Assembly: GCF_006345805.1 (NCBI RefSeq) | Contig: NC_042997.1 | Coordinates: 56,916,001 to 56,980,000 of the forward strand | Length of the DNA: 64,000 nt | From: Octopus sinensis | Taxonomy: Eukaryota | Direction: 5' to 3' | Shown here: positions 1 through 64,000 of the stretch, piece by piece | Position numbering within the stretch: the stretch's first letter is position 1 | Layout of the letters: every line of letters begins with the position of its first letter | Translations under genes and position numbers: made by a program | Notes under the pieces: generated by a model | Database searches by the model: none | Told to the model about the DNA's origin: nothing | The model's input: only the letters and a program-made list of their open reading frames with translations

Positions 1-486
1 TCAGCAACTCTGAGCGTGAAAAAATGTTTCCGAAAGTCATGGGAGCTGTATTGTTTTCTGACTTTGTAGGCATGTCCACGTGTGTTAGACACATGGAGAT
101 CAAAAAGTGTTCAGTGTTGTTGTTGGTGAGGTGGTTGATAACTTTGTGGGTGTTTACCAAGTCCGTCGCCAAACGCCGGAGCTTCAGTGAATCCATGCCC
201 AGGGAAACAAGGCGCTCAGAATATGGTAGGTGTCTGATGGAGGGTATGCGTTTGGTTGCACGTCTCTGGACAGATTCCAGGAGGTCAATGTTCTGTGCAA
301 GATAGGGGTTCCAAACTGATGATGCGAATTCCAAGTGTGGTCGTACCATAGCTGTATACAGTTTTAAATAGATGGCTGGAGAGCGGCTAACAAAAGACCT
401 GCTGAGTGATGCCAAGACACCCTCGGCCTTCCTGACAATCTTAGAGATATGCTTTGACCAACGCAAATCACTGCTGACAGTGATGC

Positions 487-2631
487 CTAGGTCACGCTCG
501 CAAGAGGATTTCTTGATATCAGTGTTGTGGAGGGAGTATGTGAACGCAGGGTTTTTTTCCCAAAATGCATGGTGGTACACTTGTCCACAGCTAGTTTCAG
601 TTGCCAGTCTGTGATCCATTGCTGCATTGTGTCTAGGTCTGATTGCAGGAAAGAGTTGTAGACATCAGGATCTGTCCTCTTGATTTCAAGGTACAGCTTG
701 ATGTCGTCTGCATATTTCAATACTGTGGCATTCTTTAAATTGGCATCTATGTCGTTAATGTATGCCACAAACAAGAGGGGACCAAGGACAGATCCCTGTG
801 GTACACCCGATGACATCTCATATGGTGTAGAGTGCTGTCCTAGAACTGTGACTACCTCCTTCGGCTGAGGATGAAGGATTTCAACCAGTTAAAAAGGTCA
901 TCCCCCACACCCATTGCAGAGAGTTTCACCATAAGCCTTTTGTGTGGCACAGAGTTGAAAGCCTTAGCAAAGTCAAGGTAGACAACATCCACCCATGAGC
1001 CACTGTCAGTAATCTGAGTAATGTCCTCAAGGAACTCGACAAGCTGGTCACTGCAGCTGGAGTTAGGGACAAATCCATATTGTGAGGGTCGGATGAGACT
1101 GTGAGAGCTCCAGAAGTTTTGCAATACAGCTAGTGAGACTGACTGGGCGATAGTTGACAGGTGATGTGCGGTCGCCCTTTTTGAACAGAGGAATGACACT
1201 GGCAGTTTTCCACTGCTCCGGAGTAGCACCATTGTTGAGACAGTACTGGAAGAAAATAGAAAGCTGGTGTAAAAGGAAGTGCCTGCCACGTTTGAGAAGC
1301 AGGTATGTAACTCCATCGAGACCAGGGGAGGCATAGTTGCGCTTATTTTGAAGGTGACGTCGCAGCATTGCAGGTGTAAATTCCATAGTTGTTATGGAGT
1401 TTGCTGTTAGTGATGGTGAAGATGGTACATTTTGACTTTCAACAGTGAATATGTTTGCATAGCACTCGGCAATGAGTTCTGCGCATTCCTTGGGGTCGTC
1501 AGTGATCTGATTTGTGTGAGGGTTGCGAAGAGGGCCCACTGGAGAGTGAGGTCTCTGCTTTGAGTGCACATATTTCCAGAAAACCTTGCTGTCAGGATTG
1601 GCTGCTATGCACTGTTCAAATTCAAGCACTGCTTTTTTTGTCACTTGCTTGAGATGGTTGGAGGATTTATTCCGCTTCTTCCTGTTGGTGTCTGATTTAT
1701 GCAACCTGTATTCCCGTTCAGCAGTCCGACGTTCCCTCCTGGCAAGTCGGACCGCTGAAGTTTCCCAAATTGCCCTTTTGGGGCGGTTCTTCTTTTTTTG
1801 TTTACGTGGCACTGATGCTGCACATGCTGCCCATATTGAGTCCAGGATACTCTGGAGTATAGTATTCACATCTCCAGAGTTGTAGAATTCACGCCAGTTT
1901 GGGTGCTGTAGTTCAGTGTGGTACAGGTTCCAATCTGCTCTCTTCCAATCGAAGGAAGCAGATTGGATATGGTTCAGGTTTTTGTTGCCCGCAAGAGCCA
2001 GATTGGCGATGATCATAGCATGATCAGAGTCACCTAGAGGTTCCTCCATAGTGCAATTGATAACTGCTTCAGGAGTTGTGGTGAAGAGCAGGTCCAAGGT
2101 ATTGTCGCCTCTTGTTGGAGAGGTGACTACTTGTGACCAGTTTGAGTCCAGCACAAGCTCAACAAAATCGTTTGCACTCTGTGGCCAATGGAAGGTCTCC
2201 CAATCGATCTCAGGATGATTGAAATCGCCTGCAATAAACACATAAGTGGCTGTTTTCCTGGCAGCAGCTCGGAGGACATTGCAAAGCTGTGTGTCCCGAT
2301 GGTAACTTGGGGGACGATAAACAACGCCAAGCAGGAGTGTTGACATGGTCATACGCACGTCACAGAAAAAAATTTCTTCTTGTGATTCGTTCAAATCGGC
2401 ACAAAGAATTACCAAAAAATTTGAACGAACGTAGACCATCACACCACCACCACGGCGGTTAGTGCGGTCCTTACAGAAGAGGTTGTACCCCGTAATGTTG
2501 AAAACCCCATCACAGAGTAAGGAATGCGCCCATGTTTCCGTGACAGTGATGAAGTCAGGGTCAACACTTCTGACGTAGGCGTTGAACAAATGCATTTTGT
2601 TGCATAAACTGCGAGCATTTAAGGACAACAA
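487..2631 (-). pseudogene. LINE ORF2 (endonuclease + reverse transcriptase), interrupted by frameshifts near ~1150, ~855 and ~490
   Basis: ORF track segments 1063-2631, 852-1334 and 487-816 are consecutive parts of one APE-RT protein. The frameshifts could be real or sequencing indels. Confidence 0.9.
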
Positions 2632-2687
2632 TTTGTACCCTGCTCGCAGTTTATGATGGTGTGTAGAGGATGGCAGGTTGTTCTGGC

Positions 2688-3457
2688 TTAGTTTCCCTGA
2701 GTTGCTGTAGTCTTTTTAGTTATTGTGGGTAGAGAGCACTCAGACCAGCTGGTATCTCTCTTCCACGTTTCAGCAGTCTTGACAAATCTCCAGATTTGTC
2801 CATCTTCCCGAAGACTGAAGCTTTCCTGTAGAGCTGAGTTCCTATTCAGGGAAGCCACTACACGTAGCTTCGGACGTACATCGGACGGTAAGCCCGGGCA
2901 TGTTCGGAAGGTGGTCCGATTTTCCCGCCCAGCTTTAACTGAGGCCAGATGGTAAGAGGTTGCCTCAGTGGGGTCCGTAAAAGACAACTTGATGAGCCTA
3001 GGTTTTGGGCCAGGTCGTCCAAGGCGGATAGCACCTGTTGGGGGAACGCAGCCTAGGTCTTTGGCTGAGTTGGCAGCAAAAGCCTGAAGATCAGCCATGT
3101 CTTCTGGCACCCCAATGGCAATGACTTCATGGGTGGCAGAATCCGCGGTCTTAAATGCGACAAGAGGTACAGGTACAGGGAGGTTCTTTAGCAGAGCATT
3201 CCGATAAGACCCCTCATTGTGGAGTCCAACCTGAATGGTTGCTTTTATTCCTGCTACTTCCCCTTTTAAAGCACAGATCGATTGTTGCAGTTCTGCAAGA
3301 ACTGCACTGGTCAATTGGTGTTGTTGTTGCTGCTGTTGCTCTAGTTGTGGTTGATTTTGTTGTTGATGTTGTTGCTGCTGCTCTGGTTGTGGTTGATTTT
3401 GTTGTTGCTGCTGCTCTGGTTGTGGTTGATTTTGTTGTTGCTGCTGCTGCTGCTCTA

Positions 3458-3490
<33 letters not shown>

Positions 3491-3647
3491 CTGGTTGTGG
3501 TTGATTTTGTTGTTGCTGCTGTTGCTGTTCCGCCTCCTCCACGGGAGTGGCAGGGGGAGACACAATCGTCGGTTGTGGAGGCACGCAGGCCTGACACTGA
3601 AAAGTCCAAGATTTAAGCTGAACCATCTTCCAGAGTCTATCCATCAT
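2688..3647 (-). CDS. LINE ORF1 protein with a Q-rich repeat tract, predicted coiled coil and RRM-like C-terminal half
   Basis: Open 337-codon frame with first ATGs at 3647/3644. It contains a (QQQNQPQPE)n tract and the IRLGRPGPKPRLIKLSF segment typical of CR1/Jockey-type ORF1, and lies directly upstream of ORF2. Confidence 0.75.
3318..3527 (-). repeat. Coding minisatellite / (CAG,CAA)n tract inside ORF1
   Basis: Repeated gttgtggttgattttgttgttgctgctgctct(g/a) units on the plus strand. Confidence 0.9.
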
Positions 3648-4939
3648 AGCATTATGATGGCTCTTTTTTTGGCCTGGGATCTTCAATGCTTGCTGAAACA
3701 ACTGACCCTCATTATTGAATGTATGACCCCAAATTTGAACCCAGAAAAAGGCAAATCAAAACAAGGAGAGTGCAAAGGGGTGGACATTAATCCCACTTTA
3801 GTGTTAGTTGTTGTTTATAACATGGAATTTATTCTGATGGAAATGGGAATAATAAACAAAAAAGAATTGACAACTGCTACAAGCATTATTTAAATTTCAT
3901 TTCTCCTGAAACATGCTGGAATTATATTGAACAGCATTTGTTTAGGATAATTCCCGGATGTTTCTTATTGTAATACTCTACAAATACTATTGTTTTGTTT
4001 TTCCTAGTAAACCAATTCATATAAACAATTGCTCTTTTTAGATACTGAAGTGGCTTTTGTAAAAGAAATTATGTATTAATTCATTTGTACTTAGTCAAGC
4101 CTTTTTACATTCTAAGTTCAAATTATGCCAAATGATATGTAAGTGCAAACCACACATATTTGTTGCTCCTGTGGATATTGCTCTGAAATTTAGTTCATTT
4201 CAATATGTTTACCTCTATAATGAGAATGAGCTTTTATTAGTGAATACATCCCACAGATGTTTGACTCTTGAAAATGGTGATTCAAAAATAAGGGTATGCT
4301 AAGGATCTTTTTTTTTTATATATATTTTTAACTTGCTTCAGTCTCTGGACTGCAGCTGTGCTGGGGGCACTGCTTTGAAGGGTCTTTAATTGAATGAATC
4401 AACCCCAGTGTTTATTTTATAAGCCAAGTACTGCTAATTTACAGGGGATGTAAACAAATCTCACCAGTTGTCATGTGGTAGTAGGGAACACGCATGTGCA
4501 CACACACAAGAGGCTTCTTTCAGTTTCTACCTACCAAATCCACAAGACTTTGGTTGATCTGAGGTTATAGCAAAAGACACTTGCCCAACGTGCCACACAG
4601 TAGTTGGGAAGCAAACTGTTTACCATACAGCCACACCTGCACCTGTCATTATTCTATCTTCAGTGCTAATTGTTGTTGTTGTTGTTACTGCTGCTATTTT
4701 AGTTCTTAGTTAGCTCTGATTGAGAAGACCTTTAACAAAAATATTACAAACACAACCATCCTGTCATTTTAGAATCTACATGATCCAATACGTCCTTTGT
4801 TTTATTAAGATGGTGGAGAGTGATTTGAGAGAAAGCTTAGGGTGCTATATCCAGTAGGTTGTGGGACCGTGAAGATTCTCTCAAATTTTATGGGTAAGCT
4901 TCAGGTATCTGAATAATGAATGATCTTGGCCACTGCTCC

Positions 4940-4981
4940 TCATCCTCATCCTCCTCCTCCTCCTCCTCATCATCATCCTCC

Positions 4982-5045
<64 letters not shown>

Positions 5046-5046
5046 T
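4940..5046. repeat. (CCT)n/(CAT)n microsatellite; one of dozens of (TA)n, (CA)n, (GA)n, (CAT)n and (TACA)n tracts in the window
   Basis: Directly visible. Confidence 0.95.
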
Positions 5047-5309
5047 ATTTTAACTTCCACTTTTCCATGCTTGCATAGTTTGGATAGAATTTGTTAAGAA
5101 AAATTTTCTGTGGCCAGAGGCCCTTCCTGTCACCAACCTTCACCTGTTTCCAAATAGGATAATGTTTCCCCTTCACCTGACATGTTTTCACAGAAGATTG
5201 GTTATGACAGACATCCTTTGCATGATGGTGATACTCACAAGTACTACACAATGTCAAGGCAAGGAGACAGTAACACATACACATTTGCACACATGCATGC
5301 ACACATACA

Positions 5310-5342
<33 letters not shown>

Positions 5343-5520
5343 CAACATCCTTTTTCCATGCTGGCATGGGTTGGATGGTTTGACAAGAGCCAGAGGACTC
5401 CGCTAGTTTCTGGGTCTGCACTGGCATGATTTCTACAACTGGATACCCTTCCTAATGCCAATCCTGTGTGTGTATGTGTGTGTATATATATTTGTCATTA
5501 CACACACAGACAAATATATT

Positions 5521-5592
<72 letters not shown>

Positions 5593-5729
5593 CAGAGATG
5601 TACTTGCATAGCAAGTGACCTGTTCTGAGATCGTGTGCTGAAGCAAAAACAACTGCAGCATGGAAGGTGTTTATAAATCATTTAAAATCACACAAAACCC
5701 ATTAGATCCACTTCAACATTTATATTTGA

Positions 5730-5780
5730 TTTGTCAAAATATTTTCGTTGCTTTGAGACTGTGACCTGTTCACTGACAAA
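5730..5780 (-). ncRNA. Minimal type-I hammerhead-like motif, G3-C8 core variant
   Basis: UUUGUCA-GUGAACA-G-GUCAC(AGUCUCAAA)GCAAC-GAA-AAUAUU-U-UGACAAA: 7-bp stem I and palindromic stem III. The stem II mismatches are explicable as CpG decay. Confidence 0.6.
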
Positions 5781-5802
5781 ATTCTGTGCTGCAGCATGGA
5801 AT

Positions 5803-5853
5803 TTTGTCAGTGAACAGGTCACGTTCTCAAAGCAATGAAAATATTTTGACAAA
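5803..5853 (+). ncRNA. Second copy of the G3-C8 hammerhead-like motif (other palindrome arm)
   Basis: TTTGTCA GTGAACA G GTCAC..GCAAT GAA AATATT T TGACAAA. Confidence 0.5.
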
Positions 5854-6829
5854 TCAAATATAAATATTGAAGTGGATCAAATGGTTTTTGCGTTTTTTTG
5901 AATGACTTATAAACATCTTCCTTGCTGCAATTGTGGATATATATATATATATTATATATATATATATATATATATTTGAAAAAATGAGTAGCGATGGCTT
6001 TTTTTGGGATAATTTTTATTTTAATAATGTTTACAGTAGGTAACTCATAGTAACTCACTGTAAACATGATTATTAATATAAAAATTATCCTCAAAAAGCC
6101 ACCTGTACTAATTTTTTTCAAATATAGTATACTGTAGCAAGAACTTTCTTTTTATTAATCTACTATATATATGATGATGATGATGATCATCATCATCATC
6201 ATCATCATCATCATTGTTTAACATCCATTGTCCAATGCTGGCATGGGTTGGATGGTTTGACCAGGGCTGGCAAGCTGGAAAGCTGCACTAGACTCCAGTC
6301 TGATTTAGCATGGTTTCTGCAGCTGGATGCCCTTCCTAACACCAACCACAATGAAAGTGTAATGGGTGTTTTACATGCCACTGGCACGGGGGCCATTTGC
6401 ATGACACCAGTACCTACCACAACAATGACAACCACTCCAAGAGTGTAATGGATGTATTTACGTCCTACCAGCATGGGTGCCATTTTTGTGACACCGATAT
6501 CTGCCATGACTGTGGTTTTACTTGGTTAGATGGGTCATCTCAAGCATGACATAATGCCAAAGGTCTCAGTCATTACCTCCATGCTGCCCAACACTTGAAA
6601 GGAACTTTTCCCCTGGATAATAGAGGCAATCTACTACCTCTAACTTACCCCTCTGGCAGTTGATGGAGTCTATTTTCTGTACATTTTTGGTGTTTATTGA
6701 ATTTTCTCTGTTAACCTTTCTCTGATATTGCTGTAATTCTTATGTATTCATAGCTTATATCAGGTACATCCTATGGAGTTTCTACCTATGCCTTTTCTAC
6801 AGATTTAGCAGGGCCATCTACCTGAAAGG

Positions 6830-7210
6830 ATTTGTGATTTGTCTGCCTTCCTTCTTACTAAGACTTTGGTTTTTGCTAGGTTAACCCTAAGGCCCTTCGA
6901 TTCTAGACCTTGTTTTCATACCTGAAACTTCTCCTCTAGTTCTGGTAGTGATTCACTTATAAGAACAAGATCATCAGCATAGCAGAGCCCCCAGGGGCAG
7001 CCTGTCTTAAATTCCTCTGTTATTGCCAGGAGGGCTATGATGAACAAGAGGGGGCTGAGGACCGATGCTTGGTGAACCCTTACTTGTACCCTGAATTCTT
7101 CGCTGTACTCATTGCCAATGCTCACTTTTCTGGTAGCATCCCTGTACGTGGCTTGTACAGCTCTCACCAATCACTTGTCTTTCCCTAGCTTCCACATTGA
7201 CCACCAGATA
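6830..7210 (-). mobile_element. RTE LINE RT fragment
   Basis: ORF 6916-7170 contains VHQASVLSPLLFII and LCYADDL, homologous to the RTEs at 32.7 and 51.8 kb. Confidence 0.85.
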
Positions 7211-7394
7211 AGGGATCATAAAGGTGGCTTGAACATAAAGGTGGCTTGATCATCAGACTAAATGCATTGCAATATTTAACCCAACTTCTTAGGTCAGGTT
7301 TCAAATCCACACCAGGATTAATATCTTCTTTTTATTCTCCTTGGAGCGAAGTCAATAAGTTAATTACTTATGTTCTTTTCTACTCTTGGCAAAA

Positions 7395-7592
7395 GGCCCG
7401 AAATTTTTGGGGAAGTGGGCCAGTTGATTAGATTGACCCCAGTATGCAGATGGTACTCATTTTATCCACATCAAAAGGATGAAAGGCAAAGTCGACCTCA
7501 GTGGAATTTGAACTCAGAACGTAAAGACAGACGAAATAACACTAAGCATTTCGCCCGGCATGCTAACGTTTCTGCCAGCTTGCCGCCTTTAA
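7395..7592 (-). mobile_element. tRNA-derived SINE (family 2)
   Basis: The minus strand starts aaggcggcaagctggcagaaacgttagca (A-box-like), has a gagttcaaattc B-box, then ggtcgactttgcctttcatcc. Related copies lie at 59940-60133, 57836-57946, 21865-22020 and 57484-57587. Confidence 0.8.
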
Positions 7593-7924
7593 TTACTTAT
7601 TATATTGTATCAACGTGTTAAGTCTATCTGCCTTTCTATGAAAATCCACTTTAATTCAGTCAAAAGAAATCAATATTAAGTAGACTCATGAAAAGAGGGT
7701 AGAGCAGGAGATGCAACAAAATACTGGACTAAATGTCAAATATTATGTCCATTTAAGTTTTGTGTGCACCACTTTTAAGTCAATAAATTTGTAATCTTGC
7801 ACCTGAGTTAGAGACCAATATTGAGTGAACTAATGCTTTTTCATACACACACATATATATACAGTCCTACAAATGTGTGCATGGTAAGCGGACATTAAAT
7901 GAAAATGATAACTGATGATAATGA

Positions 7925-7973
<49 letters not shown>

Positions 7974-8010
7974 CATATATATATATACATACATATATAT
8001 ATATATACAT

Positions 8011-8420
8011 ATTCTTTTACTCTTTTACTTGTTTCAGTCATTTGACTGCGGCCATGCTGGAGCACTGCATTTAATTGAGCAACTTGACCCCGGCACTTAT
8101 TCTTTTTGTAAGCCCAGTACTTATTCTATCGGTCTCTTTCACCGAACCGCTAAGTAACGGGGACATAAACACACCAGCATCGGTTGTCAAGCAATGCTAG
8201 GGGGACAAACACACTCACACAAACACACATACGCATACATATATATACATATATACGACGGGCTTCTTTCAGTTTCCGTCTGCCAAATCCACTCACAAGG
8301 CTTTGGTCGGCCCGAGGCTATAGTAGAAGACACTTGCCCAAGGTGTCACGCAGCGGGACTGAACCCGGAACCATGTGGTTGGTAAACAAGCTACTTACCA
8401 CACAGCCACTCCTGCACCTA
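8011..8420 (-). mobile_element. tRNA-derived SINE (family 1), full length
   Basis: Head ggtgcaggagtggctgtgtggtaagtagcttg..ggttcagtccc, internal (TA/CA)n and tail actgaaacaagtaaaagagtaaaag. Many copies in the window. Confidence 0.85.
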
Positions 8421-8677
8421 TATATATATATAAATTAAGAAAGGGAGTCAAATGCAGGTGTTATTCAAACCATTTGACTAACACCTGTGTTTGACTCCAT
8501 TTCTTAATTTATCCATGTTATCCAAAAACATTTCACTTAATCCTGGAATTACTACCTTTATAAGTAGTCTGTAACATCTTTGGCACTTATATGAATTTTT
8601 GCTACCCCGGTAACTATTTATTTATTTTTGCTTTGTTATTCATACACATCAAAAAAAATACATACATTTATATATAC

Positions 8678-8761
<84 letters not shown>

Positions 8762-9705
8762 GTATGTATGTATGTATGTACGTATGTATGTATATGCATA
8801 TACACACACACACACGTATATATTATCACCTTTATCAACACACACATGATTAAAATATAGTTGACACAGTCAACAAAAGAATGATGCATATTGATACTTT
8901 TGTTTCTATTGGTGATATGAGATAGGAAATTAATTATATTTTATGAAAACGTTAGCATGTTAAGGCTAAAAATAATCTCATTTAGCTTGCCTGTAGGAAT
9001 TTAAATAGATTGAAACATCAAGTTTGTTTATAACATTGACTAAAATGTTAGTTATGAATGTTACATTACTTTGTTATGCATACATATATGGAAATGAAAG
9101 TGGTGATAAGAGCTATCCATAACATGCAGGCTAGATTAGTACAAATACAAAATAAATGGATACCTTGCCAGAATAACAAAGGCAGGTAGGATAATGAAGC
9201 CAGAGAGATTTACCAGATTGAAGGGAAATGGTACATAGCAAAAGTAGTGAGACTAAAACACTGATATACAGAGGGTAGGGAAATAGCCGCATAATGGAAG
9301 CTGTTGTAGTAAATATAGAATAGAGCCAGTTATGTTGTATCCTGCAGTGGTCTGTGTATAGCATACTTCCATCCTTGATCAATTTCAAATGGTGTGGCTG
9401 GAGCAATATCAATAACTGCCGTTAGAATGAAGGTTATGCAAAACTGTTCTGGCAATAATACAAGTCATCTTTGGAACAATATCCATGGCTGCACAACAAA
9501 GTCCTAAGCATCCTTGCTTCTTTCATTGAAACAACAATACAACATCGTCAATGTGAGGAGAATTGAGAATTGATACCAATTTTTATTCTATGATTTTCCA
9601 CAGGCAGGCAAGGAAGGAGCAATGCAAAAGGTAGCTGTATTCTTATTATAAGAACCTAAAAGTAAACAATAGTCCATCATCATGTATGGCATAAAGAAAA
9701 TCCTG

Positions 9706-9775
<70 letters not shown>

Positions 9776-9799
9776 ACATGTGTATCATCATCATTACCA

Positions 9800-10455
9800 T
9801 CATCATTTAATTGGATGGTTTGGCAGGGGCTGGCCAGGCAGGAACCTGTGCCATGCTCCTGAGTGTGTTTTGGCATGGTTTTTACAGCTGGATGACCTTC
9901 CTAACACCAACCACTCTGTAGAGTGTGCCGAGTGCTTTTTATGTGGCACTAGCACAGATGAGGTCAGTTTTGGCGTGGTTTTTACAGCTGAATGCCCTTC
10001 CAAATGCCAACCCTTTCACAGGGTGGACTGGGTTCTTTTTAAGTGGCACCTGCACTGGCAGGGTCACCAAGTGACTTTGAAAGACAAAGAGTCTTTGAAG
10101 TGGGATGAGGCACTGGAGGAGGTGATCTTGTGTCAGATGATTAGTGTGACAGAGAGGCAGAAACAGATGTCTTGCTGTTGAAGAGGTCCATGGTTACCCA
10201 GCCGGAGAGAGGGAGAGAGAGAAAGAGGAAGAGAAAGAGAAGAAGCGTTAACAAGAATGAAGGCAGAAACAATTACCTAGAGAGAGAATGAGAGTTAAGA
10301 AGAGGTGTGCTGCTGTAAAGGAGATACATGGTTACCAAGTCAGAGGTAAGAGCAAGGGAAGGAGGGAGAGAGAGTAATCAAGAGTGAGGGCAGAAACAGG
10401 TTTGTTGCTGTAGAGGAGATACATGATTATTCAGCCAGAAGGAGGAGCAAAGGAA

Positions 10456-10508
<53 letters not shown>

Positions 10509-11590
10509 GAGACAGCAAGAGCAGGAAAGGGATGGCGGCAAGTACCAGGGTATACTTGCAAGGAACAGGGAACAGGGCTTAGATGGGATGGCAGAGTAAG
10601 GAAGAGGGAGATGAATTGTGACAGGTGTTGGCAGGGTATTACTAAGGAGTCACGCATCAAGAGTGGGGGAATGCAGTGACAAGAGAGAATCTAGAATATA
10701 GAGGGGGGAAGGGATGGGGGAAGTGGCAATGCAGTGAGCAGGGTAGTGAGAACTGGGTTGGGGCGTGGGAAATAACCATAGTGTATAAAGAGCAAATATG
10801 AGTAAGTTGGTGTAGGGTGTGTGAAAGTTTTATTGTGGGACACAACACTTCTAGAACTCAGGATCGCTGACATGGGCAGGTCTTCTCTAGAACCTCATAT
10901 CACCAGACATCTCAGTCAAGTGTCATTTCCTCTGTGAGTCCCAACATCTTGAGATCAGTCCTCACCACTTTATCCCATGTCTTCCTGGGTCTCCCTCTTC
11001 CACAGGTGCCATCCACTTTCAGTAATTGGCACTTCTAAACAGCTGTCTTCATTCATGCACATCACATGTCCAAACCACATAGACTTCTCTCTTGCATGCT
11101 GCATTTGAGTCCTCTTATGCTCTACTTTTCTCTCAACACACTAGTGCTTTGTTGTTCATGCACATTGATGCTGCACATCCAGCGGAGCTCACTGCCTTCA
11201 TTTCTGTCTCATCTATGCATGTCCTTTGCATTCAGAGCCCAAGTTTCACTACCACAGAGTATAGTGGTTCATACACAAGCATCATACAATCTACCTTTCA
11301 CTCTGAGAGAGAGTCCTTTTGTTGTCAGCAGAGGTTGTAGCTCTCTGAACTTTTCTCCATCTTATCTGTATTCTACAAACAATACTTTCAGAACATCCAC
11401 ACCCCCACCTTGCTAATTTGGTCACCTAGGTAACAGAAACTATCTACTACCCCAAGAGAGCCTACTTGGCATTTGAAAGAATCTAACTCCTGTGTGCTCT
11501 TAGTGCTTATTGTTCCTGCACATCTACCACACACAAAGATTTTATCCGTTAATCTACCTGTTATTCCACTGCACCTCTTATGTGTCCATA
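9800..11590 (-). mobile_element. Degenerate RTE 3' portion (ORF C-terminus plus long purine-rich 3'UTR)
   Basis: The minus strand of 10850-11590 matches the RTE C-terminus (MYEPLYSVVVKLG.., KTWDKVVRTDL-like). The shared RTE tail lies at 9800-9950. Confidence 0.7.
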
Positions 11591-12040
11591 GCTTACATTT
11601 GGTGCAGCAGATATATATATTACATGGAAAAATGCGAGCAAGAGAAATAATATTCTTAAGACTATAAACCTGGAAAATTACAGGACAAGTTATAACACTT
11701 GGAAAAGTTCAGGACAACTTATTACACTTGGAAAAGTAGAGAGCAAGCAAATTTTAACTTAGAATATTGCAGCTAAGGATAAAATCTCAAATAAAATATT
11801 TAGATTTAGAAAATATTAGCTTTTATTAAAACTAAACATTCTATAACAAATTATTACTTATATTTGCTATTACTTGTTAATTCTATAAAAAATAAAAAAT
11901 TAGCTTGCTTACCAACCACATGGTTATGGGTTCAGTCCCACTGTGTGGCACCTTGGGCAAGTTTCTTCTACTATAGCCTCGGGCTGACCAAAGCCTTGTG
12001 AGTGGATTTGGTAGACGGAAACTGAAAGGAGCCCATCGTA

Positions 12041-12073
<33 letters not shown>

Positions 12074-12656
12074 GTATATACAAAGTGAGATAGGGGTTAT
12101 GAGTGTAACCCACTATGGGATATCAGTTATCCAATATACTGCTGGTGAAGTACCCAAAAAGCAAATACATAAATGCTTATAATTGCAATGCAATTAATTC
12201 ATTTATTGTAATAGATGGGCGAAGGTAAAATATTTTACCTCAAATTCATAATACAAATAAGAAAATGGAGGCCTCATCAGAGATTATAAAGTACAATTAT
12301 AAAAATATATAAATGCAAATATAAATATGAAACAAAATACACATACACAAGAATCTATATATATATAGGCCTTGAGATATATATATAAGTAACTCATTTT
12401 TAACTGCATATTACCTCAGTACATCTGACTAATATAGGCACAATGAGATACTCTTATCTACAGGCTGAAACAGCTGTAAGATCCATTTTATGTGTATTAT
12501 TTTTATGGTATTATCTTACTTACTGATGTATATTGTTTTATTCTGTTGGATTTGGATGTTACTATTTAAGTAGTTAATAAATAATATGAATTGGTAATAT
12601 CTGTAAGTCGATGATTGAAAGGAATCTGTTCCTCCATTTTCTTATTTGTATATATG

Positions 12657-12687
<31 letters not shown>

Positions 12688-12704
12688 TATATATATAAAT
12701 ATAA

Positions 12705-13370
12705 ATAAATGGAGTTTAACGCAGGTGTAATTCAAATACTTTTACTTCTGACACATGTTTCGAAGATATCACTGATATTATTCCAAAGGAATAAAATGGT
12801 GTAAAACAATGTAATCTTCTCTTCAGGGAAGTGAAGAAATGAAACTCGTCAATGAGACATTTTAATAGAAAATGATGGATATGTATAGTGATTTACTGAA
12901 TGCTATTAATATTTTTTCAAAAAAACGTTATAGGATATAATGTCAGAAGTAGCCTATAGAAAGAGGAGGGATAAATTAAGGAAAAGTTAAATAAATGAGA
13001 AGTATATGACTATATGTATATTAAATACAACCTTATAAACTAGGAAAATATATATTTTTTTAGTGTATGTTAAATATAAAAAGAAAAATAATGTTTAAAT
13101 TATATATAATATTAGAGATTACTTATATGAACTAAAGGTGTGTTTTTGCACACCTTTAGTTCATATCTGTATGCACGCTCTATAAACTCCTTTTATTTAT
13201 ACATATATTATACAAAAAAATTTACATCGATATGCATGCTCTATAAACTCCTTTTATTTATCTATATATTATACAAAAAATTTCCCGTAAACCCGAAGTT
13301 TCTACCTTTAAAAACAAGGAGTTACAATCTCTTTACTTGTGTGATTTTTTGCTACCCTGGTAACTATTTA
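12705..13370 (-). mobile_element. Penelope-like terminal-repeat relic carrying a hammerhead
   Basis: 12705-12940 is homologous in inverted orientation to 38911-39140. It contains a hammerhead at 12744-12832 and an 18-bp hairpin at 13125-13166, and is flanked by (TA)n. Confidence 0.55.
12744..12832 (-). ncRNA. Type-I hammerhead ribozyme copy with a mismatch at the stem I closing pair
   Basis: ACUUCC-CUGAAGA-GAAGAU..AUCUUC-GAA-ACAUGUGU-C-AGAAGU. Confidence 0.7.
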
Positions 13371-13439
13371 TCTATTCTTTCCGAGATAATTGTTAACAAG
13401 GGAAAAATACACACATCTATTTATATATATATCTGTATG

Positions 13440-13665
13440 TGTGTGTGTGTGTGTGTTTGTATATCTGTGTTTGTCCCCCCAACATTGCTTGACAACCGTT
13501 GGTGGTGTGTTTACATCCCTGTAACTTAGCAGATTGGCAAGAGACTGATAGAATAAGTACTAGGCTTACAAAGAATAAGTCCTGAGGTCAATTTACTCGA
13601 CTAAAGGCGGTGCTCCAGCATGGCCGCAGTTAAATGACTGAAACAAATAAAAGAATAAAAGAATA
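13440..13665 (+). mobile_element. SINE family 1, 3' half
   Basis: tttgtccccccaacattgcttgacaacc..ggcggtgctccagcatggccgcag..actgaaacaaataaaag. Confidence 0.8.
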
Positions 13666-15976
13666 TATGTATATATATTTTGGAGGTGCAACATCAGTGT
13701 ACATGTACAGCAAAGTACAAATGCACTACGAGAAAAATTAGTCATAAGAGGAATTAGATGTAGTATGCAAGAAAAAAGACTGTGCTAGTATGGTCATGTG
13801 ATGTGTGTAGATGAGGACAGCTATATAGAGAAATGTTAGTCACTTAAAGTGGATGGCACTTGTGAAAAGTGGGAAAACCAGGAAGAATGTGGTACCAAGT
13901 TGTGAAGGCTAATCTTAAGATGTTAAACCTCAAAAGACCAAGTAAACTGACAATTTGCTGTAATCAAGAAGGCATATTAATCATAAAGAGAATGAGGTCC
14001 TAAAAGTATAAGGTTTATGATTACACATGCTAGGTCCTGCACCTGTACCCAATTTACCTCCATTAAGCATTTCCCCACATCCCGTCTTCCTCACACCCAT
14101 TCTTCCGTCACTCTTCTAACTATGGTACTAGTCAGCATCAGAATCAGCACATATCTCATCCTTCTTTTTTTGTTACCAGTGACTCCTTCACCTCCTGGAA
14201 CTATTTCCTTCACCATCCATCCCTCATTATCATTATCATCCATAAGCAAAACCATATACACATACACAAAACGCACATACAAAAAACACAAAGACACACA
14301 CACACATACAGATACAGATGAAAATGCATGCGCAGATAAAGATACACACCAAAAAAAGAAAGAATAGACTAAACAGAACAGGAGACACATGGGATAGAGA
14401 GTTGGGGAAGAGGTCACAGGATCTGTGATGAAAGATTTTCAGACAAAGGACAGTAAAATAAGAGCAATAATAAATTTGAAGTGATGAACAAATATATAGT
14501 GTGTATGTTTATTTGGCAAAAAAGTAAAAAAAAGAAATGACCATCCCAAAATACAACAATATCTGTTTCAACACATGATTTCATATCAGGAATCTTACAA
14601 AACAAATACATAAACGTAACATCCTCAGACTATTTTACCCCAATTGCCTCCTTTCTGTGCCTTCGGTTATCTCTCTCTCTCCTCTGAGCTACATCTTAGG
14701 TTTGCCATACCTTCTTTATTACTTCTCATATCTGAAATCATTCTCAACATTCAAACCAACTTTACCTTTGATCTCTATCTCTATCACTTACATCTTCTAC
14801 CACTTCCACACCTTGTACATCTTCTCCCTACTCTCCGATGTATCAACAGGTTTATGATACAGTAGGTTTCTTCACCTTCCTGTGCTGTCACTTGTCACCT
14901 CCTCCTTTTTGAGCCACTTCTATCCATAACTTAGGTAGTGGGTAGCGATTTTCTTCACTACTTCAGGGAGTGGACGACCCTGCATGACATGTGTCCCAGG
15001 CTCAGCTGGCTCTGGCTGACAGTACCCAGTATGGGCCCCTATCCAGGGTTACAGAAATGAGACAACCTTCAAAGAAATCCGGAATGGAGCCCCATAGGCA
15101 GTTTAGTGTTTGACTCAGCACTCTTCTGGCAGCTCCTGCAACCAAGCTGGTACCAAACGTAATGCTCTGCACTCCTTTGGACTACATCAGCAAGGTCGAA
15201 AGACGAATCCTGACGATTGGGTTACCCAGGATTTTCTTACATCTAGCCCAGGCCTGCGCAAAACTGGAGAGGACATGAAATGTAAAAACCAAACTGGATT
15301 AGTTTATGCACAACTCCATTGTCTCCCGAGACAAAAGGATGCCAACAACTATCCATAACACCTTCCCCACATCCAATACTGATGTTTATCCTTAACCACA
15401 CCTCCACCTTTGTTCATTACTCAATACATTCACCTATATACCCCATCTTATACTACCTGTCATTCTCCTCTCATAGTCTTATGAAATTACCACTTCTCCT
15501 TCCCATCCATATCCTCACTTATGATTATCTTCTTATACCTTGAGAAGTTGCTCAGGCACCTCATCATCACCCTTATCTTCTTTCCTGCTATTTACACTCA
15601 CCCTCATATAATGTGGGATAGCTGTGCTTTTCCTCTATAGCAAGACACCTCTGCTCAACTCCCTATCAACTTTAACCTTTCAACATCTGGCATAACACCA
15701 TCTCTCCCTCTTAAATACATTCTTACTCAGTCCAGGGAGCTTTTACCTTTATTTTTCTTACATGTTACTTGGTGAACTCACTAATATTGGTATCACAAGA
15801 AAAAAAAACAAAAACAAAAACACAACCAGTGCACACTGTAAAGTGATTAGCATAAGGAAGTGCATCGAACCTTAGAAATCATGCAAAGACACTTTGGAAC
15901 TCTTGTGTTGAGATGCTGTCAAACCATTTAACCTATCCAATGATGGAAAACAGATGTTAAAATGATGATGATGACG

Positions 15977-16024
<48 letters not shown>

Positions 16025-16025
<1 letters not shown>

Positions 16026-16405
16026 CTCTTTAATCTTTTACTTGTTTCAGTCATTTGACTGTGGCTATGCTGGAGGACCACCTTTATCTGAGCAAATCGA
16101 CCGCAAGACTTATTCTTTGTAAGCCTAATACTTATTCTATCGGTCTCTTTTGCTGAACCACTAAGTTACAGATATAAACACACCAGCATTGGTTATCAAA
16201 CAATGTTGGGGGGACAAACACAGGCACACACATATACACACATGACAGGCATCTTTCAGTTTCCATCTACCAAATCCACTCACAAGGCTTTGGTCAGCCT
16301 GAGGCTATAGTAAAAAGACACTTGCCCAAGGTGCCATGCAGTGGGACTAAACCCAGAACCATGTGGTTGGTAAGCAAGCTACTTACCACAGCCACTCCTG
16401 TGTCT
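16025..16405 (-). mobile_element. SINE family 1
   Basis: Same consensus as 8011-8420. Confidence 0.8.
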
Positions 16406-16744
16406 ATAAATTTTTAGTGTAATATATGGATTCATAGAATTGTGTTGCTGTCACAGAAAGTTCATAGCAGACCTCATAGTAAACCAATATGGAGGAGTAT
16501 AAGGCAAAGTACTATGCAGCTGAAATCCAAGAGATCCAATCAATGAGATTATTTCACAAGGACTATATAAACCATAGAAAGTCAGGAGGTTTGAGAGGAG
16601 AACATATTTAGTTAAGAACTTGTCATCCTTAGGATTAGGACTGTGAAATAGCCATAATCTCAAGGATGACAAATGGTTGAATAAATATGTTTACCTCTCA
16701 TACCTCCTGACTTTTTATGGCTTAAACACACACACACACACGTA

Positions 16745-17075
16745 TATATTAACTGGCACTCTGTTGGTTACGATAATAAGTGTTCTAGTTGATCTGATCA
16801 ACGGAACAGTTTCTTGTGAAATTAACATGCAGGTGGCTGAGCACTCCACAGACACACATATCCTCGACACAGTTCTCCAAGAGATTCAGCATGACACAGA
16901 ATGTGACAAGACTGGCCCTTTGAAATACAGGTACTACTCGTTTTTGGCAGGTGAGTGGACTGGAGCAACATGAAATATAGTGTTTTGCTCAAGGATACAA
17001 TCCATGGCCAGGAATTGAACTTACGACCTTATGTATATCATGAGCCAAATATCCTAACTATTAAGTCATGCACCT
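16745..17075 (-). mobile_element. SINE-like repeat (third family)
   Basis: tRNA-like head on the minus strand (atagttaggatatttggctcatga..aagttcaattcctggcc) and a (TG)n tail. Confidence 0.55.
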
Positions 17076-18117
17076 TCACTATATATATATATATCAATCA
17101 TTGTCGTCGTCATCGTCATCATTGTCGTTTAACATCACATATACAGATACTAGGATTGCCACAATAATATAATTTGAAAAGATTTCTCATGCTCATATCG
17201 AAAAGTTTTTTCTGTTTACACTGGGCAAGCAAGGCAGCAAAGTTTTTGGTCCCACTGTAAGCACATTTTATGTTATTTTTCTTGAAGATGTTATGATGAC
17301 AATGATCTAAGGGAAAATAGTTTATTTAACAGAAAGACCTCGTGATATTAGATTGAATAGTTAGTTAGGCTTGAGAGAGGATTGTAGTATATAATTAATG
17401 TTTTCTATTTTGCATTTTTTAATGTTAGGTTCTGTATGCAACATATTCTATCTTTGAAGCCCCTATCTTTAAATGTTTCGTTGTAATAATAAGCACAATC
17501 AAGGGATTCCTTATCTGAGAGTATTCTGAATATTTATATACCAATGTACAAACTAATTTTGTTGGGGTTACTATCTTAATCATCACTAAAACTTCATCCA
17601 CAAAAGTCACTTTCTTTAGTTGGAGAAGATGTATTGAAGATCAAAATTTTAACACAAATTCTTATAGTACTACAAGTTACTTCCCTTGAAATAAATGCTT
17701 ATAGATAAAACAGATTAGAGCAGCCGTAAATTCTTGCATTATAATTAAGCATCTAATGTATCTTTTTCAGTTGTACCAAATTCCATTCTGTCAAACAACA
17801 GTTAGTAATGGTAGGAGATAACGTAGGAGGAGATAGTATCAGAAAGACAGTGAAAGAGGGAGAGGTGAGCATGTGTGAGACTAGGAGTTGTAACTACAAT
17901 ATCAACCAAAAGAGCAGATGACATATTTTTGGTATATTGCTTGTGTAAAATATTTCAGGCATAGCTGTGTGGTAAGAAGCTCGGTTCTCAACCACATGGT
18001 TCTGGGTTCAGTCCCACTGCATAGTACTTTGGGTAAGTGTCTTCTACTTAGGGTAAGTGTCTTCTACTCAGGCCAACCAAAGCCTTGAGAGTGGATTTGG
18101 TAGATGATATATATATA

Positions 18118-20440
18118 TATCATCATCATCATCATCATCATCATTGTTAAACGTCCGTTTTCCATGTTGGCATGAGTTGGATGGTTTGACTGGAGACTGG
18201 CAAGCCAGGAGGTCACACCAGGCTCCAATCTGATCTGGCAAATTTTCTACAGCTGGGTGCCCTTCCTAATGCCAACCACTCCAAGAGTGTAGTGGGTGCT
18301 TTTTACGTGACCCTGGCATGGGAGCCAGTCAGGTGGCATGGGAGCCAGTCAGGTGGCATGGGAGCCAGTCAGGTGACATGGGAGCCAGTCAGGTGGCATG
18401 GGAGCCAGTCTGGTGGCACTGGCATCGGCCACAACTACAATTTCCATTTGATTATGATTTGATCTTTGATTTTGATTTTGATTTTAATTTTACTTGACTC
18501 AATAGGTCTCCTCAAGCACAGTGTGTCACCAGACGACTCTAAGGTATTTTTTAAATGGGCTGGTTATGCGACACTGGTGTAGGCTATGGCTATAATCTCA
18601 CTTTACTTGCCAGGTCTTCTCAATCACAGCATATCTCTAGAGATCTCGGTCTTTCGTCATTGCCTCTGTAAGGCCCAACATTCGAATGTCATGCTCCATC
18701 ACCTCATCCCATGTATTCCTGGGTCTCCCTCTCTATGGGTTCCTTCCACTATTAGGGAGTGACAATTCTTCACACAGCTCTCCTCATCCATATGCAGCAC
18801 ATGACCATACCAGCACAGTCGTCTCTCTTGCACACCACATCTGATGCTTCTTATGTCCAACATTTCTCTCAGTGTGCTTACACTCTGTTGTGTGTGCACA
18901 CTGACATTACACATCCAGTGGATCACACTAGCATCATTTCCTTCAAGTCTATGCATGTCTTCAGCAATCACGGCCCGTGTTCCACTGCTGTGTAGCATGG
19001 CAGTTTACACATATGCATCATATAATCCACCTTTCGCTCTGAATGAGAGGCCCTTTGTCACCAGTAGAGGTAGGAGCTTTCTGAACTTTGCCCAGGCTAT
19101 AGTTATTCTAGTGGCAACGCTCTCCGAGCATCCCCCACCATTACAGACTTGGTCATCTAGGTAGCTGAAACTATCAACTACTTCTAGTTTCTCCCCCTGG
19201 CATGTGATGGAATCAGTTTTCTAAGCATGTGCAGTGTATATTGCCCCTGTGCAGCTGCCACACACAAAAGCTATCTTCCCAGTTAACCTTCTTTTGATGT
19301 TGCTGCACCTCTTATGCATCCATGGCTTACATTAAGTACATCTTATAGAGTTTCTACCTACACCTTCTCTACAGATCAAGCAGGGCCATCTACCTGAAGG
19401 GGTTTATGATACGTTCGCCTTCCTACTTACTAGGACTTTGGTTTTTGCAACATTGACTCTAAGGCCCTTTGATTCTAAACTTTACTTCCACACCTAAAAT
19501 TTCTTCTCTAGTTCTGGTAGTGATTCTGCTATGAGAGCCAGGTCATCAGCATAGAGGAGCTCCCAATAGCAACCTGTCTTGAATTCCTCTGTTATTGTCT
19601 GGAGGACTATGACGAATAAGGGGGTGCTGAGGGCTGATCTTTGATGAACCCCTACTTCTGCCTGGAATTCTTCACTATACTCATTGTTGGCCCTTACCTT
19701 ACTAACAGCATCCCTGTACAGGTCTTATTAACCATTCGTCAATCCCCACAGATTGGTGGGGGGCCTTGTCAAAAGCTTTCTCCAAATCAACAAAAGCCAA
19801 GTATAGGGGATTATCTTTGGCTAGGTATTTCTCCTGCAGTTGCTGTAACAAGGAATATAGCATCAGTGGTGCTTCTACCCGGCACAAAACTGAACTGCAT
19901 ATCATCTAAGCAAGCTCTCTCTCTAATGAGAAAGGCTATGTCCCTCTCTGTGACCTTCATCACCTGATCCAGCAGTTTGATACCCCTGTAGTTATTTCTA
20001 TCTAGAGCATCACCTTTACCCTTGTATCAGTTGACTATGGTGCTGCTACACCAGTCATTGGGTATGACTCCATCATGAACTACCTGCTTTACAATACGGG
20101 TGACTGGACCATAGCTCACACCACCAGATGTTTTAAGCATCTCAGCAGTGATTCCTGATGGGCGGGTGGCTTTTCCTAGTTTCATACCCTTAATCACTTT
20201 TTCTACCAGGGTGCTGTCTATTCGGATAGCTGGTTCCTCTACTGGGTCAACATTTGGCAGGCTCTCCTCCCCACATTCATAATGTCTTTCATAATGGCTT
20301 CTCCAAGCCTCTTTCTTTTCAGAATCATTAAAAGCAAGTGCACCATCATCCATGCGGACACATTTCTCTCCTGTGACATCACAATTTTCTCTCACACACA
20401 GTCTTGCAATCTGAAATACTTCAGTTCTTTGGCCCTCATG
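18118..20440 (-). mobile_element. 5'-truncated degenerate RTE LINE with (GAT)n tail
   Basis: ORF pieces 20027-20395, 19702-19905 and 18699-18998 match the RTE proteins. The 3'UTR lies at 18146-18640 and the (CAT)n tail at 18118-18145. Confidence 0.9.
18314..18418. repeat. 20-bp minisatellite x5 within the RTE 3'UTR
   Basis: (tggcatgggagccagtcagg)5. Confidence 0.95.
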
Positions 20441-20644
20441 AAAATTACTTGAAACAGTTTTTAAAAAATATTTTTTGTTTAATTATTTAAAAAAAAAAAA
20501 GATTTAAATTCTTTATCAAAACATCCCTAACCCTTTTTGGTAGATGTTTCTTTCTAGTGTGTGTGAGTACTTTTGATTATCTTTTCAGACACACTTGCTA
20601 TTTGGATAATATATACATGGTCATGATCCATATGTTCTTGGATA

Positions 20645-20683
<39 letters not shown>

Positions 20684-21478
20684 CATACACATATATATGT
20701 ATATATCTATGTGTGTGTGTCTTTGTGTCTATGTTTGTCCCCTTATCACTGCTTGACAACCAGTGTTGGTGTGTTGCCATCCCCATAACTTAGCAGTTTG
20801 GCAAAAGAGACTGGTAGAATAAGTACTAGGCTTTAAAAAATAAATCCTGTGATTGATTTATTCAACTAAAACCCTTCGAATTGGTGCTCCAGCATGGCAG
20901 CAGTTTGATTGAAAACTGCTAAGCCAGGGGGCTGCACCAGGTTCCAATTTGATTTGGCAAAGTTTCTATGGTTTGATGCCCTTCCTAATGCCAACCACTG
21001 AGAGTGTCATGGGTGATTTTTACATGCCACTGGTGCAGGTGCCATTCACTTGACACCAGCATCAGCTACGACTACGGTCTCACTTGGCTTGACAGGTCTA
21101 CACAAGCTCAGTATATTACCAACAGTCTTGGTCTCCTGTCACTGCCTCCATGAGGCCCAATGCTCAAACGGTGCTTTAAATGTGTCACCAGCATGGGTAA
21201 CAGTCAGATGGCACTGGCATTGGCCACATCTACGATTTCACTGAGCTCAACAGGTCTTCACAAGCACAGCATATCACCCAACGATTGAAGGGTGCTTTTA
21301 ATGGGCCAGTTATAAAACACTGCACAAAATAAATCACAAAAATTAGCTGGGTAAGCATTTTATAGTGTTAAAAATTAAAATTCTAAATAACTTTTATACC
21401 TTACCGTAGACAAGTGTATTCTGTTTTCAGTACTTCCACTATATTCTGCATGAAATGAAGGCATGTGTAAAGTTTTCC

Positions 21479-22402
21479 AAATATTTGTTTCATGAAACAA
21501 CAAAATGGAAGAAAGTAAATAAGCAAAGTAACAATTTAAGTATTTATATAGTGAAAATATAGTTCAACTGAAAATTTTGCTTTTGTAAAATTGTTTCCCC
21601 TTGCACCATAATCAGAGTATTAGTTAAACAGAATTATTTTTATGTGAGGGTGCATGGCTTTGTGGTTAGGGTGTTGCACTCATGATTGCATGATTGCGGT
21701 TTGAATTACTGGCCATGTGGTATGTTGTGATCAAAACACTACATCTCACATTGCTCCGCAATCAACTTGACATCTGATGTGTGGCACACAGCACACCTGA
21801 TCAGGCAAAACTAATTTGATAAAGGTAATGAGCTAATGTACAACACAAACATTTGATCACCAAATTCCACGGAGGTCGACTTGGCCTTTCATCCTTTCGG
21901 GGGTCGATTAAATAAGTATCAGTTATGCACTGGGGTCGATATAATCAACTTAATCCATTTGTCTGTCCATGTTTGTCCCCTCTGTGTGTAGCCCCTTGTG
22001 GGCAGTAAAGAAATAAGAATAAACAAATTATTTGTGCAAGTTATTCAGCAAGAAATTGCAAACCTGTCTTTTTATGGACTATGAGAGATTACCATCATAA
22101 GAGACTACTGGCTGATTGCTGAGCAACGTGAGATGTAGTGTTTTGATCAAGATCACAAAATACCACATGGCCAGTAATTCAAACCACAATCTTGCAATCA
22201 TGAGTGCAACACCCTAACCACAATTCCATGCACCCTGACATAAAAATAATTCTGTTTAACTAATACCCTGACAATGGAGTGGGGAGAAAATTTTACAAAA
22301 GTTAAATTTTCAGTTGAACTATATTTTCACTATATAAATACTCAAATTGTTGCTTTGCTTGTTTACTTTCTTCTATTTTGTTGATTCACGAAACAAATAT
22401 TT
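21479..22402. repeat. Inverted duplication: arms 21479-21763 and 22114-22402
   Basis: The arms are reverse complements over ~285 bp, including unique flank and a SINE head. Confidence 0.9.
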
Positions 22403-23529
22403 CATTGTGCTTGTACAAAAAATTTGAAATAAATTCTAATTTTCAAAAAATAAATTTTTAATAAATTCTAATAAGATTCAGTAAAACTAAGCAAAATTAT
22501 CATATGTATGTTTGCAATATATTTGTTCGAGCCATATCAGCAAGGAAAGCAGACATTAAATGATGATGATGTTATCAATAAATTTAAATAGTTTGTTTAT
22601 GGTGATCAAATGTTTGCGCTGTACATTAGCTCACTCCCTTTATCAAATTAGTGTTGCCTGAACAAGTTATGTAAATATTACATAACATCAAAACCACCCC
22701 TTCGATCCACCAATACTCCATTCATAATCTACCCATTCTAATTAAGTTAGATGTTCTTAAAAGCTGGGTCAAGGGTATCTTAGATATACTGTGTTTTTCC
22801 CTCTCTCCCTTTACCATCACTTTCTGTTCTCCTTATTTTCTCTCCTGCTCCTACTACTCCTACTCTCGCACCTTCTTCTCTTCCTTCTTCTTGCTGTTTT
22901 TTTTTTTTGCTTCTGTTTTGATGTTTTTATTTGGCCAAATGTAGCGTATTTAATTTATGCCATTTTTTCATTAATCTTTATTCTATCAAACCTAGTCACA
23001 TGCTCTCTGGAGCTATGAACTAGTGGTGATAGGACAAATGCTGTGGTACAACAGCTGTGGTAGCAGAACAAATAAAGTAGTAGGCCAAGTATGGTGGTGA
23101 GACAAGTTTGGCTATAGGTCCAATAAGTCACAGACCAAATTCCTCAGTCTTTACAAATGCAATTATATTCACTATTTATCCCTTCACTACAAACACACAC
23201 TGAACTTTGTCCTTTGCACTCATAGGCAACACACACACAAAAAAAGAAAAAGTGAATCTGTTAATCTTTTTTTTTTAATACAAAATTTAATCCCATTTCA
23301 TGTGTTTACCCCTCCCTCTGCAGCCTGACTTAGTCATCATCTACTCTGAAAACAATTTAAATGCTTTAGTTGAACAAGTTCTTTTCTTTGAGATGAAAGG
23401 TCAATCTCAAAACAAATTCAATCTTCTCTCTTTGGCATATAACCTTAATCAGACTCATGAACATTCACTATTTTCCCTTGTTTTCTCACCACTCATTACT
23501 GTTTCTTTCCCCATCTATCACACATTCCT

Positions 23530-24210
23530 CTTTTTGCATGAAGTATACCATAATTTCAATTCTCCTCCTACTCCTACTCAACATACACACACACACGCAC
23601 GCACACGCACGCATGCACACACACACACTCATACACACATGATGCAAAGGAAGATAAAAAAATAAAATCTAAGGAGACTAGTAGAGGTCTACATCTGCAA
23701 AAACTATATTCGTTTTGCAACTGAAAACAAAGAAAAGCCTTCTATCAGACATCCAAAGAATGTCACAGTCTGAAAAACCATAAACTCTTCCCCAACCCTC
23801 TGCAATGGCACAGGAATTTAAGAAATTTTTACACTTTACCAACATATATATATATATACACATACATACATATATATATATCATCATCATCATCGTCATT
23901 GTTTAACATCCGTTTTCCATGCTAGCATGGGCTGGACAGTTCAAGCAGGGTCTGGGAAGAGTTTATGGTATTTCAGACTGTGACATTCTTTGGGTGTCTG
24001 ATAGAAGGCTTTTCTTTGTTTTCAGTTACAAAACGAATATAGTTTTTGTAGATGTAGACCTCTACTAGTCTCCTTAGATTTTATTTTTTTATCTTCCTTT
24101 GCATCATGTGTGTATGAGTGTGTGTGTGCATGCATGCGTGCATGTGTGTGTGTATGTGTTGAGTAGGAGTAGGAGGAGAATTGAAGTTATGGTATACTTC
24201 ATGCAAAAAG
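23530..24210. repeat. Inverted duplication: arms 23530-23792 and 23953-24210
   Basis: Reverse-complement match over ~260 bp including a (CA)n tract. Confidence 0.9.
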
Positions 24211-24264
24211 TTGTTTGTTTTTTTTTTGACATACATTCACTGCCTTTATTCGAATTAATTTTGA

Positions 24265-25870
24265 AAAATCTTGCTTCTCACAATATAGAAACATTTCTCA
24301 TGGCTTCAGCAGACAAAATGGAAAAAGTATTACCTTGAAGGATGGCAAGGGAGATGTTCTGGAACAGCCACTCTGACTCACAGATCTTGCACCTGCAGAC
24401 AGCCATCTCCACCCTGATAGCGGTGAGCAGAGATATGGTCTGGAGGCCAAGAATGCTGGAGGTCTCCACTGCTACAGGCTCAACCATAAACCAGTAAGAG
24501 AGCAACTGATACCTTGACTGTTTGCTTTTCTCAGCCTAATGAGCAGTGGATCCTGGACTGGTAGCTGATAACACAAAGTTGCCATTGGAGAAAGTGTCAC
24601 AGCATGTGGTTTCTATGATGAGGGGCCTGCTGCCATGAAACAGGAAAATTATCATACTGTCAAGCCTTTTACCATCTCCTCACTCTAGCCCTGTTGGCTT
24701 GAGTTGTGAAGGGAAACCTGTGGTGTCTAGGCCAGGCTTTATGATCTTGTTAAGGTCGGCATGGCATAGTAGGCAGCCAGGACTATGACAGTGGGTGCAG
24801 ACCAAAAGAATCCATAGTAAATCTGAAGTGACATTCATGAGGCTCACAGATCTGAAGACCAAGCTTCAGAGAAATGCTAATGCACAGCCAGTAGCTATCA
24901 TGCTAAGCACCAGTTGTGAGTGATGGCATCACATTGAGCCAAGTTCTGTTACAAGGTTCAGAGGCTGAGCAGAAACATGGCAGACAGTGCTGGTCAAGTC
25001 AGTGCGCTAACACATCTGTGGTCATGCTACACTGGATGGCATCCCATTTCTTTTGAGAGGACTGGACGTCCACAGAGGGGACTGAAGAATGGACATCAGT
25101 CGGAAGCAGGCTAAGCTGGCTTCATGATGCATAAGCCACCTCGCATTCCCTAATTGCAGATGGTTCAGTTGTGCTATGAAGAACCCTGTTAAGAACATGG
25201 CAAGAGGTCACTGACAAGAAGAAAGCTGGCAGAGCCAGTGAGACCAAGGATCAAAGGCCAAGGCTGCCATATTTGAGGAGAAAAGTGGCTTGTTGCCATC
25301 CAATGTCATTGAACTAAATATTACATCTCTCTTTGGCAGCCCATTGGAAACAGGCATCAAAATCCATGAGGAGAGATATGTGAATGTTGCAAGAGGCTCT
25401 GTGGAGGGTATATAGCAACTTTGGCATTACAAAGCTGTTCCTTAACAGGAACAGTGTTGGATGGGCATTGATCACCTTCAGTCTGACTATCAATCTTTCA
25501 AGCTGGAGGATTGGTAAACCAAGGATGAGGACATCCTCTTTTGTGGTTGCCTATACCTGGTGCAGTAGTGAAGATACATCCAAGATGGTGACCACAAAGC
25601 CCTCTGTGTTGTAGTTGATGTTCATGACCTCTCACTTAAACAAGTTTATCTTGAGGCCAATCCCAGCTAAAGCAGGAACCACTTATTGGAGATCATGGCA
25701 GACACTCTCTACTGGCCCACCTATCATCACATCATTCTAGGCACCAGAGATTGAAAGGAGCCATGATGCTCAGAGCAATGCTGTCCACTCCAAGAGCAAA
25801 CAGGAGGAGGCCCAATGGATCACCTTGCAATCATTACCACAAGTAACAACATCCTCAGCAATTATAGAGT
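24265..25870 (-). mobile_element. Decayed CRE-clade non-LTR retrotransposon (RT C-terminus + restriction-like endonuclease)
   Basis: The minus strand reads ..LFLLRNSFVMPKLLYTL.., CHADLNKIIKPGL, GDGKRLD, EPVAVET and WLFQNISLAILQGN, the RLE-region motifs of CRE-like elements (RH..LN, DGKRPD, P.AVET, QR.S.A..RGN). Many stops. Confidence 0.8.
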
Positions 25871-26444
25871 TTGCATGGCTTAAGTGATAACCTGTTTTAT
25901 GTTATGATATCTACTTCTTAATAAATTATACCATGTGTGACTAGGACACAAAATATAGTACAGCACTAGTAAGAGGGTTTTAGTTATCAAACGTTTTGCT
26001 GGTTGATTGGTTGGTTTTATGTCAAACCAAACAACTGTAGCTTTGAATATCATGTGAGAAAGAAAAGTTAACAAGACATTCACCTCTATTCTAACAATGA
26101 AATAATTGTAAATGAAAAAAGGACTTTATTCACTAGTAGTTATTGGTATCAGTACACTAACATTTATCATACAAGTGGTGTCTGTATAGTGATACAACTA
26201 GTGAAGCAGAAATGTCAATCCATTCTATTCAGTTTGAATTGGTAACAAATGTTTATGATCTCTTTTATTACTTTTGTATTTATTTGTGTTAATAATCCTA
26301 GATTTTGTTCCCCTGGAAATATAATAGAAATATGTTATAGAAATAAGTTATAGATACACACTCACACTCACCCTATTCTATGTAGTCATTTAACTTGCTC
26401 TGTGTAGCAGTCAAATATAATTCCTTAAAAAAACTACTTAGTGT

Positions 26445-26675
26445 CTTTGACCTTTTAGCATTCAGATTACTCTCTCAAATGTTATGCTTTCTTAATCACA
26501 TTGTTCTGAATTAATCATGCATTATCTCGTAGCTTTGAGATTCTTACAATGTAATTGTTTATTTTATAAAATGACATTATAGAGTAGGTGTGAGAGACCA
26601 GATCTGGCTGGTTTGAACATGGGACTGGTAGAACATTTGGGCTGGACATGGCTGGTATAGATTTTAAAGGATTAA
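26445..26675. mobile_element. Probable MITE with piggyBac-like CC(C)TT..AAGGG-TTAA ends, degenerate
   Basis: Starts gaccttttagcattcagattactc and ends ttttaaagggattaa. Confidence 0.4.
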
Positions 26676-27119
26676 AAAATAGAGGAATAACAAGCTTTAA
26701 ATCTTAAATCTCTTGGTAGCATACATTATAATAAAGTTAGGATGATCTCAGCTATAAATTCCAAATAAATGCTTATTCAAAAGTTATACATTTACAACAA
26801 TTACTTGTAAATAATTCAGCAACTGCCAGGCCAATTAGTATTATAAATACATGTGTGTCATGAGTATTTGTGGTCAATAAAATACGATAAACATGTTCTA
26901 TAGCTGAATAAATGGAGTAAAAGAAGAAATAAATGAATAAAGTAGATAAAATGCACGAGATAATTAGAAGTCAATAATGTAACTGACCAACTGGTAAGCA
27001 GTTGGAAGTCTATCATTAATACTGCACTGCATCACATACAGTTAGTATTCAATATACTATCATTCTTCTTTTACTTGAATCATTTATTGAAATATGGTCA
27101 TCATATGGGGAATCACCTT

Positions 27120-27520
27120 GAAGAGTTTTAGTCAAACAAATTGACCTCAGTGCTTATTTTTTAAGTTTGGTACTTATTCTATTGATCTCTTTTGCCAGAC
27201 TGCTAAGTTATGGGGATATTAACAAACCGACATTAGTTGTCAAGCAGTATGTGTGTGTAGGGGGAACAAATAGACACACATACACACACACATGAACACG
27301 CACACATGCGATGGTGCGCGTGCACATATACACACATGCACGCACGCACGTGCACACACACACACACACACACACTTGATGGACTTCCAGACAGTTTCCA
27401 TGTACCAAATTCACTCACAAGGCATTGGTTGGTTTGGGGCTATAGTAAAGGACACTTGTCCAAGGTGCCATGCAGTAGAACTGAATCTGAAGCCATGTGG
27501 TTGCAAAGCCATATCGGCAC
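27120..27520 (-). mobile_element. SINE family 1, degenerate
   Basis: Same consensus as 8011-8420. Confidence 0.75.
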
Positions 27521-30500
27521 CTGTATTGCTGCCGATAGTATCATACAAGTACACAGTCTGTAGGGAGTATATCTTATTAAAGGAAACGGTATATCCTTTT
27601 TCCTGATGTCAACAGAATTATTGTTGATACAAAAAAGTATATAAATAAAACAAATATCAAAACATTAATTAAATTATATCATCATCATCATCATCATCAG
27701 TAGCAGCAGCAGCAACAAAAGCAACAGTGGTGGTAGCATCATTTCCATGTCTGCTTTCTAAGTAGGCATTGATTGGATGGTTTGACAGAATCTAGTGGAT
27801 CTAGCTCCAGTGTCTCATTTTGGCATGGCTTCAATGACTATTTGCACTTCCTAATGCCAACTACTTTATAGAGTGCACTGCATGCTTTTTTTCCATGGGA
27901 TCAGCACTAATGAGGTTGCTTTGTAACTCACAAGACTGATGAGTCACATTTCTTAAGAGGGAGAATAGGGGAGAGAGTGGTTGCTCTAAGTGAAAGATTG
28001 AAAAGTTAATGTATGATAGGAGAAACTGGGTAAGGTTTTTGTAGGGGAGAGTCATAGATATTTTGTAGTATACATAGATGGTGCCACAAAGAGAGGTGAA
28101 TAATTTGGTGATGAGGTGTCAGAGGATACCCTCAAGGTAACATGGCCAAGAAGATGAAAAAAAATGAGCACAAAGACAGGAGAATCAGCAAGGGTGGCTG
28201 AGGTCGCAAAGAGGGTGAGGGGAGGGTGAGAGATGGATATAAACATGGGGTGAAGGTAGTATGAAGTATATAGGATGTAAAGTAGAGAATGATAAACAGG
28301 AGCAGGAGGCAATCATTGATGAATATGAGTGGAATGAAGAACTATAAAGTTAATGGACAAATGTCAGTTGGGAGTACCTTGGAAGAGAAAGGGTAGTGAT
28401 TGGCAGGACGAAATTGATGATATGAAATGGTTTTTAGTTTTAGGCTCTTTGTTCATTATTTACGTCCCCCAGAATAAGACAGTAGATAGGAAAGTGATGG
28501 GGGGATTGAGTGATAGAGAGAAGATGGGTGCAATTAAAGGATGCAAGAGTGACAGGGTGGGAGAGTGAGAAATGAATAAAATAGTGGAGTCAGATAATGG
28601 TAAAAATGATGGCAAATATGTGTAGGTAAGGGGAATACATACAGGAATAAAAACATGTAAATAAATGAATAAATAAATAAATATGTATTATAATGCAAGT
28701 GACTGAGTATTCTACAGATACATACACTTTGTAGTTTTCAGGAAGAATCAATGTGACAAGATTGTCCTTTTCAAATACATGTACAGTCCATCTGATAGGC
28801 TTACAGTTTCTATCAACCCAATTTCACTCATAAGGCTCAAGCCAACCTGAGTTTGTCGTGAAGGATGCTTGCCCAAGATGTCATCTAATAGGATTCAAGC
28901 TCATGATTGTGAAGTTAACTTCTTAACCACTTGGTTAAGTAAGTGAGAGTTAAGACTTATAGGCAGAAAAAGCTGATAGTGCTAGCCTTTATTTTTCCTT
29001 TAACAGATGATACTAACTTTCATTGAATGCAGTTTATTTATTTATATAAATGTTGGAGTGATCGATGAAATGTTTCAGAATAATGTCAGTTTCATTTCTA
29101 CGTCTAAATACTGGCAGAATAATTTTTATCTTGTATTCTGGAATTTATCAAGAAGATTATTATCAAACAGTAGGCTTAATTCAGCTGGTTATACCCTTCC
29201 ATTCAAAAATGTAAGACCATGCATCAATATAAAAAAATCATTTGTTTATAATCATAAGAATACTGAATTAACAGAATCAGTAGAGTACTGAACCAAAATG
29301 TGTTGGTGATTGTTATATCTCTATGTTCAGTTTCAAATGAGGTTAACTTTGCTTTCATTCCTTAGGAGGTAGATAAAATAATTAACAGCCAAGTACTGGA
29401 TTCAATATGATTGACTGTTCCGCCCAGCCATCAAATATTGGATTGTGTCTATGTTACAAACCATTAATTATTAACATATGAATTTAGAATTTCTCTAAGG
29501 AATATATACATCATATATTCATATCTCTACTTTCTATACAATTGCCTACCCACGAAATATCTGACCTTGTATCTGAGTTAGAAACCATTACTTATAGACA
29601 TAAGAATTTAAGATTTCTCAATGGAATATACCCTTCATTTATTTATTTTTCTGTTTCCTATACAACTTTCTATTCAATTGTTTTAATCAGATAAAAACTG
29701 GATAAGTCCATTTTAATGTTAAAACTTCATTCTATATTTTTCTTTTGTGTTTGTAGCTTTTAGCATTTTGAATTAAAACTCTCAAATGTGTATAGGTCAA
29801 TTTGAAGAGATATAAGAAATTTGATATATTAGTCTACCATGTGATGTTGTTGTGAGAGTAGCTTTTCTTCAATGAATAAAGTTCAGAGTCTGCTCTGGAA
29901 TTTCGTTGAACAAGGAAATAACTGTCAGAAACTTCAGCAAGCATAGCATACTTTTACCATTTTCAAAAAATTCTCACATCAAGCAGAGAATTTAGGATAC
30001 ACTATACATTTACAAGTAGTAAACATGTCTGTATATGTATATATGTATGTACGTATGTATGCATGCTTGTATTCATATATGTATACACATGTGTATGTTT
30101 GTGTATGTGTATGTATGTATCTATGTATTTATGTATGAAATATATATACAAGAAATTGTAGTATGTATGCATGTATATATGTTCTTTTTCTTTGAGTTAA
30201 GTAAGTTCTTCTTAGAGTGTTCGAGCCAGTCACTAACAAAGTAATGACTTTTTAGTTAAGAGAGTTTCTGGTGTTTGTAAAAATGCAGCTGAGTTGGGTG
30301 CTGGTTGAGCTATTGATGCACACATCTATTCACTTAAAGGATCTCAGATGGAGAATCATTGAAATGTCTTATCATTGTCCCATTAATAGAGTGGATTTGG
30401 AAAATCTGCATAAATTTCTTTTGCTCTTTCTATAAAAAACTTGGTATTTTAAAGTTTTTGTGTAAATTTGTAGGTACATAGGCTAATGCATCTAATGATG

Positions 30501-31004
30501 ATAGGTATAAATGAGAATTTATAGTGAGGGTAGGGTACAATAGCTGTAAATTCTGCATTAATTCATTATGACCATTATCATCATCATTTAACATCTGTCT
30601 TCCATGCTGACATGGGTTGGACATTTTGACAGGAGCTGGAAAGCCAGGGGACTGCACAAAGCTCCACTATCTGTTTTGGCATGGTTTTTACAGCTGGATA
30701 CCTTTCCTAATGCCAACCTTCTTGTATTTATGTATGTGTGTATGTATGTATGTATGTATGTATGTATGGATGTATGTATGTATGTATGTATGTGTGTGTG
30801 TGTGTGCATGTGTGTGTAGGGATTTCTCCACCTGTATACTGGCAAGGGGAACGAATGCAGTCAACTTCTGAATAAAAGAGGTATATTTCATTAAAAAGAT
30901 GACACCCAGCCTTAACCACTGCAATAGATTTAACGACTAGAGATTCATGTACTGCTTCCAGACCCTTTGACCAACGCCAGTAATAACCACCATAAAAACA
31001 TAGA

Positions 31005-31047
31005 ACATCTGATGAAGGATCTTTGATCCCAAAGCGCTAACGAATGT
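31005..31047 (+). ncRNA. Degenerate minimal hammerhead (G12->C, weak stem I)
   Basis: ACAT-CTGATGA-A-GGATC(TTT)GATCC-CAA-AGCGCT-A. Confidence 0.45.
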
Positions 31048-31152
31048 GAACTTAACTGAACAACTGGTAACAAGGCTATACACAGGTCACATACTTCTTT
31101 CTTTCTTTCTTTCTTTCTTCTCTCTCTCTCTCTCTCTCTCTTTCTTTTTTTC

Positions 31153-31185
<33 letters not shown>

Positions 31186-31459
31186 GAAAATTTTAGGTAT
31201 TTTCTTTTTCTGCATTTTCCAAAAACTTCTTTGAAGGTTTTTTTGAAGTTTATGTATCCTATTAAAATCTCACCCTTCCACACTCACCATCTGTCTTGTT
31301 CATAAATGATTTTGACTTCAGTTAACTTCTCTTGACTTAGCTTAGCTTACCCTGATTTATTCAGATAAAATATTTCACCCTCTTCTTTCACCTTCTCAAC
31401 CTTTCCTGCTAACAGCATTACCCTGTTGTCTTTCTAGACTATGACTATGTTGCCTGAGA

Positions 31460-34431
31460 TACACCAGCCTACCAGCCACCTAGTCACCTACCGATCGGGC
31501 CAAGATACCAGCCAAATTGACTACATCCTTGCCAGGCAAAGGGAGAGATGGCTACTTATAAATGCCAAAACCTTCCCAGGCGAAGAATGTACCCCACAAC
31601 ATAGACTGGTAGTTAGTGACTTTAGGATCAGGACTAGGAGGACAACCAGAAGATGACCAACATGGAGAAGAAGGATCTGGAAGCTTAAAGATCCTGCGAA
31701 TGGACAGAGATTTAGGGACATGCTACTTGAAGCCTTTGACAAAGTAGAAGGGGATAGAGTATCACATGGGGTAGAGGGCAACTGGACGTTTCTAAGGGAC
31801 AACCTGCTGAGAGCCACTGACCAGATCTGTGGCTGGTGCAAAGTCCCCTCTCGTCCCAAGGTAGCGTCGTGGTGGAACAGTGTTGTAGACAGGGCTATTA
31901 GAGAAAAGAGACAGACTTGGAAGCACTGGAAGAATGGTGGTAGCAGGGAATTGTATCAGACTGCTAAAAGGGAAGCTAGGAGACAGGTCTATCTAGCCAG
32001 AGGGGAAGCAGATAAGAAAAAATTTGCCAATGTTCTGCACCGTGAAGACCAAAGACTGGAGGTGTTTCGCATTGCAAGACAGTGTGTGAGAGTGAATTGT
32101 GATGTGGTAGGAGAGAAGTGTGTTCGCATGGAAGATGGTTCACTTGCGCTAAATGAGGATGCAAAGAGAGAGGTTTGGAGACGCCACTATGAAAGGTTGC
32201 TGAATAAAGAGAATGAATGGGATAAAGAGAGTCTGCCGAATGTTGACCCAACAGAGGGACCAGCTATCAGAGTTGATAGTTCCTTGGTAGTTAAGGCAAT
32301 TAGAAGCATGAAGACAGGGAAAGCCCCAGGCCCATCAGGTATCACTGCAGAGATGCTCAAAATATCTGGTAGTGTCGGCTATAGCCTAGTCACCCGTATA
32401 GTTAATCAGGTGATACACGAAGGAGTCATACCCAATGACTGGTGTAGCATCATAATAGTCAACTGCTACGAAGGTAAAGGTGATGCCCTAGATACAAATA
32501 ATTACAGAGGTATCAAGCTGTTGGATCAGGTAATGAAGGTTACAGAGAGGGTCATAGCCCAACTAATTAGAGAGAGAGTTAGTTTAGATGAGATGCAGTT
32601 TGGGTTTGTGCCAGGGAAAAGGAACACTGATGCTATATTCCTGATAAGGCAGCTGCAGGAGAAATACCTAGCCAAAGATAAGCCCCTGTACCTGGCTTTT
32701 GTTGATCCCTCATCTGGTGGTCAATGAGGAAACTAGGGATAGATGAATGGTTAGTGAGAGCTGTGCGAGCCATGTACAGGGACGCTGCTAGTAAGGTGAG
32801 GGTTGGCAACGAGTACAGTGAAGAATTCCGGGTAGAGGTAGGGGTCCACCAAGGCTCAGTCCTCAGCTCCCTCCTATTTATCATAGTCCTCCAGGCAATA
32901 ACGGAGGAATTCAAGACAGGATGCCCCTGGGAGCTCCTCTATGCTGATGACCTTGCTCTAATTGCTGAGTCACTATCAGAACTGGAGGAGAAGTTTCAGG
33001 TGTGGAAGCAAGGTTTAGAATCGAAGGGCCTTAGAGTCAATCTAGCTAAAACCAAAGTCGTAATAAGTAGGAAGGTAGACCAATCACGAACGCCTTCAGG
33101 TAGATGGCCCTGCTTGATCTGTAGAAAAGGTGTAGGTAGAAACTCTATAAGATGCACCAAGTGTAAGCTATGGACACATAGGAGGTGCAGCAATGTCAAA
33201 GGAAGGCTAACTAGGAAGATGGTTTTTGTATGTGGCAGATGCTCGGGAGCATTAACCTCTGAAAATCTGCAGAAAACAACTTCCGTCACTTTCCAGGGGG
33301 AAAAACTAGAAGTAGTTGATAGCTTCCGTTATCTTGGTGACTAAGTCAGGAGTGGGGGTGGGTGTGCTGAAAGTGTAACAGCTATAGTAAGAATAGCCTG
33401 GGCAAAGTTTAGGGAGCTCTTACCTCTGCTGGTGACTAAAGGCCTCTCGCTCAGAGTAAAAGGCAGACTGTATGATGCATGTGTACGAACAGCCATGCTA
33501 CATGGCAGTGAAACATGGGCCGTGACTGCTGAGGACATGCGTAAGCTCATGAGAAATGAAGCCAGTATGTTCCGATGGATGTGTAATGTCAGTGTGCATG
33601 CTCGACAGAGCATTAGTACCCTGAGAGAAATGTTGGACCTAAGGAGCATCAGTTGTGGTGTGCAAGAGAGACGATTGCGCTGGTATGGTCATGTGGCGAG
33701 AATGGATGAAGATAGGTGTGTGAAAATGTGCCAATCCCTAGCAGTGGAGGGAACCCGTGGAAGAGGTAGACCCAGGAAAACTTGGGACGAGGTGGTGAAG
33801 CATGGCCTTCGAACTTTAGGTCTCACTGAGGAAATGACCAGCGACCGAGACCTTTGGAAATATGCTATGCGTGAAAAGACCAGGCAGGACAAGTGAGTCC
33901 AGCCCACTTATGCATGCCTTTCCTCCCTTGGACACACAAAGACCTGTTGAGGCAAGCGAAGTCGATATCGAACCTCATCCGACGACAGGCACCTATGCCA
34001 ACACCCCTTTGCTTGCGAAGACATGTTGGGGCAAGTGAAATCGAAATCGGAATCGAAATTGAACCAATCCTATGACTGGCACCTGGCAGATGCCAGGACC
34101 CCTGGACTGGAGATACGTAAAAAGCACTATCCGAATCGTGGCCGATGCCAGCGCCGCCTCGACTGGCTTCCGTGTCGGTGGCACGTAAAAAGCACCATCT
34201 GAATCGTGGCCGATGCCAGCCTCGCCTGGCACCAGTGCAGGTGGCACGTAAAAAGCACCCACTACACTCACGGAGTGGTTGGCGTTAGGAAGGGCATCCA
34301 GCTGTAGAAACATTGCCAGATAAGACCGGAGCCTGGTGCAGCCTTCTGGCTTCCCAGATCCCCGGTCGATCCGTCCAACTCATGCTAGCATGGAGAACGG
34401 ACGTTAAACGATGATGATGATGATGATGATG

Positions 34432-34432
<1 letters not shown>
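31460..34432 (+). mobile_element. 5'-truncated RTE-clade LINE (end of APE, RT, PHD-like finger, 3'UTR, (GAT)n tail)
   Basis: ORFs 31441-31656 (QIDYIL..HRLVV), 31720-32727, 32724-33344 (VHQGSVLS, LYADDL) and 33432-33896. Stops and a deletion near 32705 are present. Confidence 0.95.
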
Positions 34433-34495
<63 letters not shown>

Positions 34496-34984
34496 CACAC
34501 ACACACATACATATATATATACATATATATATGCATAGATATATAAATATATCAACATCACCACCACCACTATCATCACCATCATCATCATCATCATTAT
34601 CATAAGGTTTGACAGGATCTGATGTGTCCAAGGACTGCATCAAGCTCCAATGTCTGCTTTGGCATGGTTTTTATGGCATCACGGAGTGGTTGGCATTAGG
34701 AAGGGCATCCAGCTGTAGAAACACTGCCAGATCAGACTGGAGCCTGGTGCAGCCCCTGGTTTCCTAGACCCCAGTCGAACCGTCCAACCCGTGCTAGCGT
34801 GGAAAACGGATGTTAAACGATGATGATGATGATGATGCCCTTCCTAATGCCAACCATGTCCTGTGTACCAAATTGCACTTACAATGAGTATAATCTGGTT
34901 GTCAATATGTGACATCATGGAATTAATCTCAGAACCAATTGATTATTTATTTTATTGAATTTATTCATTCTTTATCTATTCCTT

Positions 34985-35195
34985 TCTCTCTTTTTACTTG
35001 TTTCAGTCATTTGACTGCGGCCATGCTAGAGCTCCACCTTTAGTCGAGCAAATCGACCCCAGGACTTATTCTTTGTAAGCCCAGTACTTATTCTATCGGT
35101 CTCTTTTGCCGAAATGCTAAGTAACGGGGACGTAAACACACCAGCATCGGTTGTCAAGCAATGCTAGGGGGACAAACACAGGCACACAAACATAT

Positions 35196-35226
<31 letters not shown>

Positions 35227-35400
35227 CACAAATACGACAGGCTTCTTTCAGTTTCCATCTACCAAATCCACTCACAAGGCATTGGTCTTCCTGAGGCTAT
35301 AGCAGAAGACACTTGCCCAAGATGCCACACAGTGGGACTGAACCCGGAACCATGTGGTTTGTAAGCAAGCTTCCTACCACACAGCCACCCCTGCGCCTAT
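34985..35400 (-). mobile_element. SINE family 1, full length
   Basis: Same consensus as 8011-8420. Confidence 0.85.
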
Positions 35401-36979
35401 GAAGCTAACACAGAGAAAAACAGGTGATTGACTCATCAAGGTAAAAGACAACCAGTTATGAGCTTGGCAGTTTATTTGTTGCTTTACAATGCTGGACTGG
35501 CCATGTTGTTAAGAATTTTCAAGCTTCACAATTACTTGATTTTACTATGTAACACCTTTGGCAAGTGCCTTCTACCATAGACAGAGTTTGATTCATTGGG
35601 CCCTTTAAGATTTAAAAAAACCATTAAATTTAACTGGATCCCTCTGAATCTACCAAGGCCATTTAAAGTTTTGGGACCTCTTCAAACTGTTTGGTGCCCT
35701 TAAATTTAATGCCTTCTTTATTATCATGTTATGTTTTGAATTAACAAAATTATAGGGGTCTCAAAACCTATTGACCCAGGAGCTCCACTAGGTCTGAATC
35801 CAGCTCTGACTATAGACCTGGGTCGACCTAAGCCTTCTAAAGGAAATTTGATTTATAGAAACTGTACATAAACCTATCAGATGATTTGTGCTTTGTTTCA
35901 GGATCTCTATCATATCATTAATGGTGCCTATAAACTGCAGTTAGTACACAAGCAACAACAAAAGATTAAAAAATTTTCCCAAAGTTATTTAAAACTGTAT
36001 GATAAATTCAATCCATTTATTGTAATCTATTTTTATTGTATATAATACAATAAAAAGAGGTTGTCACAACAATGCAGTTTTCAAAAATATTAGCATCTTT
36101 TCTTAAAGCCTAGTGCACAATGAACAGTCATAGCTATGAAACTAAAATGTAAGAATAATGTTATCTAATATTGTATGAGTCAGGTGATTTGGCTAAGTGA
36201 TAATACTAAAAACAATGCAACTTAGATAAATACTTGTTCAAAAATGGAAATAAATATAATGCAGCTCTGTAATCCACTGTAATGAAATTACTTAGATTAT
36301 TGTTCTGATTAAACTAATCATAAAACACTTGTCAAAAAAGAAAAATATTACGAATTTCTGATTCTCCAACTTATTATCTTCTTGACAAAACTACCAGCTT
36401 TTTTTATACAACTACCAGCTTTTTTTATACAACACATCTGTGATGATTAAGGATCCTTCACTGCAAATTACCATCGTTTTAACATCAACTTTTCCAATGG
36501 AATTTACTGAGACAGATTTTCTACAGCCAGATATCCTTCCTGTGATTGACCCTCACCTGTTTCCAAGTACAGTAATACTTCTCCATGGCTGAACATGTTC
36601 TTGCAGAATATTAGAAATTAATGTCACTGCTTGTATGACAGTGACAATCATTTGCAACTATCATGTGATGTCAAGACAAAGAGACACAAGCATACTCACT
36701 CATATACTCACCCACACACACATGCATATACATCATCGTCATCATCATTTAACATCCCTTTTTCTATGCTGACCTTTTTTCTGTGTGTGTGTGTGTCTGT
36801 GTGTCTATGTGTATAATGTATGTATGTATATATGCATGTATGCATAGATGTCAGTATGTATTATATATACAATGGGCTTCTTTCAGTTTTCATGTACCAA
36901 ATCCACTCACAAGGCTATGGTAGCCTATAGCTATAATAGAAGATATTTGCTCAATGTGCTATACATTCACACAACTAGC

Positions 36980-38640
36980 AATTCATTCTTGTGTCACCCC
37001 ATATTAGTTCCTGCTGAGTAAACTCATGGTATATAGGTCAAACAGTAAAGTACAACGTACTGCCTGACTACTGTTTTTGACATATTCCTCTGTCAACTTG
37101 ACAGCTGCACTACATATACTGAGATGTATTGGGTCATCCCATAAATGATGCAGTTTTTTTTTACTTCTTTTATTTTTCAAAATTGAGATAAACAAAGTTC
37201 TTTTTTAATCTAAAATATACTCTCCTTCATTTTCTACAATGCTCTTCCATCTCTCTGGTAGACTTGCAAGGCCCCTCTTCTAAAATTCACCAGTCTGTGA
37301 CAAAAAATACTCCTCCAGTACTGTTCTGACCTAGTCTACAGAATTCATATTTTCTCCATCCAAATGGTTTTGAAGACTGTGGAATAAATGATAATCAGAT
37401 GGGACAATGTCCAGCAAATATGGTGGATGGGGCATCATTTCCCATTCAAACTGCTCCAGCCTTTCAAATGTCATGCTCGCTGTATGTGGCTGAGCATTAT
37501 CCTGATGGAAGAACACCTTGCACCTTGAAACCAAAGATGGTCGTTTCATTTCTAGCACTGACTTAAGCTGCTTGAGCTGCTCACAGTAGGTCCCCTTTGT
37601 TATCATTTAGTTTGGGTTTAAAAGTTCAAAGTGGACTAACCCTTTCATACCTTACAAAACAGATAACAACACCTTACGTAAGTGAAAACTTTCTTTAGTC
37701 TGGGGTGCCAGTGTTTCTCCTTTCCCTAACCACTGTCTTCAGCACTTGACATTTTTATAGAGAACCCACTTCTCGTCACCAGTCACTATTCGGTTCAAAA
37801 AAGGTTTATTCGTGAGATGTGACAGCAAAAAAATCACACATTCATTCTCTGCATGCGATTAGACTTGGAAAGTTTGTAAGGAACCCATTGACCCATTTTA
37901 CTGACTTTTGCAATTGCATGCAGGTGTTGATGAATGGTTGAATGACCAAATTCAAGCTTCTCTGCTAGTTCCTCAATACTTACGATGGGATTTTGTTCCA
38001 CCAGACTTTGCAGGACGTCCTCATCAAGAGCTACAGATCTTCCAGGATGAGGCTTGTCTTCTAGACTGTAGTTTCTGGTTCAGAATTTCTGGAACTACCA
38101 TTGACACTGGCTTACACTTATTGTTTGATCCCTATATACTACATTAATATTCCTTGCACTCTCCATTGCGTTATTGCCTTTATTGAACTCATAAAGCAAA
38201 ATATGCTGAATATGCTCCTTTGTCACTTCCATTATAGCTTTGAAAAAATAACTGTTAAAATCGAACTGCACTCTTCAAGACTTGCACTAAGAATAAGGAC
38301 AGGGTAAAATTACTACCTGCTTTTATAGCAAGTTGATGCAGGTAGTAAACTACCTGCATCAACTACCAGATAGATGGAAGATCATTGTAGAAAATGAAGG
38401 AGAGTATATTTTAGATTTTAAAAAAAACTTTGTTTATTTTAATTTTGAAAAATAAAAGAAGTAAAAAACCCACATTATTTATGGGGTGACCCAATACATC
38501 TCAGAATATGTAGTGCAGTTGTCAAGTTGGCAAAGGAATATATCAAAAATAGTAGACAGTCAGTAGGTTGTACTTTACTATTTGACCTATATACCATGAG
38601 TTTACTCAGTCAGAACTAATATGGTGTGACACAAGAATAA
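36980..38640. repeat. Inverted duplication: arms ~36980-37265 and ~38360-38640 (mariner 3' end + ~150 bp flank)
   Basis: The reverse-complement match continues well outside the TIR into flanking DNA. Confidence 0.85.
37127..38345 (-). mobile_element. Mariner (Tc1/mariner, DD34D-type) transposon relic
   Basis: TIR TATTGGGTCATCCCATAAAT at 37127. Transposase motifs HQDNAQPH and HPPYLLDIVPSDYHLF are in ORF 37331-37606. Confidence 0.9.
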
Positions 38641-38719
38641 ATTTGAAGTGATTTTGACATCATCAATGAACTAAAAGCTTGATGTTTAAAACTGATAATG
38701 TGTCAATTTTCAAAAACAA

Positions 38720-39135
38720 TAGAGCAAACTATATTTATCTAAATGTAATGAGATATAAAAAGTTGGAATATTTACATCAGATTTTATTTATAATTGCATC
38801 TGTGTAAATTTAGATTGCTTTTAATCATGTCCTCCAACTGATTTAGTTAATCAATTAAACTGATAAAGTAAACACACAGAATTTTATTTTATTCATATAT
38901 ATATATATATATCCTATAAGGTTTTATTGAAAAATATTAATAGCGTTCAGTTAATCACTATACATATCCATCATTTTCTGTTAAAATGCCTTATTGACGA
39001 GTTTCATTTCTTCACTTCCCTGAAGAGAAGATTACATTGTTTTACACCATTTTATTCCTTTGAAATAATATCAGTGATATCTTCGAAACATGTGTCGGAA
39101 GTAAAAGAATTTGCATTACACCTTCGTTAAACTCC

Positions 39136-39185
<50 letters not shown>

Positions 39186-39949
39186 TATTTAATTGTTTGT
39201 TTGTAGATTGATACCTAATTTTCATCCTGATTTCAACTTTGGAACAAAGGGTCAATTCAAATATTTCAACATCTGACCATAAAAAATCTGACTAAATGAA
39301 TTCCATCTGATCCATGTAAGCATGGTAAAGTAGACATTAAAACGATGATAATGAGGATGAAGATGATGATAGATGATGATAGATAGTAATGAAATGTTCA
39401 AGCACAAAATTCTAAAATCAAAATACTACCATTAAAATATAAGGTTTAATATCAATCACAAAAAAATTTAGTTTTCTACAAACAAAGATGAGTGAACTAT
39501 TGGAATCATGGAGAAAATTGTTATCAAGAAGTGGGGGGTAATAATGACTAAAAGGAATCTATAATTCTTGATTTTCCAAGATTTAAAACATATTTGAATC
39601 CTGAAAACACTGTAGGATTCAATTCCTAATCCCATCCTGTGAACTTTTAGTTCATACAATTGGAAAAAGCACATTATTTATGGGATGACCCCCAATAGTA
39701 ACTAATCATTTGGAATGCAGTTCCAGAGTCTAGACATATTGCCCTAGCTCCACTGTCCAGAGCAAACTATATTTATCTAAATGTAATCAGATGTAAAAAG
39801 TTGGAGTATTTACATTAGATTTTATTTATAATTGCATCTGTGTAATTTAGATTGCTTTTAATCACATCCTCCAACTGATTTAATTAATCAATTAAACTGA
39901 TAAAGTAAACACACAGAATTTTATTTTATTCATATATATATATATATAT

Positions 39950-39950
<1 letters not shown>
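38720..39950 (+). repeat. ~190-bp direct duplication (38720-38910 and 39760-39950)
   Basis: agagcaaactatatttatctaaatgtaat...gaattttattttattcatatata is present twice. Confidence 0.9.
39014..39102 (+). ncRNA. Type-I hammerhead ribozyme with intact canonical core (Penelope-like); predicted cleavage GUC after 39096
   Basis: Stem I ACUUCC(39014-19)/GGAAGU(39097-102); CUGAAGA 39020-26; stem II GAAGAU/AUCUUC; GAAAC 39085-89; palindromic ACAUGU; GUC 39094-96. Confidence 0.85.
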
Positions 39951-39990
<40 letters not shown>

Positions 39991-40413
39991 TTGTATGTAT
40001 GCTTGCTGATTCTAGTGGTTGCTCGACAAAGGTAGGCAACAAGGACTCAGATGAAGTCTGACAATTTGTGGTTCTTCAACACTCAATGTTGGTGTGAAAC
40101 CCAGCTAAGCATTGTTTGTGGGGTAGTGAAACTATTTTTGATATTGCTAGTTGTATATTGTGTGAATGTATTTTTGTTATGTTTATCTGGCTTGAGTGGG
40201 TGGCTGTGTTGATTTTAGTAGTGTTTAGGGTTGTTGTAGATAAGTTTGTTTTGATTTTGAATGATTGGACTTGCAGAGACATGAACTATAAGGATTTCAA
40301 GTTGTAGCAATGAATTGAGCCCATAACATGTCGAGGTGATCTCAGATAACTATGATATAAAGCTGGTGGATTAAATCTTAATTTTTGTTCATATATGTAT
40401 ATACATACATTTA

Positions 40414-40444
<31 letters not shown>

Positions 40445-40454
40445 GTGTGTGTTG

Positions 40455-40847
40455 TTTTATTCTTTTATTTGTTTCAGTCATTTGACTGTGGTCATGCTGG
40501 AGCACCACCTTTAATCAAACACATCGACCCCAGGACTTATTCTTTGTAAGCCTTGTACTTATTCTATCGGTCCCTTTTGCTGAACTGCTAAGTTATGGGG
40601 ATGTAAACACACCAGCATCAGATGTCAAGTGATGGTGGGGGAACAAACACAGGCATACAAATATATACATATATATATATATGTTTTTATATATATACCA
40701 TGAGCTTCTTTCAGTTTCTGCAAACCAAATCCACTCACAAGGCTTTGGTTGGCCTAAGGCTATAGTAGAAGACACTTGCCCAAGGTGCCACACAGTGTGA
40801 CCGAACCTGGAACCATGTGGTCAGGAAGCAAGCTTCTTACCACACAA

Positions 40848-40850
<3 letters not shown>
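40455..40850 (-). mobile_element. SINE family 1
   Basis: Same consensus as 8011-8420. Confidence 0.8.
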
Positions 40851-40917
<67 letters not shown>

Positions 40918-40942
40918 TGTATGTATGTATATGTATATACTG

Positions 40943-40975
<33 letters not shown>

Positions 40976-41790
40976 GTATGTATATGTATATAATGTATAT
41001 ATATATATTCTAGCTGACATACCCAGTAATTCCCAGGAAAGCAGAGTTTATCGCTTGGTTCCATTCTCATAATTGTTTCACTAATCCAATAACAATACAA
41101 AGAATGTAGCCCTTAAAACAGCTTTTGTGCATTTACAGAGAATATCAAGCTGTTTTACACAGGATTTTTTTTTAGGAATTCCCAATAAGTTATAAATACC
41201 CAAATTGTGAAGTCAGTTATGTAATAACATGAAATTAATTACCTGATAGGAAGAATTCAAATAAAGTATCCCTGAAAAGAGCTTTAATGCATTCCCAGAG
41301 TATATAAAACTTAGGAGGAAATAAGGTATATATACTAAATAAGGTATATATACTAAAATCATGAAGCATGTTATGTAATAACAGACTAATCAGATATGAG
41401 ATAATAACAATTCAAAGTAAATAACTCTGAAGAGGGCTTTTGTGCGTTCCCAGAGAATATTAACCCTCAGCGGTGCTAGTGTTGGTATATTCATGAATAA
41501 GTCACTAACCGAAATGAATGCATCTATTGTTTAGGAAAATACTATTTACTTGTTTAAGGGTTGTACTGGATAAACTGCAAAATTAAACCTAACAGTTCAA
41601 ATACTAAGAAATAGGCATACTCAATTTGATTTATACCAAATAATATAGGAAAAAATGAATGGGTTATTTCCCTTGGCTGTTAAAATAAAATATATTAGTT
41701 ATATATAAGGATCGCTTTCAGGATCCCTGTCTGGCATTTGCCATGGTAGATTGCTAGCCACTATACATTCTTTATTATCTCTCCTTGTTT

Positions 41791-41826
41791 CTTTCTGTGG
41801 AAGAGCGTAGGCTCGAAACGTTAAAG
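41791..41826 (+). ncRNA. Minimal hammerhead-like motif with non-canonical core CUGUGGA
   Basis: CTTT-CTGTGGA-A-GAGC(GTAG)GCTC-GAA-ACGT-T-AAAG. Confidence 0.55.
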
Positions 41827-42179
41827 GCTTTTTCACTTCCCGAGCATTATACTAACACATCTGTTTGTTGTCTACACCACCTGTCTTCATCTTTTGTTTT
41901 TTTTAATTCTCCCTATATATAAATATAAGAAATTGTGTGCACAAATGTACAAACAGATGTACCACTTCTACTGTTATGTTAGAGCTCCTTGTTTTGACAT
42001 CCCATGATATTTATATTTGAATGTTACCTTTCTTCTAGAGGTGTGCTTCATTCATCTCCTGTGAAAATATATCTGGTCATGGGGAATTATTACTTTACTT
42101 GGAAACAGATTGGGGATCTGACCATAAAAAATTTGCCTCAACAAAATTCCATCCAACCTATGCAAGCATGGAAAAATGA

Positions 42180-43130
42180 ATTTTAAAACAATGACGATGA
42201 TGAGTCCTCAATCCTTTCCTGTTCATCATAGCCATCACTGAAGAGTTTAAGACTGGCTGTCTATGGGAGTTCCTATATGCTGATGATTTAATCCTCATAG
42301 GTGAATCCATAGGGGAAATAGAGAAGAAATTCCGGGCATGGCAGTTAAACATAGAATTTAATGGCTTTAAGGCTAACCTGTCAAAATACTATGGTCTTAG
42401 TAAGTAGGAAAGATGACAGAACCCTGCTACTTTCAGGGAAGTGGCCTAGCTCAATATGCAGAAAAGGGATTGGCATAAACTCCATACACTGCACTCGATG
42501 TAAGCTATGGGCACACAAGAGATGTAGCAAAATCACTGGCAGACTATCCAAGTATGTAGGTTTCGTATGCAGTAGATGCAGTGGAGCAGTACATACAAGC
42601 ACACCTGAAATTGAGTTTCTTAAATGTCTAGGTCAATCATCAGAAGTAGTTGATATCTTTTGTTACCTAGATGTATTTAACAAGGGAGGTGAACGCTCTA
42701 AAAGTAGAGTTACTAGAGTAAGAACTGGTTTGAGAAAGTTCAGGGAGCTACTACCACTGTTGAAATCAAATATCTTTTCGTTAAGAGTGAAGTGTAGATT
42801 GTATGATAATGGAAAGAAATGAAGTGAACATATTCTGTTGGATGTCCAATGTGAGTGTGAGTGAAAGAATTAGAACAAAGGTGCTGAGTGAAAAACTGGG
42901 TATAAGAGGTATTAGATATTGTGTTCAAGAAAGAAGACTGAGATGTTATGGTCACATGATGTATATGAATGAGGACAGCTGTATAAGGAAGTGTAATACA
43001 CTTAATGTAGTTGGAACCTGTAGAAGAGGAAACCCCAGGAAGACATGGGATGAAGTGGTGAAAGCTGACCTCAGGACACCTTGAGCCTGACAGATGAGCT
43101 AATGACTAGGGTCTCTAGTGATATGAGGTT
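42180..43130 (+). mobile_element. Degenerate RTE LINE 3' fragment
   Basis: YADD region at 42280 and a PHD-like segment in ORF 42361-42822. VQERRLRCYGH and KTWDEVVK are in ORF 42803-43084. Confidence 0.88.
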
Positions 43131-44000
43131 CTCGAAAAAACTCACACTTCTTAGAAACACAAAGTTCTGGAAGTGCTATATTTTGGTTCCTCCACCAGTT
43201 ACAGGGACTCACTTCCCTCCTGTACTATGTCTATGTCTACCTCTTTCCCTTTCCTTCTCACTTGTCCTCTTCCTCACTAGTGACTGTGTCATCTTTATTA
43301 CTCCTGCTAATCATTAACCCCCCCTCCCACTCGTCTGCATCCTACTATCATCCCCAGCTCATAACACTTGTCTCATTGTCCTGGAGCTCCCTTGTACCCT
43401 ACCTTTGTTTCTTTAATCCCCTTGTCTCCTAGCATGAAGCTGACACACCATCTCCCCTACGGTTTATAGTCCTCCTGCAAACTACATGGCGATCCCAATA
43501 GCGCAGATGGCATGAAACACCTGTCCAGTTTCCTTTCAACCCTACTCACTTCAGCAGTCTGCCCTCCCCCTTGTTCACTTTCTCATACTAACTTACAGAC
43601 CACTAACCCACCCATATCTACCCAGCATGTACCTTCTGAGTACATCACTATTATCTGTCTTGCTGCCTCTACTGATTTTTTTCTGTACTAGGTGTGAGTA
43701 GCTATGCTGATTCCTCTGCAGGAACTTGCTCTACAACTACTTCTCATAGTAATGTGGTTTGTTCCCTAGCATGAAGCTGACCTCTCCACTTACCTCAGGG
43801 TTCATAGTCTTCTTGCAAATTGCATGGCAACCTCAGTAGTACAGGTGGCTCAAAGAAAGGACCCAATCCACTGTGGTAGCAGTGGTGGCAGTGGCGTTGA
43901 TGATGATGATGATGATGATATATAAAATTCTAGGTGATAAGTGTTCTCTACTCTTTTTGTACAGAGAATTCTTGTCTTGAGATTATCTCCTCTCATTCAG

Positions 44001-44157
44001 AGTTGGTCAAAAGTGCCACCAGGTAATTGTTTTACCTTCTCTGGAAGCAAAGATAATTTCAATAAATCAAGAATTTATTTTTTATGGTATACCATATACC
44101 TTTATTCATCTTTGTCATATATAGATGCATGTGCATGAGTGAGTGAGTGAGTGAGTG

Positions 44158-44247
<90 letters not shown>

Positions 44248-46262
44248 GTGTATTTATATTTCAAGATGTACATCCCTGTATAGTAATCTATTTACAGAAA
44301 GAAACTGGTAGTGTAAAATGCAGGTAATTAGCTTGGGACACACACAATGCAACTGGTTGGGTATAAATAAATAGCACTTTGGTTGGTAGTCCAACACTAT
44401 AATGAATTTGTAAAGCAGATGAAAATTTTACACAGAAATTTTTATTGTTAAAAGTACACAAAGCTCTTAAGTGATGAGTGAAAGGTAATTCTAAAACCCA
44501 TTTATGAAACATCACATTCCTTTTAATGACACCTATGGAAAATACACCAAAATATATTGCTATTGGTCAAATATTTCTGGGTGAAATCATCAAAGCAATT
44601 TGTATATTGCTGGCCTTAAAGTTATTTTCAGTAAGAAAATCTAAGGCTGTAATACTTTTTAAAATTTCATTTCCTTCCAGAATTCAAGAAACTACATCAG
44701 AGCGATATTGGCTGTTTATAAGGTAATAATTTTCTTCAACCAACCTCTGTAGTTTGAACTCTTTAAATACTGTTTATTGCTTTGTAGTCTTGGAATTTGT
44801 TTACATATGTGTATGCATGTATTCACACATACACACATGCGTACGTACACATGGGCATGCACACACACTTACATATACTTATACAGGAGTGGGGCTGATA
44901 AGTTAGGTTAGAGGCCCAACCTTCCAAGTTCTTTTACAGGGCTTATAAAAACTGAAGGGTTGCTACAATAAGTGTGTGAATCTGAGAGGGGAATATGCTG
45001 AATAAAATGATAATTAACTGATCCTCCTATATTTTGTTTTACCCAAAGCCAGAAACTTTTCAGTATCCCCTCCTATATGCAGCTGGATCTGTGTTTGTCT
45101 ATGAGGCAGATTTTCTATAGCAAGATGCTCTTCCTGTCACTATGGTGCCATGTAAAAAGCATCCAATACATTCTGTTAAGTGGTTAGTGTTAAGAAGGGC
45201 ATCTAGCTGTAGAAAACAAGTCAAAACAGTCTGTGGAACATGGTGTGGCACCTGGCCTTGCCAGCTCCTGTCAAGCCATCCAACCCATGCTAGCATGGAA
45301 AATGGACATTAGATGATGATGATAATGATGATGATGATGATGATGACGATGACAATGATGATGACGATGACAACAACAACAACGACGACGATGATGATGG
45401 AACATTTACGAAAATGTCAATTTTTAAACACACACATTAGAATATTTAAGAAATACATTAGGGAATAATTACAAATACAATAACATTTTACTACAATACA
45501 TATTCTCCATAAATAATACTGTATACTATGTAATAACTGATGGGAGTTTTTGAGAAGAGAGACCCCATCTTCTACCGAGTAGATCATTAGTTTCAGAATC
45601 TACTACAAGAAAGAAATCTAAAATTATTTGATAATCATGGCAAACCATCTTATTGTACAGCTCAGTATAGAAACTGAGCTTATTAAAAACTCCTCTTGTA
45701 ATTTTTATAATTATATTCATAATCATTATTTTTATTAGCAAAGAGATGAAGAGCTTCTTAAATAAGAGCCAATATTTAAGCCATAGTCTTTGCAGTCAAC
45801 TTCTTCTGGTGCTGCAGCTCTCTATGTCCCTCTCTCAGCTGAGAGGTTCAAGTCTTGTTGGCTTGTGGGTGCTGGTGCCACATAAAAGCGCCCATGCCAG
45901 TGCCATGTAAAAGCACCCATGCTGGTGCCATGTAAAAGTACCTGTGTTGGTGCCATTTTAAGAGCATCCAGTACACTCTGTAAAGTGGTTGAAATTAGGA
46001 AAGCTAACCAGCCATACAAACCATGCCAAAACAGACAAAATGGAGCCTGGGAAGCTCTCCAGATGACGAGCTTCTCACAAGCTGTCAAAATTATACAAGC
46101 ATGGAGAATAGTTATTAAATGATGATGATGATGATGATAACAACTTTCAAATAAATATTTGTATTTTTGTTTACAGTACATAATCATTCTTTTCAACCAG
46201 AAATGCCAGTTTTCCTGCACTTCCAGTGTCATATGACAGGGAAAATATTTACCATGTCAAAA
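44001..46262 (+). other. Tentative chain of four small exons: 44001-44022, 44298-44323, 44681-44722, 46201-46262
   Basis: Each has a YAG acceptor and a GTAA donor, and one frame stays open across all four. No recognisable protein family. Confidence 0.25.
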
Positions 46263-47149
46263 GTAAATGTTTTCCTGGTTAAAAAGTAAATGTGTTTCTC
46301 TTTACCAAAAAAAGTGAAAGTGCTTTGGGTGGAGTGGGTGGATTGAAAGCGCTTCTATTTGATTGCTTTCCATGTCATAGATCCAATAGTACTGAAGCAC
46401 TTATTTGAAACCTAACTACTATGTAATTGGTCAGACACCACAAGTGAAGCACCATAGTTTCACGTGATCAGTGAGGCTGTGATGTGATATAGTTTTTTGA
46501 AATGTTCTTCTTGTTCCCTATAAAACATCATTTTGTCACTCAACTAATTGCAGAGTGTTGAAGGCAGCAGACTGTTTCATGTGCCTCCACTCAGGGCTGT
46601 TGCTAAGCCCCTGCAACCTCTGTGATTGCAAGGGGCCTCCGTGGTTGAGGGGCTCCATGTTAAAATCAAAGTACAAAGATGAGTCATCTATTTACTTTGG
46701 TTAAGATGTTGAACAAGAATTGAACTATGTATGTTAACTGAAAATTTCAAGAAATAAATTGGTAATACATTGTACCTGCAAAATATTTCATTGTTCCACG
46801 AATGTTCCTATCTAAATATGTTCTTTAGGATAACGTGAAATATTGAAATTCAGGAAGAATATAGTAAAATATAACTATGAATAAAAGGTGCATAGATCAT
46901 GAATTTTGATTGAAGGGATGGGACCTTGAAACAAAAAGTTGGGGAGGCCTCTAAAAGACATGTGACATGCCTGCCTCCACTCTTGCCATTGCAGATGGCC
47001 AAGGATCTCTGTTACCATGGAGATTTGTGTATTTGACTTTGTATATTTTTGGATTGATCCCATGTTGTCACACAAATAGCTTTCTATAATTTCAGAGCAG
47101 TCTGTTTCCCTCCCAGTCAGCAATTATTGTTCACTGTAATTATTAAAGT

Positions 47150-48480
47150 TGTTCACTGCCCAGGAGCAGCCTGTCTTACATTCTTCTGTTTTTGCCTGGA
47201 GGACTATGATGAATAAGAGGGAACTGAGCACTGATGCTTGGTGAACCCCTACTTGTACCCTGTATTCTTCACTGTACTCATTGCCAACCCTCACCTTACT
47301 GACAACATCCCTGTACATAGCTTGTGCAGCTCTCACCAACCACTTATCTATCCCTCATTTCCGCATTGACCACCAAATAAGGGATTGGGGAACCCTGTCA
47401 AAGGCTTTCTCCAAGTCAGCAAAAGCCAAGTACAGATGTTTATCTTTATCTTTGGCTACATATTTCTCCTGCAGCTGCCTTACCAAAGATATAGCATCAG
47501 TGGTGCTTCTCCCTGGCACAAAACCAAACTGCATCTCATCTAAGTTAACTCTCTCTGTAACTTTTATCACCTGATCCAGTAATTTGATACTTCTGTAATT
47601 ATTTCTATCTAAGGCATCACCTTTACCTTTGTAGCAGTTGACTATGATGCTGCTACACCAGTCATTAGGTATGACTCCTTCGTGAACCACCTATTTACAA
47701 TATGGTGACTAGACCATAACCCACACAGCCAGGTATTTCAAGCATCTCAGCAGATATTCCTGATGGGCTGGGGGCTTTTCCTGTCCTCATATCCTTAATT
47801 GCATACCTACCATGGAACTGTCTATTCAGGTAGCTAGTCTCTCACTTGGGTTAACATTCAGCAGACCCTCCTCCTCCCATTCATTCTCTATGTCCAGCAG
47901 TCTTTCATAATGGCATTTCCATGCCTCTTTCTTTTCAGAATCATTACATGCAAGTACACCATCATCCATACAGATCCATTTCTCTCCTATGACATCCTGA
48001 TTTTCTCTCACACACTATCTTGCAAATCTGAAATACTTCAGTTCGTTGGTCCTCATGTCACTGAACATAGGCAAGCTTCTTTTTTGCTTCTCCCTTGGCT
48101 AGATATATCTGTCTCCTAGCATCCCTTCTGGCAATTTGATACAGTATCCTGCTATCCCCATTTTTCCAGGCCTTCCAGGCCTGTTTCTCAGCTCTAATGG
48201 CCCTGTCTGCTACATCGTTCCACCACCATGTTACTCTTGCACCAGCAACATATTTGGTCTATGGCACTCAGCAAACTGTCCCTCAGGAATTCCCAGTTGC
48301 CCTTTATGTCACAAGTCTGTAGCTTCTCCTCCCTGTCCTGTCATAGAATTTCTGAATTAGAATGTCCCTAAATCTCTGAGCATGTGAAGGGTCCTTAAGC
48401 TTCCAAATCCTTCTTTTCCAGATTGGTTTACTTCTTGGCATCTTTCTGGCCTGGAGTCTGAAGTCATTCCACCTTAGTGC
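47150..48480 (-). mobile_element. Degenerate RTE LINE fragment
   Basis: ORFs 47355-47690 (YRSIKLLDQ, QFGFVPG, DLEKAFD) and 47124-47339. Confidence 0.88.
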
Positions 48481-49033
48481 CTTTCAAACATATCACCCCC
48501 ACCCCCCACTTTTCACACATATTCATTCCTTACATTCTTTTCTCTTCCTATCCCTCCCCTACTCTTCTCCCATCCACCTCATAATATCTTCACCACCAAC
48601 TAACATTCCTTTTTCATTCTTTTTCCATTTTCTCTTCCTCTTTCTTTCTTCTTTCTTCACCTATTCCTTTTGACCATTCTCCTAATTTTAACAGACACAT
48701 CTTGTCTCCCCTCTCTATCCACTTAATACTACCACTACATTCTCAAAATTTCACTCACACCACAAGACCACTTTGGATGAACAGCACCTGGAATTTACGT
48801 CTTCACACTTTCTATTTGTAATGACAAAATATGAACTCCTATTGAAATTTACATACCATGGAAAAGAAGTATTTCTACAACTTCTACACACCACTTTCCT
48901 AGGATAATGGGACTGCAACTATAACATCCTACATATATTTTTATTTTTACTTTTATTCTCTTATTTCCCTTTATACTTCTTATTTCCATCCTTTTCCAAA
49001 AAGAACTTATATTGAACTCAACCATTTCACATC

Positions 49034-49081
49034 GTCTCTGATGAAAGGAAATCCCTAATATCCCAGAAACAGCTGTAAGAC
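49034..49081 (+). ncRNA. Type-I hammerhead with canonical core and eroded stem II; GUA cleavage triplet
   Basis: GTCT-CTGATGA-A-AGGA..TCCCA-GAA-ACAGCTGT-A-AGAC; stem III is a perfect 8-nt palindrome. Confidence 0.7.
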
Positions 49082-49749
49082 TAGCTTTCTCTTTATAAAT
49101 GTTCTGAAAATTCCACACAGCCTTGGCTTTGTTGTCTCGTTTTATTTAACATATAACATGTATGTATGTATGTATGTATGTATGTATGTATGTATGTATG
49201 TATGTGTGACTATACATGTGTGTGTGTGTCATCATCATCAAATGATCAGAAATTGAGGAGGGTTGAGGGGTAGCTATAGTGAATGTATATGGTGGATATA
49301 TGGGATAGGGGAGATCAATGATGCATATAAGTTGGGAGAATTTGAGGTGGGGAGAATAGGAAATGACTGACCGTACAGAAAAAAATGTGAGTGAAGAGCA
49401 GCATAATAATGATAATGGTACAATAGATATGGGAAGGACGACAGATGTGTGGATTTGGTAATCAATGTAAAGAGTGAGTGGAGAGGACATTATTTAAAAT
49501 GAAAGATAATAAGTGAAATGGTTTCAGGTAATAAGACAGATAAGTGGTATCAGGTAAAAACTGGTGAAGTATGCAGTTCTGCTTACATTTAATTACAATA
49601 GCAGAATACTGCAGTTAGAGAGATGATGGTGGTGATGTCTCAAGGACGAAATTGGGCAATACATACACACACGCGTGCATGCGCATGTGTGTGTCTGTAA
49701 GTCAGAAATCTTTCTTGAGATTCCAGAAACATTTCCAGCCTCACTTGCA

Positions 49750-50340
49750 TTGCCTGTTATTAATTAGTCACTAAGCAATGATGACTTTTTAGCCCCACTG
49801 AATTTATTCCACAAAAGTTTTCATAACCCAAAGAAAAATGTCAGGGTCATTCAAATGTGAGGGGATATGAATTGTCCTCTTTGACTGAAAAGGCGTCACT
49901 CACCATAAGTTTGTTCCATGCAGCTTGATGATTAATGGTTTTACATAGTTTTATTTATATATGCTGAAGTGTTCAGAAGAAGCAATGTGAAGGTATGGAC
50001 AAACAAGATCTGAATGCTATATCATGATTGTGCATCTGTTCAAGCAATACATCCTAAGTATGACATTTTTTGGCAAAGCACAAATTAACTTTTAGCCTTG
50101 CCAGCCACTCCCTATAATGTTTCGATCTTGAGCTGAAATCCACCTTGAAAAGTGATTGATTTGAGGCAGTAGAAGAGATCAAAGAAAATTCACAAGAATT
50201 TTGTACTCTCCTGAAAACAAGTTCCAAAACTGGGAAAAAGAATAGAAGAAATGTATCGATAGTGGAGGGAGCTATTTTAAAGGAGACAAGTCCAGTTAAA
50301 TTCTAAATGAAACAATGAAGCAATTAATTTATTTTTTCAA
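49750..50340 (+). mobile_element. Mariner transposase C-terminal relic
   Basis: Reads LKSTLK..FEAVEEIK..KCIDSGGSYFKGDK, the mariner C-terminal pattern, with stops. Confidence 0.65.
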
Positions 50341-50589
50341 AAGGAAAAAAATAAAATATATATATATATATACAACACACACACATTTATATATATATAT
50401 ATATATTATATATATATAAAATTAGAAAGAACCACCTTTTATCAATTCAAAATGAACAATTAAATTACACCATCTAGAAAATTACATATAATAGAAATAT
50501 TAAACCGTATATAATTATATACGTTTTTATTATTTTTTTGCAATTTACTTAATCATTGGTATTTTATTGTTATTTTAATTTTAATATTT

Positions 50590-53500
50590 CTAACCTTCCC
50601 GGGCGAAGAATGCACCCCACAACATAGACTGGTAGTTAGTGACTTTAGGATCAGGACTAAGAGGGCGACTAGAAGACGACCAACATGGAGAAGAAGGGTC
50701 TGGAAGCTTAAAGACCCTGCGAATGGACAGAGATTTAGAGATATGTTACTTGAAGCCTTTGACGAAGTGGAAGGGGGTATAGCTACACATGGGGTAGAAG
50801 ACAACTGGACGTTTCTGAGGGACAACCTGCTGAAAGCCGCTGACCAGATCTGTGGCTGGTGCAAAGTCCCCTTAAGACCCAAAATAACATGGTGGTGGAA
50901 CAATATTGTTGATAGGGCTATTAGACAAAAGAAACAGGCTTGGAAGGCCTGGAGAACGGTGGTAGCAGGAAGTGTATCAGACTGCCAGAAGGGAAGCTAG
51001 GAGACAGGTCTATCTAGCCAGAGGGGAAGCAGATAAAAGAAAATTTGCCAATGTCCTGCGCCGTGAGGATGAAAGACTTGAGGTATTTCGTGTTGCAAGA
51101 CAGTGTGTGAAAGAGAATCGAGATGTGGTAGGAGAGAAATGTGTTCGCATGGAGGATGGTTCACTTGCGTTAAATGAGGATGCAAAGAGAGAAGCTTGGA
51201 GACGCCACTATGAAAGGTTGCTGAATGAGGAAATGAATGGGATAAAGAGAGTCTGCCAAATGTTGACCCAACAGGGACCAGCTATCCGAGTTGATAGTTC
51301 CGTGGTAGCTAAGGCAATTAGAAGCATGAAGACAGGGAAAGCCCCAGGCCCATCAGGAATTACTGCAGAGATGCTCAAAATATCTGGTAGTGTCGGCTAT
51401 AGCATAGTCACCCGTATAGTTAACCAGGTGATACACGAAGGAGTCATACCCAATGACTGGTGTAGCAGCATAATAGTCAACTGCTACAAAGGTAAAGGCG
51501 ATGCCCTAGATACAAATAACTACAGGGGCATCAAGCTGTTGGATCAGGTAATGAAGGTTACGGAGAGGGTTATAGCCCAGTTATTAGAGAGAGAGTTAGC
51601 TTAGATGATATGCAGTTTGGGTTCGTGCCAGGGAAAAGTACTACTGATGCTATATTCCTGGTAAGACAGCTGCAGGAGAAATACCTAGCCAAAGGTAAGC
51701 CCTTGTACCTGGCTTTTGTTGACTTAGAGAAAGCCTTTGACAGGGTCCCCCGATCCCTTATCTGGTGGTCAATGAGGAAACTAGGATAGATGAATGGTTA
51801 GTGAGAGCTGTGCGAGCCATGTACAGAGACGCAGCCAGTAAGGTGAGGGTTGGCAACGAGTACAGTGAAGAATTCCGGGTAGAGGTTGGGGTCCACCAAG
51901 GTTCAGTCCTCAGCCCCCTCCTATTTATCATAGTCCTCCAGGCAATAACGGAAGAATTTAAGACAGGATGCCCCTGGGAGCTCCTATATGCTGATGACCT
52001 TGCTCTAATTGCTGAGTCACTATCAGAACTGGAGGAGAAGTTTCAGGTGTGGAAACAAGGATTAGAATCGAAGGGCCTTAGAATCAACCTAGCCAAAACC
52101 AAAGTCCTAATAAGTAGGAAGGTGGACCAACCACAAACGACTTCAGGTAGATGGCCCTGCTCGATCTGTAAAAAAGGTGTAGGTAGAAACTCTATAAGGT
52201 GCACCAAGTGTAAGCTATGGACACATAAGAGGTGCAGCAATGTCAAAGGAAGGCTAACTAAGAAAATAGTTTTTGTCTGTGGCAGATGCTCAGGAGAAAT
52301 AAACACTGGAAATTGCAGAGTCCAACTTCTACCACGTTCCAGGGAGACAAACTAGAAGTAGTTGATAGCTTCCGCTACCTAGGAGACCAAGTCAGTAGCG
52401 GGGGTGGGTGTGCTGAAAGTGTAACTGCTAGAGTAAGAATAGCCTGGGCAAAGTTTAGAGAGCTCTTACCCCTGCTGGTGACAAAAGGTCTCTCGCTAAG
52501 AGTAAAAGGCAGACTATATGATGCGTGTGTACGTACAGCCATGCTACATGGTAGTGAAACATGGGCCGTGACAGCTGAGGATATGCGTAAGCTTGCAAGA
52601 AATGAAGCCAGTATGCTCCGATGGATGTGTAATGTCAGTGTTCATAATCGTCAGAGTGTAAGTACTTTGAGAGAAAAGTTGAACCTAAGAAGTGTCAGTT
52701 GTGGTGTGCAAGAGAGACGGCTGCGCTGGTATGGTCATGTGACGAGAATGGCTGAAGATAGTTGTGTGCAAAAGTGCTACAACCTAGCAGTTGAGGGAAC
52801 CTGTGGAAGAGGTAGACCCAGGAAAACCTGGGACGAGGTGGTGAAGCACGACCTTCGAACTTTAGGTCTCACCAAGGAAATGACTGAAGACCGAGTCCTA
52901 TGGAAGTGTGCTGTGCATGAGAGGACCCGGCAGACTAGTCAGGCCATATCCCGTGGCCCCTACCTGGGACGTAGTCGATCCACCTGTGCATACCTTCCTT
53001 CTTGTGACACTTGTGAAGACCTGCTGAGGCAAGTGAAAATCAATCAAAATAGATGAACATCAATGGAATTTGTATCTTTGTGGTACCAGTGCCTGTGGCA
53101 CACAAGAAAACCATCCGAACGTGGCCGTAGCCAGTACCGCATCGACTGGCCTCCGTGCTGTGGGAACATGGTGGCACATAAAAACACCATCCGAAGACCC
53201 GCAAGACTAGTCAGGTCATAACCCGTGGGCCCTACCTGGGACGTAGTCAGTCCACCTGTACATACCTTCCGACTTGTGAAGACCTGCTGAGGCAAGTGAA
53301 AATCAAATCAAATCAAAACAAATCAAAATAGATGAACATCAATGGAATTTGTATCCTTGTGGTACCAGTGCCAGTGGCACACAAGAATCCATCCGAACGT
53401 GGCCGTAGTCAGTACCGCTTGTGGTACCAGTGCCGGTGGCACACAAGAATCCATCCGAACGTGGCCGTAGTCAGTACCGCTTGTGGTACCAGTGCCGGTG

Positions 53501-55472
53501 GCACACAAGAATCCATCCGAACGTGGCCGTAGTCAGTACCGCATCACTGGCCATCGTGCTGTGGGCACATAACAAACACCATCCGTCGTGGCCGTTCGCC
53601 AGCCTCATCTAGCACCTGTGTCGGTGGCACATAAAAAGTAGTCAGTACCGCTTGTGGTACCAGTGCCGGTGGCACACAAGAATCCATCCGAACATCGCCG
53701 TAGTCAGTACCGCATCACTGGCCATCGTGCTGTGGGCACATAACAAACACCATCCGGTCGTGGCCGTTCGCCAGCCTCATCTAGCACCTGTGTCGGTGGC
53801 ACATAAAAACACCTTCCGAAGACCGAAGACCCGGCAAGACTAGTCAGGCCATAAACCATGGCCCCTACCTGGGACGTAGTCAGTCCACCTGTGCATACCT
53901 TCCTCCTTGTGATACTTGTGAAGGCCTGTTGAGGCAAGTGAAAATCAAAGGCCTGTTGAGGCAAGTGAAAATCAAATCAAAATCAAATCAAAACAAATCA
54001 AAATGGATGAACATCAATGGAATTTGTATCTTTGTGGTACCAGTGCCGGTGGCACACAAGAGAAAACCATCCGAAAGTGGCCGTAGCCAGTACCGCATCG
54101 ACTGGCCTCCGTTCTGTGGGCACATGACAAACACCATCCGATCGTGGCCGTTCGCCAGCCTCATCTAGCACCTGTGTCGGTGGCACATAAAAACACCATC
54201 CGAAGACCCGCAAGACTAGTCAGGCCATAACCATGGCCCCTACCTGGGACGTAGTCAGTCCACCTGTGCATACCTTCCTTCTTGTGACACTTGTGAAGAC
54301 CTGTTGAGGCAAGTGAAAATCAAATCAAATCAAAATAGATGAACATCAATGGAATCTGTATCTTTGTGGTACCAGTGCCGGTGGCACACACTTTGTGGTA
54401 CCAGTGCCGGTGGCACACATGAGAACCATCCGAACGTGGCCGTAGCCAGTTCCGCATCGACCGGCCTCCGTGCTGTGGGCACGTAACAAACACCATCCGA
54501 TCATGGCCGTTCGCCAGCCTCATCTGGCACCTGTGTCGGTGGCACATAAAAACACCTTCCGAAGACCCGGCAAGACTAGTCAGTCCACCTGTGCATACCT
54601 TCCTTCTTGTGACACTTGTGAAGACCGGTTGAGGCAAGTGAAAATCAAATCAAATCAAATCAAAATAGACAAAATAGATGAACATCAATGGAATTTGTAT
54701 CTTGTGGTACCAGTGCCTGTGGCACACAAGAATCCATCAGTGCCGTAGTCAGTGCGGTGGGCACATGACAAAACCATCCGATCGTGGCCGTTCGCCAGCC
54801 TCATCTAGCACCTGTGTCGGTGGCACATAAAAACACCATCCGAAGACCCGGCAAGACTAGTCAGGCCATAACCCATGGCCCCTACCTGGGACGTAGTCAG
54901 TCCACCTGTGCATACCTTCCTTCTTGTGACACTTGTGAAGACCTGTTGAGGCAAGTGGAAATCAAATCAAAACAAATCAAAATAGATGAACATCAATGGA
55001 ATTTGTATCTTTGTGGTACCAGTGCCGGTGGCACGTGGCACATAAGAAAACCATCCGAACGTGGCCGTAGCCAGTACCACATCGACTGGCCTCCGTGCTG
55101 TGGGCACGTAACAAGCACCATCCGATTGTGGCCGTTTGCCAGCCTCATCTGGCACCTGTGTCCGGTGGCACATAAAAACACCATCCGAGCGTGGCCGTCT
55201 GCCAGCCTCGTCTGGCACCTGTGTCGGTGGCACATAAAAACACCATCCGAGCGTGGCCGTTTGTCAGCCTCGTCTGGCACCTGTGTCGGTGGCACATAAA
55301 ATCACCCACTACACTCTCGGAGTGGTTGGCGTTAGGAAGGGCATCCAGCTGTAGAAACACTGCCAGATCTGACTGGACTGGTACAGCTTTCGGGCTCCCC
55401 AGACCCCAGTTGAACCGTCCAACCCATGCTAGCATGGAAAGCGGACGTTAAATGATGATGATGATGATGATG
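50590..55472 (+). mobile_element. 5'-truncated RTE LINE with tandemly amplified 3'UTR and (GAT)n tail
   Basis: ORFs 50743-51000, 50972-51604, 51765-52355 and 52286-53056 are closely similar to the 31.4-kb copy. Tail at 55300-55472. Confidence 0.95.
52924..55300 (+). repeat. Higher-order tandem array: six units (starts ~52924, 53196, 53828, 54205, 54564, 54845) built from ~60-bp sub-repeats
   Basis: Each unit starts gacccg(g)caagactagtcag. Sub-repeats run ccatccga.cgtggccg...ggcac.taa.aaca. Confidence 0.92.
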
Positions 55473-56138
55473 TAATTTTCTAGATGGTGTAATTTAATTG
55501 TTTATTTTGAATTGATAAAAGGTGGTTCTTTCTAATTTTTTATATATATATATTATACTGTGTGAAATTTGATTTAGTATTTCTAAATTGAATTTTTTCC
55601 CTGTAAGTTAGGATTAATATTCCCTCAAATAATTATTATATATATATAAATGGCGGTGCCCCAGCATGGCCACAGCTCATTAGCTGAAACTGGAAAAATC
55701 AAAATCAAATCATAATCAAATATATATATATATATATACATATAGTCTTCTACTCTAGCCTCAGGTCTGCCTGAGACTAGAGTAGAAGACACTTGCCAAA
55801 GTGTCATGCAGTGGAAGTGAATACAGAACTATGTGGTTGTGAAGCAAGCTTCTTCCCATACACCCACACCAGTGCTATATATACATATATGTAAAAAGCA
55901 CCCATTACACTCTTGGAGTGGTTAGCATTAGAAAGAGCATCCACCCATAGAAACCATGCCAAATCAGATTGGAAGCGGGTGTGGCTCTCCAGCTTACCAG
56001 TTTCAGTCAAACTGTCTAACCCATGCCAGCATGGAAAGTAGACACTATATGATGATGATGATATATATATATGTTGTTTTGAGATTTGCTTTGCAAGAAT
56101 CTTTATGTGAGTTTGTGTGTTGAAGCATATTTTTTTGT

Positions 56139-57210
56139 GTCTGGGGAGAGACATTCTCTTTTAGTGCCTTATTATTTAACACACACACCTGTAAAGTTTC
56201 CACTCATTTACTAATTTATATTTCTTAAAATTTTCGTTGCATCTTGCAACCTTTTCAATTGTCATTCACTCTGTCCATTATCTGAGTTGCGTTCTTTTTG
56301 TTTGTTTGTGTGCATGTGTGGGTCAGTGTGTGCTCATACACGTGTATGTATGTATGTATGTATGTATGTATGTATGCATGCATGTGTGTGTAAGCATATA
56401 TGTGTGTAAGTTTGTATGTATATATGTATGTATGTGTGTACGTTTGTATGTATATATTCTGCATATTTATGTGTTTGTGTGTTTGCATGTGTGTGTGTGT
56501 GTGTACCTCTGTCTCTATATGTGTGCATGTTTGAGTGTGTATGTGGGAAGGTGGGGTTGTGACTATGTACTGTGTCTGTATGGATGTGTGTCTCCATATG
56601 TGTCTTTGTGTGAAGTGAAGTGTGTGTGTATGGTCATGTGTTTCAGTCTTCATTTGCATATGTGTGTGTGTGTGCTTGTCTATTCATATTACCGATGTAC
56701 CTATCTGTCTGTATGTCTATCTGTTTACATTCATATCCATTTGCCTACACACATGTGCATATACATATACATACATACACACACACATACATTTACATAA
56801 CAGCCCTCTAACTATTCTACCTGTATATAAATATAAACTGTAGGTATGGGGGTATGATTACCTACTACATATATTTCTATTTAGTATTGAGGATGTTTCA
56901 TTTATGAGGGCATACTCTTGTATTTGTCTGAGGGTTGGGTCCTTTGGGTGCTTGGATAAAATGCAGATGTCAAATTGACCCAGGTTGCCTCCACACATAC
57001 ATACATGTGTATGGTCACACACACTGACCAACATACATGCACACAAACAAAAACAATGCAGCTTGGATAACAGAGTCAATGACTATTGAAAAGGTTGCAA
57101 GACACAACAAAAATTTTAGGAAAAATAAATAAGTAAATGAGTGGAAACTTTACCAGTGAGTGTGCTAAATATTAAGGCACTAAAAGAGAATCACTCTCCC
57201 CAGACAACAA
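56139..57210. repeat. Diverged inverted repeat (56139-56340 / 57010-57210) around a TG-rich tract; each arm carries a hammerhead-like motif
   Basis: gtctggggagag..tagtgcctta..gcaaccttttcaat versus its reverse complement. Confidence 0.8.
56224..56262 (-). ncRNA. Minimal hammerhead-like motif, U3-A8 core variant
   Basis: UUGAAAA-G-GUUGC(AAGAU)GCAAC-GAA-AAUU-U. Stem I is only CUA/UAG in the sister copy at 57083-57119. Confidence 0.45.
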
Positions 57211-57218
57211 TATATATA

Positions 57219-57303
<85 letters not shown>

Positions 57304-57483
57304 CAGACAGAGTAGTCACCATATTTCATTCCATATTGATTACCTCCAATGAGCACAGGGTTACAATGATCAGATTGTTACCTAACACTCCATTGAATCC
57401 CTAGTGTGAAACCGATTGATAAGATCGGCCGTAATGGATATATGATACTGTACGCTTCGGATAGCATATCCACTCTACTGATA

Positions 57484-57587
57484 AATTAAGTACCAGTTAC
57501 GCACTGGGGTCGATGTAATCGAATTAATTCGTGTGTCTGTCCTTGTTTGTCCCCTCTATGTTTAGCCCTTTGTGGGTAATAAAGAAA
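57484..57587 (+). mobile_element. 5'-truncated SINE with 19-bp target-site duplication
   Basis: CATATCCACTCTACTGATA at 57465-57483 and 57588-57606. Confidence 0.9.
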
Positions 57588-57989
57588 CATATCCACTCTA
57601 CTGATAGATATATGAATGTATATTCATATACCCAGATACAATAATAAAGATAATTAATAGCACTTTTAATATAGGTTATTACCACTTGGAACTCGCAAGT
57701 CACTTCTTTCTTGGATTGTCTCTGATCCAGCAGATCAATAATCAAAGACATTCAAACCATAACTACCCCGTTTTTTTTTTTTTTAATTCAAATCTCCTTT
57801 CAAATAATTTGTGTTCTTCCAATATTTCTATGGATTAAGGTGGTAAGCTGGCAGAATCGTTAGCACACCAGACAAAATGCTTACCAGCATTTCGTCTGTC
57901 TTTACATTCTGAGTTCAAGTTCCACCCAGGCTGACTTTACATTTCAATTAAGTCCTGACTTATGGACTCTTAGGCCACACATACACACA

Positions 57990-58434
57990 CGTGCACGTTT
58001 ATGAATTTGTTTTGCACGATTCCTGATGAGAAATCGTGTGCTGAAACAGATATTGTTATATTTCAGGATGGTTGGGGGGTTTACTCTCTCTCTTTTATTT
58101 GGCAAAGAAAAAAAAAATGACCGTTCCAAAATATAACATACTCATACACACAAGCACGTGCGCGCATACACACATTTGTTTTTTAAAAAATTGACGATAA
58201 AGTAAGCAGAAAAGGAGAGAACCAGATATTGGTGACACGCGACCTGACAAACACGCAGCTCCACCTGATAAACACACATATATATATAGGCTTCACTAGT
58301 GATAGCTGTTACTTCCAACATTTGCTCGCTGTACTACTAATCTCGGTTTGTTTTCATCCAAGTACATAAGATCGCCTGACACCGGTTTACATTACATTAA
58401 TAATTTCTTGTTTGTGGACAGCAGTGATCGCACG
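57990..58434 (+). promoter_or_regulatory. Probable promoter / 5'UTR (local CpG enrichment)
   Basis: CpGs are frequent here but depleted in most of the window. The region lies directly upstream of the signal-peptide exon. Confidence 0.5.
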
Positions 58435-58525
58435 ATGGCAGCTTCTGCTAGAACTCTGTTGGAGCTTCTTTTACTCTTGATTCTTACTATAACATTTACT
58501 ATTTCTATAAATCCAGTCATTTTGG
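58435..58525 (+). CDS. First coding exon of a secreted or membrane protein (signal peptide MAASARTLLELLLLLILTITFTISINPVIL-G)
   Basis: ATG in gcacgATGg context, basic residue followed by a hydrophobic core, and a strong donor G|GTAAGA in phase 1, as is typical of signal-peptide exons. No downstream exon was identified. Confidence 0.7.
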
Positions 58526-59076
58526 GTAAGAAAATTTAACTATTGTCTACCATGATAAATTGTCCCATTTTAATGTTGCTTCTTCGAGTTTTAAAACTTT
58601 TCAGAAATCTCAAACACGAATTTCTCGATTTGTCCCTCTCTTCTGCCCTTTATAATTAATTACATTTCCATCCTGTATATTTTAAAATTTTCCTTATTAA
58701 TTCAATATATCAATGCAACAAAGCGATTTTTACTCTTTCGTTCGTTGCATGTTTCTCTAATCAGTCGTTAGTATATGCAGCATCAGTGCTCTTAGAATAT
58801 TGAATAATTCCTTCTTTTAGACAATAGTTTGTTTATATAATTAACTGAATTTCAAAGTTGTGAAAGCGTTGAAATATTGTCATGAAAAGCCATTACATTT
58901 CGACTTTGTAATATTCTAATCCAGTTTGAAATATTATTCTAATTCTTAGCAATTATAAAGCTACATTTAATTAGAGCCACACGACACTTAATCACAGTTA
59001 ATTAACATGTTTTAGCTATGGACGTATTTAATCTGAAAGTTGATCCTCATTTCTGACATAATCTCTACTGTCCCCA

Positions 59077-59315
59077 ACCTAGAGAACTACGTTAATTCAT
59101 TATTTTTATAGAGATGTCCCAAAGTGACACTGACCGTTTTGCATTAAATCACAGAAAAACATTGTTCTCTGTGAGAATTTCCACTGTCAATTGACTAACA
59201 TTCATCCTTGCACTTAAAACTACAAGCTAACATGGGTCATTAAACTACAAGCTATTTCCCCTTTCAAATCACACCATTTGCTATAAAAATAATGAATTAA
59301 CGTAGTTCTCTAGGT
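59077..59315. mobile_element. MITE-like element with perfect 35-bp terminal inverted repeats
   Basis: ACCTAGAGAACTACGTTAATTCATTATTTTTATAG at 59077-59111 and its reverse complement at 59281-59315. Confidence 0.8.
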
Positions 59316-59939
59316 ACCCATAAAAAGATGGTGACGGTAGGAATGGCTTACATCACGCCGTTGTATAGCCCCTAGGGGACTAAACAATAATCGTACTGAT
59401 CGAATATTTCTTTTTTCTGCTTTTTCATATTTTTTCATAGTTCAGATTTGAAAGGAGAAAAATTATTACATAAAACTTACATGATAGTAATGTTAAGTTG
59501 TACACACCTACAGCACACAGTTAATCCACAAATAAAGTATGTGGTGCGTGCACGTATATAACTGGATATGAATTTTACAAAACTGAACATTAATCATATT
59601 GTGTATTGAGTATTTTGTTTTAGCATCGGATCTTTTCCTTTTGAACGGCACTTTGTAACATAATTTCTAGCCGTTCAAAAGATCCTTAGCATCTAAAATA
59701 AAAGATTTTCAAAATGCTGTTATTATATTTTAGTTGCAACGTATTAAGATAGGATAGTCATGGACGGAATGTCTTTGATAATAGGTTTGCTGGATGGGAG
59801 CTGACCAGGGGGCTAAGCAATAATAACTAACGACAAATATATTGTGTATATAGGAGTGTGTGTGTTAGTATGTACCCTACATTCCAACATGGGTCCAACT
59901 TTCTTAACATGAATCCGTAGAAATATTGGTTTCATATTT

Positions 59940-60133
59940 TGGCGCAAGGCCAGCAATTTCGGGAGTGGGGCAAGTCAATTACATCGACCCATTATTCATT
60001 TTATCGACCCCAAAAAGGATGAAATGTAAAGTCAGCCTGGGTGGAACTTGAACTCAGAATGTAAAGACAGACGAAATGCTGGTAAGCATTTTGTCTGGTG
60101 TGCTAACGATTCTGCCAGCTTACCACCTTAATC
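59940..60133 (-). mobile_element. SINE family 2, full head and body
   Basis: Same consensus as 7395-7592. Confidence 0.85.
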
Positions 60134-60399
60134 CATAGAAATATTGGAAGAACACAAATTATTTGAAAGGAGATTTGAATTTAAAAACAAAAAAAAAAGG
60201 GGGTAGTTATGGTTTGAATGTCTTTGATTATTGATCTGCTGGATCAGAGACAATCCAAGAAAGAAGTGACTTGCGAGTTCCAAGTGGTAATAACCTATAT
60301 TAAAAGTGCTATTAATTATCTTTATTATTGTATCTGTGTAGAAAATATATGAAAGAAGTAGTTGGATCTAATAGAGATTATAGAGAAATTGAAAAAAAA

Positions 60400-60620
60400 A
60401 AAAAAATGAAATATCTTGTTCAACATTTTATACAAGTCTTTGACATTTTCTCTCAGTTCAAGAGACTGCAATTTGAGTTTATTTAAGTCTGGCATTTTGG
60501 ATGCAAGAGATATACCTCTAATTTTCATCAGAAATACTGTTTCTCAACTTGTTTAGTCTATTTATACTTTGAAAATAAGATGGGTTCCAAATTTCAGTTG
60601 CATACTCTAATTTTGAAAAA
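60400..60620 (-). mobile_element. Old CR1-type LINE C-terminal relic
   Basis: LNKLKLQSLELRENVKDLYKMLN resembles the L..L.L.SLE.RR..DL..YK motif. Confidence 0.5.
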
Positions 60621-62319
60621 AAAGCTTTGTACATATGACATAGAAGTTTTTATCTTTAGTTAACACTATGAAAACCATTACAGATATAGATTTTGCTTCT
60701 TTTTACAAATTTGCTGAGAATATATATTAAATTTCAGATAATTAGAAATGATTACTTTTAAATCCTTAATTGTAGAGAATTCATATTGTTTTTTAGTTTT
60801 GTTACAATCAACTGTATTACATTTAGATATGTAATGCACATTCAGGATTCTTCACAATAGGCTTAGAGCCATTGAATGTAGGTATACGTGTACCAGTGGA
60901 AATAAAAGTTATTTTTATTAATATTGTGTTTTTATTGAAGCACAGCTAACCTATTTACTTCTTAAGTTTGAACTGTTCATATGTCTTGAGTTACTGGCAT
61001 AATTGTTGCTCTCCCATTCTAGGTCACATCTGATTAAGCAGACTTATGGTCAAAGGCCTTCCGCCTCTAACAATCCCATGTATTCAGACAATAACAACTC
61101 CATCTATTCAAATACAGGATATAACAATCCTATTCAAACTGCATTATCAAATTTGTTCAGTTTAAGATTTTAGTTGTGGTTAAATTTATGATTTGAAGAT
61201 TTGGCTCCTATTTCTAGCAGATCAAGCAGTATTGTGGAGCCTCCCTCTTTTGGCCTGAATGGCATTGTTTGATTGTTCATTGATTCCTCTGGGAAATAGA
61301 TTTCTTATAGAAACCTTGTCTTCCCTGCTATTTAGAAAACTTTAAAATGTGTGTAATCAAGATTAACTTTTGCAATTAAAATTTTCAATCATGTACATGA
61401 CAATGCAGATAAACCATGCCAAGTTTGGAAAGCCAGTGGGTGTATTGTTCCATTAGAAATCTTTCTAAAAACTAACCATTTGCAAACTGTCTTATTGGAA
61501 ACTGTATGGTTGTGGTCATATAGTTTGTTGAGCTAAAACATAAAATATTTCTATTGTGAAATGTTTAATCTCTTACTTTCAAGGGCTAACTTTTATGTGG
61601 TTCTTGATAATCTCATTATTTCTTTTCTCAATGCAAGTTCTCTGAGGGATTATTTGGCATTGTAAGACTTATAGAAATCCTATGGCTGTTCAGAAATTAT
61701 TTCAACTTGGTAGACATGAAATAGAGCCTACCTCGGTCTTGATAAAAAATTAATGGTATTCCAAAAATAGAAAGAAGTTGAGCTGTAAATTAGGCACCTT
61801 CTCACAGAAGTATTTGTATAATGGTATTAAGGAGCAAACGGAAGATGAGTATACTTGTTGATTATAGCATGTTTATATTTGAATTATTAGAATGAGGAAA
61901 AGGCAGCTTTTACAGTTTGAATATCTTGCTGATGATAAAAGCTTGATTTAATTTTAGCAAAAGGGCTCAGGGTAAATACCTTTGAGAAGTATTCTGCACA
62001 CAAAATACACATACAGTTTGGTTCTCACTTGTGTGTTATGATAAACTGATAATTGCAATTAACTATGGGTTTTCATACATCCTTCAAGGGTTTTTTAAAA
62101 ACATATAATAAAAAGAAAATACAAGGGAGTTGACTTCAATAATATTAGACCTATCAAGAATTTTGGAAAAGTAAGATAATGCAATTTAAGAGCAGGCCTG
62201 TCTTTAAAGCCAACTGATAAAAACAAGATATTCAGACCTTATTAGATTTGGACAAAATATATATAGCTCAGCTAACAACACTTAAGTATCTATAGAAATT
62301 GAATGAAAGTAATGATGTT

Positions 62320-62830
62320 AAAATAATAATGAATTTATTATATACAGTGCTCAGGTGCACTACAACTCATCAGAAAAAGTAACCAAAGCTACATGAACAG
62401 TACGTAAAATATGCACAGGAAGTGAATAGTGAAAAAGTCTTGGAAAAATAAGGAAGAAAGGGGGTGGGTGGTAGTATCAGGTTTACTGTTGGTGAATTTC
62501 AGAAAGCATGGAAACTTTGAAGGATGTAGTGTTTCAACAGCTAACAACTGATGGAGGTAATTTATTCCATGCTCCAGCTATTCTGAGTGAAAAAAATGTT
62601 TCTGAAAGTCATAGGTACTGTATTATTTTTTTGATTTTGTAAGCATGTCCATGAGTGTTATAGGCATATGGAATTCATAAAGGTGCCCAAAGTTGTTGTT
62701 GGAAAGAAGGTGAATAATCTTGTGTGTTTACCAACATTAGACCAGAAGGGAGCATTCTGTATACTAAATACACATACAAGAGGGTCTCACGAAGGTAATA
62801 TAGGGATTTGAAAAACTTCAGTTCAGATTT
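62320..62830 (-). mobile_element. Old CR1-type LINE 3' end
   Basis: The minus strand reads FFSLRIAGAWNKLPPSVV..FK, the CR1 C-terminal FF..RV...WN.LP motif, followed by a short (TTA)n tail. Confidence 0.65.
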
Positions 62831-64000
62831 TCCATACAATTGGACAAAGAATATTTAAAATATACAATAAGAAAAAGAAAAAACCAAGAGACAACTCCCA
62901 GTTGATTTTAAAGACCCGTTCCTACCTGCTTTATCTTTATTACTCCCAAAATTCTATTGGCTGATATTATTGATATTACTTTCTTTTTGTTTAGATTTTA
63001 AAGACCTCTAGATGGATTTTTTGTTTCTTAATTGCATGGATAATTCAGTTGACCAGAGATTTTCATTTCTATCACATACACCATATTTCCTTATACATAA
63101 GACATTTTTTTTCCAGTAGAATATCTCTCTAGAAATCCCTTGTATCTTATTAAAATGTTAGGTTTGAGAACTGGACTCAGTTTTCACTAGAATCCTAGTT
63201 TTGTAGATGTAAGTTTTCAATTACCATTCACATGTAATAAATATATCCCAATATCAATGTTGTAATATATTAATTATAACCTGTAAGAAGTTTACAAGAA
63301 TTTACTAGCAACAGTAATTGAATGCCATTTGTTTTGTTGGGCTTATGGTGAATTTACAATAATGATGATCCTTGTGCCATTTGTTAACAGGCAGAAATAC
63401 CCTCGAAATAGATGTCATCTGTTGCCAGTCAGTTTAATTCATCAGCTGATAGTACTGATCTATGACATTACATGATAGCAAGCAGAGAACACTAACATGT
63501 ATAATTGATTACAAGCTATGATTTGTTGAATATATAAAAAACATAGCAATTGGATAGTTGGGTGACGGTATCGACTCCCACCAGATGAAAAGAAAAAAAC
63601 AATTTGTGAAAAGAGAAAACAGGAAACATTAAAAAAAAACACAGGAACAGAAAAATGTGAACTTCATCATAAACAAAATTCCAGCAACTAGAGGAAGACA
63701 TAAAATTATGGAGTATACAGTCTCAACAAAGATGATAATGTGTGAGACAAGATTGGCCAAAGAGGGACAGATGAGTTTGCTGGATGTTCATTTTGGTGCT
63801 ACCTTTTTATGAAGAGGTTTGTTGTATGCATGAGAATGAGGACCTGAATTACAGAGAAGCTACTTGAAGAGTATGAACAAATAATCCTCAAGTTTTATAA
63901 GTAATGTAAACAGGATGTAAACAAAATTCCAAATAGACCAAATTGGCAATATGGATCATCATCGTTTAACGTCCATTTTCCATGCTAGCATGGGTTGGAC

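What the first reader, a model, noticed from the sequence alone, without database searches (positions are those of the whole stretch)
57633..60336. Promoter and signal-peptide first exon enclosed by a very recent 314-bp inverted duplication
Seen: near-identical inverted arms flank a 2073-bp segment containing the CpG-rich region and exon 58435-58525. The SINE in the right arm continues intact into the spacer, while its copy in the left arm is cut exactly at 57946, so the left inner junction is new. Inference: this is the pattern a staggered-break inversion leaves. In that model the exon originally pointed leftwards on the minus strand, and its gene body could lie to the left. The arms could also allow repeat-mediated flipping (an orientation polymorphism of a promoter/first exon). 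Alternatives are a simple inverted copy insertion or an assembly artefact.
Basis: partly seen in the sequence, partly recalled or inferred. Interest (0 to 1): 0.7.

Follow-up and report, generated by a model that had tools for sequence, protein, structure and literature searches.

The report
Young inverted copy beside a putative promoter
A 314-base stretch of repeat-derived DNA was very recently copied and pasted backwards 2 kb upstream, so it now brackets a CpG-rich, promoter-like segment of an animal genome; this is an ordinary young structural mutation, and the bracketed segment was most likely never inverted.

Summary
Arms 57633-57946 and 60020-60336 are reverse complements, with exact runs of 137 and 162 bp. 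Every difference lies in one T/A homopolymer tract. They enclose 2,073 bp.

The right arm is the source. Its inner edge lies inside a 200-bp SINE-like insert (59930-60129) that has 18-bp target-site duplications on both sides. New here: its outer edge lies inside a 208-bp poly-A-ended unit (60199-60406). That unit shares a 49-nt head and its length with the neighbouring unit.

So both junctions of the right copy look ancestral and both junctions of the left copy are new. A staggered-break inversion would leave each copy one old and one new junction. The best reading is therefore an inverted copy-and-paste duplication, joined without a target duplication and with at most 3 nt of microhomology. 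The enclosed segment keeps its original orientation.

The enclosed segment is the CpG-richest part of the window (66 CpG in 2.9 kb; flanks have observed/expected about 0.1). It carries a TATA-like box, an ATG in good context, a signal-peptide-like 31 codons and a GTAAGA donor. No protein, domain or transcript evidence supports the exon.

Assembly error and flipping between the arms remain untested. This is ordinary, of low to moderate interest.

The parts
57633..57946 (+). Left arm: the derived, inverted copy (314 nt). It reads reverse complement of the first 138 nt of unit E2, then the poly-T tract, then the reverse complement of the last 50 nt of unit E1, then one SINE target-repeat copy, then the first 110 nt of the SINE. 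Both ends cut elements that are whole on the right.
60020..60336 (-). Right arm: the source copy (317 nt), continuous with its surroundings on both sides.
   Evidence: SINE plus target repeats; unit E2
57947..60019 (.). Enclosed 2,073-bp segment. It has no other copy in the window apart from small repeat fragments.
59930..60129 (-). SINE-like 200-bp insert, intact. Related copies lie at 7454-7589 (81%) and 21861-21913 (79%). No tRNA signal was found by ARAGORN or Rfam.
59912..59929 (+). Left target-site duplication of the SINE (AATCCGTAGAAATATTGG).
60130..60147 (+). Right target-site duplication of the SINE (AATCCATAGAAATATTGG), inside the right arm. It is copied into the left arm at 57819-57836.
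59752..60198 (+). Unit E1: 229 bp once the SINE and one target-repeat copy are removed (59752-59929 plus 60148-60198). It ends in A5CA10.
   Evidence: (D2)
60199..60406 (+). Unit E2: 208 bp, with the same 49-nt head as E1 (78%), ending in A15. It spans the outer end of the right arm at 60336/60337.
57413..60274 (.). CpG-undepleted domain (66 CpG) in a strongly CpG-depleted background. It starts about 220 bp left of the left arm and ends inside the right arm.
58279..58289 (+). TATA-like TATATATATAG, about 150 bp upstream of the ATG (read by eye).
58435..58525 (+). Candidate first coding exon: ATG with A at -3 and G at +4, peptide MAASARTLLELLLLLILTITFTISINPVILG, then a G|GTAAGA donor in phase 1. 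There is no upstream ATG in the 145 nt before it.

Best explanation
This is a very recent inverted dispersed (copy-and-paste) duplication in a repeat-rich animal genome.

What happened: the 314-317-bp stretch 60020-60336 was copied and inserted in reverse orientation between 57632 and 57947, 2,073 bp upstream. That stretch is made only of old retroposon pieces: the first 110 nt of a SINE, one of its target repeats, the tail and poly-A of unit E1, and the first 138 nt of unit E2. The segment between the copies was not inverted, so the promoter-like region and the candidate exon keep their original rightward orientation.

Shown: the right copy sits in ancestral context on both sides, and the left copy cuts both elements.

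Inferred: the copy arose during repair of a DNA break upstream of the promoter-like region. The route was either capture of a copied fragment by end joining or a two-step template switch. The reasons are that the joints are blunt (at most 3 nt of microhomology at the outer joint, none at the inner one), and there is no target-site duplication and no poly-A at either end of the copy.

The enclosed region is probably an unmethylated promoter with a first exon, about even odds. The duplication itself probably has no function.
For: Arms: two exact runs of 137 and 162 bp, with every difference inside one homopolymer tract.

Right inner junction is ancestral: it lies inside a 200-bp SINE bounded by an 18-bp target duplication matching at 17 of 18 positions.

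Right outer junction is ancestral:
- E2 (60199-60406) begins directly after E1's poly-A.
- It shares E1's head. The 18-mer core occurs only at 57736(-), 59767 and 60216, against 0.59 matches (at up to 3 mismatches) expected by chance.
- It ends in A15. Only 4 runs of A10 or longer and 2 of A12 or longer exist on the + strand in 64 kb. A chance run at the right distance is therefore about 0.003-0.01 likely (my estimate).
- Unit lengths are 229 and 208 bp. Whole-unit alignment gives z=8.7, and after the head z=2.9 with 4 of 500 shuffles as good.
- Block identity rises again to 25/40 and 29/40 across and beyond the arm end.

The continuation that the inversion model predicts shows no similarity to E1 (z=-0.7) and no poly-A.

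The staggered-break model leaves each copy one old and one new junction (Ranz 2007, PMC1885836).

There is no direct repeat flanking the left arm.

Promoter reading: CpG observed/expected is 0.9-1.0 at 58.0-59.0 kb, the highest in the window. This is the only signal-peptide-like ATG ORF with a donor in 128 kb of both strands. There is no upstream ATG. In octopus, methylation marks gene bodies and spares promoters (PMC9476566). That comparison applies only if the window is cephalopod, which I did not verify.
Against: - E2 as a single unit rests on one relative (E1), a poly-A tract and weak body similarity. The tail without poly-A is not significant on its own (z=1.3-1.4). TRF does not call the pair. 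No further copies were found in the window or in the three public DNA collections.
- No outgroup, second haplotype or reads could be examined, so the empty site was never seen and an assembly error is not excluded.
- Inversion followed by re-inversion between the arms gives the same final structure.
- The repair mechanism is inferred from joint anatomy only.
- The exon has no homologue. No database protein shares even three 5-residue words with it. There were no hits for 38 translated stretches of the locus and no Pfam domain downstream.
Confidence: 0.62

Rival explanations
1. Staggered-break inversion. Single-strand breaks 314 bp apart at one breakpoint, plus a second break, inverted the 2-kb segment and duplicated the staggered stretch. 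The exon would originally have pointed left.
For: The topology of inverted copies flanking a segment fits. So does the size: in Drosophila yakuba such duplications have a median of 321 bp and a range from 46 bp to 1.9 kb, and 12 of 18 inversions carry a duplication at only one breakpoint (PMC1885836). The blunt joints fit end joining.
Against: It requires the right outer junction (60336/60337) to be new, yet that junction lies inside unit E2, which has a matching head, length and A15 tail. The predicted original continuation into the reverse complement of 57632 and leftwards has no poly-A and no similarity to E1.
Confidence: 0.07
2. Inversion followed by re-inversion. A staggered-break inversion was flipped back by recombination between the arms, giving the same end state as copy-and-paste.
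For: It is topologically identical to what is seen. Inversions between inverted repeats recur often in humans (11 of 16 tested, PMC3961182).
Against: It needs two rare events within a time too short for a single substitution outside the homopolymer tract. The 314-bp arms are short for efficient recombination (my knowledge).
Confidence: 0.04
3. Assembly artefact. The left arm, or its orientation, was produced by the assembler or by a chimeric read and does not exist in the animal.
For: The arms are identical except in a homopolymer tract, which is where long-read consensus errors concentrate. No independent sequence of the locus could be found.
Against: Fold-back artefacts usually give adjacent palindromes, not a 314-bp copy 2 kb away with a unique, non-palindromic spacer (my knowledge). 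The window has no gaps (N count 0). Both novel joints are clean.
Confidence: 0.1
4. Mobile element with long terminal inverted repeats. The stretch 57631-60338 is a DNA transposon or foldback element, its CpG richness reflects youth, and TA is the target duplication.
For: The window holds other long-inverted-repeat elements: mariner 36980-38643, and foldbacks at 23530-24210 and 21479-22402. A TA dinucleotide can be read on both sides.
Against: The arms are a mosaic of three older retroposon pieces and cut two of them. The CpG-rich domain extends 220 bp beyond the left arm. There is no second copy and no transposase domain in the translated stretches tested, and the termini are unlike the window's mariner. 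A TA at both sides of AT-rich DNA is not significant.
Confidence: 0.04
5. Older duplication kept identical by gene conversion between the arms. This is the same structure, but not recent.
For: Inverted repeats this close can convert each other (my knowledge). The differences are restricted to a slippage-prone tract.
Against: Identity is perfect up to the last base at the inner edge and up to 57633 at the outer edge, where conversion tracts should fail and mismatches should accumulate.
Confidence: 0.1

Closest known systems
Inverted dispersed duplication / templated insertion at a repaired break (a structural-variant class known from human population and cancer genomes; my knowledge)
   Same: One copy sits in ancestral context. 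The other is inserted nearby in reverse orientation, with blunt or microhomology joints and no target-site duplication.
   Different: No empty-site allele has been seen here. At 314 bp the copy is longer than typical polymerase-theta templated insertions. It landed 370-680 bp upstream of a putative transcription start.
Inverted duplications at inversion breakpoints from staggered breaks (Ranz et al. 2007, PMC1885836)
   Same: Inverted copies of formerly unique local sequence flank a segment. The copy length matches the reported median of 321 bp.
   Different: In that model each copy keeps one ancestral junction. Here the right copy appears to keep both. The enclosed segment is 2 kb rather than a chromosomal segment.
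Inversions that recur between inverted repeats (Aguado et al. 2014, PMC3961182)
   Same: Near-identical inverted arms bracket a short segment, which is the substrate for flipping.
   Different: Only one orientation is seen in one assembly. The arms are much shorter than the repeats studied there.
DNA transposons and foldback elements with long terminal inverted repeats
   Same: Long, near-identical inverted termini. Such elements are present elsewhere in the same window.
   Different: There is no significant target duplication, no other copy and no transposase. The arms are built from truncated older retroposons.

Membership tests
Staggered-break inversion with breakpoint duplication | Inverted copies of local sequence flank the rearranged segment | tested here: met
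Staggered-break inversion with breakpoint duplication | Each copy keeps exactly one ancestral junction: one the outer, the other the inner | tested here: not met
   The right copy's inner junction lies inside a SINE with target repeats. Its outer junction lies inside poly-A-ended unit E2. The second point is moderately strong, not proof.
Staggered-break inversion with breakpoint duplication | An outgroup or allele shows the segment in the opposite orientation | not testable with these tools
   No related genome could be reached.
Inverted dispersed (insertional) duplication | The source copy is continuous with ancestral sequence on both sides | tested here: met
Inverted dispersed (insertional) duplication | The derived copy has two novel junctions that cut elements intact at the source | tested here: met
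   The SINE is cut at 57946 and E2 is cut at 57633.
Inverted dispersed (insertional) duplication | An empty insertion site exists in an allele or relative | not testable with these tools
   The joined flanks have no counterpart in the window, and no external genome was available.
DNA transposon / foldback element with terminal inverted repeats | Target-site duplication flanking the termini | tested here: inconclusive
   Only a possible TA, which is expected by chance in AT-rich flanks.
DNA transposon / foldback element with terminal inverted repeats | Several copies, or a transposase | tested here: not met
   No other copy in 64 kb. Pfam found nothing in the + strand stretches from 58526 to 60349; the rest of the unit and its minus strand were not scanned. 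A genome-wide copy number was not testable.
Unmethylated promoter with signal-peptide first exon | CpG-undepleted island in a depleted background | tested here: met
   (a sequence proxy only; methylation was not measured)
Unmethylated promoter with signal-peptide first exon | ATG context, hydrophobic core, splice donor, no upstream ATG | tested here: met
   The scan criteria were set after seeing the ORF.
Unmethylated promoter with signal-peptide first exon | Transcript, splice junction, or a protein that contains the peptide | tested here: not met
   No protein shares three 5-residue words with it. It is unknown whether this species' gene models are in that database. RNA data were not available.
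Invertible segment (recombination between inverted repeats) | Both orientations exist in a population or in tissues | not testable with these tools
   Only one assembly is available.

The most novel reading that the evidence does not exclude
The two perfect 314-bp arms make the promoter-plus-first-exon segment a flip-flop cassette that recombination inverts in some individuals or cells, switching the exon on and off. Alternatively, when both arms are read through in a host transcript, they pair into a 314-bp double-stranded RNA stem that is edited or diced.
Probability: 0.06. Interest if true: 0.6.

Novelty: new member of a known kind. Interest (0 to 1): 0.25.

Why it matters
By itself, little: small inverted duplications are a known class of structural mutation.

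It is a clean worked example of a method. Nested retroposons (a SINE with its target repeats, and a poly-A-ended unit) can polarise a rearrangement without any outgroup. They can also separate "inverted copy inserted" from "segment inverted".

If the enclosed region is a real promoter, a fresh 314-bp perfect inverted repeat now sits 370-680 bp upstream of its start site and again 1.5 kb downstream. That makes the locus a candidate for instability, orientation polymorphism or hairpin RNA, and these are testable in populations.

Tried and rejected
**Searches for an independent copy of the locus**
- Exact-product look-ups of six ORFs across the locus and elsewhere in the window found nothing.
- A search with 38 concatenated stop-free translations of 57.4-60.9 kb scored 2,501 candidates, none significant.
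- Exact DNA scans for the exon and for the E-unit head in metagenome, prokaryote-genome and viral collections gave 0 hits.

**Organism**
- A LINE ORF search gave only unnamed metagenome relatives (81% amino-acid identity, 75% DNA identity).
- SINE strings are not printed in any held paper.
- My impression that this is a cephalopod rests on memory only.

**Exon 2 or a host gene**
- Pfam on + strand stretches right of the exon, on - strand stretches from 35.3 kb to about 47.7 kb, and on 20 further long stretches gave only LINE and mariner domains.
- The - strand stretches from about 47.7 to 57.6 kb were prepared but not scanned.

**RNA**
- Rfam found nothing at gathering thresholds. Near the locus there were only microsatellite look-alikes.
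- The CTGATGAG...GAAAC motif at about 58023-58050 is not a hammerhead ribozyme.
- ARAGORN found no tRNA, so I do not call the SINE tRNA-derived.

**Other checks**
- Transposon reading: the arm termini are unlike the window's mariner.
- Empty-site joints and inversion-model joints have no counterpart in the window.
- TRF does not detect E1/E2 as a tandem repeat.
- The CpG landscape does not discriminate between the two models.

Full report
**Context**

The window is eukaryotic and dense with transposable elements.
- LINE-like ORFs carry endonuclease, reverse-transcriptase and PHD domains at 1-3.7 kb, 31.6-34 kb, 42.4 kb and 50.5-53 kb, plus an antisense copy near 47 kb.
- A mariner-like element with a Mos1 HTH domain and long inverted termini lies at 36980-38643.
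- There are several foldback-like pairs.
- No tRNA or Rfam family is present.
- The short retroposons remind me of cephalopod SINEs, but nothing I ran names the organism.

Yes.
- The arms are 57633-57946 and 60020-60336, with 2,073 bp between them.
- They contain exact reverse-complement runs of 137 and 162 bp. Every difference (one substitution and three indel bases) lies in the homopolymer tract 57770-57784 / 60182-60199.
- Nothing else in the window comes close. Other inverted pairs with long arms are 79-97% complementary.
- Other copies of the SINE family are 79-81% identical. The arms are therefore a local duplication, not two independent repeat insertions.

**Which copy is the original?**

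The right copy is the original. The SINE-like insert occupies 59930-60129 on the minus strand. It is bounded by an 18-bp target-site duplication, AATCCGTAGAAATATTGG at 59912-59929 and AATCCATAGAAATATTGG at 60130-60147. The right arm starts at 60020, in the middle of this intact insert, so the right inner junction is ancestral. The left arm carries the A-variant of the target repeat and the first 110 nt of the SINE, then breaks off at 57946.

**The new piece of evidence: the right outer junction**

- A 49-nt motif at 60201-60249 recurs at 59752-59800 with 78% identity (family D2). Its 18-nt core occurs only at these places and in the left arm.
- With the SINE and one target repeat removed, two adjacent units appear. 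E1 is 59752-59929 plus 60148-60198 (229 bp) and ends in A5CA10. E2 is 60199-60406 (208 bp) and ends in A15.
- Runs of A10 or longer are rare on this strand: four in 64 kb, of which these are two. A15 is the longest.
- The units align as wholes (z=8.7). They still align after the head is removed (z=2.9; 4 of 500 shuffles as good).
- Block identity is 29/40 and 24/40 in the head. It falls to chance level in the middle. It rises again to 25/40 across the arm end and 29/40 up to the tail.
- The tail without poly-A is not significant on its own.
- I estimate the chance of an unrelated long A run falling at the homologous distance at 0.003-0.01.

E2 therefore most likely is one old poly-A-ended unit, and the end of the right arm (60336/60337) falls inside it.

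**Consequence for the models**

A staggered-break inversion leaves each copy with one ancestral and one new junction (PMC1885836). Here the right copy has two ancestral junctions and the left copy has two new ones, each cutting an element that is whole on the right. That is the signature of an inverted copy inserted at a distance.

Under the inversion model E2 would have continued into the reverse complement of 57632 and leftwards. That sequence has no poly-A and no similarity to E1.

An inversion that later flipped back by recombination between the arms would look the same. It needs two events in a very short time. Either way, the enclosed segment is in its original orientation, so the gene body, if there is one, should lie to the right and not to the left.

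**How the copy was made (inferred)**

- The left arm has no flanking direct repeat and no poly-A at either end, so it was not retroposed.
- The inner joint is blunt. The outer joint has three matching bases (TAC) separated from the copy by one mismatch.
- This fits end joining of a captured or copied fragment at a break, or a two-step template switch.
- The clustering of all differences in the homopolymer tract fits error-prone copying, slippage or consensus error. I cannot tell which.

**The enclosed segment**

- CpG dinucleotides are dense from 57413 to 60274 (66 in 2,862 bp). Observed/expected reaches 0.9-1.0 at 58-59 kb, the highest in the window and above the young LINE bodies at 0.66-0.73.
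- The flanks have observed/expected about 0.1.
- In Octopus bimaculoides, methylation marks the bodies of a subset of genes and spares promoters and most transposons (PMC9476566). If this animal behaves likewise, the pattern is an unmethylated island inside or between methylated gene bodies.
- The island holds a TATA-like box (58279-58289), 145 nt without any ATG, and an ATG with A at -3 and G at +4. It also holds 31 codons with a basic residue followed by a long hydrophobic core, and a G|GTAAGA donor.
- A scan of both strands for such ORFs, with criteria I set after seeing this one, returns only this ORF.

Against the exon:
- No database protein shares even three 5-residue words with it.
- No Pfam domain lies in + strand stretches to the right, or in the - strand stretches scanned on the left (35.3 kb to about 47.7 kb).
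- Only 3.6 kb of sequence remains on the right.

I put the exon at about even odds.

The CpG domain extends about 220 bp beyond the left arm and ends within the right arm. It is therefore not simply the footprint of a mobile element bounded by the arms.

**Alternatives kept open**

- Assembly artefact: no reads were available. The structure is not the usual fold-back palindrome, and the window has no gaps.
- Transposon with long inverted termini: disfavoured by the mosaic, truncated content of the arms and by the lack of copies, transposase and a significant target duplication.
- Older duplication homogenised by gene conversion: disfavoured by perfect identity up to both edges.

**Verdict**

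The promoter and exon reading is plausible but unproven. This is an ordinary young structural variant. Its possible effects, namely flipping between the arms (such inversions recur in humans, PMC3961182) or a 314-bp RNA stem, are speculative.

No step had to be referred.

Noticed in passing
window 59077-59111 and 59281-59315: A second, nested, perfect inverted repeat lies inside the enclosed segment: 35-bp arms with a 169-bp loop. It has no other copy in the window and no clear target duplication. It could be a tiny mobile element or another small inverted duplication at the same locus.
   Followed up: partly
window 50400-50487 and 55470-55557: An 88-90-bp inverted repeat (94-95% identical) brackets a roughly 5-kb LINE-like element (RT plus PHD ORFs) with tandem repeats. 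This is the same topology as the finding, but older.
   Followed up: no
window 57465-57609: A roughly 100-bp SINE fragment (57487-57587, 85% identical to 21906-22013) is flanked by a 19-22-bp direct repeat CATATCCACTCTACTGATA, just left of the left arm. A 22-bp near-palindrome (57609-57630) abuts the arm.
   Followed up: partly
window 57995-58138 versus 14508-14617: A repeat is shared with 14540-14617 (87%, opposite strand). The adjacent 35-45 bp is inverted in place between the two copies, which is a micro-inversion between repeat copies.
   Followed up: no
window 23530-24210, 21479-22402, 5649-5934: Foldback-like structures with arms of 140-270 bp at 89-97% identity and short or absent loops. 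Long inverted repeats are common in this genome.
   Followed up: no
window 36980-38643: A mariner-like element on the minus strand with a Mos1-type HTH domain, transposase fragments broken by stops, and long inverted termini (77-89% identical).
   Followed up: partly
window 1-64000: CpG observed/expected is 0.31 overall and 0.05-0.25 in most 1-kb bins (some old-repeat bins reach 0.3-0.46). It reaches 0.59-0.73 in LINE bodies and one other bin, and 0.7-0.95 at 58-60 kb. This suggests the whole window lies in historically methylated DNA, perhaps a very long gene body. No host exon was recognised.
   Followed up: partly
L001 (ENA ERZ27277065, contig k141_21517): A metagenome assembly contig carries a LINE ORF 81% identical in protein (75% in DNA over 2.6 kb) to the window's element at 723-3261. 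This looks like DNA of a related animal inside a metagenome.
   Followed up: partly
window 53076-54833: Tandem and dispersed direct repeats (63-172 bp, 94-99% identical) lie downstream of the LINE ORFs. The minus-strand translations repeat a motif resembling FDFHLPQQVFTS.
   Followed up: no
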